Part shown: in pieces, positions 1-57,922 of the stretch
Position numbering within the stretch: position 1 is the first letter of the stretch
Layout of the letters: each line of letters starts with the position of its first letter
NCBI GenBank assembly: GCA_048938025.1
Contig: JBHLMP010000019.1
Coordinates: 1-57,922, forward strand
DNA: 57,922 nucleotides
Direction: 5' to 3'
Source: Promethearchaeota archaeon
Lineage (GTDB): Archaea > Asgardarchaeota > Lokiarchaeia > Sigyniarchaeales > SOKP01
Made by a program: the position numbers and the translations under genes
Notes under the pieces: generated by a model
Told to the model about the DNA's origin: nothing
Database searches by the model: none
What the model saw: only the letters and a program-made list of their open reading frames with translations

Positions 1-306
1 CTTATTGCAGCAGTTTCAAATGCTTTAGGAGGAGTTTCAATCCCAGATTTGCCTATCGTGGCTGCTGCTCCCGAATACATGGAACAGAAGGCTACAATTG
101 ATGCCGTCTTCGCGTTAGCATTTGGATTATATACATACGTGAACCCAGTGCCTACAGTTACAGGTGGTCCCGATCTAGTTAAACTTTTAACTGAAAATTG
201 TAAAGATATTACAGGCGGTATTTTACACGTCGAAACCGATGCAATTCAAGCAGTTAATTCTATGTTAGATCATATTGAAATAAATAGGAAAAAATTAGGT
301 ATATAA
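1..306 (+). CDS. cooS: Anaerobic Ni-CO dehydrogenase catalytic subunit, C-terminal fragment (5' end outside window)
   Basis: Frame is open from base 1 (LIAAVSNALGGVSIPDLPIVAAAPEYMEQKA...RKKLGI); DLP..AAPE.M.QKA and R.KLGI end match the CooS C-terminus. Confidence 0.8.
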   Translation, partial: LIAAVSNALGGVSIPDLPIVAAAPEYMEQKATIDAVFALAFGLYTYVNPVPTVTGGPDLVKLLTENCKDITGGILHVETDAIQAVNSMLDHIEINRKKLGI

Positions 307-323
307 CTTTTTTTTATTAATTT

Positions 324-1286
324 TTATATTATGTTTTTAAATGTATTAATTATGAAAATTAATATAGTAAATCCGATGAGCCCAATCATAAATTTTATCG
401 GATCTCCTTTTTCTTTTTCTGGAATAACTTCTCTTACGATTAAATATAAAATGACACCTGAAATGAAAGAAAAGAAAATAAAGAGGAGTTCTAAATTATG
501 AGGGAAGATTGAATTTAAGATTAAGCCAATTAGAATTCCCGTAAATGCCGAAGTTGCTAGGATATACTTCTTTATTGGATTTACATCGTGTTCTATTTCC
601 TCATAAATTTCCAAATCAGTAAAAATGATATGTGCCTCAGATCTCTTTGTTATAACTGTTCGAAACCATGCAAATATAAAAAAAAGAATCCCAGCTATTA
701 ATTCGAAACTTAAAAGACCTACTAAAATAAGACCTATTAGAAAATGATATATATAATCAGTAAAATATCTAAAATTAGTCAATTCTTTACTAATATGATT
801 TTGTATTTTTATCTTATATTTTTCAATTTCATTCTTCATTTCTACTTCTTGTTCCTTCAAAATTAAGAGAGTTTGAGAAATCTCTTTTAAAGCTGCATTA
901 TCTAATTCTTCATGAGTTAATTCCTTTGTAAGGATGTTTTCCATATTGTCTTCTACTGATTCTAATGTTTTCTCTTTTTTAATTAGTTTCCGTATTTTTT
1001 TCTGGGTTTTTGATTCAACTTTTTGTAAAATTAATTTTTCAGATATATGGATAAAAGAAAATCCTATTAAAACAAAAAGATATTCAAAAAGTTCGGAATG
1101 AAATGGAAATTCTGGTAAATTTTTACCAATTTCGGGAAGGACAACAAGAAAAAAGTAAGAAACAGATATTCCTGCTATTAAAGAAGCATGTAGTTTGTTT
1201 ATTTTATACCCATAATAGTCAGAAATAAAAAACATTACTCCAAAAACTAAAGATAGAATAATAACTATTAGCAGATATACCGTCAT
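324..1286 (-). CDS. ZIP-like membrane protein with an internal coiled-coil loop
   Basis: Multiple TM segments; AGISVSYFFLVVLPE and GVILYLIVREVIPEKE motifs resemble prokaryotic ZIP-like proteins; about 85 aa charged helical insert. Confidence 0.55.
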   Translation of the reverse strand: MTVYLLIVIILSLVFGVMFFISDYYGYKINKLHASLIAGISVSYFFLVVLPEIGKNLPEFPFHSELFEYLFVLIGFSFIHISEKLILQKVESKTQKKIRKLIKKEKTLESVEDNMENILTKELTHEELDNAALKEISQTLLILKEQEVEMKNEIEKYKIKIQNHISKELTNFRYFTDYIYHFLIGLILVGLLSFELIAGILFFIFAWFRTVITKRSEAHIIFTDLEIYEEIEHDVNPIKKYILATSAFTGILIGLILNSIFPHNLELLFIFFSFISGVILYLIVREVIPEKEKGDPIKFMIGLIGFTILIFIINTFKNII

Positions 1287-1372
1287 TATTACTTCTAATA
1301 TTTTTAAGATTTTTTAAAGTTTTTAATATTACATAAATTAAATGATAATTTTAATCTATATGGTGAAGATAA

Positions 1373-2269
1373 ATTCAGTTTTTAATTATTACCTCAAGTG
1401 AAGATATTGCTTCGATGAATATTCGTAATAATTTGATCAATTCAAAATCTTATAAATTCAAGGAAACTGATCATTACTGGTATAACAACTTGATTTTTGA
1501 ATTTAAAGGTTTTTCTAATAAAAGGGAAGAAAGTTTAAATTCCAATCAAATATATCTGGGATTAACAAGAGAATCCCTTATATTTTTGAATGATTTAAAT
1601 TTAGTTAATTCAAAAATAAATCCTAATTTTGTTATATTTGCTAGTCGTCACAGATCTGAAGCACAGAGACCTGCTTTTTTAGCCCATCTAACTGGTAATT
1701 GGAGTAACAAAGCTGAATTTGGAGGTAATCCTCGTGAATTATCTTTAGCAAGTGCTCTATTATTTAAGGCTGGCTTTTTATCTTTGTTGGAAAACTCAAA
1801 ATCTACAATCTTAACTAATTTCTCAACTGATATGGAAGTGACTCATCATGGTCCTACAACTTTAAAGAAACCATTAATTTTTATGGAACTAGGGAGTACT
1901 AAGGATGAATGGAGTATTGATGAAGCTGGAGAGGTTGTAGCTAATTCTATTATTAATACAATTTATAAATATCTAGATTTTAAGAAAAAGAAAATTCAAT
2001 ATATTGGTTTAGGTTTTGGGGGTACACATTATGCTCCTAATTTTCAAAGATTAGTAATAAATAAGAACATTGCGATATCTTTTATTTGCCCTAAATATTA
2101 TATACAAGAACTAAATAGAGATTTGGTAACACAAATGATTGAAAATACCCTTGAAAGCGTTGATTATTTTATAATTGATTGGAAAGGCACAAATTCTGAA
2201 GATAAAAAGCACTTGATTCCTTTATTAGAAGAATTTGATATTCCTATTAAAAAGACCAAAGATTTTTAA
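1373..2269 (+). CDS. dtdA: Archaeal D-aminoacyl-tRNA deacylase (DTD2); probable ATT start at 1373 (first ATG 1415)
   Basis: FASRHRS, AHLTGN, EVTHHGPT, FMELGS and GFGGTHYAP motifs; the conserved N-terminal S..DIASMNI lies upstream of the ATG. Confidence 0.92.
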   Translation: MQFLIITSSEDIASMNIRNNLINSKSYKFKETDHYWYNNLIFEFKGFSNKREESLNSNQIYLGLTRESLIFLNDLNLVNSKINPNFVIFASRHRSEAQRPAFLAHLTGNWSNKAEFGGNPRELSLASALLFKAGFLSLLENSKSTILTNFSTDMEVTHHGPTTLKKPLIFMELGSTKDEWSIDEAGEVVANSIINTIYKYLDFKKKKIQYIGLGFGGTHYAPNFQRLVINKNIAISFICPKYYIQELNRDLVTQMIENTLESVDYFIIDWKGTNSEDKKHLIPLLEEFDIPIKKTKDF

Positions 2270-2298
2270 TCAACAAAAGAATTTTAATATTGAAAAAA

Positions 2299-3168
2299 TT
2301 AACTAGCTTCGTCTTTTATCATTTCATAATATTTTATCAAATTCTTAAATACATAATGAGTAGCAGCATATCCCTGAGTTGCCGATTTTGCCAAAACTGT
2401 AATGAGAAAATCACGATGCTTTACGTCCTTATCAGGAGTAACGTTTAATTCTCTAATATTATAAAAACTACGAACAAATAATGTTGGCCAATCAATAAGG
2501 GCTTGAAGTGATCGACCATATTGTTTTTTACCATCTTCACTTAATTCCAACTCTTTATTTAATTCATAAAAATTACTTTTACCTTTCTTTTTAATCTTTA
2601 TTATACCATCTGCTTTAATTTCATTCATAATCTTATTTAAATCGGCAGATTTTACATTCATAATATTCAACTTTTCTAAGCTTTCAAAAATCTCAGATGT
2701 TGTTTGACCTTTCAACTTAATTAACACATAATTTCTTGCAATTATATTGTATTTTAAAGGAACAGATTCATGATCTATTTTATTATATTGTATTAAATTA
2801 CCTAAAATTTGTTTTGCAACAAGATATTTAAGAATAATCTGGTCATCTTCAGAAAAGTCTTTTTTAAACAAATCAGAATCAAAATAATGATTATATAAGG
2901 TTTGTAATAATGATTTTATGGAATAAAATCCATCAACTACAGATTGTTCAACATTTTTCAACACACTAATTCTGTAATCGATATCATTAAGGAATTTTTC
3001 TTTGTCTATAGGTATTTGGCGAACATTATGAGGTTTGCTATTAAGAGGTTTTAAATATTCATCCCATTTTTTTTTAAAGCGATAAGATTGAGTTTTTACT
3101 ATGTTTGAGAGTTTATACACAACTTCAAACAGTTTATTTAAAAATTCAGCTTCAGAAACTTCAGTCAT
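2299..3168 (-). CDS. Hypothetical protein with a probable internal winged-helix segment
   Basis: 289 aa ORF; segment TTSEIFESL...EIKADGIIKIKKKGKSNFYEL looks wHTH-like. Confidence 0.6.
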   Translation of the reverse strand: MTEVSEAEFLNKLFEVVYKLSNIVKTQSYRFKKKWDEYLKPLNSKPHNVRQIPIDKEKFLNDIDYRISVLKNVEQSVVDGFYSIKSLLQTLYNHYFDSDLFKKDFSEDDQIILKYLVAKQILGNLIQYNKIDHESVPLKYNIIARNYVLIKLKGQTTSEIFESLEKLNIMNVKSADLNKIMNEIKADGIIKIKKKGKSNFYELNKELELSEDGKKQYGRSLQALIDWPTLFVRSFYNIRELNVTPDKDVKHRDFLITVLAKSATQGYAATHYVFKNLIKYYEMIKDEAS

Positions 3169-3338
3169 CCAAGAATTACCTTAACTCTATTACTTAAATT
3201 TTTTTTTGTTAAATAATATTAAAATCTGAAAATTTTTAAACTTTAGAAAAAAAATATAACAAAAATTAACTGTTTTATTGAATAAAAAGAATTAGTTAAT
3301 AAGGTTAAAATTGATCTCTCAAATGAGGTAAAAAAAAG

Positions 3339-3728
3339 ATGAAGATTGAACATATAGCAATTGCATCACCCTCAGAAAAAGAGGCTGATAAATTCTTCAT
3401 TGAATTATTAGGCTTAAAAAAAGTGAGAACTTTTTCGGTTCCAATAAATTTAATGGAAGCCTTTTTTGGATTGAAAAAAGAACAAGAAGTCATACGATAT
3501 GAAAATGAGGATTTAAGCGTGGAAGTATTTATTACAAATGACGATAGTAGATCAAAAGATATTTTTACTCATTCTTGTTTGTTAGTGAAGAATAGAGATG
3601 AACTTGTAGAAAAAGCCTCCTTGATGAGATTCACTGTGATAAAGGTTCCAAGGAAAGATGATAATGAATATTATATTTTCATTAAAGATGCTTTCCAAAA
3701 TCTTTATGAAATAAAAGAAGAACTATAA
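3339..3728 (+). CDS. VOC (glyoxalase/bleomycin resistance) family protein
   Basis: IEHIAI...FFIELLGL, second His strand (THSCL) and FIKDAFQNLYEI; GAGGT Shine-Dalgarno upstream. Confidence 0.85.
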   Translation: MKIEHIAIASPSEKEADKFFIELLGLKKVRTFSVPINLMEAFFGLKKEQEVIRYENEDLSVEVFITNDDSRSKDIFTHSCLLVKNRDELVEKASLMRFTVIKVPRKDDNEYYIFIKDAFQNLYEIKEEL

Positions 3729-3732
3729 TGTG

Positions 3733-4557
3733 TTATTCATCCCATACTGCTGATGCAAGTAAGTGTTCAATTCTTGTTTTCCTTGGTCTAATAAACTCTG
3801 TATGATGTTCTTTTCGTTCTAATAATAAACTCTTCTCAAGATTAACTGAGCTAACCATGTATACTTCTAAATTGCCCTCATCAAGATAAATTTGATTAAA
3901 ACTAGGGGTATCAGCAGCGCGAACTTTGTTTGAAGCCGAAGTACCACAGTAAAGAAATGTTGTATTAGATGAATTTTCCCAAGATATAACATAAGCATGA
4001 GGAACATGACGATGTCCCATCAATACCAAATCAATTTCAAATAGTTGGGTAAATTCTAAGATTTCACCTGCATCTCGAACGGTAGTAAATTTTTGTCCAG
4101 ACATTGGAATGGGTATTAAATGGTGATGTAATGCCATTATTCTATTTTCTAAGTTCTTATTAAAACATCTCCCTACCCAGTCAAGTTGTTCATCTCCAAT
4201 CATCCCCTCAGCCATATCATCTCTCGCAGAACAGATTCCAACAATAATAGTATCTTTGCCTTCAATTATCATTCTAGATCTTCGTGGTCCAATAAGTTTC
4301 TCAAAAAATATAAGACCTGAATTTTTTGCATCATGGTTACCTGGTACTGCAATAAATCTAGTAATCTCTTTTATTCGATTAATATATTCGATCACTTTTT
4401 TAAATTGAACAACTCTACCCTTGTGAACCACGTCTCCAGTACAGATGACAACGTCGGGACGATTATCTTTAATATAATTGATTATGTTCTCCATGTAATC
4501 AGGGACGAACTCCGATCCATAGTGAAGGTCGCTTATTTGTATGATTTCTACCATCAT
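3733..4557 (-). CDS. Calcineurin-like metallophosphoesterase (CpdA/Icc-like)
   Basis: DLH, GD, GNHD, HHH and GHRH motifs. Confidence 0.9.
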   Translation of the reverse strand: MMVEIIQISDLHYGSEFVPDYMENIINYIKDNRPDVVICTGDVVHKGRVVQFKKVIEYINRIKEITRFIAVPGNHDAKNSGLIFFEKLIGPRRSRMIIEGKDTIIVGICSARDDMAEGMIGDEQLDWVGRCFNKNLENRIMALHHHLIPIPMSGQKFTTVRDAGEILEFTQLFEIDLVLMGHRHVPHAYVISWENSSNTTFLYCGTSASNKVRAADTPSFNQIYLDEGNLEVYMVSSVNLEKSLLLERKEHHTEFIRPRKTRIEHLLASAVWDE

Positions 4558-4716
4558 TTCTCACCATTTTTATGATAATTACAAAAATGAATAATCTCTA
4601 CAATGTAATTTATTATGCTCAAAACTATTTATTTTTAATTAGTTTTTTACTTTAAAGAATAAAGCTTTAAATTACAAAAAATATACAATTAATTTTAAAA
4701 AATAAAATTAAAAAGT

Positions 4717-4920
4717 TTAACTAGAACTTCTTATTTTTAGCTGAGATATTCCAGCATTTAATGGGTGCCTTAACTTACGCTGTTTAGTTAATTCCTCAAG
4801 AGTATTTACATTTCTACAGTAATCACAAATTCCATCTATATAAACATAGCGAATTTTACCGCATTGAGGGCACCAAAATTCTTCTTTAAATATCGGCTTC
4901 ATACGTTTATTCACATCCAT
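4717..4920 (-). CDS. Small zinc-finger protein
   Basis: CPQC-x10-CDYC in a 67 aa ORF. Confidence 0.5.
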   Translation of the reverse strand: MDVNKRMKPIFKEEFWCPQCGKIRYVYIDGICDYCRNVNTLEELTKQRKLRHPLNAGISQLKIRSSS

Positions 4921-5095
4921 AATTTTTATCTAAATTTGAAATTTTAATAATATCTATGAAAATTTGTTCGATAATAGATTCAATTGACCTTTTAAAAGAA
5001 ATACATGGAATCTGAGTTCTTAAACCTGGATATTCCTCTCTCTGGTTAAAGAAATTATCTGAAATCTTATCAAGCATATTATCAAGACTTTTCAA
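4907..5095 (-). CDS. Small hypothetical protein (uncertain)
   Basis: 62 aa TTG-start ORF overlapping the next small ORF; no recognisable motif. Confidence 0.25.
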   Translation of the reverse strand: MKSLDNMLDKISDNFFNQREEYPGLRTQIPCISFKRSIESIIEQIFIDIIKISNLDKNYGCE

Positions 5096-5160
5096 TCCTA
5101 TTTAATATAAATAAAAAAAGAATTAGATTTAAGTTCTCTCGCCATATTCTATAAATACTA

Positions 5161-5252
5161 TATACTCTATATAGAAAAAATTAATAGCTTGATGGTCGAG
5201 ATATGATGAAATTTAAGATTCGATTTTTATAATGTAAAAAATATATAGAGTA
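5161..5252. promoter_or_regulatory. Candidate regulator-binding motif (TCTATATAGA palindrome core) with an 11-bp inverted partner
   Basis: TATACTCTATATAGAAA at 5161-5177; TACTCTATATA (5163-5173) is the exact reverse complement of TATATAGAGTA (5242-5252). Confidence 0.35.
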
Positions 5253-5288
5253 GAATAGAATAAATGCAAATTCTAACAATAAATTAAA

Positions 5289-8246
5289 TTAAGCTCTAAA
5301 GAAATTATGTTTTATATGTTGTAAAACATTTTCTGAAGATATTCCTTTTTTAGGTATGGATCCTTGCCCAAAATCTTTTTTGCCTCCACCCTTTCCATTA
5401 TAGTGCTTAACTGTTTTTGATACAATGCTACCAATATTAATATCAGATTTCAATGATAAATTCCGTCCTGCCATAGCCATAAGAGTAATGTCTTTTTTGG
5501 TTTGATTTGAAATAAATACAATGGAGTTTGGTTCTTTTTTCAGAAGTTTCTGGCTCAAATTCTTTAAATCATCAAGGTTTAAATCATTCGTTGATTCAAA
5601 AATTAGCTTAGTATTTTGATAATTTTGAGCATTTTCTATTATTTCTTCAATCGACTCATTAGTAAATAAATCCTTGATGTCAGACAACTTTTGTTTTCCT
5701 TCTACCCATTCATCATAAAGTTTTTGAATTTTACTTGGCACATCGTCTTTTTTAATACTTAAGAATTGAGAAATTTCTGTTAGTACATCACCTTCAAATG
5801 TTTCAGAGGAGGTTAATTGTAAATCACTCTCATTTACTTTACCAGATTTAAGTGCTTTATTGACGTTTTTCCACTTTTCAAATAATTCTTTTACTCGTCC
5901 TACGAGTTGCTTACGATCAACATTTAACAGAACCTTTAAGTCATCAAGAATTTTTTTGTGTTTTTGCCTTAACTTTTCTGTAGCCTCTCCTGCTGTAAAA
6001 GTAAGTCTAACAATGCCATCTTGAATCTTCTGTGATTTTGTAATGTGTATATAACCTGCTTCAGATGTGTTATTTAGATGTGTACCTCCACAAGCCTCTA
6101 CTTCAATATTTGGGATTTCTACAATTCGTATTTGCTTACCAGGCACAGCTCCACCTTGATATATTGTCATTCCATATTTCTTTTCTGCTTCAGAGCGAGG
6201 AATAAAACTAAGATTTAGATTTATTGCTTTATCAATGATCTTATTAGCTTTTTTTTCGATTTCATTTAATAATTCTCTCGAAATTTGTTCATAGTGAGTT
6301 AAATCGAGGGAACTACTCTTAAGTGTCTTCTTTGCTCCCGCTTGATTAATATGGCTACCTAAAACTTCACGAGCAGCTGCATTTACAATATGAGTAGCCG
6401 TATGGTGTTGCGAAAGTTGTGTACGCCAATTTTTATCAACTTTGATTTTAACTATATCACCTTCTTTAAATTTTGGCTTCTTTTCAAGAACGTGAATTAC
6501 ATGATTACCTTGTTTAAAAACATCGTAAAATTTTTGACCATTAATATCACCTATATCATGGAGTTGTCCTCCAGAAGTAGGGTAAGCAACTGACTGGTCT
6601 ACAATAACCATATTATCGATTATTTTCAAAACTTTAGCGTCATTAGATATATTAGTATAATCATAATAATACAATGATTTGGTTTTAGGTATCCCTGCTA
6701 AATCTAATTCAATTTCTTTTTGGGTTGCATGAATCTGCTCAGTTGTTTCATGTCTTTCTACAACTAAACTATAGAAATTATCAGGTATCTTTACAATTTT
6801 ATTGAATTTTTTAGCAGTTTCTTTTACCAAATCAGGATTAATACCATTAGAATCATATAATTCAATTAAAGTTTCAGTAGTAATCTCTCCTTTTTCAAAT
6901 TCTTTTTCCAATATTCTTTTTGCTTTTTTCTTGTTAGCATAATATTTCTCCTTTTCAACATTCAAAATTTTCCTAATTTCATTCAAATGTTCTGAAACTT
7001 CTGGAAAAATATCTTTTAATTCTTTAGCATGCCAATCACAAACATCAGCAATATCAATATTCCAATTAAATTTATCTATAAAGCTAATCGCGCGTCTAAA
7101 AATTACTCTCAGGTTATAACCCCCTCCCACATTAGAAGGAAGTTTCCCATCATTAATAGCAAATAGTAGGCTTCTAGCATGTTCTGCTATAGAATATGAT
7201 GCTGTCATTGGTAATATTTTATTTCTTAGTTCATTTGGATCCATCATTAATTCATTTCCAACTCTTTGCCATGCAGAATCCATATCATCAACTTCATCAA
7301 TGTTTAAAAAAGCTGAATAACGGGAAAATCTATTATATAAGTGCAAATCTAAATCGATATTGGTGATTTCTCTTAATTTTGATAATACATAAGGAAATGT
7401 TGCCTCATATATATTAGGGGTTCCCTGCGAAAACCACGCAACTCTCTCTTGACCAAGGCCCATATCTAATACTTTGAGTTTAAGTTCTTTTGGACCCTCG
7501 GGGGATTGTTCAAACAACATATATACTTGATTAAAAAGCTCTACTCCTCTACTAAAAAATTCTAAACTACAACCAAATGAGCCCCCACCTGCCCAAGAAT
7601 CTTCATGTATGGTTAATTCTTTCTTTGGGACACCAACACCTTTATGAATGAAATCGTGCATGTCCATAAACAGTTCACCCTGATTCCATTCTTCTGGTGG
7701 AACGAATGAATGCTGTCCAATCATTACAAAGCCTGAATTATGTGAACCTGTCAATCCTACGTTCTCGATATCATTGAATCTTAAACAAAATTGAGGTATT
7801 AAAAGCTTTTTAGCAGGAGGTTCAACTTCACCTGTAATTACATAAGGTTGGAAGGCAGATATAGAAGCTATAGTAAATTCTGAAGTTGGATTCCACCTTG
7901 CCACACATGGGTATCTTTTTATTGGAACATACCCCCTTGGCTCTAAAACTTCTACAATCTTATCCCATACTCCTATAAATGAGAGCTTTTCTTTAGATGG
8001 ATTATTTACAGTAACTTGAAAACCTCCAGAACACATGGGGTCTCCGCATACAGTTCTGTCTTCAAGTACTGTCCAAAAATAATTACCACAACATTCGCAT
8101 TGTTTTCTTATATATCCTAAATTTTTAAGTTCTTTAGTAGGAAAGTATTCATCAGGATTTTTTGAAGCTATCTTTTTAAAAACTGATTTTAATTTTTTAT
8201 CCGTCTGAGCATTTTTTAATTTATCTAAAGCAGCTTTAGTAAGCAT
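5289..8246 (-). CDS. alaS: Alanine--tRNA ligase, archaeal type
   Basis: N-terminal CECC...CGDP, VARW, QFCLRFNDIENVG.TG.H, DMGLGQER, GGQLHD.G, HHTATH, CGGTH and DHHA1 GKGGG. Confidence 0.98.
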   Translation of the reverse strand: MLTKAALDKLKNAQTDKKLKSVFKKIASKNPDEYFPTKELKNLGYIRKQCECCGNYFWTVLEDRTVCGDPMCSGGFQVTVNNPSKEKLSFIGVWDKIVEVLEPRGYVPIKRYPCVARWNPTSEFTIASISAFQPYVITGEVEPPAKKLLIPQFCLRFNDIENVGLTGSHNSGFVMIGQHSFVPPEEWNQGELFMDMHDFIHKGVGVPKKELTIHEDSWAGGGSFGCSLEFFSRGVELFNQVYMLFEQSPEGPKELKLKVLDMGLGQERVAWFSQGTPNIYEATFPYVLSKLREITNIDLDLHLYNRFSRYSAFLNIDEVDDMDSAWQRVGNELMMDPNELRNKILPMTASYSIAEHARSLLFAINDGKLPSNVGGGYNLRVIFRRAISFIDKFNWNIDIADVCDWHAKELKDIFPEVSEHLNEIRKILNVEKEKYYANKKKAKRILEKEFEKGEITTETLIELYDSNGINPDLVKETAKKFNKIVKIPDNFYSLVVERHETTEQIHATQKEIELDLAGIPKTKSLYYYDYTNISNDAKVLKIIDNMVIVDQSVAYPTSGGQLHDIGDINGQKFYDVFKQGNHVIHVLEKKPKFKEGDIVKIKVDKNWRTQLSQHHTATHIVNAAAREVLGSHINQAGAKKTLKSSSLDLTHYEQISRELLNEIEKKANKIIDKAINLNLSFIPRSEAEKKYGMTIYQGGAVPGKQIRIVEIPNIEVEACGGTHLNNTSEAGYIHITKSQKIQDGIVRLTFTAGEATEKLRQKHKKILDDLKVLLNVDRKQLVGRVKELFEKWKNVNKALKSGKVNESDLQLTSSETFEGDVLTEISQFLSIKKDDVPSKIQKLYDEWVEGKQKLSDIKDLFTNESIEEIIENAQNYQNTKLIFESTNDLNLDDLKNLSQKLLKKEPNSIVFISNQTKKDITLMAMAGRNLSLKSDINIGSIVSKTVKHYNGKGGGKKDFGQGSIPKKGISSENVLQHIKHNFFRA

Positions 8247-8525
8247 TGCATACCACGAAGAATAAAAAATAAATAATTACTTTATGAATTTAAATAATTT
8301 ATATCCTAAAATTTTTACCAAAATATTAATAATTAATTTACTTAATTTGTGAAAACTAATATATTGTCTAATATCTATATAATCTCTAATACTTGAAATC
8401 TTGAATTTGAAATAAATACGTATTTTTATCATTCATTCCATATAGATAAACCTTTTAAACAATAGAAATGATTTTTTATTTACAAAAAAATTCTAATTAG
8501 AATTAAAAATTGAGGTGAAAATCAA

Positions 8526-8828
8526 ATGGCCCATATTTTAGTTACTGGATGGTACCCACCAGATAAAGCTCAAGAGTTACTGAAAGTGTATATGTCTAAA
8601 AATAAACCAGTATACCCTGACTTCGTAAAAAAAATTCATCATTGGACAGTCGTATCTTCAGAAGGTTATTATAAAACATATGCTGTATATGAGTTTCCAG
8701 ATGATAAAATAATGGAAACTTTAATGGCAATCGGTAAAAGATATACTTTATATGCCACAGTGGAGGGCTACAGATACTATCCTGAATTATTATTAGATGC
8801 TGAAGAAGCAATCAAAATGATGTTTTAA
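8526..8828 (+). CDS. Hypothetical protein (small alpha/beta)
   Basis: 100 aa ORF with GAGGTGA Shine-Dalgarno and a poly-T tract downstream. Confidence 0.75.
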   Translation: MAHILVTGWYPPDKAQELLKVYMSKNKPVYPDFVKKIHHWTVVSSEGYYKTYAVYEFPDDKIMETLMAIGKRYTLYATVEGYRYYPELLLDAEEAIKMMF

Positions 8829-8873
8829 TCTTAATAAATTAATTCTTTTTTTTTTTAAATTTTTAAACTATAA

Positions 8874-8978
8874 TTTGGTGCGATTCTAACAGTTACAGAA
8901 GGAATTTCTGCTCAAAAAATGTATGTGAAATTTGGATTTAGAAAATATCCTTCATTTTATATTATAACAGATACTTAG
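8874..8978 (+). pseudogene. Remnant of a GNAT acetyltransferase C-terminus
   Basis: Start-less frame after TAA reads FGAILTVTEGISAQKMYVKFGFRKY..., matching the GNAT motif L.V...N.A..LY.K.GF. Confidence 0.5.
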
Positions 8979-9059
8979 AAATAGGATAAAAAAGAGTTAA
9001 AAACTTTTTTTTGAATCTTAGTGATACTTTTTAAAATAAAAACCATTTCTTTTTATTAC

Positions 9060-10364
9060 ATGACCGAAATACTATTACCCGCAATAATATTGATATTAAT
9101 ATTATTTGCAATTTTGATGGCTTTTTTTTCTCAACAAAAGTTTGATTATTTCCCTATTGCATTAATCATAGGGGCCATCGCAGTAGTTTCAATGCTCACA
9201 TTTACTGATGTTGAAGAGGGAGAAATTCTTGGATTTATTAATTTTAAGACGCTAATCTTCCTATTTGGTATGCAGATAGTTATCTATTTTGCTACTGATG
9301 ACCGAGTTTTGGAATATATCGCGATTAAATTGATTCATATCACGAAAGGAAATAATAGATTATTTTTCTATATGATTTGCCTTTTTACAGGCATTATTGT
9401 TGCCTTTATCGAGGATTTAACCCTCTCGTTGATATTAGTTCCATTGATTTATAGAACTTGTCGATTTTTAAAAATACCTGCTGGTACATACATGATGGGA
9501 ATGACCATCACTATAAATATCGGTGCAATACTCACGCCTGTCTCAAGTTTAAAAAATTTAATAATCGGTCAAGAATTTAATTGGGGTTTTAGGGAGTATT
9601 TTGCTAATATGGGTATTTTATTTATAATCACGTTAATATCCACCATTTACTTGATAGATAGATTTATATTGAAATCTGAAGAAGAACCAACTGAAGAAAA
9701 TAAGAAGATATTTTTATCAATGATTGATCCAGGGGTTGTGATCCAGAATAAGAACTACTTTTTAATGACAAGCTTCATTCTTCTCGCCACTTTCATGTTG
9801 ATGATCTTAGGATTCGAACCTGCTCTTGTCGCTATTATATCTGCAGCTATACTTCTTCTAACTCACTCTAAGAACTCTAATTTCTCAGATCTTAAAAACG
9901 ATATTGAGTGGAGAATCATCATTACATTTGCGATTTTGTTCATACTTTCGAATTCTTTATCTAGATATGGCTTTTCAGAGTTGATCTCTACAGGTTTGGT
10001 AGACTTGGTAAATAATAACATTTATCTTGCTGTATTGATAACATTGAGCCTGACTTCTCTCTTGTCCGCATTTCTAGCTGGAACTCCTGTAACCATAATC
10101 CTTCTCCCGATTTTTTCGACATTCATAGGAGAAGGTTTCTTTCCTAACCCAATCATCATTGCTTTCATAAGTGGTGTTAACATGGCAGGTAATTTTTTAC
10201 CACAAGGTTCTGCGTGTGATCTTCTCACCTTGTCATTGGCAAAAAAATACAAAGTGGTGAATTTAGATTACAAACGCTTACTAAAAAACGGCTCAATATT
10301 CGCAACGATTCACTTCTTAATTATATTAGGATATACAATGCTTTATACATTAATTTTAAGTTAA
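9060..10364 (+). CDS. ArsB/NhaD/SLC13 (CitT-like) ion transporter
   Basis: About 12 TM helices; NIGAILTP...KNL and NMAGNFLPQGSACDL repeats typical of the IT superfamily; ATG 9060 preferred over GTG 9021. Confidence 0.85.
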   Translation: MTEILLPAIILILILFAILMAFFSQQKFDYFPIALIIGAIAVVSMLTFTDVEEGEILGFINFKTLIFLFGMQIVIYFATDDRVLEYIAIKLIHITKGNNRLFFYMICLFTGIIVAFIEDLTLSLILVPLIYRTCRFLKIPAGTYMMGMTITINIGAILTPVSSLKNLIIGQEFNWGFREYFANMGILFIITLISTIYLIDRFILKSEEEPTEENKKIFLSMIDPGVVIQNKNYFLMTSFILLATFMLMILGFEPALVAIISAAILLLTHSKNSNFSDLKNDIEWRIIITFAILFILSNSLSRYGFSELISTGLVDLVNNNIYLAVLITLSLTSLLSAFLAGTPVTIILLPIFSTFIGEGFFPNPIIIAFISGVNMAGNFLPQGSACDLLTLSLAKKYKVVNLDYKRLLKNGSIFATIHFLIILGYTMLYTLILS

Positions 10365-10379
10365 GAAATTTATTATTTT

Positions 10380-10820
10380 TTATAATTCTAAAACTTGAAG
10401 TCTTGAATATCCTTCTTTAATAAAATCATAATCAAGAAGTTCTATTTTTTCAGGTATAATTTTTAATATTAGTTTTCTTTTTCCTCGTACAGTTTTCTGA
10501 GCTTTTTGGAATTCTTCATCTCCTTCTTTTAAAAATATCAATCTTTCTTTCCCAGAAGCCGTAATCTGCATCCCTTGGATTTTTCCTTCGGATAATGGAG
10601 TATAGATGCCAATACTAATAATTGGATTTTTTTTAATATTCTTAACTTTTCTTCCAGGGGAAGGTCCTACATATATATTAAAACTATCTTTTTCTGTATA
10701 GAAATCCATAGGAGTTGCTCTCGGTATATTATCACTACAAGTACATAATACTAACACTTTTCTTTTATCCAAGAAATTTAGGATCTCACTTTTTAATTTA
10801 GCTTTAGGCATTTCACTCAT
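10380..10820 (-). CDS. Pyridoxamine 5'-phosphate oxidase-like FMN-binding split-barrel protein
   Basis: VLCTCSDNIPRATPM and RKVKNIKKNP motifs. Confidence 0.8.
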   Translation of the reverse strand: MSEMPKAKLKSEILNFLDKRKVLVLCTCSDNIPRATPMDFYTEKDSFNIYVGPSPGRKVKNIKKNPIISIGIYTPLSEGKIQGMQITASGKERLIFLKEGDEEFQKAQKTVRGKRKLILKIIPEKIELLDYDFIKEGYSRLQVLEL

Positions 10821-10953
10821 AAGAATTATCACGTTGAAATGTTATTATATGTTACTATCATTAAAAACATATAAACAAAATAAAGTTTAGAAAAACAATT
10901 CTAACTTCTGAATATTATATAGTTTTACTAAAAAACAAGAATTTAAAAAAGAG

Positions 10954-12117
10954 TTAAATTCCAACTACACTTATGGGCACAGAATCATTATCTGCATCTA
11001 TAGCTGCTTTCACATAGGGAGAAACTGGTCCATTTGCCACAACCATTATTTTTATCTTTGAGCCTAAGGCTGCATCCATACTTGTTCCAAATTTTAACTG
11101 AGCACTCTTAGGGATTTCATTTGAAATAGTCGAAATGACTTTATCTACTTTATCTAAAGATAAAGTATGATCACCTGTTACCGAAACTAAGCATCTCTTA
11201 ACTTGACTAGGATCTGGCTTCAAAAGTGGACTATTTAAAGCTAATTTTGACTTTTCAATTAAATCTGATTCATCTCCTAAAGATTCAGCTATTCCGATTA
11301 ACCCAGAAGGATATTTTTCTTTCCGTTCAAACACTCTTTTCACATCTGCGAAATCTATATTTACTAACCCACAATTATTAATTAAGTTCACAACTTCACC
11401 GATATTTCTTATTAACACTTCATCCATTATTTTAAAACCTGTAATCATAGGGATCTTTCCTACAATATGTAATAGATTATCGTTAGGGATTGTAATTAAT
11501 GTGTCAGAATGCTCTGCTAAATTTTTAAGACCAGAATTGGCTCTAATTAATCTTTGATCACCTTCAGATTTAAACGGAAGTGAACAGAATGTGACAACTA
11601 TACAATTATTTTTTTTTGCTTCTTGTGCTATAATAGGAGCTGCTCCTGTACCTGTCCCCCCACCTAAACCACAGGTTAGGAAGATAATATCAGCATTCAA
11701 TATTTTACGAATTCTTTCACGATCTTCTTCTGCAGCTTCAGCTCCAACGGAAGGATCATTTCCAGAACCTAATCCATTACATCTTTCTTTTCCAATTAAA
11801 ATTTTATGTTTTGCATTTGAATAGTATAAATCGTGAGCATCAGTATTAATATTTAGTGTTTCAGCATCGCTAATACCCATATCCTCTAATCGGGAAACCG
11901 TGTTGTTTCCAGCCCCCCCAACACCAACAACCATGGATTTAATCCTTAAAACCTTTACTAAGTCCGAAAGAAACTTATCGTCATCACAGATATTATCAGG
12001 ATTTGCATTTTGTTTATGAAAATTTTTTATTTCATTAAATCTTGACCTTACAGATAAACGATTTTGTGCTAAATCTGTTAAATCAAGTTGTTCCTCATCT
12101 GCCAATTTCATCAGCAT
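10954..12117 (-). CDS. ftsZ: Cell division GTPase FtsZ homologue
   Basis: GVGGAGNN, NTD, GLGSG, GLGGGTGTGAAP, PF..EG..R and T7 loop GLVNIDFADV. Confidence 0.95.
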   Translation of the reverse strand: MLMKLADEEQLDLTDLAQNRLSVRSRFNEIKNFHKQNANPDNICDDDKFLSDLVKVLRIKSMVVGVGGAGNNTVSRLEDMGISDAETLNINTDAHDLYYSNAKHKILIGKERCNGLGSGNDPSVGAEAAEEDRERIRKILNADIIFLTCGLGGGTGTGAAPIIAQEAKKNNCIVVTFCSLPFKSEGDQRLIRANSGLKNLAEHSDTLITIPNDNLLHIVGKIPMITGFKIMDEVLIRNIGEVVNLINNCGLVNIDFADVKRVFERKEKYPSGLIGIAESLGDESDLIEKSKLALNSPLLKPDPSQVKRCLVSVTGDHTLSLDKVDKVISTISNEIPKSAQLKFGTSMDAALGSKIKIMVVANGPVSPYVKAAIDADNDSVPISVVGI

Positions 12118-12389
12118 AAACCAAAGTTATTATAATACGAGAAAAATATTAGAATAATATATGATAGTAATACTTACATAATATGACAAATAGCCTCCCA
12201 AACTCTTATTAAATTACATTTTCACAATATTTTAATACAATATAATCATCAAATCAAAAAATCTGAAAAAACTAGTCGTAGTTTAATTATTTATAATCTT
12301 AATGTTCGTGTGAAATAAATGACATACCTTATTAAAAGAAAATTTATAAGTCTGAATTTTCATGAATATAGTGTTAAGGGTTTTAAAAT

Positions 12390-12632
12390 ATGGAAATTGA
12401 TAGATATTCTGAAAGTGATAAAAAAGCTGTAAGTAGCTCGGATCTGAAAGATGATTTGATCCAAGTTAGAGCTATTATCAGTTGCCCTACTTGTGATTAT
12501 AAGAAGAAATTTAAAAATCAGTTTCCACGAAGTCAAATGGAACTTTTCGTAGTCTCCGCTAAAGTATTCGACTTTATGACTTGCTCTAGATGTGGAAATT
12601 TACTTAAATTAGAGTTAGAATTCAATGTTTAA
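12390..12632 (+). CDS. Small zinc-ribbon protein
   Basis: CPTC...CSRC in 80 aa; divergent from ftsZ. Confidence 0.7.
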   Translation: MEIDRYSESDKKAVSSSDLKDDLIQVRAIISCPTCDYKKKFKNQFPRSQMELFVVSAKVFDFMTCSRCGNLLKLELEFNV

Positions 12633-12688
12633 TTATTAAAAATCCTTACCTGATTTTTTTTTTGAACTGATAAGTAAAATTTTTATAA

Positions 12689-13999
12689 TTATACTTCAAG
12701 TTTTATTTGACCGTAAGTACCTCCTCCTCCAGGAGTATACTCAATCTCATTATTTCTAAGTGCTTTTATTAGAGAAGCAATATTTTTATCGAAATTATCA
12801 ATTTTATTGATTGGTACATTGATTAAAATTTCAAATTCATTGCCAAGTTCATTAATTATTTTATTGTATTCATTTAAAACTGATTTACTTGTTGTGCTCT
12901 TTATTTTTTTAATGGAACGGATGATATCTATTAATGGAACAGCATTTATGTAATTAGGTCTATGATCTGGATGAATAGGTTTCTCATATGTCGAAATAAC
13001 ATCAATTCTTTCACTTACACCTAATTTTACTTTAAAATTTTTAGCTAATGCTTCTTTACAGGCGGGACAAACCATTCTATTTTTTGCTGCTTGCTCAATA
13101 TATTGATTTTTAGCTGCCTGTGGATTATTTGTGAAAATTGTTATGAAATTTTCTGTAATTGAATATTGATTAAATACATTCTGAACATTTTTTTTTGTTT
13201 TCCTAAATAGGATTCTCCTTCTACACTTATTGCAGAACATATTATAGTATTTTCCAAGCTTAGGATGTAGCCCTACATTTAATATAATCTTTCTATTTTC
13301 TTTTCTTTTAATTGCTAATAATATTTCTTCAAAAGAGGGTTTATCAATATCAAATTTATTAAATTCTCTACCTAAAGATCGAGGATCTTGTGAATGGGCA
13401 TCGCTATTACTTAAAAAGCTCACATTTTTTAAGCATTCTAACCTATCTGCAAGATCAGTATTAGCAGATAATCCTAATTCTATAAAAAATACTTTTTTGT
13501 ATGCATCTTGATAACAATCCTTAAGAGTATCAAATTTATTCTGCCGAAATATTGCTTTAAAAGGAGTAAAAGCATGTGCAGGACCGATTAAAGCCCCTTC
13601 TTCCGATATAATTTCAACCAATTCTGCGGGGGATAAATTAACCCTTGGGCGGCCTCCCCATTGATTTAAAATATTTTTCGAATAAGGTGCTAGTTTCTTT
13701 TGAATTTTCCTTACCATATCAAAACTTTCAAAAAAAACAACTTCATGAACACTTTCTTGATCTTCTATTTCTGTTTGAAGGATAAAATATACATCCTTAT
13801 AAGAATATGCCCCCTCCTTATTCTTTTCTAAATTTTGTTCCAAGTGATTTAACCAATCTGGCTGCAAGACGTCTCCTGTTCCTAAAATATTTAATCCTTT
13901 TTTTCTACAAGTTTTAACCATTGTATCTAAGCTTAATGATTTTGAGACTCCAATTGAATGTGGGGAATGAATATGTAAATCAGCGTTGTATATCTTCAT
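12689..13999 (-). CDS. Endonuclease Q family protein (PHP domain plus Zn finger)
   Basis: DLHIHS, GTGD, PAHAFTP, ELGLSA, NSDAHS, LGREFN, GKYY..C..C and PGGGGTYG. Confidence 0.9.
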   Translation of the reverse strand: MKIYNADLHIHSPHSIGVSKSLSLDTMVKTCRKKGLNILGTGDVLQPDWLNHLEQNLEKNKEGAYSYKDVYFILQTEIEDQESVHEVVFFESFDMVRKIQKKLAPYSKNILNQWGGRPRVNLSPAELVEIISEEGALIGPAHAFTPFKAIFRQNKFDTLKDCYQDAYKKVFFIELGLSANTDLADRLECLKNVSFLSNSDAHSQDPRSLGREFNKFDIDKPSFEEILLAIKRKENRKIILNVGLHPKLGKYYNMFCNKCRRRILFRKTKKNVQNVFNQYSITENFITIFTNNPQAAKNQYIEQAAKNRMVCPACKEALAKNFKVKLGVSERIDVISTYEKPIHPDHRPNYINAVPLIDIIRSIKKIKSTTSKSVLNEYNKIINELGNEFEILINVPINKIDNFDKNIASLIKALRNNEIEYTPGGGGTYGQIKLEV

Positions 14000-14019
14000 T
14001 GAAATATCTAGATTTTTAA

Positions 14020-15060
14020 TTATTTTATAATTAACATTTTATCATTAATTTGATCAGTTAATAATATCCGAAAATATTCTTCTTCATCTTGAAAATTAAC
14101 TTTCTCTAGTTTTCCCTCAACTAAAACAGTTTCACCATCTTTAGCCTGTTCACAAAATCGACCTCTAAATGAATCTATTTCATTAATATTTCTAAAATTA
14201 ATCTCATTGGAAATAAGTTGATTATCTAATACTTTCAAACATTTGATTTTATAAGAGCAAGGAGTAAAAATTGCATCTTTTGATTCTGTAATTTTTGCTT
14301 TTACCTTAAGCCTGCCATAATTCTTATATCTATAATCATAATAGCTTCCTTTCCAATCTTCAGGACTTTTTATATATCTTATAAAAAAGTCAATTCCCTG
14401 AAATTTTCCTTGATGTAGCTTTCTTTTTTCACTTCTCATGAAATCTTCAAAAGAGATACCTGATCCTCCAAATCTCCAATTATAATGAGTTCTAAATTCT
14501 TCTAAAGTATACGTTCTACATTTCTTTGATTCAATTAATATCTTTTTTAGTCTTTCTTGGAATTTCAAGCTCGTTTTAGTGCCATAAACTATAATATCTA
14601 TATCAGAATCCTCCTTATTCAATCCAACCATAGTAGAGCCAGAAATTCCTATTGAATTATCAGGAATTTCTCCTCTTGTAATGAAAAAATTACATAATTC
14701 TCTTGACTTCTTCTCATTATGATTTAATATCACTTTTTCTTTCAAAACTTTGAAGAAATGTCTGGGGGTGTATATATGCTTAATCTTATCATTTTCTACT
14801 CCTTGTAGTTCTAAATCCTGTTCCCTGGAAAAGAAAAGATAATTAGGGAATTTCTCTCTTAAAATTGAATATCTTTCATTAATATTATAGACTTTTTTAA
14901 AATGTATACCACTTTTTATCCTATCTCCCTCAGGATGTGGATAAAATCTTAAAAAACAGATTTTTCTGTCCTCAGGATGAGCTAAACCTTTAACATCAAA
15001 AAATAAATTATCTTTTTTTGTTTCTATATAATCTCCTTCAATAGGATCAACAATCCTCAT
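14020..15060 (-). CDS. Archaeal predicted nucleotidyltransferase
   Basis: EGDYIET...FDVKG..HP, GISGS...SDIDIIVYG and SFRGRFCEQA...GKLE. Confidence 0.8.
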   Translation of the reverse strand: MRIVDPIEGDYIETKKDNLFFDVKGLAHPEDRKICFLRFYPHPEGDRIKSGIHFKKVYNINERYSILREKFPNYLFFSREQDLELQGVENDKIKHIYTPRHFFKVLKEKVILNHNEKKSRELCNFFITRGEIPDNSIGISGSTMVGLNKEDSDIDIIVYGTKTSLKFQERLKKILIESKKCRTYTLEEFRTHYNWRFGGSGISFEDFMRSEKRKLHQGKFQGIDFFIRYIKSPEDWKGSYYDYRYKNYGRLKVKAKITESKDAIFTPCSYKIKCLKVLDNQLISNEINFRNINEIDSFRGRFCEQAKDGETVLVEGKLEKVNFQDEEEYFRILLTDQINDKMLIIK

Positions 15061-15080
15061 GAAATTCACTATATTTGTAA

Positions 15081-16118
15081 TTAATATTTTGAGGGTGTTT
15101 TTGTTTTAATATACGAAGGAGTTTTTGTTTTAATTGAAGGCTTTTTAGATTTAATTCTTTTTAGCTCTCTTTCAAATTCCTTTTTTTCATTTAGAAATCT
15201 CTCCTTATCTCTTTCTAACTTTTCTCTTTCCCGTTTTATCGTGCTTTTCTCATTACTTATCGTTGATTTTTCTTTTTCCAATTTTTTATTCTCGTTAATT
15301 AGTCTTCTAAGTTTTTCCTCTTGATCAGTAATTTTGCGTGTTAATGAGTAATATTGATCTTCTGCTTGAGGAACCTTTCTATTTAATTCTTTTAATCTTG
15401 CTTCCTGTTCCCCTTTTTTCCTTTCCAATGCGTTTATATCTCTTTCTACTTTATCCCTATACTTTTTCAGATCTACTTTTTTCTTATCAATTTCACGAGC
15501 TTTTAGATTTGAATCTTTTATTCTATGACGAGCTTTTTCTCTATCATCTTTCAGTTTTTGTTTTTCATCAGAAATTCGATTTTTTTCATCTGAAATCTCT
15601 CTCCTAAAGTTATCAATTTCTGTATTTAAATTATCCCTTTCTTTAGTTAAAGGCTTAATTTCATTCCTTAAATCCATTAATTTATCCTCTAAATCGTTAA
15701 TAGTTCTCTTTAAAGCACTTTCTCTTCTTTCCATGCCAGGTATTTTTGTTTTTATTCGTTTAATCCTTTCAAGATCATCTTGAATTCTTTTTAATTCTCT
15801 TTGTTCCTCATCCAAATGATGTTTTTTATCATCAATATCATTTTGTAAGTTAGTTATTTCATCTCTTAATTCATCACGGTTATTAGTTAGATTTCTTATC
15901 TCTAATTCAGAACGTTTTCTTTTCCTCTCAAGCTCTTTTATATTGTCATTATATCCTTCTATTTGTTTGAGAACATTTTCCCATTCATTCTTTTCTTTAC
16001 TTAACTTCTTTCTCTCTTCTCTAATTTTATTTAACAATTTCTTATCAGGTGTTAATTCTAAATAATCATCTGGTGCTTTTTCATGAATTTCATACTTAGG
16101 AGGTGTTTTATCTTTCAT
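15081..16118 (-). CDS. Long coiled-coil protein with KTP-containing head and tail
   Basis: About 290 aa of K/E/R-rich heptads; MKDKTPPKY start and (IKTKTPS)x2 end. Confidence 0.8.
   Translation of the reverse strand: MKDKTPPKYEIHEKAPDDYLELTPDKKLLNKIREERKKLSKEKNEWENVLKQIEGYNDNIKELERKRKRSELEIRNLTNNRDELRDEITNLQNDIDDKKHHLDEEQRELKRIQDDLERIKRIKTKIPGMERRESALKRTINDLEDKLMDLRNEIKPLTKERDNLNTEIDNFRREISDEKNRISDEKQKLKDDREKARHRIKDSNLKAREIDKKKVDLKKYRDKVERDINALERKKGEQEARLKELNRKVPQAEDQYYSLTRKITDQEEKLRRLINENKKLEKEKSTISNEKSTIKREREKLERDKERFLNEKKEFERELKRIKSKKPSIKTKTPSYIKTKTPSKY
15091..15134 (-). repeat. 24-bp-period tandem repeat encoding IKTKTPS twice
   Basis: GAGGGTGTTTTTGTTTTAAT (15091-15110) and GAAGGAGTTTTTGTTTTAAT (15115-15134). 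Confidence 0.8.
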
Positions 16119-16314
16119 ATTTATTCATTTTTCGTAAGGCTATATTTATTAAACTTAAGATGGGTTGATTAATTATAATTTTAATGTATTCTTACAAGAT
16201 AATTTATTAAAATCTATTTATATAGTATAATTACTATTATTTATATAAAATCATTCCAAATTTATAGTAAAAATAGATTCTAATTTAAAATCAACATTTT
16301 TAAAGGGAAAGGAA

Positions 16315-16698
16315 ATGGAACATGATGAAGAATTTGATGAGGATTTAGATGAGGAATTAGAATTTGATGAAGAATTAGAAGAGCCAAATTCTAAAACACC
16401 AGCAAAAGAAGTTACATCTAAAACTCCTATTACAAAAACTATACCAGAAGGAAAAAAGATTTCAGTATATTTTATGTCGACTATAGGACCAGGTGAGAAA
16501 AAACAGAAATTACTTGTAAATACAGGAAACAGTGTTGGAGATATTAAAGAAACTATAGCAAACCTATTTGGTTTAGATCCTGCTGATTTTCATTTATCTT
16601 CAGGTGGAGTTACAATGGATGAGAGTTCAACTTTAAATGATTATAACGTAGCTGATGGTGATGACATCCTTTTAATTCCAGCAAGTACTGCTGGTTAA
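16315..16698 (+). CDS. Ubiquitin-like modifier, paralogue 1 (acidic N-terminal arm, C-terminal STAG)
   Basis: Beta-grasp pattern SVGDIKETI...GVTMDESSTLNDYNVADGDDILLI resembles ubiquitin GKQLEDGRTLSDYNI; ends in Gly. Confidence 0.88.
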   Translation: MEHDEEFDEDLDEELEFDEELEEPNSKTPAKEVTSKTPITKTIPEGKKISVYFMSTIGPGEKKQKLLVNTGNSVGDIKETIANLFGLDPADFHLSSGGVTMDESSTLNDYNVADGDDILLIPASTAG

Positions 16699-16745
16699 AT
16701 CTATAAGAGAAAAATAAATATATCAAAAAATAAGATCCTCTTTTT

Positions 16746-17540
16746 TTAATCTTTTTTATTTCTTGAGGGAATCAGAGCGATTTCTTCATCATCATCAATA
16801 TCATAATCTTTTATTTGTGAGTTTTCATGTAATAATATCCCTCCAGAGGATAGAAGAAAATCTCCAAGATCATAATCAAATAAGATTCCTATTCTTTCTT
16901 TAACTATACTAATTAGTTCCATTTTATTGATTATAATTATATTTGTTTTTTCACCTGGCTCGACTAAAGATCTTACATAAACACGGATCTGATCTCTCAA
17001 TTCAATAGGATTTAAAGGGGGTGTATATAATATCTCCTCATCAGTTCTATCCCCGTTTTTCAATATATTTTCAATTAACATTTTTCTTTCTTTAGCATTA
17101 AAATATATCATTTCCCTGATAAACAAGATCTTATCTATTTTTGATAGCCTTAGAAGGTTTATTTTGTTTATTTCTTCCATACTAAATAATGAAAAAATAA
17201 ATCTGTTAATCATCTCCATATCTTTATAGGATTCATCTGATTCGACATAATCTTTTATTGAAGGCATTGTTTCAATATAATCTTCAATAATATCTATAGC
17301 TTTCTTCTTAATTACCTTTGGTTTTGCAAAATCTTTTTTTTCTTTTATTCTTTCATCTTGGATACTTTTAGATTGTATAACTGTATAGATGGTACTAGTG
17401 GATAGCACAGCAACACTACCAATAGTTAGAAAGAGAAATAAAGGAATACTTTCTATACGAAATAGGAAAAAAAGAATATAAACCAAAATAAAAAAACAAT
17501 AAAGAGTTATAACAATTAAAATATTATAATTTTTCTTCAT
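16746..17540 (-). CDS. Membrane-anchored protein with a C-terminal ubiquitin-like domain lacking terminal Gly
   Basis: Two N-terminal TM helices; last about 80 aa align with the neighbouring Ubls (PGEK, F.LSSGG, ENSQIKDYDI, LIP) but end SRNKKD. Confidence 0.8.
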   Translation of the reverse strand: MKKNYNILIVITLYCFFILVYILFFLFRIESIPLFLFLTIGSVAVLSTSTIYTVIQSKSIQDERIKEKKDFAKPKVIKKKAIDIIEDYIETMPSIKDYVESDESYKDMEMINRFIFSLFSMEEINKINLLRLSKIDKILFIREMIYFNAKERKMLIENILKNGDRTDEEILYTPPLNPIELRDQIRVYVRSLVEPGEKTNIIIINKMELISIVKERIGILFDYDLGDFLLSSGGILLHENSQIKDYDIDDDEEIALIPSRNKKD

Positions 17541-17637
17541 AATCTTTTAGCAAAGTTATTTTCTGAACTTCTAATATATAAGTTAAAATATAAATTCCAT
17601 TGGAATAAATTTGAAGTTTCTTTTATATTTATACACC

Positions 17638-18300
17638 TTAAATTAATCTTTTGATCTTAGAATATTTATCTAAGTCCAACTTAAATAAAATTCTATTTTT
17701 ATCTTTTTCAGTTTTTAGTAATTTCAGATTTTTTAAAATATTAACATATTTTTTAATAGTATTGTGATTTTTTTTTAATTTAGTTGCTATTTCTGTTATC
17801 CTAAATGCTTTATTTTCTTTCTTCATAAAATTAATTAATTTTTGAACGATACCTTTGTTTAAATAAAAGTAAAACTCGTCTAGTTCTGGATTTGAATCAA
17901 ATTTAAAGAAAATTCTATGATTGTTGATTTTTTTTGAACGTATAAATTGAAATTTTTCTAGACATGATAAATGCCATAAAATTTGATTACTTCCTATATT
18001 TAGAGCTTTCATTATTTCATTAATATTTGAGGGATTCCTTTTAATGTAATTAAAGATTTTATTTCTTTTTGGATGATCAATAATATTATTTTTCATCAAT
18101 CTAGTTCCGGGGATAATGACACGCCTTTTAATTAAATCTTTTAAGATTAACTCTATTGTATTTGCATTTATATTAGGATTATATCTTACCCTACTATTTA
18201 TAAATGGTATGATTTCTTTAATTGAGAAGAAAGTCTTTTTTGTTAAATACTCTCTTACTAATTCAAGAACAACAGATTCTGCACTATCCAGAATGCTCAT
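17638..18300 (-). CDS. Winged helix-turn-helix transcriptional regulator (tandem ArsR-like domains)
   Basis: R.KIFNYI..NP...EIMKAL...WHL..LEK and ITEIATKLKKNHNTIKKYV..L. Confidence 0.8.
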   Translation of the reverse strand: MSILDSAESVVLELVREYLTKKTFFSIKEIIPFINSRVRYNPNINANTIELILKDLIKRRVIIPGTRLMKNNIIDHPKRNKIFNYIKRNPSNINEIMKALNIGSNQILWHLSCLEKFQFIRSKKINNHRIFFKFDSNPELDEFYFYLNKGIVQKLINFMKKENKAFRITEIATKLKKNHNTIKKYVNILKNLKLLKTEKDKNRILFKLDLDKYSKIKRLI

Positions 18301-18582
18301 AAGCCTATACTTTCATTACGCTGATATATCTAGTTTTTATATTAAATATACTCTTTAGAGCAATATTTTATGCCTTATATATTAATAGATATTCATACAA
18401 TTTATAATATAATTTCTTAAGAAGATATAATAAGGTTCTTTTTATTTTTGATCAGATCTTGAAAAACTTCAAAATCATTCCAATGGGTTTTATAATATCT
18501 TTTTAATGCCATATTATCAAGTTTAAAAAAATGAAAAATTACAAAATTAAAAAAATAAAAAAAAAATATGGATGTGATGTAA

Positions 18583-18915
18583 ATGGGTTTTGATGAATTT
18601 GATGAGGATTTAGGAGGAGAAGAACCTGTAAAATCTAAAACTCCAGCAGCTAAAACTCCTTCAGCAGGAAAGAAATTAACTTTATATTTCATGTCAACTA
18701 TTGGTCCTGGTGAAAAGAAAGAAAAATTAATTGTGAATGATGGCAATCGTGTAAGTGATATTAAGCAAACGGTAGGAAATTTATTTGGACTTGATCCTAA
18801 TGAATTTCATTTATCATCTGGGGGAGTTACAATGGATGAAAATAGTCAATTAAGAGACTATAATGTAAGTGATGGAGACGATATTCTTTTGATCCCTGCG
18901 AGTACTGCTGGGTAA
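18583..18915 (+). CDS. Ubiquitin-like modifier, paralogue 2, first gene of the E1-E2-JAMM-E3 operon
   Basis: 65 of 82 residues identical to the paralogue 1 core by manual alignment; ends LIPASTAG. Confidence 0.9.
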   Translation: MGFDEFDEDLGGEEPVKSKTPAAKTPSAGKKLTLYFMSTIGPGEKKEKLIVNDGNRVSDIKQTVGNLFGLDPNEFHLSSGGVTMDENSQLRDYNVSDGDDILLIPASTAG

Positions 18916-18946
18916 ACTTATATAAAGTTCTTCACAAATTATAATA

Positions 18947-18984
18947 TGAGGGCATTAAGCCCTTCAATTTTTTTTTATTTTTTT
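18947..18984 (+). terminator. Hairpin plus T-tract between the Ubl and E1 genes
   Basis: AGGGC-ATTAA-GCCCT stem-loop (18949-18963) followed by T9 and a second T run. Confidence 0.55.
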
Positions 18985-18994
18985 ATAAATATTA

Positions 18995-20230
18995 ATGGTG
19001 TTAAAATTGGATAAGGATTCAGACTTTTTTGCAAAAGAATTATCAGTAAAAGAAAGAGATCTATATGATCGCCAGTTTCGTCTTGAGGGATGGTCCCAGA
19101 AATTGGTAAAAAACTCAAGAGTGTTAATTGTAGGTGTGGGGGGTTTAGGATGTGAAATTGCTAAAAACTTAGCTATGCTTGGTGTTGGTCACTTAGATCT
19201 CGTTGATTTAGATATTATTGAACATTCGAATTTGAACCGGCAAATTCTTTTTACAGAAGCGAAAATGGGAGAACCTAAAGCAATTGTTGCCACTAAAAAA
19301 CTAAGGCAAATTAATTCTAATATTATTATTAGAGGATATCATGCTTCACTAGAACGATTAGATCCTGCAATATATCAAGCAGCTGATGTTGTAATTGGGG
19401 GTCTTGATTCTATGAATGCACGACTTAACTTAAACGCTCAATGTATACGATTTAAAAAACCACTAGTAGATGGAGGAGTATCTGGTTATCATGGTCATAT
19501 ATACACTATCTTTCCCTATCAAAATGCTTGCTATGAATGCAATCCATTACCAGTAGGAGAAAGTGATGAAATGGCTGCTTGTACAGTGGTTGGAATTCCC
19601 CGAAAAAGGATTCATTGCCTTTTTAAAGGAGATATGGCATTTAAAGAAAAATTTGACAGAGATCCTAATCCAAAAGATATAAATGATATTAAATTCATTC
19701 AAAATGTTGCAAATGAATTAGTGAATAAACATAATTTCCTACCTGAATACACAGAAGATGATATTGTGAAACTAATTGATAGACATGACCCTGGAATAAT
19801 AACTATAAACGCAATTATTTCCGCTTTACAATCACATGAAGCGGTAAAAATTTTACACTGGAAAAAAGGTCACAGAGGATTAGGTGAGCCGGTTAAAAGT
19901 TATGTGATTTTCAATGCAATGACAATGAAATTTTACCATATTGAAAAACAGAGGAATCCTGAATGTGCTCAGTGTGGTAAACATGTCCGAAGAGTATCTA
20001 TAAAGTTGAGGGTTCAATCACCTTGTATAAATATAATTAAAGTATTAGAGAAGAATGGATATAAATTGGATCCTGATTCTGAGCCAATTCTCACCTTACT
20101 GGATTTCAATGATATCAAGATGGTAGATTTAGAAAAGAATCCAATTGAAAACGGTTTAAGAAATTATGAATTTCTGACAGCTGCAGGGTTTAAAGATGGA
20201 GAAATTTTTGTAACCTTAAAATTAAAATAG
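18995..20230 (+). CDS. Ubiquitin-activating enzyme E1 (ThiF family, Uba2/Uba3-like)
   Basis: YDRQ, GVGGLG, D.D.IEHSNLNRQ, CYEC...CAQC Zn pairs, catalytic ACTVVGIPR...HC and a C-terminal extension. Confidence 0.93.
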   Translation: MVLKLDKDSDFFAKELSVKERDLYDRQFRLEGWSQKLVKNSRVLIVGVGGLGCEIAKNLAMLGVGHLDLVDLDIIEHSNLNRQILFTEAKMGEPKAIVATKKLRQINSNIIIRGYHASLERLDPAIYQAADVVIGGLDSMNARLNLNAQCIRFKKPLVDGGVSGYHGHIYTIFPYQNACYECNPLPVGESDEMAACTVVGIPRKRIHCLFKGDMAFKEKFDRDPNPKDINDIKFIQNVANELVNKHNFLPEYTEDDIVKLIDRHDPGIITINAIISALQSHEAVKILHWKKGHRGLGEPVKSYVIFNAMTMKFYHIEKQRNPECAQCGKHVRRVSIKLRVQSPCINIIKVLEKNGYKLDPDSEPILTLLDFNDIKMVDLEKNPIENGLRNYEFLTAAGFKDGEIFVTLKLK

Positions 20231-20334
20231 AATTTTAATCAAAAAATATTTTTTATAATAATTTATTGAAATAAACAATTATTTAAAGAAAAATTTTCAA
20301 TATTAAATTAAAGAAAATAAAAAGGGTTGAGAAA

Positions 20335-20862
20335 ATGAGTATAAGAAGCAGTCGTATTTCACAAGATTTTGCAGGATTAAAAAAAATGCTTAAAGACAGT
20401 ACCATTGTTCAATTAAAACCTTTTAATCCTAATAAGAAAAGTATAGATCATCTAGCTATTGCCATTAAAGGACCTAAGGGTACTGCATACGCAGGTGGAC
20501 TTTTTAAATTAGAAATGAAATTTCCTACTCAGTATCCTAAACAACCACCATTCGTTAGAATGCATACTCCAATTTGGCATCCGAATTTTTGGCCAAAACC
20601 GAGTGAGTATAAAGGACAGAGAAATATTTGTCTAGCTTTAGTGGATCCCTCTTTGATTGGTAAAAAAGGTGGATGGAGCCCATCAAAAACTGCTGTAACG
20701 GTTGTTCAAGCAATAACTGCTATGTTAAACACACGTGGTAAGTATGTAAATCCAACAGATGTCTTTAATAAAAAAGCAGCAATAGAAATGATGAAAAATC
20801 CTAAATTTTTCGAAAAAAAAGTCAAAAGTTTAGTTAAAAAGTATGCTAATAAGAAATGGTGA
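20335..20862 (+). CDS. Ubiquitin-conjugating enzyme E2
   Basis: GP.GT.Y.GG.F, FP..YP..PP, WHPN, catalytic ICL, WSPS and N..AA. Confidence 0.95.
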   Translation: MSIRSSRISQDFAGLKKMLKDSTIVQLKPFNPNKKSIDHLAIAIKGPKGTAYAGGLFKLEMKFPTQYPKQPPFVRMHTPIWHPNFWPKPSEYKGQRNICLALVDPSLIGKKGGWSPSKTAVTVVQAITAMLNTRGKYVNPTDVFNKKAAIEMMKNPKFFEKKVKSLVKKYANKKW

Positions 20863-20869
20863 TATTTTA

Positions 20870-21679
20870 ATGAATTTTGAAAATGATAAGACAAATTCTA
20901 TCAGAGAAGTAATAAAAAATAAAATAAAGGAGAAAATTAAAAAAGAATTGCTTGAAGAGATATACACTGAATTAAAATCAGAAGAAGAATTGATAGATGA
21001 AATAACTTCTGAGCTTATCCAAAAAAAGCCTTCTGAATATACAGAAACAATTAGTATCAAACATGAGAATACTCCAACAGAGCCAGAAATAGCATATGTT
21101 AAACATAATGAGACTAAAGCCAATTTAATTATAACAGTTAAAGCTATTCTTAAGATAGCAAGCCATTCCTTAAAATATGCTCACTCTAAGATCCCAAGAA
21201 AGGATTGGGTTGAAGTAATAGGGTTACTTGCTGGTAAATTAGATATATCTGGGCAAATTCTTCATATAGAAGATGCTTATCCAATGGGCCATGGTACAGC
21301 AGTTTATGCTGAAATTAAAGATTATAAAAATTATGTGAGAGCTTTTAACGATATTAAGAGAAATAAATTATTCATCTGTGGATGGTATCATTCTCATCCA
21401 TCTTATGGGTGTTTTATGTCTAATGAAGATATAGGAACTCAGGCGAGATATCAAAAATTATGGGATAAGGCTATTGCTCTTGTGATAGATCCATATCAAA
21501 TTGATGGTACTTCATTAGGATTTGAGATTTATCGTGCAAATATCAGAACAAAAAAATGGTTTTCTTTACCGTATAATATAAAAGGGCATTTAGATGTTCG
21601 AATGTTGCCTGAAATCTTGGCATTTATGAATCCTATTATTGAGGGGAAACCTGTTTACTTGGAATATGATGAAGATTAA
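20870..21679 (+). CDS. JAMM/MPN+ metalloprotease, Rpn11/CSN5-like deconjugase
   Basis: EVIGLL, GWYHSHPSYGCFMS.ED and ALVIDP; ATG 20870 follows a GGTGA that contains the E2 stop codon. Confidence 0.92.
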   Translation: MNFENDKTNSIREVIKNKIKEKIKKELLEEIYTELKSEEELIDEITSELIQKKPSEYTETISIKHENTPTEPEIAYVKHNETKANLIITVKAILKIASHSLKYAHSKIPRKDWVEVIGLLAGKLDISGQILHIEDAYPMGHGTAVYAEIKDYKNYVRAFNDIKRNKLFICGWYHSHPSYGCFMSNEDIGTQARYQKLWDKAIALVIDPYQIDGTSLGFEIYRANIRTKKWFSLPYNIKGHLDVRMLPEILAFMNPIIEGKPVYLEYDED

Positions 21680-21708
21680 ATTCTTTAATATGTGGTGATG
21701 CTTAAACC

Positions 21709-22878
21709 GTGGTGAAAACTAAAGCTGTTGCGATATCATTAATTATCTTTTTAATCATAGGCATAATCCATGGTGCTATTTTAGACTCATTTAATGTATT
21801 TGTAACTTGGTTATTAATTGGTTTATGGATAATATTGACTATTAAAATTTTAGGAAATGTAAAACGTCACCGCGAATTTAATTCACCACACAATACTGCC
21901 TTTTTTGTCATAATCCCTTTATTTATCGGAATTTTTTACTCTATTTGGGGTTATTTTACAGGTATTCTGGGTGAAAACCTTCTAGAGGGTTCAGATCTAT
22001 ATTTTAGTTGGTGGAGTATCATTTTTGGATTTCCATTTGTATTATATGGCGCTCATTCTTTATATCGTTGTTTTAAGAAATATAGTGTTATTTATTTTGG
22101 AACGAAATCAATAAAAGCTAGGTTATTTGGATATATTTTAGCCTTTATTGTTCTTCTTTTTATAATATTTTATTGGATTATTTTTTATACTGTTATTGAA
22201 TTTTATAATTTTCCATTAATCCCGCTTCACTTCTCTGTAGATCTTAACCTTTTATTATTATTCATAATTACAATATTGATATTAATTGTTTTTGGATTTA
22301 TTAGTTCACAAAGACCATTGCCAACATTAACTCGTGATTATATAGCACAACGTACTAGGAGAATAAATTCATTAACATCTCCTACTGCATTATCTTCGCC
22401 TAGAAGACAAAGACAAACTGTAAGTACAACAATTAGATCAACACCAACATCTAGAAATATATCTCGAACAACAAGATCAAGTACTCAATCATCAAGAACA
22501 ACACCAACTTCACATAGACAAACAAATAGAACAAGAACAACAAAAACTACCCAAACTAGAAGTGTAAAACCAGCATCAAAAAGTCGAGATCTAAATAGAT
22601 ATAAGCCAATAGGATCATATCTATCACAGGACGATTTTAAATGTATTTTTTGTTTTAAATTACCAAAACTTCCTGAGGATAGAGGGAGAGGGATAATCTT
22701 GTGCCCACATTGTAGATACCCAGCACATGCAGATGAATTTAAAGATTGGTTACGAACCTCAAATCTGTGTTCACGATGTAGTACCCCTATTCCATCTACC
22801 TTTAAAAGTAATCCTAGGATAATTAGTGTAAAGGATTATTTAATTATCTATAACCATTTTTTAAGAAAAAAGAACTAA
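21709..22878 (+). CDS. Multi-pass membrane protein with C-terminal RING-variant domain (putative E3 ligase)
   Basis: About 6 TM helices, an R/S/T-rich linker, then CIFC-x16-CPHC-x4-H-x2-E...W...CSRC. Confidence 0.8.
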   Translation: MVKTKAVAISLIIFLIIGIIHGAILDSFNVFVTWLLIGLWIILTIKILGNVKRHREFNSPHNTAFFVIIPLFIGIFYSIWGYFTGILGENLLEGSDLYFSWWSIIFGFPFVLYGAHSLYRCFKKYSVIYFGTKSIKARLFGYILAFIVLLFIIFYWIIFYTVIEFYNFPLIPLHFSVDLNLLLLFIITILILIVFGFISSQRPLPTLTRDYIAQRTRRINSLTSPTALSSPRRQRQTVSTTIRSTPTSRNISRTTRSSTQSSRTTPTSHRQTNRTRTTKTTQTRSVKPASKSRDLNRYKPIGSYLSQDDFKCIFCFKLPKLPEDRGRGIILCPHCRYPAHADEFKDWLRTSNLCSRCSTPIPSTFKSNPRIISVKDYLIIYNHFLRKKN

Positions 22879-22909
22879 CTGAATGGAAAATTTGTAAGAA
22901 ATTAAATAA

Positions 22910-23869
22910 TTAACTTTTCAATTTTAGGTTTTCTTTTAATTCTCCAACTGTAGTTTTTAATTCAGCATATACGTTATGTGGATGAATAGATTCAAAGCTT
23001 TCTATTTTAAATTTTATTTTAAAGTTATCTTCAATATTTGGAAAATCTCTTAAAATGAAATTCTGTGCCATCTCTCGAATGACATCCTCAGAAAATAATG
23101 GTTTCAAATGAGCACTTCTAACTAATTCCGCTTCTTCTGGTCTTTTTAAAACAGATTGTATTTTTCCACTCATAGATCGCTCTATAACATCTATAATATC
23201 TAAAACGTCTATTTTATGATTAGTTAAATCCTTTATTTGAATTATAATTGTACCAATTGATCTTTGATTATGTGAGGAAAAGGGAAGGATATTTAATAAC
23301 TTCCTGAGGTCTTCTTCTGAAACATCAATATCCTGTCTAGATTTAACAACTTGTTCCGCATACTCCAAAGAAAGTTCTTTAGCGCAAGGACAAACTGTCA
23401 TTCCTACTGCGCTCGCGCCAATAAAATAATTATAATCTATATAACCCAAATCATCTCGACTTGCTTTTACAAAGGAACTAATATTATATGATTTTTGAAT
23501 AATTCTTTCATCATTTTCTCTGACTTGAACTACAATTTTTCCCTCTAATTTAACTTCTGCTTTTGAAGTATAAGGGTGGCGTTCTAATAATTTTTTGACA
23601 ATTCTATCTCCGACAAGCTCAATAGTTGGTGTAGGTTTGAAAATTACTTCATTAATAACTTCTTCTATAGTCTCTGAAGTTCGAGACATATGTATTCCAC
23701 GTTGTTCAGCAGGAAGATTAATTAATGCAGATATTTTAGGATAAAAAGAATATCTTTTATTCTCTTGAACTATCTCTACTTTTTTTTCCAATTCCACAAT
23801 CCCAACCTTATCTATTGGGATATCTATTCTCGAATCAGAATCTTGTAAATCTTTTTTAAATTTATTAAT
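22910..23869 (-). CDS. mptA: GTP cyclohydrolase MptA (FolE2 family); probable ATT start at 23869
   Basis: RGIHMSR, GMTVCPCA, SHNQR, LKR..E, F.EDV.R and ESIH.H; the conserved DLQ...IDKVGI lies upstream of the called GTG at 23797. Confidence 0.92.
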   Translation of the reverse strand: MNKFKKDLQDSDSRIDIPIDKVGIVELEKKVEIVQENKRYSFYPKISALINLPAEQRGIHMSRTSETIEEVINEVIFKPTPTIELVGDRIVKKLLERHPYTSKAEVKLEGKIVVQVRENDERIIQKSYNISSFVKASRDDLGYIDYNYFIGASAVGMTVCPCAKELSLEYAEQVVKSRQDIDVSEEDLRKLLNILPFSSHNQRSIGTIIIQIKDLTNHKIDVLDIIDVIERSMSGKIQSVLKRPEEAELVRSAHLKPLFSEDVIREMAQNFILRDFPNIEDNFKIKFKIESFESIHPHNVYAELKTTVGELKENLKLKS

Positions 23870-23974
23870 ATTGAGTCACCAGTAGGAAAAATTAATTTTT
23901 TTATGTTCTATTCTTTAAAAGATTATATAAAATATAAAATATATTTCAATAAAATTTACATTTACTAAGATTTA

Positions 23975-25144
23975 ATGGCAAATAAAAATTTATTCAGCAA
24001 ATATGCTTTAATTGGAGAAAATTTAGATTTAAGACAAAATGTAAATTTAGATATTAATCAAAATGGAAAAATTATAGATCTCTCTTATGAAATTATTAAT
24101 AAAGATTTAGAACTTCTACTAGATGACTCACCTACCTTATTGGTTCCAGGGTTTATTAATTCTCATGTCCATATCGGAGATAGTTTTGCTAAAGAGTTAG
24201 GGTTTAATAAAGAGTTAGAGAACATAGTTGCCACACCATTTGGTCTTAAACATAAATTATTAAGACAAACCCCTGAAGGTATTAAAATTCAAGGTATTCA
24301 AAATGCTGTTTTAGAAATGCTTTCAAATGGTATTACTTTTTTCATTGATTTTAGAGAGGGAGGTATAGAAGGAATAAATCTTTTAAAAAAAGCACTTACT
24401 GATAGTGCAATTAATTATTTAATCTTGGGGAGATTTATGGATGAAAATGAAATAGAATCTGTTTTTGATTTAGCAGACGGAGTTGGATTATCTAGTTATA
24501 AGCAAATAAATGCAACAAATAAAAGATTTGTATTATCTGCTAAAGAAGAATTTAAAAAAATCATTGCTTGTCACTGTGCAGAAAAAATTCGTAATCCTAA
24601 TCTAATAAAAGAAATGTTTAATGATAATTTAGTAGATATCATTATTCATGGGACAAAATTTAATAAAAATGATTTAGAGAAGTTAATAATAAATAATAAA
24701 TCTCTTGTTTTATGTCCTCGTTGTAATGGATATTTTGGTGTCGGATTTCCCCCTATCAGCGAGATATTAAGATTAAAAATTCCAATATCATTAGGTACAG
24801 ATAATCTAATGGTAAATAACACTGATCTATTTGAGGAGATACGATATTTTTATCGGATTTCACGAATTTTATGCAGTCATGATAAACAACTTAAATTTAC
24901 ATCAAAGGATTTAATGAAAATGGTCACCATTAACGCTGCAAAAAATTTTAATCTTGATAAAGAATATGGTTCAATTTCAAATGGTAAGTTTGCTGATTTT
25001 TTTTTAATTGATCTTTGCGCTCCAAATTTATTTTCTTCCAAATTAGATTTTAATAATATTTACGATATAATTACTCAAAGAGTAAAATCAGAAAATATAA
25101 AAAAAATATATATTAAAGGAGAACTGATATTTGAAAGAAATTGA
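23975..25144 (+). CDS. Amidohydrolase superfamily metal-dependent deaminase
   Basis: PGFINSHVHIGDS, HCAE, IHG, CPRCN, LGTDN and TINAA. Confidence 0.88.
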   Translation: MANKNLFSKYALIGENLDLRQNVNLDINQNGKIIDLSYEIINKDLELLLDDSPTLLVPGFINSHVHIGDSFAKELGFNKELENIVATPFGLKHKLLRQTPEGIKIQGIQNAVLEMLSNGITFFIDFREGGIEGINLLKKALTDSAINYLILGRFMDENEIESVFDLADGVGLSSYKQINATNKRFVLSAKEEFKKIIACHCAEKIRNPNLIKEMFNDNLVDIIIHGTKFNKNDLEKLIINNKSLVLCPRCNGYFGVGFPPISEILRLKIPISLGTDNLMVNNTDLFEEIRYFYRISRILCSHDKQLKFTSKDLMKMVTINAAKNFNLDKEYGSISNGKFADFFLIDLCAPNLFSSKLDFNNIYDIITQRVKSENIKKIYIKGELIFERN

Positions 25145-25802
25145 TAAACCTTATGTTATTTTAAGTGTTGCAATGACTATTGATGGAAAAATAGCGTCAA
25201 AAGCAGGAGATCCTAATTTATCTGATGAGGAAGATTGGAAAGAAGTGCATAAACTTAGGACTCAGGTAGATGGAATTATCGTTGGGAAAAATACAATATT
25301 AAGAGATAATCCTAAACTTCATATAAAATTCTTTGAACATAATGGTTATTATAGAATTGTTGTTGATAGTAATCTTTCAATACCTATTGATTCAAACGTA
25401 ATCATATTTAAGCCAAACATATATCCTACGATAATATGTACTACAGAAAATGCATCTCTAGAAAGAATTAAAGATTTTGAATCTAAAGGAGTGAAAATTT
25501 TAAAGTCTGGCAAAGGTAAGAGAGTAAATATTTCAAGTTTTATGCCTCTTCTCTATAATTTAGGAATTCAAAAACTTTTATTAGAGGGAGGTGGTACTTT
25601 AAATTGGAGTTTTATTGAAAACGATTTAATTGATGAGATAAGATTGACAATTGCTCCGTGGATTGTTGGAGGAAAAGATGCTATAAGCTTAGTAGAAGGC
25701 GAGGGTTTTGAAAAAATGATTCAAGCGCCTAGATTTAAATTGCTTAATATTAATAATAGAGATAATTATGTTGTTTTAAATTACAAAAGGAGCGATAAAT
25801 GA
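25131..25802 (+). CDS. arfC: 2,5-diamino-6-ribosylamino-4(3H)-pyrimidinone 5'-phosphate reductase (RibD C-terminal type)
   Basis: AMTIDGKIA, VHKLR, VG.NT...DNP.L, LLEGGGTLN and DEI...IAP; no deaminase domain. Confidence 0.9.
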   Translation: MKEIDKPYVILSVAMTIDGKIASKAGDPNLSDEEDWKEVHKLRTQVDGIIVGKNTILRDNPKLHIKFFEHNGYYRIVVDSNLSIPIDSNVIIFKPNIYPTIICTTENASLERIKDFESKGVKILKSGKGKRVNISSFMPLLYNLGIQKLLLEGGGTLNWSFIENDLIDEIRLTIAPWIVGGKDAISLVEGEGFEKMIQAPRFKLLNINNRDNYVVLNYKRSDK

Positions 25803-26902
25803 ATATTCAAGACGATTTTGAACAAATAAAGAATTTAACATTTAAGAAAATAAAAGAAAAAGTCAAAGATATTAGAGCTCAATTACCTATTAATGAGCAA
25901 AAAGTAATAACTTATTCAAAAAATTTCACAATTTCATTGTCAAATTATTGTCAAAACTTCTGTGGGTATTGTTTCTACAACTTTAGAATTCCTAAATTAG
26001 ATGGGCAAGGAAATGTTATACTACTTGGGGATGAACAAATACAAACTCTAATTCAGAATGGAATTCATTATAATTGTAAAGAGGTTTTGTTAATATCTGG
26101 AGAAAAGCCAGATAGTTATAAGGAAGTTAAAGATGAATTAAAAAAGAGAGATTGTAGTGATTTTATTGAGTTTGTAAAAGATATTTCTAATTATTTATTA
26201 GATTTTAATTTATTACCACATACAAACTTAGGTATACTTACTTTTGACGATTTGAAACTATTAAAAAATTATAATGCCAGTATGGGTTTGATGCTTGAGA
26301 GCACGAGTTTAGATTTATTTAAAAAAGGAGGAGTACACGAACAATCTCCAGGAAAAATCCCAAAAGAACGAATAAACCATATAAAGAATGCAGGAAAATT
26401 AAAAATTCCTTTTACTACAGGATTATTATTAGGGATTGGGGAATCCTTAGATGATAGAATAAAAGATTTGTTTTTAATTAAAGAAATTCATGAAGTTTAT
26501 GACCATATACAAGAGGTTATAATACAGAATTTTATAAATAAACCAGGAATTCCTTATCAACCAAAAAAAGTAATTAATATAAAAGATATCCTTAGAATTG
26601 TCGGAACAGCGAAAATTATCTTTGAAAATGAAATTGCGATTCAAGTTCCACCAAATCTCATATCAGGACATGAAATTGAATTTATTGAAATGGGAGTAAA
26701 TGATTTTGGTGGAATTTCACCTTTTACTTTAGACTATATAAATCCAGAAAACAAATGGCCTCAGATTGATGAATTAAAAAACATTTGTGAGTCTAAAAAA
26801 TATATCCTCCAAGAGAGGCTTCCAATATATGATAAATATATACAAAAAAATGGTTTTTGTTCAGAAAATATTAAAAAAACTATAGATAATATAAATTATT
26901 GA
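25799..26902 (+). CDS. cofG: FO synthase subunit 1 (radical SAM)
   Basis: ITYSKN, CQNFCGYC, LPHTN.G, NASMGLMLE, PFTTG.L.GIGE, HIQEVIIQNF, QVPPNL and GGISP. Confidence 0.95.
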   Translation: MNIQDDFEQIKNLTFKKIKEKVKDIRAQLPINEQKVITYSKNFTISLSNYCQNFCGYCFYNFRIPKLDGQGNVILLGDEQIQTLIQNGIHYNCKEVLLISGEKPDSYKEVKDELKKRDCSDFIEFVKDISNYLLDFNLLPHTNLGILTFDDLKLLKNYNASMGLMLESTSLDLFKKGGVHEQSPGKIPKERINHIKNAGKLKIPFTTGLLLGIGESLDDRIKDLFLIKEIHEVYDHIQEVIIQNFINKPGIPYQPKKVINIKDILRIVGTAKIIFENEIAIQVPPNLISGHEIEFIEMGVNDFGGISPFTLDYINPENKWPQIDELKNICESKKYILQERLPIYDKYIQKNGFCSENIKKTIDNINY

Positions 26903-28032
26903 TGATAGCTTCTCAGATATTCAACCAGATAAAAGCAGATGTAAGGGAAATTTTAAAAAAAGCGTTAAATAATAAGGAGATTTCTTCTGAAGAAGCTTTA
27001 AAATTATTACAAGTTCATGGGAAAGAATTTTTTGCTTTGCAATACGTAGCAGATCAAATTTGTTATGAAAAAAAGCAAGATATTGTTACTTTTATAATAA
27101 ATAGAAATATAAATTTTACAAATATTTGTTTTCAAGGATGTAAGTTTTGTTCATTTAGTTTACCAGCAAATCACGAAGATGCCTTTTTATTAAGTATTGA
27201 AGAAATAAGAAAAAAAGTCATTGAAGCGAAAAATTTTAATTGTACAGAAGTATGTATTCAAGGTGGTATAAATCCTCAATTAAAATTTGATTATTATTTA
27301 GAAATTATTAAATCTGTTAAAAATATTGATTCAGAAATTCATATTCATGCTTTTTCTCCTCAAGAAATATTCCATATGTCAAAATTAAACGGAGATACGG
27401 TGGAAAATACATTAAAAGAACTTAAAAAATCTGGTTTAGATTCAATACCGGGGACGGCAGCTGAAATTCTAGTTGATAAGGTTCGTAAGATTATATGTCC
27501 TAATAAAGTTTCCACATCTCAATGGATTGATATTATCACATTGGCTCATAAAAAGGGTATACGAACGACTTCTACAATAATGTATGGACATATAGAGACA
27601 TTATCTGACAGGATTAAACATTTAGAGATTTTAAGAGAGATTCAGAAGAAAACTAATGGTTTTACTGAATTTGTTTCATTACCTTTTGTTAAAGAAAAGC
27701 CAATTTTATCAAAACTTACAGATTATCCACTAAAGCCTAGTTATGGAATGGAAGATTTAAAGTTATTTTGTGTTGCACGTCTGTTTTTTAACAATTATAT
27801 AGATAATATCCAATGTAGTTGGGTGAAACTTGGTCCCAAATTTGCTCAAGTTTCTCTAAACTATGGAGTGAATGATTTTTCAGGCACTTTAATGGAAGAA
27901 AATATCTCTAAAAGTGCCGGAGCAGAATTTGGTGAATATTTACCTCCTGATGAAATTATTGAAATTATTAAAGCTGCTGGAAAGCGCCCAGCTCAGCGGG
28001 ATACGCTTTATAATATTATGAGATATTATTAG
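26899..28032 (+). CDS. cofH: FO synthase subunit 2 (radical SAM)
   Basis: NRNINFTNIC...C..C, EVCIQGG, HAFSP.E, PGTAAEIL, TIMYGH.E, SWVKLG and GTLMEENIS. Confidence 0.95.
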   Translation: MMIASQIFNQIKADVREILKKALNNKEISSEEALKLLQVHGKEFFALQYVADQICYEKKQDIVTFIINRNINFTNICFQGCKFCSFSLPANHEDAFLLSIEEIRKKVIEAKNFNCTEVCIQGGINPQLKFDYYLEIIKSVKNIDSEIHIHAFSPQEIFHMSKLNGDTVENTLKELKKSGLDSIPGTAAEILVDKVRKIICPNKVSTSQWIDIITLAHKKGIRTTSTIMYGHIETLSDRIKHLEILREIQKKTNGFTEFVSLPFVKEKPILSKLTDYPLKPSYGMEDLKLFCVARLFFNNYIDNIQCSWVKLGPKFAQVSLNYGVNDFSGTLMEENISKSAGAEFGEYLPPDEIIEIIKAAGKRPAQRDTLYNIMRYY

Positions 28033-28110
28033 GTTAATTTAGCTAATTTACTAAAAATTCCAAAACCAAATAATGCTCAACGTAGAGTCTTACATGAAAT
28101 ATTTGATTAG

Positions 28111-29976
28111 TTAGAGATTTTGATGACCTTGTAAATAACTTAAGATGTATTGTTGCGTTATTAAGTCTGAACTAACCACACCCAATACTTTTCCTTCATC
28201 AACAACAGGTATAGCAGAAATTTGATATTGCTCAAGTTCTCTTACAATATCCATAATAGTAAAGTTCGGAGATGCTGTGATAACATTCTTAGTCATAATT
28301 TTATCAAGCTTTACATCAATAGTTCCCTCAGCAGTAGCTTTTGTAACATCCCAATCTGTTACGACTCCTACAAGCTTATCTTTAGAAAGAACAGCAATTA
28401 TCCCACTCATACTATTTATGATTAATGCCGCCGCTTCTTGTAAATTACTATTAACATCAATGGTAGGTATTGAAACCATGATTTCTTTAGCAGTACGTTC
28501 ACTTTCTTTTGCAGTGAGACGTTGTAAACTAATACGTTCAGCAGCTGCGAAGGGAAGCATATCTGGATTGTTAGCTAATAAATCAACTAATTCAATCATA
28601 TTATTATGAATAACATCCTCTCTATATTCTTCTCCAGCTGTTAATCGTCTTTTTGAGAGTTCGGAAAATTCAATAGCATGGTCTTTTAGCCAACTTTCTA
28701 CCGCTATATGGTCACCTAACATTTTTTCTGGGATTTGTAAATGATCGGGTGTTTTGATAATATGTTCTTGAGCAGCATAGATGACTCCTCCAGAATTAAC
28801 TAAATAATCATTTGCAATCATTACTCCTTTCTCACGATATACAATTTGTTCCATACGAATACGAGCAGCTTTTCTATTTGGATCTGGAGAATATGTATTA
28901 GCCCCTTCCACAATCACTGACCATTTACCCATCCGATCCACTGTCGTTGAAGGATCCTCAGATTGCCAGACACCCAGATAATTAAATACAGGCGCAGCTG
29001 GAATCATACAAAAAGCATTTTCTAGAAGTAAATTATTGGGATTAGTAGAAAATTTTGTAGGATGCCTATAACCCTCTCTTATAATTTCATTTTTAAAATA
29101 TATATTTGTAACTAAACGTTTTTCTTTCCACAATTTAAAAAGATCTTCAACTGGTAACCCAGATTCATTATATAAATAACCTTCTAAATCACTTATCCCA
29201 ATTATTTTAACTTGTGGAATGCGTTCCTTTAAGATACGTGCTGAATGAGCGCCAACAGCACCAAAACCTTGAATTATAACTTTAAGATCTTTATGTTCTG
29301 GAATTTCTAAATTAGCGAATTGTGGAAGTACTCTTAATCTAGGCATAATTTCTAACAGAGTCTGTAAAGCAATCACCACGCCCCCGGCAGCAGCACCTAA
29401 TTCGTCGATACGATTACCTCCCATATCGAGTGGTTTGGATACGGCACTATCTAACCCATTTTCTATAGCAATTGTTTTCATATCAGCATCATTTGTACCA
29501 ACATCAGGTCCTGGGACATAAATACCTTTATAACGACGAATTAGACAAGCAAAACCACGAACTACTTCAGTATGTTCTTCGGGTGTCAAATTCCTTTCAG
29601 CAACTATTCCTGCTTTTCCACCACCATAAGGTAAGTTAGCAGCAGCGTTTTTAAGTGTCATACCCCGAGCTAAATTATAAATATCTGAAGGTGTGATATC
29701 TGGCAACATTCTAATACCTCCCATCGAAGGAGATCCCATTGAAAGATTGTCAACAACTATATATCCACCTATTTCCAATGAAGATACATCATCCCATAAA
29801 CACACAACAAGTTTAGGACCCAGTGTATCACAAATAATTCCTAGATGAGATAAAAGATGTACATCTAAATTAGTAAATTCTAAATAACACTTTCCATTCT
29901 CTTTTTTGGTTCTCGTTTTCAGAGTACCCTCTGGAAGGTGTTCTTTAAGATAAGTTTCCATTCTTTTAGGTATCAT
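28111..29976 (-). CDS. Glu/Leu/Phe/Val dehydrogenase family protein fused to a C-terminal CBS pair
   Basis: GGIRM, MTLKNA, GGGKAG, GPDVGT, GFGAVG, EGAN and NSGGV; two CBS repeats in the last about 125 aa; ATG 29976 preferred. Confidence 0.88.
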   Translation of the reverse strand: MIPKRMETYLKEHLPEGTLKTRTKKENGKCYLEFTNLDVHLLSHLGIICDTLGPKLVVCLWDDVSSLEIGGYIVVDNLSMGSPSMGGIRMLPDITPSDIYNLARGMTLKNAAANLPYGGGKAGIVAERNLTPEEHTEVVRGFACLIRRYKGIYVPGPDVGTNDADMKTIAIENGLDSAVSKPLDMGGNRIDELGAAAGGVVIALQTLLEIMPRLRVLPQFANLEIPEHKDLKVIIQGFGAVGAHSARILKERIPQVKIIGISDLEGYLYNESGLPVEDLFKLWKEKRLVTNIYFKNEIIREGYRHPTKFSTNPNNLLLENAFCMIPAAPVFNYLGVWQSEDPSTTVDRMGKWSVIVEGANTYSPDPNRKAARIRMEQIVYREKGVMIANDYLVNSGGVIYAAQEHIIKTPDHLQIPEKMLGDHIAVESWLKDHAIEFSELSKRRLTAGEEYREDVIHNNMIELVDLLANNPDMLPFAAAERISLQRLTAKESERTAKEIMVSIPTIDVNSNLQEAAALIINSMSGIIAVLSKDKLVGVVTDWDVTKATAEGTIDVKLDKIMTKNVITASPNFTIMDIVRELEQYQISAIPVVDEGKVLGVVSSDLITQQYILSYLQGHQNL

Positions 29977-30031
29977 AATTTTTTTCCTATACTTAAATTT
30001 TTTAAAATGTTTCAATTGTTAATATTCGCAA

Positions 30032-30048
30032 TTTCTATATAGAGTATA
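30032..30048. promoter_or_regulatory. Second copy of the TCTATATAGA-core motif, upstream of the dehydrogenase gene
   Basis: TTTCTATATAGAGTATA is the exact reverse complement of 5161-5177. Confidence 0.35.
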
Positions 30049-30092
30049 TTATTAAAAATTTTTTTTTATTTTTTAACCACTTAATACTAAGA

Positions 30093-31664
30093 CTATTCAT
30101 CTTGAATGTAAGGTTTACCTAACTGCAAAGAAATTTCTGCTTTCTTTAGTTCTCTACCAATGTAATTTATATGAGATATATTTTTAGTGAGATTTTCTTC
30201 TATGAATTTTTTACTCAAAGCTTCAGCACTGGTTCCAATTAAAGTACTGAGTAATTTATGTTCATTTGAGAAAAATAGTACATAAATTTTTCTTGAATAA
30301 TGATCTATATAAATTTTACAATATCCTTTTTTATCAGGAATATAACTATGATTAAATTCTTCTACAATTATTGCATCTTTCTCATTAATTTTTGGTATCA
30401 CTTGATTAGTTTTTCCCTTTGCTTTAAAAATTTGAATTCCTTGATTAATTGGTGGTGTTTTATTGCATTTTGATATATAATTTAATTTTATACTTTCTTT
30501 TAACTCAGCAACACCACCCATTAACTTTGTACTGTGCTCAACAGTAAACAATATACCAATATCTAATTCAATTGCTATACTAGCTAAAAGTCCATTTATT
30601 CCAACAGAATCTATATCCATTAATTCTACTACATTTGATATGCCAAAAAATGTAGGTAGCTCTAATTTTGCATTTTTTGTTTTATTAAATTCCTTTTTAT
30701 ACAAAAAATAAGTTTCTAATGAATTACAAATTCCTGGAGTGATTGGTGTTTCAAGCAGGGGATCTGCTATTAATTTTTTAAAACCAAAATCTTGCATCTT
30801 TTTAGTCAATTCAAGTAAATTTTTAACTCGTATTTCCGGAGTTTTTGGAAAATATCCCTCTTTAACTTTAGTTGGTAATATAACAATAGGGATATTTCTT
30901 GGAATATCTGAAAATTCCATATAATTTCCTAAATCTAGGCTAAGAATTAAATCGATTTTACTCTCTACTGCAGCTAATATCTCGTTAGTATCCATAGAGT
31001 CAATACTTATTAATATATTAAAATTGGTTCTAATGAGATCAATGATTTCTTTAACTCTCTGAGGGTTGGGTTTATTTGCAACACATCCAATATCTATAAT
31101 ATCTGCTCCTGAGTTAATATAATGCTTCACTTTCTTAATTATACTTTTATCAGACTTTTCAGTACAATTTACAATCTCAGCTATTATAGGGGGAGGCAAA
31201 TTTCGCCCTATTATTATATTCGAACTTTTTTCGTTAAGATAAAATGTATTATATCCAATATGCTTCTTAGCAATATTTAATTGCTCTCTTAGGATTTGGT
31301 TATAGAATTTTTCACCAGAAATTTCCATTAATTTATTTGCTGGAATTGTATTTGATAAATCAATATTTTCAAGATTTTTTAATATTGAAGGCAAATCAGA
31401 AGCGAATTCTGGTCCTTTTTTAATCTTAGTACAGAATTTTTTTTCTAAACTACTTGTATTCCATTGAACGAACCCAGGAAGTAAAATTAAATTAAATTGA
31501 GAAAAATCTTGATTTTTCAAAATATTATCAGTCATTTTTTCTGTTAAAAATGCAGATACTGAAATTGGAGCTTTAAATACGTAAATAAAGTGTTCTTCAA
31601 TGGGTTGTACAATCTTTTTAATAGTTGGATAACTATTTTGACCTGTAATTATAAGAATTTTAAT
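30093..31664 (-). CDS. Archaeal dihydropteroate synthase-related protein (MJ0107/Orf20 type with DUF4346 tail); probable ATT start
   Basis: AEIV, GADIIDIG, SIDS, ADPLL, G..NV.EL.D.DS.G.N and H..Y.GREL.KAE...Y.QD; N-terminal KILIITG...SVSAFLT lies upstream of the called ATG at 31535. Confidence 0.85.
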   Translation of the reverse strand: MKILIITGQNSYPTIKKIVQPIEEHFIYVFKAPISVSAFLTEKMTDNILKNQDFSQFNLILLPGFVQWNTSSLEKKFCTKIKKGPEFASDLPSILKNLENIDLSNTIPANKLMEISGEKFYNQILREQLNIAKKHIGYNTFYLNEKSSNIIIGRNLPPPIIAEIVNCTEKSDKSIIKKVKHYINSGADIIDIGCVANKPNPQRVKEIIDLIRTNFNILISIDSMDTNEILAAVESKIDLILSLDLGNYMEFSDIPRNIPIVILPTKVKEGYFPKTPEIRVKNLLELTKKMQDFGFKKLIADPLLETPITPGICNSLETYFLYKKEFNKTKNAKLELPTFFGISNVVELMDIDSVGINGLLASIAIELDIGILFTVEHSTKLMGGVAELKESIKLNYISKCNKTPPINQGIQIFKAKGKTNQVIPKINEKDAIIVEEFNHSYIPDKKGYCKIYIDHYSRKIYVLFFSNEHKLLSTLIGTSAEALSKKFIEENLTKNISHINYIGRELKKAEISLQLGKPYIQDE

Positions 31665-32754
31665 CTAGATCACGTATTAATTTATCTTTTTCAAATGGAA
31701 TAAAAATATCGTCAAGAATTGAACCCGATGCTTCTTTAATTTTTAAGTTATTTATAATTGGCTCGAATCTACCTCCTAATATTCCATTGGCAATGAAAGC
31801 AGCACCTTGAGCAGCACGTTTAGCTATTTGACTATAAGATTTCATAATTTTAACAGGAGCAACATCTTTTAAACCGCGAATCATCCGTTCTCTTAAATAA
31901 TTCAATTCAGCACCCCTTCCAGCTAATAATACTTCCACTATTTTTTCTTTTTGTGAAAATGCTGATGCAATTCCAAACACCGCTTTTTTAACGCTTGATA
32001 TATACGCTTTAAGGGCAGTTTTGGTTTGTTCATCCCTTTCAGCTAAAAGAGTTATTTCTCTTAAACTTAAATCAGAATATCCAGAGATATAAGCTACTCC
32101 ACCTTTATATATATTTTTCTTTCTGATATTTTTAATGAGATATGCTAATTCTCCATCAAGGGAACCACAAGCTCTAAATCCCATGATATTAGAACCACCA
32201 ATACCATCAATTATTTGACCATTTTCGATTGCTAAAACAGCAGTAAATCCATACCCAATTTCAACCATAATAAAATTTGTTCCTTTAGGTTCGACATTAA
32301 ATCTCTCCATTTGATCTCTTATTCCTGTTACAGCTGTACATAATTTATCTGCTGTACCCATATCAATTTTATTAATCTTTCTATATCTTGGAATGGTCGG
32401 TAAATGTTTCACTCCTGGGACGATTATTCCTGGAATATTTTGTGCTTTAATTAATCGTAGTACTTCTCCAAGACCAATTAATTTATCCTTATCTTTCTGA
32501 TTAAATTTTAAAAGAGTAAAGAAAATATCTTTTTCAGTTAAATCTCCTACATTTTTTAATGGAAGGCCAAATCCACTAGGAGAAACCATTAAATCAATGT
32601 TTTCAACTGATCTAATGATATTAATCGCTTTTTGGGGATCTTGTATTAACTCTTTTGTTGGTATTGAAGTGTCTAATATTATGGTGTTATCATCCAATGC
32701 AAAGAAGTCCCAACTTAAAGATCCGGGATCCACACCTAAGACACGTGGTTTCAT
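31660..32754 (-). CDS. DUF1464 family protein (ASKHA/butyrate-kinase-like)
   Basis: GVDPGS.S.D, PSG.GLP, NKIDMGTADK, DGIGG, LDGELAY and AAQGAA..A.G. Confidence 0.85.
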   Translation of the reverse strand: MKPRVLGVDPGSLSWDFFALDDNTIILDTSIPTKELIQDPQKAINIIRSVENIDLMVSPSGFGLPLKNVGDLTEKDIFFTLLKFNQKDKDKLIGLGEVLRLIKAQNIPGIIVPGVKHLPTIPRYRKINKIDMGTADKLCTAVTGIRDQMERFNVEPKGTNFIMVEIGYGFTAVLAIENGQIIDGIGGSNIMGFRACGSLDGELAYLIKNIRKKNIYKGGVAYISGYSDLSLREITLLAERDEQTKTALKAYISSVKKAVFGIASAFSQKEKIVEVLLAGRGAELNYLRERMIRGLKDVAPVKIMKSYSQIAKRAAQGAAFIANGILGGRFEPIINNLKIKEASGSILDDIFIPFEKDKLIRDLD

Positions 32755-33032
32755 AAATTCTGAAATTTAAAGATTCCAATTATTATCTATTTAAAAAAGG
32801 AGCTTTTTATACAAAAAGCATCAGATTAATTATATTTTACTACTTCTAGAAATTATCTATATTTCATTATAATTTTTGGTTTTTTTAATTATTAGCTCAA
32901 ATTAAAATTATTTCTTTTTTGAACTGATTAGCCATATAACTTTTAGATTTTAAGTCAAAAGTATAAATATTTATAAAAATTTAAAAATAACATAATTTAG
33001 ATTTGAATTATAAACAATTTAGGTGAAAAAAA

Positions 33033-33566
33033 ATTACAAAAGTAAACGTGTTTGTATGTAAAATTTGTGGAGAAGCTTATATTGGAGAAGAAGCTCCTAG
33101 TCGTTGCCCATTTTGTGGAGCTTTCAAGAAATTTTTCGTTACAGCAAAAGATTATGATGATACTGGAGCATGGGATGTCGAATTAAATGAAAAAGACATA
33201 GCAAATGCAGAGAAAGCTTTAGAAGTGGAAGTCTCAAATACAATCTTTTATAAATGTTCTAGTAAGAAAACGCCAGAACTGGAAGGTCAGAAAATATTTA
33301 AGATATTAGCAAAAGTAGAAAATGAACACGCATCGATCTGGAAAAAGATTCTTAAATTAGATAAGGTTGATTTTCCTAGTTATGATAAATGTGCGTCAGA
33401 ATATACACCAAATTTAGAAGAATCTCATCAAAGAGAAGAGAGAGCAATTAAATTCTATGGGCAAGCAGCAAAAGAGGCGAAAAATCCTCGTGTTAAAGAA
33501 ATTTTCCAAGCCTTAGTGGAAGTTGAAACAGATCACTTACATCTTTCTGAAGAAAGACTTAAATAA
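33033..33566 (+). CDS. Rubredoxin-like plus ferritin-like protein (reverse-rubrerythrin type); start ATT 33033 or GTG 33048
   Basis: CKICG...CPFCG followed by E..FY, VENEH, E..A..FY and VETDH diiron ligands. Confidence 0.88.
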   Translation: MTKVNVFVCKICGEAYIGEEAPSRCPFCGAFKKFFVTAKDYDDTGAWDVELNEKDIANAEKALEVEVSNTIFYKCSSKKTPELEGQKIFKILAKVENEHASIWKKILKLDKVDFPSYDKCASEYTPNLEESHQREERAIKFYGQAAKEAKNPRVKEIFQALVEVETDHLHLSEERLK

Positions 33567-33716
33567 AACAAAACTTAAAATTATTATTTTTTTAATCCTT
33601 TTCTTTAATAATATTAATTTGTTATAAAATGTAAAAATAATCTATAAATATTTTTAACAATAATTAACATTTAATTTCACACTATTATTTAATAGTAAGA
33701 CCAGGTTATAAAGAGA

Positions 33717-36215
33717 ATGAGTAATATTAATGAAAATTTAGATAATTTAGAAGAACAGCGACATCAAATAGCAAAACCTCATGATCTTTCTCCACGATCA
33801 AAATGGTTAAGAGATTATTACTTTAAGGGAAACGAAAGAGAATGGAATAATCAATATATGCCCTTTACTACTGGAACTGATTGGGATCTAATTTTTGAAG
33901 AGAGTAATATGTATATTGTTCCAGGAGCACACCTTTATGTAGGAAATAAAGGCAAAGGAGTATTTGAAAGTTGTTTTCGATCAATGGCGATACCGGTTAA
34001 ATTACCTGAAAATTTCTGGGAATTATCACTTCCTGAACGAAGAATAATCTTTTTTGAAGAAGTGATGTTAAATTATATTCCACATGAAATAATTTCCGAG
34101 AATGATTTAATAGCAGGTGGAAGATTTCATACACAATTAAGTAAATGCTTTACAAAAAAAGAAGCTAAGGAATTTTGGAAGAAAAATTTAAAGATTCGAA
34201 AAGCTGTCTTTAAATATCACCATTCTGGTTTTGGAAATTTAGGGGCTGTTGGTGGTCATATCATCCCTGACCATGAAACCATAATAAAGAAAGGATTTAA
34301 GTTTGCCTATGAAAAAGCAAAAACCAGATATGAGCAGCTAAATAAAAAAGAGAAAAAAGGTCCTAAAGGTCAAGAACTTCTAGCAATGATAAGAGCTGCT
34401 GAAATTCCTAGAAAATTAGCTAAAAAGTACGCTGAGGAATGTCGACGATTAAAGGAAGAAGCATCAACACCAGATAGAGTGAAGGAACTTGAAGAAATGG
34501 CTAATAATTTAGAACATGTCCCATGGGAACCAGCTGAAACTTTCTGGCAAGGAGTTCAAGCGCTCTGGCTTACTCATATGTTAACTATATCAGAGGAGTC
34601 ATATCCTGGTGCAGGAACATCTTTTGGCAGAACAGATCAATACTTATGGCCTTTGTATAAAAAAGATGTTATGGATGAGAAAAAAATAACAAAAGAATTT
34701 GCAAAAGATATTTTAGGAAGTTTCTGGTTTCATTGTAATACTGTATATGATGCACAAATAATGGTTGGAAAACAAGGAATTACCAGTGGCTTTGGACAGT
34801 TAATGACATTATCGGGATGTGGTCCTAATGGAGAAGATTTAACAAATGAATTAACTTATACAATCTTAGAAGTCATTGATGAATGGTCTCCAATATTGGA
34901 ACCCAAACCAAATATTCGTTTACATCGTGATTCTCCTGATAAACTCTTAGATAAAATAATTAATATGATTTCAAGATCCCAAGGCGCTCCCTTTTTAATA
35001 AATTTTGATGAGAGGGCTATTGCTGGATTACTAGAAGAGGGTATTACAAGAGAAGAAGCTTGGAACTATGCTTGTGTTGGGTGTTTAGAAAATACTATGC
35101 AAGGGAATGATCGTTCAGGTACAGTAAATTGTAATCCTAATTTAGCTAAGAGCATTGAGCTGACATTATGGAATGGACATAATATGCCGGGGAACTTTGA
35201 AAAGCCTTGGAATAAGGACGGAGAGCAATTTGGGCCAAAAACCGGAGATCCTAAAAATTTTAAAACTTGGGATGATTTCTGGAATGCTTGGCAGGAACAA
35301 ATGAAGTCTATTATAAAATATACTGTTGATGTATATAATATAAGCGAAGCACTTCGAGCCGAATATATACCAACTCCATATATATCGACTTTAGTTCGTG
35401 GTTGTATTAAGAAGGGTTTAGATGTGCGAAGTGGAGGACCTGAATTACGATTTATAACTATTGAGGGTGTAGGATTCGCGACAACAGTGGATTCCTTATT
35501 GGCAATTAAACGTTTAATCTATGACCAAAAGAAATACGCTATTACTGAAGTTAAAAAGGCATTAATGAATAATTATGAGGGATTTGAAATTATGGAAACA
35601 ACATTAAGAAATAAAGCTCCTAAATACGGAAATAATGACGATGATGCTGATGAATTAGCAAAAAATGTAATGAAATTATGGGTAGATGAAACATGGAAAT
35701 ATAAAACACCCAATGATTTTCAATATCGTCCAGGAATGTTATCATGGAATTATTGGGCCGGTGCTGATGCAAGATTTACCATAGCTACTCCAGATGGAAG
35801 AAAAGCAGGAACTTTTCTTTCTAATGCAATATGTCCTACTAATGGAGTTGATAAAAAAGGACCTACAGCAGTTACTAATTCTGTAGGGATTGCTTTGGGG
35901 GGAAAAACTGATAATGGAGAATATTTGAATTTTCTACCTAATGGAGCAAGTCACACTATTACGTTTAATCCTAGTATTATTAGAGATCCTGAACATAAAG
36001 AAAAATTTAAATCATATTTAAAAGGTTATGTTGAGAACGGGGGGACTTGTTTACAAGTTAATATGTTAGATGCAGAGTTGCTAAAGGATGCACAGAAGCA
36101 TCCAGAGAATTATCAGGATTTATTAGTACGTATCACTGGATATAATGCCTATTTCAATGCGATTGGAAGGGAACTTCAAGATGAAATAATTGCACGAGAA
36201 TCTCATAGTATCTAA
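33717..36215 (+). CDS. Glycyl radical enzyme (PFL2/eliminase-like), substrate unknown
   Basis: SFGR.DQYL, single-Cys loop GCLE, ATPDGR, LQVN and glycine loop LVRITGY. Confidence 0.93.
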   Translation: MSNINENLDNLEEQRHQIAKPHDLSPRSKWLRDYYFKGNEREWNNQYMPFTTGTDWDLIFEESNMYIVPGAHLYVGNKGKGVFESCFRSMAIPVKLPENFWELSLPERRIIFFEEVMLNYIPHEIISENDLIAGGRFHTQLSKCFTKKEAKEFWKKNLKIRKAVFKYHHSGFGNLGAVGGHIIPDHETIIKKGFKFAYEKAKTRYEQLNKKEKKGPKGQELLAMIRAAEIPRKLAKKYAEECRRLKEEASTPDRVKELEEMANNLEHVPWEPAETFWQGVQALWLTHMLTISEESYPGAGTSFGRTDQYLWPLYKKDVMDEKKITKEFAKDILGSFWFHCNTVYDAQIMVGKQGITSGFGQLMTLSGCGPNGEDLTNELTYTILEVIDEWSPILEPKPNIRLHRDSPDKLLDKIINMISRSQGAPFLINFDERAIAGLLEEGITREEAWNYACVGCLENTMQGNDRSGTVNCNPNLAKSIELTLWNGHNMPGNFEKPWNKDGEQFGPKTGDPKNFKTWDDFWNAWQEQMKSIIKYTVDVYNISEALRAEYIPTPYISTLVRGCIKKGLDVRSGGPELRFITIEGVGFATTVDSLLAIKRLIYDQKKYAITEVKKALMNNYEGFEIMETTLRNKAPKYGNNDDDADELAKNVMKLWVDETWKYKTPNDFQYRPGMLSWNYWAGADARFTIATPDGRKAGTFLSNAICPTNGVDKKGPTAVTNSVGIALGGKTDNGEYLNFLPNGASHTITFNPSIIRDPEHKEKFKSYLKGYVENGGTCLQVNMLDAELLKDAQKHPENYQDLLVRITGYNAYFNAIGRELQDEIIARESHSI

Positions 36216-36249
36216 TTCTCTTTTTAATTTTTTTTTGAATCCTATATAC

Positions 36250-36318
36250 ATATGATCAAATGATCACATTTAAATACTTTAATTTTTATTATTACTATAT
36301 ATGATCAAAAGATCATAT
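36250..36318 (+). promoter_or_regulatory. Two palindromic operators flanking a TATA box, upstream of a PadR gene
   Basis: ATATGATC-AAAT-GATCACAT (36250-36269), TTTAAATA (36269-36276) and perfect ATATGATC-AAAA-GATCATAT (36299-36318). Confidence 0.75.
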
Positions 36319-36348
36319 CTAAAAAACAAATAATTAGAGGGATTAAAA

Positions 36349-37104
36349 TTGAATAATAAAAACCTATTTGATAAAAAATATGAGATTGGAGACCGTTTTA
36401 TGCATTACAACTATTTTTTTCCACATTTAAAAAGTGATCATCCCAATCCACCACATAGAGGTCCCCCACCATTCTTTAGACATCAACCTTCTCATAGACC
36501 CCCTTACTCATTTGGAGGGTATCCTCCTCCTCGTGCTTCAATGCCTATTTCACGTGAATCTTTTAAGGAATTAAAACACTTTTTTATTCTAATGATCCTT
36601 GTTGATAAACCTGAAGGAATCACAGGATATCAACTTCAAGAAAAATATGGTTTTCCGAGAGGGAGTATGCTAAGAAGTCTAGAAAAATTAGAGGTAAAAA
36701 AGTATGTCTCAACCCGAGTATCTACTATTAAAGGAAGAGAACATAAATTTTACATAATAACTAAGGAAGGAGAATCGTATTTAGAGAATATAAAGGAAAA
36801 GTGGACACATCATTTTGCATTGATGTCAGATATGGCTCCCCCTGAGAAGTATGGTAATCCATTTAGAAGAGACCATTTACGGCGTGATTTAATGAGAAAA
36901 ATTGAAAAATTCAAATCTACAGAGGACGCAATTGACTTTTTTCGAGGAATGAGATCACATTTCAAAGATTCCTTATCAAGACTAGAAAGGAGGAAAGAAA
37001 GAATTCAATCTACAAGAAGTTCAATAGATGAGATCATTAATAAACTTGAAAAAATGGAGTCATTTGATATCGAAGAAATTAAAAAGATAGTAAAAGGTAT
37101 TTAA
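36349..37104 (+). CDS. PadR family transcriptional regulator with Pro/His-rich N-terminus
   Basis: ILMIL...GITGYQL...L.KLE...GR..K.Y.IT.EG; alternative ATG start at 36400. Confidence 0.82.
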   Translation: MNNKNLFDKKYEIGDRFMHYNYFFPHLKSDHPNPPHRGPPPFFRHQPSHRPPYSFGGYPPPRASMPISRESFKELKHFFILMILVDKPEGITGYQLQEKYGFPRGSMLRSLEKLEVKKYVSTRVSTIKGREHKFYIITKEGESYLENIKEKWTHHFALMSDMAPPEKYGNPFRRDHLRRDLMRKIEKFKSTEDAIDFFRGMRSHFKDSLSRLERRKERIQSTRSSIDEIINKLEKMESFDIEEIKKIVKGI

Positions 37105-37199
37105 TAAAACCTCGAAATTTTTTTAAAATAATCTCATATTTAATTTCTGCAAATTTTATTTCTTTTTTTTAATTTTATATTACTAAGTGAATAGGATAG

Positions 37200-38195
37200 A
37201 TGATTAACACAGATCAAGGTTTAATCTTTCAAATTCAGAAGATGTCGACTGAAGATGGTCCTGGAATTCGAACCACTGTTTTTTTCAAGCAATGTCCTTT
37301 AAAATGTATATGGTGTCATAATCCCGAATCAATCTTGAGAAAAAAACAGCTACAATGGTTTAAACATAAATGTATTGGATGTAAGACATGTATAGACACT
37401 TGTGAAGAAAAAGCTTTAATGCTCGATGAAAATGGTATGCATATAGATAGAGAAAGGTGTAATAGTTGCGGAAGGTGTGTTGAGGAATGTCCAAGTACAG
37501 CATTAGATATGTTTGGTAAATGGTGGGATTTAGAGGAATTATTCTATGAGATTAATAAGGATAAAATTTATTATCTTAAATCAAATGGAGGGATCACGGT
37601 CTCAGGAGGTGAGCCTACCGTACAATCTAATTTTGTAACTAATTTTTTAAAGAAATGTAAGGAAAATGATATCTCAACAGCTTTAGATACTTGTGGATAT
37701 GCTTCAAAAAAGATTTATGAAAAAATTATACCATATGTAGATTTAGTGCTTTTAGATATCAAAGAAATTAATTCTGAAAAACATGAGAAATGGACAGGGG
37801 TATCAAACAAGCAAATCTTTGAAAATGCTAGATGGCTCGCGACCAGTCTTAAAAAAGATGGAAAAGAGATGTGGATACGTACACCTCTTATTCCTCATTA
37901 TACCGCCACAGATCAAAACATTCGAGGAATTGGTGAATTTATTGTAAATGAATTAAATAACTTACCTTCACGTTGGGATTTACTTGCTTTTAATAATTTA
38001 TGCATGGCAAAATATGAGCGTTTAGATCTTGATTGGATTTTGAAAGGTGAACCTCTTATGACAACGGAGGAAATAGAACATTATTTTGAAATTGCTAAAT
38101 CTACAGGAGTTAATAACGTCAAATGGTCTGGTTTAACAAAAAAGATTAGTAAGGAAAAAATAGGAGAAGAAAATACGTTAAATACTAAAAATTAA
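37200..38195 (+). CDS. Glycyl-radical enzyme activating enzyme (radical SAM with ferredoxin insert)
   Basis: DGPGIRTTVF, CPLKCIWCHNPE, two CxxCxxC...C motifs, SGGEP and DTCG. Confidence 0.95.
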   Translation: MINTDQGLIFQIQKMSTEDGPGIRTTVFFKQCPLKCIWCHNPESILRKKQLQWFKHKCIGCKTCIDTCEEKALMLDENGMHIDRERCNSCGRCVEECPSTALDMFGKWWDLEELFYEINKDKIYYLKSNGGITVSGGEPTVQSNFVTNFLKKCKENDISTALDTCGYASKKIYEKIIPYVDLVLLDIKEINSEKHEKWTGVSNKQIFENARWLATSLKKDGKEMWIRTPLIPHYTATDQNIRGIGEFIVNELNNLPSRWDLLAFNNLCMAKYERLDLDWILKGEPLMTTEEIEHYFEIAKSTGVNNVKWSGLTKKISKEKIGEENTLNTKN

Positions 38196-38246
38196 AAAAT
38201 TTTAAACAAAATAGAAGAATTAATATAAATATAAAGTTGAATAATT

Positions 38247-39131
38247 ATGAGTAAAAAAAGTAAAATGGCAGATTGGTCTTCTGAAGCTTCGAAAGAAGCT
38301 ATAGAATTTACTCAACCTGAAATAATGTTAAAGTTAGTAGGAACCGTAGATGAGAGAGGCTGGCCACATATAACATTTATTGCAATGAATCGAATTATTG
38401 ATAAGAATACAATAGTTTGGGGTGCTTTTACAACAGGTACTAGTAAGAAAAACGTTTCAAAAAACCCTAAACAAGGAATTTTTTATATGACAGCAGATAT
38501 GCCCTTTAAATTTCTACAGATTAAGGCAGATTTAAGTTATACAACTAAAGAAGGAAAGGATTTAGAATATTTTAATAGTACAAATTTATTTAGATACTTT
38601 CCCTATTATAGGATCCATACCGCTTATTATAATAACATAGTTAGTTCTTCTCCCGTGAAAAATTTACCTTTATTTGGAATTATAAAAGGTATCATAAAAA
38701 ATGTAATCGGCAAAGGAGGAGCAAAAACAAAGTTAAAGGAAAAGCGATTGAATGTTATAGGATATAAGTTATTTACAGCAGCTATAGCTGTTAGAGCAAT
38801 TGCTTATATTGATCCTTCAAATGGTTACCCAATTATTATTCCATGTATTCAGCTTCAAGCAGCTGATCATAACAGATTAATATTTCCTCCTTCTGTTTTA
38901 AAGGAAGATTTGTATCAGATTCCTATCGATTCTAAAGTTGCTGTTTTTGGTATGAATTTTGATTTTGCGAGTCAAGTGGTAAAAGGCACATTTATTGGTT
39001 TTAAAAAATTCAGAGGGATCAAATTCGGTGTTATCGAAATTGAAGAAATTTACAATAGTTCACCTGTAGTTGTAGGAAAGATTTATCCTGAGATTAAAAC
39101 TCTTCCAAAAGTAACTGATTTTCATTTATAA
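38247..39131 (+). CDS. Tandem PNPOx-like FMN-binding split-barrel protein
   Basis: LVGTVDERGWPHIT...SKKNVSKNP plus a degenerate second repeat (IAYIDPSNGYPII). Confidence 0.7.
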   Translation: MSKKSKMADWSSEASKEAIEFTQPEIMLKLVGTVDERGWPHITFIAMNRIIDKNTIVWGAFTTGTSKKNVSKNPKQGIFYMTADMPFKFLQIKADLSYTTKEGKDLEYFNSTNLFRYFPYYRIHTAYYNNIVSSSPVKNLPLFGIIKGIIKNVIGKGGAKTKLKEKRLNVIGYKLFTAAIAVRAIAYIDPSNGYPIIIPCIQLQAADHNRLIFPPSVLKEDLYQIPIDSKVAVFGMNFDFASQVVKGTFIGFKKFRGIKFGVIEIEEIYNSSPVVVGKIYPEIKTLPKVTDFHL

Positions 39132-39154
39132 TTATAAGAAATTTTACTTTTAGG

Positions 39155-40570
39155 TTATTTTTTCTGGATATATTTTTTTCTACTCTTTCTTGTATCATCA
39201 ATCCAGTTATCTATATTCTTTAATAATTCTTCTATTTCTCTCTGGCTTAATCCAAGATGGGGTTCTTTGCGTTGATACAAATTAGCATATTTACCCATTT
39301 CCCACATAAATTTAGATTGAAGAATAATTCTCTGGAGATTATTTCTGGCAAGTTCAAATGCTTTTCCAATTAAACGCATTTCATAATTTCCTTTAACAAT
39401 ATCTTTTAGGTAAAGTAGTATTTGTTCAATATTACCTTCAGGAGGATATGGAAGTAATTTCTCTTCAACTGGTTCATGTTTCATAGTTCTAATTTCAAAT
39501 TTTCTCCCCAGAGGCCCTTTCTGTATATCAATATGGCTATTTTCAGATGTACTTCTTTCAGAATGTTTAATAACTGGTGTTACAGGAGGATGAGATTCTA
39601 ACTCTTTAAAAGCAGCTGACATTTCCAGTTCCTCTCTTGTATTTCTTTTAAATTGTGGTGGCCAGTAAAAATGTGAATTCATACGGTTTTCAGCTGATAA
39701 GAAAATTGATTCTTTTGGCATTATTTTTGTAGTTTTAATGATTCTTTCTTTAAAAGCGATGGATGGCTCGGAAATAAGGACTCTTGATGCATTCTCTAAT
39801 ATTGAAAAGAGATACATAGGGTCATAGGCCAAAGTTAAGAAATTATCACTTAAAGAGGATATTTTTTGTTCAATCTTCTTAAGTTCTGAGGCTGAAAATA
39901 TATTCTTTAAATGTTGATCAACCCCAAGAGATATGTTATTTAAACCTGCTGTTGGATTTAAATAAGTACTCTTTAAATTTTCATTCATTTTAGTAGAAAT
40001 TAGGATACTATTATAAAAATCCCAATGGGTACTTAAAATCATATGACCGTTTTCCAATTGATAAGATTCCTTATTTTGGATTGTTTCTATCACTTCTAAA
40101 AAAATATCTTTATATGGAATGAAAACATTCCTCATTAACACTCCTTGAATGAAAGATTTTTCAGTATTCGATTTGTATGATAAATCAATTGGAACTTTGA
40201 TTAATCGATCGGCGATGATGACGTCGCGATCCTGGTCTAGTGTGATATTTCTAAGTGAGGCTAAATGATCATATACAAAATCTGCTAGAATTAATCCTGT
40301 TAATTGTCTACCATCAGTAATATATCTTCCAGATTTGAGTTCAAATTTAGAATAATAATATCCTAAACCAAAAAGATAATGTAGCCATCTATTCTCCGAT
40401 GCTCTTTTAATTGGAATTGTACTTTCAATTCCTGCAAAGAATATAACTAAATCAGAATCAATTTTTGAAACGTAATGATTTGCATATTTTCCTAAGGCAG
40501 GATAGCCTAACAGGTCCCCCCAACTAGGAATTACAAAAAGTATATTATTATTAACTAATCTGTCAACCAC
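39155..40570 (-). CDS. Hypothetical protein
   Basis: 471 aa ORF; no family recognised. Confidence 0.75.
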   Translation of the reverse strand: MVDRLVNNNILFVIPSWGDLLGYPALGKYANHYVSKIDSDLVIFFAGIESTIPIKRASENRWLHYLFGLGYYYSKFELKSGRYITDGRQLTGLILADFVYDHLASLRNITLDQDRDVIIADRLIKVPIDLSYKSNTEKSFIQGVLMRNVFIPYKDIFLEVIETIQNKESYQLENGHMILSTHWDFYNSILISTKMNENLKSTYLNPTAGLNNISLGVDQHLKNIFSASELKKIEQKISSLSDNFLTLAYDPMYLFSILENASRVLISEPSIAFKERIIKTTKIMPKESIFLSAENRMNSHFYWPPQFKRNTREELEMSAAFKELESHPPVTPVIKHSERSTSENSHIDIQKGPLGRKFEIRTMKHEPVEEKLLPYPPEGNIEQILLYLKDIVKGNYEMRLIGKAFELARNNLQRIILQSKFMWEMGKYANLYQRKEPHLGLSQREIEELLKNIDNWIDDTRKSRKKYIQKK

Positions 40571-40720
40571 TATAGAGATCTCTTATTTCTAGTTATGAAT
40601 AATGAAATCAATTTATGCATTAGAATTTTAAAAAAATAAATTTTGCTTAAAAATCTTTTTTGTTAAAATATTTAAAACTTTGAACAATTTTTTTATTTTA
40701 AGGAGATTAGCTAAAAATGA

Positions 40721-41461
40721 ATGGTATTAATGAGAGTAAATTATAAAGAATTGGGGTTGAACTTAAATCATTTATATGAAATATTAGCTACTACTTTTTC
40801 TATTGGTAAATTAAAAAATAAAATTGTTCCTAATACTGCTTGTATGGGTATTAGATTAATCAATGATGCAACAATTAAAATCACTCCTTATCCAGATACT
40901 ACAACAAGTAAGAATTTAATAGCAAATAGATATATTTCGATTAATTTTATTGATGATATTTATTTATATGCATTAGCTGCTTTAAAAAAGTTGAAACCTA
41001 ATTTATTGTTTATTGAATTTCCATCTAAATATTATAATTATTATGAAATTACCGAAGAATTAAGTCAGATTAATAATTTAAATTTAAAATATATTTCAGT
41101 GCCTTTTATAGATAAAGCTTGGGCTGTTATCTTTTGTAAAGCAATAGAGGAACAAAAAATAATTAAAAAAAACAGTCTAGGAGAAGTTAAACTCTCTGAA
41201 TTTAAATTAGATATTATTTCTTTTAAGAAATATAAAGAATCTTTTAAATTGTTTAATAGAGCAGAAAATCTAGCTTTAGAAATTATTCTACTTGCCACTC
41301 GATTGAAAGTTGCTAAAGAAAAGAATGATCAACTCCTATTTCATAAAATTCATGAAACAATTGTCAATCATATAGAAAATGTTGCAAGATTTGGAAAAAA
41401 TGAGAGAGCTCTTAAAGCAATAGAAATCGCTAGAAATTATATTAATTTATTGATGGATTAA
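40721..41461 (+). CDS. DUF447 family protein
   Basis: YE...TT...PNTA.MG, T..NL and NRA....LE...ATR pattern; located next to methanopterin genes. Confidence 0.75.
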   Translation: MVLMRVNYKELGLNLNHLYEILATTFSIGKLKNKIVPNTACMGIRLINDATIKITPYPDTTTSKNLIANRYISINFIDDIYLYALAALKKLKPNLLFIEFPSKYYNYYEITEELSQINNLNLKYISVPFIDKAWAVIFCKAIEEQKIIKKNSLGEVKLSEFKLDIISFKKYKESFKLFNRAENLALEIILLATRLKVAKEKNDQLLFHKIHETIVNHIENVARFGKNERALKAIEIARNYINLLMD

Positions 41462-41853
41462 CCAATTTTAGAGATTTTTTCAATATACATAAGAGGATAT
41501 TGCAGATCTTCAATCCAATCAATCTTAGCAACTACTTCAATTAATTCAAATTGAATCACTAATTCTGCTCGAATAATTTTTCCTGAAATTTCATCATAAT
41601 CGTATTCTGTAGATTTTTCTCTAATAATTCTTTCTCGATCCAAAATTACTTTTATTGATTTTACAAATGGTTGGCAAGAAATAGCAGCTTCTATCCCTTT
41701 CTCAATAGAATGAATTATATTTTCATCAGACTGAATAGGTATTCCACAAAGAATATGATAAAGAGAACCTAATTTTATCCCTGTTTCAAAACATGCTCTT
41801 TCTCTAATACTTAGATCTGGTGAAAAGAAGATTTTATCTACATTTTCTGTCAT
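41458..41853 (-). CDS. mptD: Archaeal dihydroneopterin aldolase
   Basis: RERACFE.GIKLG.LYH...G.P, IE.AI..QP.V and L.YPLMYI. Confidence 0.88.
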   Translation of the reverse strand: MTENVDKIFFSPDLSIRERACFETGIKLGSLYHILCGIPIQSDENIIHSIEKGIEAAISCQPFVKSIKVILDRERIIREKSTEYDYDEISGKIIRAELVIQFELIEVVAKIDWIEDLQYPLMYIEKISKIG

Positions 41854-41859
41854 ATAAAC

Positions 41860-42870
41860 TCATCCTACATATTCAAATTTAGCTCCATAATTATTTGGTT
41901 TACATAAGTAAATATGTCCTCCCCTATACTTTGGATTTTTTTGAACTTCTTTCAATAAATCTTCTGCTTCATAATCTTTATCAACAATACCTATAACACT
42001 AGGCCCAAATGATGACATTCCATAAGCTTTTAACCCATATTCATCAAAATATTGTAATAAATCTTTTACTACATCATCCTGTAAACTAATTTCAATCTTC
42101 TTAAATCCTATACTCTGAATTCTTTTTAATCCTTCACCAAAACATTTTAGATCGTTTTTAAGAATTCCTGGAATTATTTTCATAATTATCTGGTGAGATA
42201 CCTCATTAACTTCATTTCTTGGAATAGGGGCATGTTTTTGAAAAATTGAGACTTCTTCATCTCCAAAAGCTCCCTTTTTTACGTTTGGAATTACAAGAAT
42301 GAATCTCCAATTCTCCGGGATATCGCATCTAGAGATTGTTAATGCTGGATTTGCTGATGTTGATGCTGAAGAAGGTAAAAAGGTTTCTTTTTCTTTTCCC
42401 TTACCAAAATCATGACCTCCATCAAGAATGAAACCTCCGGTTTGGAAACCTCTCCACCCAATCCCAGAAGTACCTCCTCTCTCTACTAATTTTGTTAATT
42501 CTTTTAATGATATATCATTTAAACCTCTTAATTTTGTTATAGCAGAAGCAATAGCAAGACTTAATTGGGTTTTAGAACCTAGTCCTACATGACTTGGATA
42601 ATATCTTTTAAGTTTAAAATGATAGTTTTTATTACTAATATTAAATGCTTTAAAGACACGTGATGCCTTCTCATTAATAACATGAACAGATTCTCTATAA
42701 TACTTATGGCATTCAATTTTGAATTCATCAGCACTATTAGATACTTCAAGAATTACATTAGGGCGATCAAGCATAAGCCCAATCCCTCCATCTACTCTCC
42801 CCGTATATCCATTCTCGTCGATTAAAGAAAGATGCACGCGACAAGGGGTCGTAATTCTTATAAAAGTCAT
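41860..42870 (-). CDS. mptG: Beta-ribofuranosylaminobenzene 5'-phosphate (RFAP) synthase
   Basis: P.R.H..LID, RVDGG.G, HVGLGS.TQ, RGGTSGIG, GGFILDGGH and GMSSFGP. Confidence 0.92.
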   Translation of the reverse strand: MTFIRITTPCRVHLSLIDENGYTGRVDGGIGLMLDRPNVILEVSNSADEFKIECHKYYRESVHVINEKASRVFKAFNISNKNYHFKLKRYYPSHVGLGSKTQLSLAIASAITKLRGLNDISLKELTKLVERGGTSGIGWRGFQTGGFILDGGHDFGKGKEKETFLPSSASTSANPALTISRCDIPENWRFILVIPNVKKGAFGDEEVSIFQKHAPIPRNEVNEVSHQIIMKIIPGILKNDLKCFGEGLKRIQSIGFKKIEISLQDDVVKDLLQYFDEYGLKAYGMSSFGPSVIGIVDKDYEAEDLLKEVQKNPKYRGGHIYLCKPNNYGAKFEYVG

Positions 42871-43120
42871 AATAATTTTTTTAAGATTGATGAATTATGA
42901 TTATGAATTCTTAAAACCATTTAAATGTGTTATATACTATAATAGCAGAGCAAGAGGATTAATAGTATTTTTAAATATAATTTTTCAAGTATGTTTGATA
43001 AATTATTATTATCTTTTCATAAAATTCCAAAGAATTTTTGTATAAATTAATTCTTTATATTTTGATAGATATATCACTATTTTTTAGATTAAATTATTTA
43101 TTTTATGACAGGTTTTATAT

Positions 43121-44515
43121 TTGAGTGATTTAGAAGGTCTAACAAGGAGATTAATAAATAAAGGATATTCTGAACGTCAAATCATTGAAAGGTTAGTTCA
43201 AGAATATCGTGATTTTAAAGATATTGATGAGAATTTAGCTTATAAACTTGCAAATGCTATTTTGGAAGAATGTAAAAGAAGTAATATTGATAGCATCTTA
43301 GATCCTTTTATAAAAGAATTATTAGAAGTTAATAATTCAAATGCCTCTGTAGGAAAGCAAGGAGTAGGGTGTAGAGGTGCAGGAGATTTTTTTGTTCATA
43401 AACTTGTAACAAACTTTTCTGAAACAGAACATAAAGCATATTTATCTCCTACTTCCCTTGATGATGCTGGAGCTGTTCGAATACAAGATATAAAAGGATT
43501 TAAAAATAACTCCTTTAAAACAAAAGATTTAATTATTGTCTCTAAAATGGAAGGAATTCATTCTCGCTTAAGTGATTTTCCTTTCGTATGTGGTTTTCAT
43601 GTAACACGGGCAGCTTTAAGAGACTTGTATGTTAAAGGAGCAAAACCTATTTCAATAATGATTGATGTTCATTTAGGCGATGATGCTGATGTTGGAAAAT
43701 TATTTGATTTTATGGCAGGAATATCAGTAGTTTCAGAACTAACAAAAGTTCCAATAACAGCGGGATCGACATTAAGAATTGGAGGAGATATGGTGATAGG
43801 GGATAGATTAGTTGGAGGAGTTGCAGCTGTTGGTCTTGCTAATAGGGTCCTCTTAGCAAGAAGAAATATACAAGTTGGAGATGTAATCCTAATGACTGAA
43901 GGAGCGGGAGGTGGAACAATCACAACCGCAGCCATCTATTCAGGAAATCATGAAATTGTAAAACAAACGATTAATATTAAGTTTCTTGAAGCTTGTGAAA
44001 TTATTTTAAACTCAAATTACACTAATGAAATCAGAGCCATGTGCGATGTTACAAATGGAGGAATAAGAGGTGATCTATATGAAATTAACTATGAAGCCAA
44101 TTGTGGAGCTAACATCTATGTGGAAAAAGTAAGAAATCTAATAAATCCAATCGTTTTAGATATGTTAGAAAAGGTTAGAGTGGATTATTTAGGAGTTTCT
44201 TTAGATTCTCTCTTAATATATTGTTCTAAATCTATTTCAGATAAAATTATTATTGATCTTAAAAGTAATAATATTCAGTGTGATGAAATAGGTTATGTAG
44301 ATGCTTCAAACCAAGTTTTTCTAATGGATAAAGATAAAAAGAAAAAAGAAATCCTTCCTAAATTCAGAGAATCTGCTTACACTAAGATAAAACAAGAGAT
44401 TGGAGAAAATACACCTGATAAAATTGATATAATGGAGAAAGATATTGAAAAGGCAGCTTTAGAAGCTTTCAAAAAGCGAAAGAAGATACTTGAATATATA
44501 AAAAGTCAGAACTAG
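43121..44515 (+). CDS. Archaeal AIR synthase/PurM-like (HypE-related) protein
   Basis: DLEG, GVGCRG.GDF, DDAG, G.HSRLS.FP, GSTLRIGGD, DVTNGG.RGD and FRESAYT..K. Confidence 0.85.
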   Translation: MSDLEGLTRRLINKGYSERQIIERLVQEYRDFKDIDENLAYKLANAILEECKRSNIDSILDPFIKELLEVNNSNASVGKQGVGCRGAGDFFVHKLVTNFSETEHKAYLSPTSLDDAGAVRIQDIKGFKNNSFKTKDLIIVSKMEGIHSRLSDFPFVCGFHVTRAALRDLYVKGAKPISIMIDVHLGDDADVGKLFDFMAGISVVSELTKVPITAGSTLRIGGDMVIGDRLVGGVAAVGLANRVLLARRNIQVGDVILMTEGAGGGTITTAAIYSGNHEIVKQTINIKFLEACEIILNSNYTNEIRAMCDVTNGGIRGDLYEINYEANCGANIYVEKVRNLINPIVLDMLEKVRVDYLGVSLDSLLIYCSKSISDKIIIDLKSNNIQCDEIGYVDASNQVFLMDKDKKKKEILPKFRESAYTKIKQEIGENTPDKIDIMEKDIEKAALEAFKKRKKILEYIKSQN

Positions 44516-44527
44516 AAATTTTAAACA

Positions 44528-45352
44528 TTAATTTAAATCTAAGACCTCATTCATAGAACCTGATCTAAAACCTTCAATATCAATCGTGATGTATGTAAAT
44601 CCAAGTTCTTTTAATTTGGTTTTAATTAATTCCATATTATTTACAGTTAAAATATAGGGCAAATCTTCAGGTAAGAATTCAATACGAGCAAGACTTCCTT
44701 CATGTAATCTTACTCTTAATTGCTTTAAATTAAATGTGTTTTTAAGAAATTTTTCTGCTTCTCTAATCATAATTAATTTTTTTTCACTTATAATTTGATT
44801 ATAAGGAATTCGAGATGAAAAACAAGCCATCGATGGTTTAGATTGAACATCAAGCTCGTAAAATTTACAAATCTCTCTTATTTCGCTTTTTTTTATATTG
44901 TAGTCAATATAAGGAGTAGATATTTTTAATTCTTTTAAAGCTTGCACTCCTGGTCTATAATCCATAAGATCATCTGCATTTGACCCATCTAATATTAGAT
45001 CATAATTATTTGAATTTTGAATTTCAAGAATTTCCTTATATAACCCAGTTTTACATAAATAACATCTATTTTCAGGATTGCATTGAAAATCATTATTTTT
45101 TAAGGGATCACGTTCAATAATTATATGCTTTATTTCATATTGTTTACCAAACTTTGAAGCTTCTTCGATTTCTTCCTCAGGATAAAGAATTGATTTTTCA
45201 GTTATAAGAAGTGTATTTTTAGCATATTTTTTCGAAAGAAATGCTAAAAGTGAACTATCTACACCTCCAGAAAAAGCAACAATAACATTTTTCCCTTTTA
45301 AAAAATTGATGAGACTATTTAATTTTTTCCGAAGATTTTCAGTTAATTCCAT
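44528..45352 (-). CDS. larE: ATP-dependent sacrificial sulfur transferase LarE family
   Basis: AFSGGVDS PP-loop, NRCY.CK, DYRPG, AC.SSR.PY and GFRSGSMN. Confidence 0.92.
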   Translation of the reverse strand: MELTENLRKKLNSLINFLKGKNVIVAFSGGVDSSLLAFLSKKYAKNTLLITEKSILYPEEEIEEASKFGKQYEIKHIIIERDPLKNNDFQCNPENRCYLCKTGLYKEILEIQNSNNYDLILDGSNADDLMDYRPGVQALKELKISTPYIDYNIKKSEIREICKFYELDVQSKPSMACFSSRIPYNQIISEKKLIMIREAEKFLKNTFNLKQLRVRLHEGSLARIEFLPEDLPYILTVNNMELIKTKLKELGFTYITIDIEGFRSGSMNEVLDLN

Positions 45353-45464
45353 TACTAGTAAACAAGTTCTTTAGAATTTAGATTATTCTCTAATAAAATA
45401 AAAATTATGATTACAACCTATTAATATTTATCAAAAAAATAAGAAGGAAAAAAATAAGATACTA

Positions 45465-46241
45465 TTACCATTTAAAGTTTGGATTAAAAAATAGAATCGT
45501 ATTTAGTTTTTGTAGAGTTATCCATACAATAGGATAATACCATGCAATCCCACTAAACATCATTAACCATTCAAGAAATGCTCTTGTTAATGGTTCTGGG
45601 GGTATTATAAAAAGTATAGAAGCTGCAGGTGGACCAAATATCATGAAATAACCAATAATTTTAGGGAAGATTCTTCTTTTTAATACGATTGCTAATCCAG
45701 TAAAAAATGCTCCAAAAGCAAATCCTCCAAATGCTAGAGTAGCAAAATAAAAATGTAAATCGAATATAGAACGATCTAAACTAAAAATTCCAACAAAAAA
45801 CATTCCGAAGATTCCTACAAAAAGACATCCTACACCCATATATCCAAATATCCTTCTCGATATAATTAGAAGATGTTCCTTTTTCGAATTATCTATAGTA
45901 AAATTCTGATGTGAACTATATAAGCGGCTAAGATTCAAGATTAAAGGTATAATGAAAATTGCTGTTAATATACAGGTTAGATCTAAAATAAAAGGAGCGG
46001 GAGTATATTTTGGTAAACCCAAATCACTTATATAATTATAAAATAAATTATAGCTAAGTGAACCAAAATTCATAGCAATTATTAAACCCAATAATAAACC
46101 TGGTAAAAATGTAAGGAGACTTACATATATACTAATCTTCACTATTTTTGGTTCTGTAAATTTATTATAAAACCATATACTATTTTCTTTTAATTTTATA
46201 AGAATTGGATTCATAAATTCCAGTGAATTTTTTTCGCTCAT
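45465..46241 (-). CDS. DUF998-like membrane protein
   Basis: YN...NYISDLG, VGIFS.D...LH and LEW motifs; several TM helices. Confidence 0.7.
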   Translation of the reverse strand: MSEKNSLEFMNPILIKLKENSIWFYNKFTEPKIVKISIYVSLLTFLPGLLLGLIIAMNFGSLSYNLFYNYISDLGLPKYTPAPFILDLTCILTAIFIIPLILNLSRLYSSHQNFTIDNSKKEHLLIISRRIFGYMGVGCLFVGIFGMFFVGIFSLDRSIFDLHFYFATLAFGGFAFGAFFTGLAIVLKRRIFPKIIGYFMIFGPPAASILFIIPPEPLTRAFLEWLMMFSGIAWYYPIVWITLQKLNTILFFNPNFKW

Positions 46242-46727
46242 TTCAAATTACCATTACTATAATTTTATAAACATTTCATAAATATTAAAGTTATTCGAAC
46301 TCAAGTAACTGTTTAAATATTTAAGCTTAACCCATTTTTCTTTAATAAATAATAATATTATATTTATTTATTTGTTTTGATCTCATAAAACACAATTTTG
46401 AATGATTAAGTATAAAAATTAAATTACTTAAAGAAAATAAATATTAAAGTTAAGAATTTAAGCTTATCTAACATCATCAAATTCAAATTTTGGAATTCTT
46501 TTAATCAATAAAAGTTCGCCTTAAATTGAATTTAGTGTTTAAAATTTTCATTTTTAATTTCTTAAATTATTTGTAAGGATTATATTCTCATTCTTACTTT
46601 TTTCTTGAAAGATTATATCCTTTTTATTAGTGAATCTCAAATTAACATTTTAAATTCTTGTAAGAATCAAGTATTAACGAATTTAAGCTTATCTAATGAG
46701 AAAAATTTTTTAATAAAAATACCAAGA

Positions 46728-46780
46728 TTTAAATACTATGCGATATATAGTATTCACAAAATACTATGTCACAAGTAAAA
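46728..46780 (+). promoter_or_regulatory. TATA box overlapped by a palindromic operator, plus a second half-site, upstream of a PadR gene
   Basis: TTTAAATA at 46728-46735; AATACTAT-N7-ATAGTATT at 46732-46754; AAATACTATG repeated at 46731 and 46759. Confidence 0.65.
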
Positions 46781-46799
46781 TTATTAAAAATGAAAGGAA

Positions 46800-47348
46800 T
46801 TGTTAACAATGATTAAACGTGTAAAGGAATTAGGCTCAGAGGCTTTAATTGCCTCAAAGGAATTTAGAGATTATGTTGAGAGACAAGAGACTGAAATTAA
46901 TCGAGGGATTAGCTCTCTATGTATATTATCAATTATAATGCAAGCTGAGGAGAAAGGACTTCATGGATATAAAATTTTAAAAGATTTGACTGTACAAACA
47001 AATGAAATGTTAGTTATTGAGGAGGGAACACTTTATCCAATATTAAGGAAATTAGAAGAAGATGGCATCATAAAATCCAAGAGAGAAGAGACAGGAAGAA
47101 AGAGAAAATTTTATAGCATGACTGAATACGGAAAGAAGATTTATAATCATTTAGCAGGTTTTTATTCTAAGCTTACGGAGGCAATCGCACCTTTATTTGA
47201 TGTCAGAGTTAATTTAAGAAAAGACAAATATCTTTTCTGCCCCATGTGTGCAAACAAAATCGATCTTACAAATTTAGAATTAAGATTTTGTACAGTTTGT
47301 GGGTTTAATATAGAAAATGAATTAATAGCAAGAGGTTTAAGAAAATGA
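46800..47348 (+). CDS. PadR family regulator with C-terminal zinc ribbon
   Basis: LHGYKI, EGTLYPILRKLE, RKRKFY..T..G and CPMC...CTVC. Confidence 0.9.
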   Translation: MLTMIKRVKELGSEALIASKEFRDYVERQETEINRGISSLCILSIIMQAEEKGLHGYKILKDLTVQTNEMLVIEEGTLYPILRKLEEDGIIKSKREETGRKRKFYSMTEYGKKIYNHLAGFYSKLTEAIAPLFDVRVNLRKDKYLFCPMCANKIDLTNLELRFCTVCGFNIENELIARGLRK

Positions 47349-48394
47349 GTGAAAAAGAATTGCATAATGTGGTTAAAGATTATTTAAAGGAAGTGAAATC
47401 TAAACTACCTGATTGGTTAAAAAATAAAAAAGAGCATAAAGAAATTTTGGCAGACCTTGAAGATCATATATGGCAAAAAGCTGAAGAATTGTCCGATATT
47501 GGTCAACCTACAATTTCTTCTGTACAATTAGCAATAGCCCATATGGGAACACCGAGGAGTATTGCAAAAGAATATAAACGCCGAGGAACTCCAAAAGTCT
47601 ATATAACAGAAGAATTGTGGCCACTTTATATAAAAGTCTTGATAATTGTGTTCGTTGCAATTATAGCTATAAATATCTTTACTCAAATAATTAATGTTAT
47701 ATTTGAGAATGAAGCAGTTGGTGATATTGCTGGAAGTCTTATAACTGGGATTCAAACAGGTCTTCTTGGCTCATTTGTAATAATTACTATTATCTTTGTT
47801 GTATTATCTATGGAAGGATATTTTCCCGAAGATTTTAAATCGAAAAAGCATCTTAAGGATGAAAAGCGTCAACTTGAAATTGCTGAGGAAAGAGGGTTGG
47901 CATATGAAACTAAAGAAGGTAAACCATTAAAACCTTTTATCAAACCAGTAGGAGAGATTATAGGTGGGATCTTTCTTCTTGGAATAGGCTTGTTTTTTCT
48001 TATACAACCTATTCCTGGATTAAATGATTTAATTGATTCGGAATTTCTATTTTTAGTACGATGTGGAGGTTTATTCATTATAGCAGAAGGTAGCCTCGAT
48101 TTAACACGTGGATTAATAGGAAATAGACAAGTGAATATCCATCAGATTATTCATGTGATAACTATTATAGTAAAATTGAGTTCAATCTCAATCGCAATAC
48201 TTATGATGCTTCGTCCTGAGATATTTCCAATTATAGTTATGGACGATCTAACTGAATCTTTTCAAAATATAGGAATAGCACCAGAATATTATGATACTTT
48301 TAGAGCTATAGCAGGTTTGGTAATAACTGGAATGGTCCTTTTAACATTAGAAAATTTCTATAATATCTATAAGCTTCAGAAGTATAAAGTATAA
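47345..48394 (+). CDS. Membrane protein with N-terminal HAAS-like domain
   Basis: YL..V...LP...EILADLEDHI...AI..MG.P..IA.EY followed by about 6 TM helices; ATGA overlap with the PadR gene. Confidence 0.75.
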   Translation: MSEKELHNVVKDYLKEVKSKLPDWLKNKKEHKEILADLEDHIWQKAEELSDIGQPTISSVQLAIAHMGTPRSIAKEYKRRGTPKVYITEELWPLYIKVLIIVFVAIIAINIFTQIINVIFENEAVGDIAGSLITGIQTGLLGSFVIITIIFVVLSMEGYFPEDFKSKKHLKDEKRQLEIAEERGLAYETKEGKPLKPFIKPVGEIIGGIFLLGIGLFFLIQPIPGLNDLIDSEFLFLVRCGGLFIIAEGSLDLTRGLIGNRQVNIHQIIHVITIIVKLSSISIAILMMLRPEIFPIIVMDDLTESFQNIGIAPEYYDTFRAIAGLVITGMVLLTLENFYNIYKLQKYKV

Positions 48395-48576
48395 GTTTAA
48401 TTCTATTTTTTTTCTGTTTTATTTTTTTAATAGATTTTACTCTTTTAGGTTTTATTTAACAATTTCGTAATATCAATGATACGAACTTAACTAACTTATT
48501 AATAAAACTATCTGTCAACTCTTAAGAACTAAAGATTCTTTTATAAAGACTATAAGAGTAAAAAAAATCCTGAAAT

Positions 48577-50019
48577 TTGGAGAAAAGTTTGCGAAACATG
48601 GAAGATAAAATTAAAAAGTCTAAGGAAAACATTAATCGAAGAACGCTAGGCGCCCATTTGACTTCAAGTGAAATTTTTTTAAAATATATATTTCCAGAAA
48701 TAAAAGGTAAATTAAATGATTTTTTGTGGGTAGATTTGTATGCTGGAGAAGGTAATTTAATCTTACCAATTTTAAATTCAATTTCTGATAATAGAATGAA
48801 ATTTTTCGAAGAACATATTTATTTGTATGATATTCAACCCGAAATGGTGCAAAAGTGTATCAAGAATGCAGTATGTTATGATATTCCTAGAGAAATTGCT
48901 AATAAAAACATTAAGCAACGAGACAATTTTGCAGGTTTTCCTAAAGATTTGAATAAAAAGGATTTACCAATTTTTCACATAACAAATCCACCTTATTTAT
49001 ATTTAGGGTATATTCGAAAACATCAAGAAACTCAAAATTATCTTAAATATTTTGAAAATGATAATGAAGGATATCAAGATTTATACCAGATTGCTATGAT
49101 AAATGACTTAAGAAACGAGATTGAAAATTTAATATACATAATCCCAACAAATTTTTTGTTTGGGGCATCAGTTTCCAATAAATTTCGTCAAGATTTCTTA
49201 AAACATTATAAAATTCTCAAAATGGTAATATTTGAAACTAAAGTCTTTGAATATACAGGAACAAACATATGTATAGGATTTTTTAAAAAGAAAAGAGTAT
49301 CTAAGGTGGAACCTGTGGAATTTGCTGGCTTAAAAATCAAAAAGCAAAATAAATTTTTAAAAAAAACCTACCGTTTAAAGCCAGATTACAATTATCGTGC
49401 TGGCTCTGAATTTGAAGAATTTCTTGATAAATATCGCTCTCAAAATCCCCTAGTCGTAAAATATTATTTACTAAAAGATGAAATATTAAAGAATAAAGGG
49501 AGCTATGAAATTAGAGTAATTGATGCTAATAATTATAAAAATAATGAATACCAAAAATTAATTCTTCATGTTAATCAAAATTTGAAACAGAAAATTGATT
49601 CTAATATTTTATACATTAAGACTGTTGATTCAGGAACATATGATGGAAGGGTAGGGCTTGGCATTATAAATGAAGATTTCAATGTTCAAGGAATATATGT
49701 ATCATCAAATACTTATCGCACTCATCCTATTCATATCTTTCTTGACCCAAAATTATCTATAGAAGATCAAATTCTGTTGAAAAATTATTTTAATTTTATT
49801 TTAGAATCTTTTAGAGAAAAGTTAGACAGTGAATTTTTAACCACATATAAGTATTCAAAAGCAAAATATACGAGAAAATATTTAGGGTTGACTCAAGTTA
49901 GAAAAGTAATTGAAACATTTCCTATACAAGATATTGATTTAGTGAATAAGAAAGAATTAAACTTTTTGATAAAAAATAGGGATTTTAACGGAATTTTAAG
50001 AAAGCTAAAAACTTTATAA
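48577..50019 (+). CDS. N6-adenine DNA methyltransferase (gamma-type motif order), orphan
   Basis: LGAHLT (motif X), DLYAGEGN (motif I), ITNPPY (motif IV), DLY and YIIP.NFL. Confidence 0.85.
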   Translation: MEKSLRNMEDKIKKSKENINRRTLGAHLTSSEIFLKYIFPEIKGKLNDFLWVDLYAGEGNLILPILNSISDNRMKFFEEHIYLYDIQPEMVQKCIKNAVCYDIPREIANKNIKQRDNFAGFPKDLNKKDLPIFHITNPPYLYLGYIRKHQETQNYLKYFENDNEGYQDLYQIAMINDLRNEIENLIYIIPTNFLFGASVSNKFRQDFLKHYKILKMVIFETKVFEYTGTNICIGFFKKKRVSKVEPVEFAGLKIKKQNKFLKKTYRLKPDYNYRAGSEFEEFLDKYRSQNPLVVKYYLLKDEILKNKGSYEIRVIDANNYKNNEYQKLILHVNQNLKQKIDSNILYIKTVDSGTYDGRVGLGIINEDFNVQGIYVSSNTYRTHPIHIFLDPKLSIEDQILLKNYFNFILESFREKLDSEFLTTYKYSKAKYTRKYLGLTQVRKVIETFPIQDIDLVNKKELNFLIKNRDFNGILRKLKTL

Positions 50020-50037
50020 ATACTATTTAATCTATTT

Positions 50038-50910
50038 TTATATACTTGCTAATATAAAGGCAATTAATCCAAGAAAGGCTCCAATTTTTAACAATAAACT
50101 AATTTTTGAAAAATCTTTTTTTACTAAATTCTTTTTTAACATTGATATTATAGAAAAAATGACAACAATCAATCCAAGAATCATAGTAATGAGGAATAAA
50201 ATAGGATCTATAATGGGGGTAAAAATGGGTAATACAAAAAATAAAATTGCCAATAAAGCAGAAATCATGGAAATTAATGTTGCCTTCTTTATTCCTATTT
50301 GAATAGCTAGTGTTTTTACACCCTGTTCTTTATCACCTTCAATATCCTCACAACCCTTAATTATTTCACGAGCAAGTAATAAAAAAAAGCTTGTCAAGAA
50401 AAAGAAATAAATATATAGTGGAATTGTTGAGTTATTTAAGATAGCACCATAAATCAAACCTATTGAAAAAGATACACTAACAATAATATTTCCAAAAAAA
50501 CCACTTTTTTTTCCCCAAGCAGCATAAAGCCATCCAATAAAGCCAAAAAAAGATGCAATAATTATATTAAGAAACCCTAGTTCGAATATAAAACTATGAA
50601 TAATGGAAATTGTGATTCCAATAAGCAAATATCCATAAAATAAATATAATGCTTGTTTTAATGTGATAGATCCTCTTGGAATTGGTCTTTCTGGTCTATT
50701 TATTTTGTCAATATTAATATCATAAAGATCATTGATTACCATTCCAGATCCAGCAATAAAGAAGTAAGTAAGAACACCTAAAATTATATTAAATACTAAG
50801 ATTAATGGATCAATACCTTTTCGTGTATTTAAAATCCCAATGATAACAGTTAAACTGCCCATGATATCATTAATAGGCCTAAGAATTTCAAAAGCATCCT
50901 TAAATTTCAT
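50038..50910 (-). CDS. Digeranylgeranylglyceryl phosphate synthase (UbiA family)
   Basis: RP.N, NDLYD..ID.INRP.RPIP.G and AREIIK..ED.EGD...G..TL; lipid operon context. Confidence 0.92.
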   Translation of the reverse strand: MKFKDAFEILRPINDIMGSLTVIIGILNTRKGIDPLILVFNIILGVLTYFFIAGSGMVINDLYDINIDKINRPERPIPRGSITLKQALYLFYGYLLIGITISIIHSFIFELGFLNIIIASFFGFIGWLYAAWGKKSGFFGNIIVSVSFSIGLIYGAILNNSTIPLYIYFFFLTSFFLLLAREIIKGCEDIEGDKEQGVKTLAIQIGIKKATLISMISALLAILFFVLPIFTPIIDPILFLITMILGLIVVIFSIISMLKKNLVKKDFSKISLLLKIGAFLGLIAFILASI

Positions 50911-50936
50911 ATCAAAATCCCTTAAATTGAAAAGAT

Positions 50937-51764
50937 TTACTTCTTAATGTAATTTTTATTTTTAGATTGTCCTGCATCCTTAATCTCATCAATAATAATT
51001 TTTAAAGAAGAACCATTATCCTGTATTATATTATTTTCAAGATAAGTGCCCATTACAATGATATCTGCTCCAGCTTCTATAAATGATCTTGCGTCCTCCT
51101 TATTATCAACTCCTCCTCCTGCTATTATTGGAATATTTAATATTTGCGAACAAACTTTTATATGTTCTGTCGGAATTTTTTCACTGCCAGATCCCGCTTC
51201 TAAATAGACGAGCTTGAAACCATACATCTCCGCTGCTAATGAGTATGCCGCAGTTAATTTTGGCTTATTTCGAGGAATTAATCTCGCATTTCCAATCCAT
51301 CCAGCGCTAGCTCCTGGTTCTATGATTAAATACCCCATTGAAATATATTCTAATTTCACCATTTTAATTGTGTACGAAACCAGTGCTTGTTGACCAATAA
51401 TAAAATAAGGGTCTGATGAGTTTAACAAAGACATGAAAAATATGGCATCAGCATATTGAGAAACATTACTAATGCCTCCTGGGAAAATAATTATGGGTAA
51501 ATTTACATTTTCTTTGATAGAAGAGATTGTCTTATCCACAAACACTTGATCAAACACAGTACTCCCTCCTATTAATATCGCATCTGTTCCTGCTTCTTCG
51601 GCATATTTTGCTATTTTTGCGGCCTTATTAGGTCCTTGTCTTAACGGGTCTGGATCTATAAGAGAAAAATGTAATGCTCCTTCACTATTGATTTTATTAA
51701 TGATATAATTATAGGTATTGTTTTCTACATATTCATCAACAAAAATATCAACCATTTTTTTCAC
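50937..51764 (-). CDS. Geranylgeranylglyceryl phosphate synthase (group II)
   Basis: LIDPD, IGGST, FPG, FMSLLNS, YLEAGSG and GGG. Confidence 0.95.
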   Translation of the reverse strand: MKKMVDIFVDEYVENNTYNYIINKINSEGALHFSLIDPDPLRQGPNKAAKIAKYAEEAGTDAILIGGSTVFDQVFVDKTISSIKENVNLPIIIFPGGISNVSQYADAIFFMSLLNSSDPYFIIGQQALVSYTIKMVKLEYISMGYLIIEPGASAGWIGNARLIPRNKPKLTAAYSLAAEMYGFKLVYLEAGSGSEKIPTEHIKVCSQILNIPIIAGGGVDNKEDARSFIEAGADIIVMGTYLENNIIQDNGSSLKIIIDEIKDAGQSKNKNYIKK

Positions 51765-51768
51765 ATCT

Positions 51769-53166
51769 TCAATTTTTCTTATTTCTTTTTTTTATAATCA
51801 ATCTTTCGATTTTATCATATATTTCTAAAACCTTTTCTTTCCAATCTTGAAACATATCAGGATTTTGTGGGAAATTTTTATATAGATTTGAAATCTCATT
51901 CATCCTTATTCTTAGATAATTTAAATCTAACAACAAATTAGGACGCGAAATTCCCTTAAAAGCTTTTGTAACCATATTAATTAGAGACATATTTAATCCA
52001 CCAGTTGAAGAAATCTCTAATATTTCTTCTCCACTTAATAGATCACGCTCTAATCCAAAATTTAAATCTTCATTTGAAAGAACTTGGAGAACCCTTCTTA
52101 ATAAATCTAATGAAGCAAATTCCGCTCCAAAACTTGTCATTACTTCATAATTATAATCCCATAATTTATTCAATGAATAACTTTCATCTTCAATTGCTCT
52201 TATTGCTGTATTTGCAGCATGATATCCTGCTCTCATTGATGGATCTATCCCTCCACCATGAAGTGGATTAACTTGACATGCAGCATCACCTACAAACATA
52301 ATACCATTATCAGCACAAGACCATAATGGCCTTCTTACTGGTGCTATACCCCCTCCCGTCGAAATTATCTCAAATTTAGAAGTAGTTATGAAATTATTAA
52401 ATGTGTTTTGCCTATAAAGATGTTTTACTTTACCACCATAATTCATAAATACTCCTAGACCGATATTAACTGAGGATTCATTTTTTGGAAAATACCACAT
52501 ATATCCTCCAGGAGCTTTTTCTTGATCCAAAATAATAGTAATATATTCAGGATCTTTTACTTGTAGCTCTTTGGGTGAAAATTTCACTATCTCACGATAA
52601 CACAAAATAACATCTTCATTAGAGATTTCTTTTTCAATTATTGAGCTCCTTATCTTTTTTCGCAATGGCGTATTATACCCACTTGCATCAATTACTATTT
52701 TTGATTTAAGATCGATTTTTGCTCCGTTTTTCGACCGAATTTTTACTCCTGAAACATGATCATTTGTATACAATAAATCTAATGCCATAGTATTGTCTAA
52801 AAATTGAGCTACTCCAGCATCCAGAGCTTCATTTAATAATCTCTGACCAAATTCTAATCTATTTATTATATAACCTGCTTGTTTTGGATCTACTAATGTA
52901 ATACATTTCTTAATGTTAGGAGAATAAATTTTTGCCCCCTTTATTAAACAAGATAATTCTTCATTCTTTGGATGGTTTATGTTTAAAAAGTCGAATATTT
53001 CGTTTCCTACAGCGTCTCCACATATTTTATCTCCAATTTGACTCGTTTGCTTTCTGTCAATTAAACATACACTTAACCCTTTTTTAGCAACAAACCTAGC
53101 TGCAATAGTTCCGGCAGTGCCTGCTCCAACCACTATAACATCAAAGAGTTTTTGTAAGTTTTCCAT
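51769..53166 (-). CDS. Digeranylgeranylglycerophospholipid reductase (GGR family)
   Basis: GAGTAG, KICGD, PGGY.W.FPK and GDAA..VNP.HGGGI. Confidence 0.92.
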   Translation of the reverse strand: MENLQKLFDVIVVGAGTAGTIAARFVAKKGLSVCLIDRKQTSQIGDKICGDAVGNEIFDFLNINHPKNEELSCLIKGAKIYSPNIKKCITLVDPKQAGYIINRLEFGQRLLNEALDAGVAQFLDNTMALDLLYTNDHVSGVKIRSKNGAKIDLKSKIVIDASGYNTPLRKKIRSSIIEKEISNEDVILCYREIVKFSPKELQVKDPEYITIILDQEKAPGGYMWYFPKNESSVNIGLGVFMNYGGKVKHLYRQNTFNNFITTSKFEIISTGGGIAPVRRPLWSCADNGIMFVGDAACQVNPLHGGGIDPSMRAGYHAANTAIRAIEDESYSLNKLWDYNYEVMTSFGAEFASLDLLRRVLQVLSNEDLNFGLERDLLSGEEILEISSTGGLNMSLINMVTKAFKGISRPNLLLDLNYLRIRMNEISNLYKNFPQNPDMFQDWKEKVLEIYDKIERLIIKKRNKKN

Positions 53167-53231
53167 ATTAGTTAATTAAATTACTTTTTTTAAAATAATT
53201 ATAATAGTTAAATAAAAAATGGTACATAGTG

Positions 53232-53981
53232 TTAGATAAGAGTTAGAAGATAAATAATCAATGTACTGCCTATTGGAACTGTTAAATCATCATAAGTGCT
53301 AGGAGTCAATAGTTCAATTACAGTTGCTATTGAACTTGTAATTAAAGAATACATTAAAATCGTTTCAAAAGTTAATGACTTTTGTATGTCAGGAAAAAGT
53401 AAACCGAATAGGAAAAAGGAGAGAAAACACAATAAAAATGCTGTTCCAAAGAAAGTTAGTGATCCTTCAAGAGTTCTACTTGAATTTGTCCAAGTAAAAC
53501 TGATTTTTACTTTCCCCCAACGCTTACCAATTACAGAAGCAAGAGTATCAGCAATTATCATTAGTAATATACCCGCTATTGGAAAATAAAATTGTTCAGG
53601 AGCAAAAATTGCAAAAATAAAAACTAATGATGTAATTGAGAGACAATAGAAAAAAGGTCCTTGTAAATACCCAACTTTTTCTTCTGCTTCCTCACCAATT
53701 GCATCATAAAGTTCTCTTAATTGTTTTACTTTTGACTCTTTTGAGCTTAAATATACTAATACTGTGAGTGAACCTGCAATAATTGTAGGCCAAAATGGCC
53801 AAAAATAGAAGGGAGAGGATAATATAGCTAATCCAGCAAACATATGTACAGCTTTTCTTGCGGTAAACTTAGTAATTTTATCTTTTTTCTTCAAAATTAG
53901 TGGAATAAAGATTGTTAAAAGTATGTAGATATATGCTAATAAGACAACAAATAAATCTAAAAAAAACCATGAAATTGCCAT
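53232..53981 (-). CDS. CTP-dependent polyprenol/diacylglycerol kinase family (dolichol/phytol kinase-like)
   Basis: RKAVH, G..Y, AD..AS..G...G, RTLEGS and E......DDL..P; ATG 53981 preferred. Confidence 0.85.
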   Translation of the reverse strand: MAISWFFLDLFVVLLAYIYILLTIFIPLILKKKDKITKFTARKAVHMFAGLAILSSPFYFWPFWPTIIAGSLTVLVYLSSKESKVKQLRELYDAIGEEAEEKVGYLQGPFFYCLSITSLVFIFAIFAPEQFYFPIAGILLMIIADTLASVIGKRWGKVKISFTWTNSSRTLEGSLTFFGTAFLLCFLSFFLFGLLFPDIQKSLTFETILMYSLITSSIATVIELLTPSTYDDLTVPIGSTLIIYLLTLI

Positions 53982-54290
53982 TGACGAATCATTACTCTTT
54001 ATTAATATGCGAGTAAAGTATTCCTTTTTTAATAAGGTTTTCAATAACCTTATATTTCTTACATTTCCGAATATGAAATGTTATAAAAAAACAAAATTGT
54101 TAAAAATGTTCCCTTTTGGGTTTTAAATTTGATACTGGTGGAACATGATTAAATATCCATTTTTTTAATGTGGGATATTGATACTAATGATTCGAATTTT
54201 TTGCGTAAATATAATTTTTTCATGATTTTTTCATTAAAATTTTTATTATATCGCAAATTTCCTTTTCTAAAAAATAGAAAATTATAATAA

Positions 54291-56969
54291 ATGTCAAAAA
54301 AAGCATTTGGTTCGGGTTATTTTGGTGAATGGATTGAAGATGAGTTTGGATTACCTGCCTATCGATATACATGTGATCAAATAAACGATCCAAAGGCGAT
54401 TACTCCTATAAATGAAGTGTGGCACTCCAAAACTGACCATTGGCACCAAGTAGGAAACGATCGTTTAGTTGCTTTAGCATCGAATTATGGCTATATCCAA
54501 GTACGTCAAGATGAGGGAAGTCCTAAATTTCTTAATGAATTTGACCCCGATCATGGACATTATGCAGGAGGTTTTGGTTATCTGGTAGATGGAAACCAAT
54601 ATATTAGTTCATTTTATCCCGGAAATGGGGATTTTTTTGAACGAATTTTTGGGATTGGCTATATTCGAAAAAAAGTAACAGGAAATGGACTAATTGTTGA
54701 TCAGGTTGTACTTGCTCCTTATGGAGATGATCCTATCTTGATCTCGCAAATAAAAGTCCAAAATAATCGTAATAAATCAGTTGATCTTCGTTGGATTGAA
54801 TATTGGGGTTGCCATATGTATCAATTTTCCCCCGATGCATATCTTAATGCTATGAATAAAAAAAATGTATCACTTACCAGAAAATTTCGTCGAGAATTTA
54901 GTGACCAGTTTACTCATGAATTTAAATTATTAAATGATAACGCTGGTCTTATAGAATCGAAATTCTTTAAGGATCGAAAAGATGAGAAAAAATCTACAGC
55001 ACCTAAAACCCAAGTTAGAGATATGAACCCCCCTTTAACATTTCTTATATCAATGGATGCGAAAGCAGATGGATTTAGTACTGATTCATCTTCTTTTTTT
55101 GGAAAAGGAGACGTAGAGTCTCCAGATGGTTTGAAAAAGTCTTTGAATTCAAATATTAATCTTACTGATGATAAGAGTGCTATGATACTTGAGCGAAAAA
55201 TACAATTAAATCCCAACGAAAGTAAGACAATTTATTTTGCGTATGGTTATGTCCCTGAAGGATTTGAGATTGAATCCCTTCTTAATAAATATAAAAATGA
55301 TTTAAACCAAATATGGGCGGTTTCATGTAAACATTGGAAAAAGAATCAAATAGATTTAATAATCCCAGATAATCCATGGGTACAACGAGAGATTACATGG
55401 CATAATTATTATTTACGTGGGAGTATGACCTACGATAGTTATTTTAAAGAGCATATCCTTTCACAAGGACAAGTATACCAATATATCATTGGATTTCAAG
55501 GTGCCTTACGTGATCCTTTGCAACATGCTTTACCATTTATATATAATCAACCTGAAATTGTTAGAGAAATTATAAGATATATTTTGAAAACTCTAAAACC
55601 AAATGGAGAAATACCCTATGGTATTATGGGCAGTGGTATGATATTGCCTGTTCCTTATAAGCCTTCTGATCAAAATATGTGGTTATTATGGTTAGTCAGT
55701 GAATATATTCTTGTAACACGAGATATTGATTTCCTTAATGAAGAAGTACCCATTTATCCAGTGTATGGAAGCCACGTGTTAAAAAAACTTGTCAAAGATT
55801 TATTATTAATATGTTACAATCATTTTACTGAAATCCTTGGAACAGGTAGACATGGACTTCAACGAATATTTAACGGAGACTGGAATGATGCTGTCATTCT
55901 AGGACACATTTCTGAAAAAAACCATGATGAGATTATAAAGAACGGAGAAAGTGTATTAAACGCTGCTATGGCGTCATATACTATTAGACTTTTTGGAGAG
56001 ATGTTGAATTTTTTTGGTGATACTGAAAATTCAGAAAAAGTAATCCAATATGCTAATAATCAAAGGCAAGCAGTGCATGCTCAATGGAATGGAAAATGGT
56101 TTAAACGTGCTTGGCTTACAGAGGATATCGGATGGATTGGACAAAATCAATTATGGCTTGAACCCCAACCCTGGGCAATTATAGGAGGTGCAGCAGATTC
56201 AGATCAGATGAAAATATTAGTGGAATCAATAGATAAGTTAGTACGTCAGCCCTCTAAGATTGGTGCTAGACTTCTTAGTAAAGGGATTAAGGCAATGAAA
56301 CGAGAACTAGGAATGAGAGTGAATGGGGGAATATGGTCTTCTATAAATGGTACATTAATCTGGGCTTTGTCATTGGTCAATGGGAATATGGCTTGGGATG
56401 AATGGAAAAAAAATTCACTTGCATTTCATGCAGAAAATTATCCTGAAGTATGGTATGGAATCTGGAGTGGTCCAGATGTTTATAATTCTGATCTATCAAA
56501 ATTTCCCGGTCAGACTCATTTCAGTGAAGATTTAATTAGTAGCAATAAGAAAGAAGGAGAAGCTATATATGATGAGCCATTTGCAGTGAATTGGACAGAC
56601 TTTCCAATTATGGATCTACATCCTCATGCATGGCCTTTATTCAACACCATTCACCTTATTGGCGTAAAATTTAATACTAATGGCATAGAATTGGCTCCAA
56701 TACTGCCTCAAAATGAATATAAATTTTCTTCTCCTATACTGGGATTTGAAAAGTCAAAAGAAGGATACTCTGGTTGGTATGCACCCCTTATGGAGGGTAC
56801 ATGGACAATTTCATTAAAAATTGAAAAAGAAGAATTAAAGACCATTTCATCGATAAAAGTAAATGAGAAGGAAGAAAAAGTTGTTATTGAAGATAATAAA
56901 ATAACTTTTTATGGTAAAAGCAAACCAAATAAGCCTTTAAGATGGGAGGTTATGAAGTGTTTTAAATAA
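54291..56969 (+). CDS. GH94-like glycoside phosphorylase/hydrolase
   Basis: N-terminal beta-sandwich region; RDPLQ, GDWND catalytic motif, GES, LEPQPWA and NGGIW. Confidence 0.7.
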   Translation: MSKKAFGSGYFGEWIEDEFGLPAYRYTCDQINDPKAITPINEVWHSKTDHWHQVGNDRLVALASNYGYIQVRQDEGSPKFLNEFDPDHGHYAGGFGYLVDGNQYISSFYPGNGDFFERIFGIGYIRKKVTGNGLIVDQVVLAPYGDDPILISQIKVQNNRNKSVDLRWIEYWGCHMYQFSPDAYLNAMNKKNVSLTRKFRREFSDQFTHEFKLLNDNAGLIESKFFKDRKDEKKSTAPKTQVRDMNPPLTFLISMDAKADGFSTDSSSFFGKGDVESPDGLKKSLNSNINLTDDKSAMILERKIQLNPNESKTIYFAYGYVPEGFEIESLLNKYKNDLNQIWAVSCKHWKKNQIDLIIPDNPWVQREITWHNYYLRGSMTYDSYFKEHILSQGQVYQYIIGFQGALRDPLQHALPFIYNQPEIVREIIRYILKTLKPNGEIPYGIMGSGMILPVPYKPSDQNMWLLWLVSEYILVTRDIDFLNEEVPIYPVYGSHVLKKLVKDLLLICYNHFTEILGTGRHGLQRIFNGDWNDAVILGHISEKNHDEIIKNGESVLNAAMASYTIRLFGEMLNFFGDTENSEKVIQYANNQRQAVHAQWNGKWFKRAWLTEDIGWIGQNQLWLEPQPWAIIGGAADSDQMKILVESIDKLVRQPSKIGARLLSKGIKAMKRELGMRVNGGIWSSINGTLIWALSLVNGNMAWDEWKKNSLAFHAENYPEVWYGIWSGPDVYNSDLSKFPGQTHFSEDLISSNKKEGEAIYDEPFAVNWTDFPIMDLHPHAWPLFNTIHLIGVKFNTNGIELAPILPQNEYKFSSPILGFEKSKEGYSGWYAPLMEGTWTISLKIEKEELKTISSIKVNEKEEKVVIEDNKITFYGKSKPNKPLRWEVMKCFK

Positions 56970-57023
56970 TAAAAAAATCAATCTTCATTATTCAGTTTAA
57001 TACGTTTTACAAAAATTAAACGA

Positions 57024-57058
57024 AATAGATAAAAAATACAATAGATAAAAAATACAAT
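57024..57058. repeat. 16-bp perfect tandem duplication
   Basis: AATAGATAAAAAATAC at 57024-57039 and 57040-57055. Confidence 0.8.
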
Positions 57059-57103
57059 TTTATGATAATTTAATAGATTAATAACTAAATATACTTATTA
57101 AAA

Positions 57104-57922
57104 ATGCTTAGAGTAGGGATAATAGGATGTGGTGATATCTCAAATTTAAACATACTAGGATATCTCCATTCACAAGATACTGAACTTGTTGCTGTTTCTG
57201 ATATTGATATTAAAAGAGCTCGTGAAAAACTTGAGAGATGGGGATTAAGAACTGTAAAGATTTATACAGATTATAGAAAAATGATTGATCATGAAGATTT
57301 AGAAATTGTAGAAATTTTAACTCCACATCATCTACACGCTGAAGCAACAATTTATGCTGCTGAAAAGGGAATCAAAGGTATTTCAGTTCAAAAACCTCTT
57401 GCTCACACAATTTTGGATTGTGAAAAGATGATTCAAGTATGTAAAAAAAAGAATGTAAAGTTAAAATTATATGAAAATTTTCGATTTTACCCTATATATC
57501 TAAAAGTAAAAGAATTATTGAATGAAGGAATTATCGGTGAGCTAGTAAATTTCAGAATTAATACTATTGAAGTAGGAGGCCCAAGTATGTATGTTGATAT
57601 TAAATCCTATAATTGGCGGACAAATACTGGAACATGTGGTGGATTTCCTTGGATATATGATGATGGTATTCATAAATTTTCAATGGCACTTTGGTTGATG
57701 GACCAAGAACGTGTTGAGAAAGTATACAGTTGGATAGATTTTTTTAATGGAACCCAAGATTACCCTAGTTATATATTTTGGAAATATCCAACCAAAAATT
57801 CAGATGATCCCCCAAAATATGGAACTATGGGAATAACCATTGCTCCAAATCTATATTATCCAAATAATTACTATAAATGTGATGAATTCATTGAAATATC
57901 AGGTTCAAAAGGGATGATGTGG
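57104..57922 (+). CDS. Gfo/Idh/MocA family oxidoreductase (3' end outside window; absent from the ORF track)
   Basis: MLRVGIIGCG, TPHHLH, QKPLA, ENFRF.P and DDGIH; no stop seen before the window edge. Confidence 0.9.
   Translation, partial: MLRVGIIGCGDISNLNILGYLHSQDTELVAVSDIDIKRAREKLERWGLRTVKIYTDYRKMIDHEDLEIVEILTPHHLHAEATIYAAEKGIKGISVQKPLAHTILDCEKMIQVCKKKNVKLKLYENFRFYPIYLKVKELLNEGIIGELVNFRINTIEVGGPSMYVDIKSYNWRTNTGTCGGFPWIYDDGIHKFSMALWLMDQERVEKVYSWIDFFNGTQDYPSYIFWKYPTKNSDDPPKYGTMGITIAPNLYYPNNYYKCDEFIEISGSKGMMW

Follow-up and report, generated by a model that had tools for sequence, protein, structure and literature searches.

Asgard ubiquitin systems are a reference point for the origin of eukaryotic protein tagging, and their modifiers, in the published descriptions consulted, end in Gly-Gly followed by a propeptide. 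The operon of Caldiarchaeum subterraneum encodes the ubiquitin CsUb, an E1, an E2, a small RING finger protein and CsRpn11 (PMC5654768, PMC6043591). In CsUb, Gly-Gly is followed by nine propeptide residues, which have to be cut off by Rpn11, and descriptions of CsUb mention no long N-terminal arm.

Here we analyse a locus from a Lokiarchaeial genome of the SOKP01 lineage, contained in a window of 57,922 nucleotides, the whole stretch of DNA that was studied. Its features are collected in Table 1. Our main reading, to which we give a probability of roughly 0.7, is that the small protein Ubl1 is a conjugatable Asgard ubiquitin-family modifier, carrying a ubiquitin tail with a penultimate Ala and served by an E1/E2/E3/JAMM cycle that would be encoded in its own operon.

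Table 1. Features around Ubl1; positions are counted from the first nucleotide of the window.
Feature	Position	Strand	Remarks
Pol-beta-type nucleotidyltransferase-domain protein	14020..15069	-	Syntenic; Pfam NTP_transf_2 2e-5; 43/80 loci
Coiled-coil protein	15081..16118	-	Two K-T-K-T-P-S motifs at extreme C-terminus, like the Ubl arm motifs
Ubl2	16315..16698	+	127-aa paralogue; longer, more acidic arm with two SKTP motifs; LLIPASTAG end
Membrane protein with C-terminal Ubl domain	16746..17540	-	End ...ALIPSRNKKD; conserved in synteny
Tandem winged-helix (ArsR/HrcA-like) protein	17638..18300	-	Divergent from Ubl1; in 51/80 loci
Ubl1	18583..18915	+	110-aa ubiquitin-family modifier, end LLIPASTAG-stop; ORF, Pfam, AlphaFold2, Foldseek
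N-terminal arm of Ubl1, residues 1-30	18583..18672	+	M-x-F-D-E-F-D-E-D-L motif, then P-V-K-S-K-T-P...K-T-P motif
Putative reactive C-terminus of Ubl1, Ala109-Gly110-stop	18907..18915	+	Aligned to ubiquitin G75-G76 by hhalign
GC hairpin and T-run between Ubl1 and E1	18948..18974	+	Terminator-like; consensus match only
E1	18995..20230	+	411 aa, ThiF-fold, separate catalytic-Cys segment, C-terminal extension; Pfam ThiF 4e-60
E2	20335..20862	+	175 aa, UBC-fold, HPN 82-84, Cys99; Pfam UQ_con 2e-25
JAMM/MPN+ metalloprotease	20843..21679	+	Rpn11-like; E124/H183/H185/S193/D196; Pfam JAB 6e-14
Multi-pass membrane protein with C-terminal zinc finger	21709..22878	+	Ser/Thr/Arg-rich linker; putative membrane-anchored RING-like E3

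Ubl1 and the Ala-Gly family

The translated ORF of Ubl1 ends in ...DDILLIPASTAG and is followed directly by TAA. Exactly 110 residues are found in 87 of the 120 nearest database homologues as well, which supports the assigned start codon. Ubl2 is 76% identical to Ubl1 over 95 residues; alignment places its 17 extra residues entirely in the N-terminal arm, and a gene occupies its position in syntenic loci. An earlier, sequence-only reading of this DNA had both proteins ending in LLIPASTAG and a stop, as both ORFs do, with no propeptide on either protein in the SOKP01 genome. Profile-profile alignment by hhalign sets I104 on ubiquitin V70, A109 on G75 and G110 on G76. The tail thus lies in register with ubiquitin residues 71-76, and Ubl1 therefore reads as a ubiquitin in which Ala replaces G75, not as a protein with UFM1-like spacing.

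Assignment to the ubiquitin family is supported by profiles and by the predicted fold. The Pfam ubiquitin model (PF00240) scores Ubl1 at 27.6 bits and Ubl2 at 29.2 bits, above its cut-off of 25.4, and is matched by 29 of 30 family members at E <= 1. The fold comparison proposed together with the sequence-only reading returned a beta-grasp: the AlphaFold2 model of Ubl1 has this fold over residues 31-105 at a pLDDT of about 90, in the order strand-strand-helix-strand-short helix-strand, and chains of CsUb are its top three Foldseek matches (E 6e-8). The best fold matches overall are Caldiarchaeum ubiquitin, ubiquitin, ISG15 and NEDD8. By VIA-align, Z reaches 14.2 for ISG15 (rmsd 1.7, 77 residues aligned) and 14.0 for a ubiquitin variant (rmsd 2.5, 78 aligned), with SUMO chains at 11.8-12.3. 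The SUMO-like profile Rad60-SLD gives Ubl1 13.3 bits, below its cut-off of 23.8, and is touched by 24 of the 30 members at E <= 1 (best member, E 3.3e-5).

Ubl1 is no peculiarity of this locus but belongs to a large family of Asgard archaea: a word-indexed database search returned 898 homologues, and 193 of 400 genomes from the phylum contain a match. In the family alignment A109 and G110 never vary, and the terminal Gly is exposed, with the stop codon next to it. Among the 120 nearest database proteins, 113 end in Ala-Gly and the remaining seven in Ala-Gly plus two to four residues; the gene ends collected from 80 related loci read Ala-Gly in 128 of 128 cases and Gly-Gly in none, with the stop codon exactly after Gly in 108. 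Since nearest proteins and related gene ends alike read this way, the Ala-Gly end is not a product of chance. Taking all examined ends together (120 + 41 + 128), Ala-Gly in place of the Gly-Gly of a di-Gly modifier stands at the stop codon or no more than seven residues before it; one member labelled Helarchaeota reads AG-GF and is ambiguous. The penultimate Ala is written with all four codons (GCT 71, GCG 35, GCA 30 and GCC 4 among 140 gene ends). The sequence-only reading had spoken of a distinct Ubl class, and a conserved family whose invariant end differs from those of the GG-ending Ubls of the same genome agrees with that description. A search of the main texts of openly available papers found no published description of an Ala-Gly-ending Asgard Ubl.

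Presence of a propeptide varies within the family. One to seven residues follow Ala-Gly in 12 of the 54 orthologues next to an E1, in 8 of the 49 paralogues upstream and in 23 of the 41 distant representatives. The proposal that the modifier lacks a propeptide stands for the SOKP01 genome and fails family-wide; the pro-form of the Caldiarchaeum type, with Gly-Gly and a propeptide, is not what the Ubl1 gene encodes. Two ORFs of the family consist of two to three Ubl copies head to tail. Given these tailed and tandem forms, cleavage after Ala-Gly has to take place somewhere in the family, and the related suggestion that the JAMM enzyme would deconjugate the modifier and not mature it cannot be extended to the family as a whole.

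These ends bear on whether Ubl1 is conjugated at all. It could instead be an adaptor that binds through its beta-grasp surface and arm, its Ala-Gly end a mere relic; the missing di-Gly would suit such a role, as would conserved arm motifs that resemble docking sites, and the same cluster includes a membrane protein (16746..17540) whose Ubl domain shares 41% identity with the Ubl1 core and, having no terminal Gly, is clearly non-conjugatable. We regard an adaptor as unlikely, given that the Ala-Gly end stays the same throughout the phylum with synonymous codon turnover, that the stop codon so regularly falls right after Gly, and that tandem copies and tails of variable, short length indicate processing at precisely that bond. 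In fusions with HerA-like, vWA and Roadblock domains, moreover, the Ubl is always placed last, at the very C-terminus and ending in Ala-Gly, which fits a C-terminus that must stay free. An apparent Ubl-E1 fusion, P0396, proved to be an artefact of a frameshift, in which the tail is missing, and hence is no Rosetta-stone link. A conjugate of Ubl1 would be missed by K-epsilon-GG proteomics, as had been predicted, because the last Arg or Lys of the protein is R91 and trypsin would leave a remnant of 19 residues.

Enzymes and gene order at the locus

Ubl1 is clustered with an E1, an E2, a putative zinc-finger E3 and an Rpn11-like JAMM protease, the composition of a Caldiarchaeum-type operon. By their sequences the E1 is UBA2/UBA1/UBA3-like, the E2 a canonical UBC enzyme and the JAMM protein Rpn11-like. 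Searched against PDB sequences, the E1 matches UBA2 (3e-38), UBA1 (8e-36; a gap from UBA2 too small to mean anything), UBA3 (6e-32) and, at only 5e-15, UBA5. Its C196 aligns with C173 of human UBA2, within a catalytic-Cys segment of the UBA2 type, and C179, C182, C324 and C327 are invariant. For the E2, which scores 89.6 bits against UQ_con and in which the HPN motif and Cys99 can be read directly, the PDB matches are UBC15, UBE2T, UBE2R and UBC9 (E 1e-15 to 1e-13). The JAMM gene overlaps that of the E2 by 20 nt; its product has a complete E...HxH...S..D motif and matches best the Caldiarchaeum Rpn11 homologue (1.5e-17), followed by RPN11, CSN5 and AMSH.

The fourth gene encodes a candidate E3. 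Seven potential zinc ligands (C312, C315, C332, C335, H340, C354 and C357) are invariant in 12 orthologues, and RING profiles give sub-threshold matches only. The AlphaFold2 model is of low confidence (mean pLDDT 52.9), and Foldseek returned no match at E <= 0.001, its weak rows being rich in RING and U-box domains. The ligand pattern and the sub-threshold matches together make this membrane zinc-finger protein a putative E3.

The association recurs. Among the 80 related loci, several of which lack the full cluster through interruption by contig ends, E1 was matched in 55, E2 in 50, JAMM in 45 and the zinc-finger protein in 43, while 25 hold orphan Ubl copies with no E1 in reach. In 54 cases no more than 400 nt separate the end of a Ubl from the start of the E1 gene, and an orthologous E1 directly follows the Ubl in five of five genomes from five other families outside the class of the SOKP01 genome. 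From this adjacency and the catalytic Cys of the E1 we infer that Ubl1 would be activated by the enzyme encoded next to it. Terminator-like sites number four in the region against 2.6 expected, and these too are consensus matches only.

With the enzymes in view, two further explanations can be weighed. The sequence-only reading had likened the I-P-x4-G spacing of the tail to mature UFM1, and in both Ubl1 and UFM1 a small residue does precede one terminal Gly; a UFM1-like system would pair such a modifier with a UBA5-type E1 and a UFC1-type E2. The likeness to UFM1/UBA5/UFC1 ends there, as the E1, the E2 and the sequence profiles all fail to fit. The spacing equals that of ubiquitin itself, the E1 has a UBA2-type catalytic-Cys segment and is far closer to UBA2 than to UBA5, and the E2 is a UQ_con protein with HPN. 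Pfam contains a UFM1 model, and none of its UFM1, ATG8, ATG12 and Urm1 models matched any of the 30 family members at E <= 1. UFM1 was also not among the matches listed for the Ubl1 model, the best 50 each of Foldseek and VIA-align, a result that by itself does not exclude a UFM1-like fold. We hold the UFM1-like reading to be extremely improbable.

Nearly as improbable is a role as a sulfur carrier of the MoaD/ThiS/SAMP kind, or as a component of an anti-virus operon of the CBASS/Bil type. The E1 also matches MoeB/ThiF models and CBASS E1-E2 profiles (4e-16), and a nucleotidyltransferase gene is syntenic, its product having no sequence match in the PDB. The ThiS profile, however, is matched by just one of the 30 family members, and E2, JAMM and zinc-finger genes are present. 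PADLOC, in a 2023 copy that may lack Bil models, matched only the adenylation domain of the E1 and nothing in the Ubl, E2, JAMM or zinc-finger protein. Unlike variable defence islands, the Ubl cluster belongs to the conserved core, with 80-95% identity between many genomes.

The N-terminal arm and the other Ubl families of the genome

Strand 1 of the modelled Ubl1 begins at residue 31 and the Ubl2 arm is 17 residues longer, in keeping with the 28-45 residues first estimated for the arms. The description of the arm as acidic and Pro/Lys-rich is likewise accurate, with the two qualities separated: the acidic part is residues 1-14 (7 D/E), and Lys, Pro, Thr and Ala abound in residues 15-31 (5 K, 3 P). 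Residues 1-26 of Ubl1 have a pLDDT below 50 in the AlphaFold2 model, which suggests disorder and does not prove it. The comparison to the SUMO arm made in the sequence-only reading therefore holds as to probable disorder, and falls short in that this is no generic floppy tail: the frequency of the top residue across 87 homologues is 0.88-0.90 in the arm against 0.92 in the core, and both arm motifs are retained in genomes of other classes. The syntenic coiled-coil protein bears the arm motif K[ST]KTP as well, at its C-terminus, where 27 of its 29 detected orthologues have one to four copies. Matches to the same motif on contigs C7 and C53 are unrelated; the C7 protein we take to be Sua5/YrdC-like, and the C53 ORF is probably spurious.

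Sharing of this motif gives a concrete first substrate hypothesis. In a fuller, SUMO-like version, Ubl1 would be a pan-Asgard Ala-Gly ubiquitin paralogue whose K[ST]KTP motif is read as an acceptor by the E2 or the membrane E3, with chains built on the arm, a cytoskeleton-like partner tagged at the membrane, and the HerA-like, vWA and Roadblock fusions conjugated whole. This version is doubtful, if somewhat less so than an adaptor role; were it true, Asgard archaea would already have possessed several specialised pathways for Ubls, their enzymes insulated from one another by differing tails.

The SOKP01 genome contains at least three Ubl families that differ by tail: the Ala-Gly family, an AGG type with zero to one further residue, and a VIGG type with three to four further residues. 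The Ala-Gly and VIGG families each adjoin enzymes of their own, and the genome has other E1 and E2 genes besides those of the Ubl1 cluster, including an unassigned E1/E2 pair on contig C20. Because these other enzymes and two other Ubl families exist, the pairing of enzymes with modifier is judged here from adjacency.

The AGG-type Ubl (contig C33) is an alternative client. Its end, ...MATQAGG plus zero to one residue, reads like STAG with one Gly added, at 33.6 bits it outscores every other protein of the genome against the Pfam ubiquitin model, and no E1 or E2 gene lies beside it in the SOKP01 genome. By hhalign, the Ala-Gly family matches the AGG type at a probability of 79.8 and the VIGG type at 3.7, and BLAST found no similarity between VIGG-type Ubls and the Ala-Gly family. 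A quick tree, which took in ubiquitin repeats and the other Ubls of the genome, groups the Ala-Gly family with AGG-type Lokiarchaeial Ubls and not with eukaryotic ubiquitin; the split of Ala-Gly plus AGG types from ubiquitin plus VIGG has an SH-aLRT of 96, monophyly of the S-family one of only 49, with long branches for several of the rows. The operon E1 and E2 might accordingly serve the AGG-type Ubl, mainly or in addition, leaving the Ala-Gly proteins as regulators or competitors. We think this improbable: it is the Ala-Gly modifier, and not the AGG type, that gene order links to the E1, both in the 54 close cases and in all five distant genomes; unassigned E1/E2 pairs such as that on C20 are available elsewhere; and a non-substrate would hardly be expected to hold a terminal Gly invariant next to its stop codon.

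Proposed cycle and comparison with known systems

Under the preferred reading, Ubl1 as a conjugatable modifier with its own enzymes, the steps of activation, transfer and removal are deduced from homology and gene order. Ubl1 would be translated ready to use in the SOKP01 genome. The E1 encoded 80 bp downstream would adenylate Gly110 and load the modifier onto its Cys196, and the UBC-type E2 would then accept it on Cys99. Anchored in the membrane, the zinc-finger protein would act as E3 and direct the modifier to target lysines there, and the Rpn11-like JAMM would take it off again. In relatives with tailed or tandem genes, the JAMM enzyme would also mature the modifier by cutting after Ala-Gly. 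The conserved arm would be a functional part of the modifier. More speculatively, its K-S-K-T-P motif may be a recognition or acceptor-lysine site leading to chain formation, with the coiled-coil protein as partner or substrate.

Gly75 substitutions impair the handling of eukaryotic ubiquitin, so that an Ala-Gly tail would need co-adapted enzymes. In the Caldiarchaeum work, CsRpn11 still cleaves ubiquitin with a penultimate Gly-to-Ala change, only more slowly (PMC6043591). A fixed Ala beside the reactive Gly is a simple candidate for insulating parallel Ubl pathways from one another, a problem that eukaryotes also solve for ubiquitin, NEDD8 and SUMO. The Ala-Gly family is widespread and highly conserved and therefore probably important to the cell, and it is possibly relevant to the origin of the eukaryotic Ubl families.

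Measured against the eukaryotic systems, Ubl1 has the fold of ubiquitin and NEDD8 and the same six-residue tail length, and its enzymes resemble theirs in an E1 with a distinct catalytic-Cys segment and an E2 with an HPN-Cys active site. It differs from ubiquitin in having Ala for Gly75, Ala for Arg72 (NEDD8 also has Ala72) and an N-terminal arm, with a core identity of about 22%; unlike eukaryotic UBA1 and UBA3 enzymes, the E1 here is a single 411-aa chain. With SUMO it shares a predicted-flexible N-terminal arm with lysines, and UBA2 is the best PDB match of its E1. SUMO ends in Gly-Gly plus a propeptide; unlike SUMO, Ubl1 is scored higher by the ubiquitin profile than by Rad60-SLD, and its arm is strongly conserved.

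Among archaeal systems, the VIGG Ubls with propeptide in the same genome (contigs C13, C22 and C76) and the Helarchaeial ESCRT-linked ubiquitin (bioRxiv 10.1101/2023.07.25.550441) resemble Ubl1 in their operons with E1, E2, JAMM and membrane zinc-finger proteins; unlike Ubl1, these modifiers end in Gly-Gly plus three to four residues, are 87-88 aa long and are without an arm. Both the Caldiarchaeum operon and the locus described here bring together a ubiquitin-family modifier, its presumed E1 and UBC E2, a candidate E3 with a zinc finger and a JAMM protease of the Rpn11 kind. Ubl1 differs from CsUb, to which it is only 22% identical, in its Ala-Gly end without propeptide and its conserved 30-residue arm, and the locus differs from that operon in having a multi-pass membrane protein as its candidate E3.

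The modifier genes and their neighbours

Ubl1 is a real ubiquitin-family modifier of Asgard archaea, strongly conserved and widely distributed; its end is fixed as Ala-Gly, and its bipartite N-terminal arm is conserved. Its open reading frame encodes 110 residues ending ...DDILLIPASTAG, with TAA immediately after. The paralogue Ubl2, of 127 residues, is 76% identical to Ubl1 across 95 residues, including all of the last nine, and its surplus length lies in the N-terminal arm, which is more acidic than that of Ubl1. Both proteins exceed the Pfam ubiquitin cut-off of 25.4 bits (27.6 for Ubl1, 29.2 for Ubl2). An AlphaFold2 model of Ubl1, made with 30 family members, has a confident beta-grasp fold at residues 31-105, and pLDDT falls below 50 at residues 1-26. 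The sequence-only reading had described an Ala-Gly end and an N-terminal arm in both Ubls; it was correct, the open reading frames and the model agreeing with it.

Features of the Ubl1 locus and of other ubiquitin-like loci in the source genome
Feature	Sequence	Coordinates	Strand	Remarks
Nucleotidyltransferase-domain protein	window		opposite to Ubl1	beyond the coiled-coil gene
Coiled-coil protein	window	15081..16118	-	5' of Ubl1
Ubl2	window	16315..16698		paralogue of Ubl1
Membrane protein with C-terminal Ubl domain	window	16746..17540	-	5' of Ubl1
Tandem winged-helix protein	window		opposite to Ubl1	5' of Ubl1
Ubl1	window	18583..18915	+	modifier
GC-rich hairpin and T-run	window	18948..18974	+	consensus match only
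E1	window	18995..20230	+
E2	window	20335..20862	+
JAMM	window	20843..21679	+
Zinc-finger membrane protein	window	21709..22878	+	putative RING-like E3
VIGG locus	contig C13	12665..16219		complete set: own JAMM, short E1, E2, membrane zinc-finger genes
VIGG locus	contig C22	82..3583		E1 cut by contig start; no JAMM seen
VIGG locus	contig C76	23547..26291		JAMM adjoining; E2 frame broken by TAA
AGG-type frame	locus L001	1489..1746	-	contig C33, about 19493..19750

The neighbourhood of Ubl1 is predicted to encode a complete ubiquitin-type enzyme set, in which the zinc-finger E3 is putative. The eukaryote-like E1 (411 aa, Pfam ThiF 4e-60) begins 80 bases 3' of Ubl1; among proteins of solved structure it is closest to the catalytic subunits of the SUMO, ubiquitin and NEDD8 E1s (E 3e-38, 8e-36 and 6e-32). 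In a conserved C-T-x5-P-x4-H-C segment, its Cys196 falls on Cys173 of human UBA2, which we take to be the position of the catalytic cysteine. The E2, of UBC fold (UQ_con 2e-25), carries an HPN motif at residues 82-84 and Cys99. The JAMM gene overlaps it by 20 nt, and the product has an intact E...HxH...S..D motif and a Caldiarchaeum Rpn11 homologue as its best solved relative (1.5e-17), followed by RPN11, CSN5 and AMSH. The last gene of the set encodes a multi-pass membrane protein with a C-terminal domain bearing seven invariant zinc-ligand candidates (C312, C315, C332, C335, H340, C354 and C357). RING profiles match it, all below threshold; its AlphaFold2 model is poor (mean pLDDT 52.9), and Foldseek returned no match at E <= 0.001, the weak rows being rich in RING and U-box domains.

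Between the Ubl1 stop and the E1 start lies the hairpin with its T-run, which might allow transcription of the modifier in excess over its enzymes. On the 5' side, the Ubl domain of the membrane protein is 41% identical to the modifier core and ends ...ALIPSRNKKD, without a terminal Gly; the protein is predicted to be a non-conjugatable Ubl-domain member of the same conserved cluster.

Scanning a single genome for each species yielded 148 related loci, 80 of which were kept. In the order of the window, these 80 carry matches to the E1 in 55, E2 in 50, JAMM in 45, zinc-finger protein in 43, winged-helix protein in 51, coiled-coil protein in 45 and nucleotidyltransferase in 43, several missing neighbours being contig ends; the remaining 25 hold orphan extra Ubl copies with no E1 in reach. 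Outside the window's class, five of five genomes, each of a different family, have an E1 orthologue directly after the modifier gene, with 43-65% identity over 304-424 aligned residues (two matches being cut by locus ends), and E2 came next wherever the flank reaches. We infer, with this adjacency in distant families as the main evidence, that the E1 and Ubl1 act together; homology and gene order further suggest that Ubl1 is conjugated to targets. At one locus on a complete chromosome record (L034), the E1 match directly 3' of the Ubl covers just 91 residues, and matches to the E2, JAMM and zinc-finger protein are missing although the locus is not at a contig end; masking of a stretch, or a rearrangement, may account for this.

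Spread of the Ala-Gly end and the other ubiquitin-like families

A word-indexed protein search with Ubl1 returned 898 proteins, and the best 120, all above 80% identity, end in AG (113) or in AG plus 2-4 residues (7). An exhaustive search of 50%-identity representatives gave 248 matches at E <= 0.001, and 41 among the 150 listed have the tail [LIVM][LIVM]P-x-[ST]-x-AG; Ala precedes Gly in every one of these diverged representatives, 18 stopping there and 23 continuing for 1-6 residues. In the 80 related loci, all 128 matching gene ends have AG, followed by a direct stop in 108 and by 1-7 extra residues in 20. The penultimate Ala codons of 140 ends, a few counted twice since loci overlap, are GCT in 71, GCG in 35, GCA in 30 and GCC in 4. 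Each is one base from a Gly codon and all four are in use, which argues that the Ala is held by selection.

Among 400 genomes scanned across the phylum, 193 have a match at E <= 1e-8. The family to which the window belongs has it in 119 of 134 genomes, and six families from outside the window's class in 25 of 31, 9 of 12, 18 of 22, 2 of 2, 4 of 5 and 1 of 1; at this threshold many further families of the phylum gave no match. Source labels of diverged members include Hodarchaeales, Helarchaeota and Sigynarchaeota (submitters' names), and public annotation reads "ubiquitin-like domain-containing protein" or "hypothetical protein". A full-text literature search found no mention of an Ala-Gly-ending Asgard modifier or of the arm in the portions it covered of PMC5654768, PMC6043591, PMC9192718, PMC11354881, 10.1101/2023.07.25.550441 and 10.1101/2020.10.19.343400. 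The family may be listed, uncommented, in supplements or in the original Lokiarchaeum and Asgard genome papers. Published ubiquitin work, in the parts covered, deals with the Caldiarchaeum cascade and with Asgard ubiquitin-ESCRT links, and describes a Helarchaeial ubiquitin with Gly-Gly followed by Ser-Pro-Lys-Asn (10.1101/2023.07.25.550441).

The source assembly (3.52 Mb, 29% G+C) encodes at least two further ubiquitin-like families, here named by their C-terminal ends. VIGG-type proteins of 87-88 aa, ending ...VIGG plus 3-4 residues, occur at three loci (table). A further E2 adjoins a 530-aa E1 on contig C20. The AGG-type frame, 85 codons ending ...MATQAGG, has the genome's best Pfam ubiquitin score (33.6 bits). 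No ATG, GTG or TTG is available to start it. A GTG next to an A5 run is off by one base from the frame, and homologues begin MIKITQYRF or MTQYRF, so the frame either starts at ATT or contains a homopolymer error. The AGG family gave 195 matches; the 120 listed end in AGG plus 0-1 residue, and one of them comes from Candidatus Lokiarchaeum ossiferum.

BLAST found no similarity between the Ala-Gly and VIGG families, for which hhalign gave a probability of 3.7; the hhalign probability of the Ala-Gly family against the AGG type is 79.8. In a quick maximum-likelihood tree (68 rows, 80 columns, branches long), a single branch separates each of the four groups from the rest, and the split of Ala-Gly plus AGG from eukaryotic ubiquitin plus VIGG has an SH-aLRT of 96, the Ala-Gly group alone having only 49. 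The tree and hhalign together argue that the Ala-Gly family is not nested among GG-ending orthologues, as the distinct class proposed earlier would have it; a sister or neighbour family that ends in GG does exist. Within this limited test, the Ala-Gly family does not appear to be the Asgard Ubl closest to eukaryotic ubiquitin.

Processing and the N-terminal arm

The modifier had been proposed to be made mature, leaving the JAMM enzyme as a deconjugase only. Both window copies indeed lack a tail, as do 25 of 25 orphan copies; tails in relatives confine the claim to the source genome. They occur in 12 of 54 E1-adjacent orthologues (KA, KLI, YF, RLI, N, LN), 8 of 49 upstream-position paralogues and 23 of the 41 diverged representatives. 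Two single-ORF database proteins, P0121 (372 aa) and P0122 (250 aa), contain three and two complete arm-plus-core units head to tail, in a layout that resembles polyubiquitin, their units ending in AG or a close variant (HSTAG, FSTAG or HSQAG); both come from metagenome contigs of about 1.2 kb and need confirmation. Tailed and tandem forms require that the family has a protease cutting after Ala-Gly; for maturation as well as deconjugation, the obvious candidate is the Rpn11-like JAMM. In published work, Caldiarchaeum Rpn11 processed ubiquitin with a penultimate Gly-to-Ala change at a much lower rate and left a Val variant uncleaved (PMC6043591); the window JAMM is therefore probably adapted to Ala. 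Two distant genomes, at loci L087 and L088, also have separate tandem genes of the same Ubl type.

In recurrent fusions the Ala-Gly Ubl also forms the extreme C-terminus of a larger protein, in most cases with AG as the final residues. It is joined to HerA-like ATPases (17 among 34 matches listed), CDC48_N+vWA proteins and one Roadblock-domain protein; the fusions are P0135, P0406-P0420 and P0422 (562-602 aa), P0146, P0153 and P0424, and P0400. An apparent Ubl-E1 fusion from a metagenome contig (P0396, 534 aa) was rejected as a frame error: its Ubl lacks the tail, and the frame continues across the intergenic hairpin into E1 sequence.

The arm is not simply a flexible extension. In the 87 homologues that are exactly 110 aa long, the top residue has a mean frequency of 0.88 at positions 1-14, 0.90 at 15-30 and 0.92 in the core, and S18, K19, T20 and P21 each reach 1.00. 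Its two motifs, an acidic start M-x-F-D-E-F-D-E-D-L and a P-V-K-S-K-T-P followed by K-T-P, are present again in distant genomes and in every unit of the tandem forms. In source-genome ORFs of at least 80 aa, the rare motif K[ST]KTP occurs five times against 1.6 expected from composition, three times at the Ubl1 locus and twice in unrelated places. The coiled-coil protein ends in two copies of K-T-K-T-P-S, and 27 of 29 orthologues detected by filter in related loci have one to four motif copies at the extreme C-terminus; the two exceptions are an orthologue truncated by a contig end and another with S-K-T-T. A motif common to the arm and a syntenic coiled-coil protein, in variable copy number, suggests a common docking or acceptor site.

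Comparison with UFM1, SUMO and ubiquitin

Pfam matches at E <= 1 among the 30 members of the family alignment were to ubiquitin in 29 and, more weakly, to the SUMO-like Rad60-SLD in 24; none matched the UFM1, ATG8, ATG12 or Urm1 families. The top three Foldseek matches were Caldiarchaeum ubiquitin chains (E about 6e-8 to 2e-7, 22-23% identity), followed by ubiquitin variants, ISG15, NEDD8 and SUMO1. A fold search independent of Foldseek gave Z from 14.2 to 13.0 for ISG15, ubiquitin, the Dsk2 UBL and Hub1 and 12.3-11.8 for SUMO, rows less than one Z unit apart being ties.

Profile-profile alignment of the family core with eukaryotic ubiquitin repeats (probability 94.8, E 5e-8) places I104 on ubiquitin V70 and, by extension, P105-A106-S107-T108-A109-G110 on ubiquitin 71-76. 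The I-P-x4-G spacing, earlier likened to the UFM1 tail, is therefore the tail length of ubiquitin itself, with Ala in place of Gly75, and is no evidence for UFM1. That register, the lack of a UFM1 Pfam match in the 30 members and the enzymes (the E1 matches UBA5 at only 5e-15, against 3e-38 for its best relative) lead us to reject a UFM1 relationship. Profiles, predicted folds and enzymes agree in placing Ubl1 in the ubiquitin family. The likeness to SUMO is superficial and confined to the presence of an N-terminal arm, yet it hints at action directed by a motif. The Ubl1 system is a variant of an already known kind of system.
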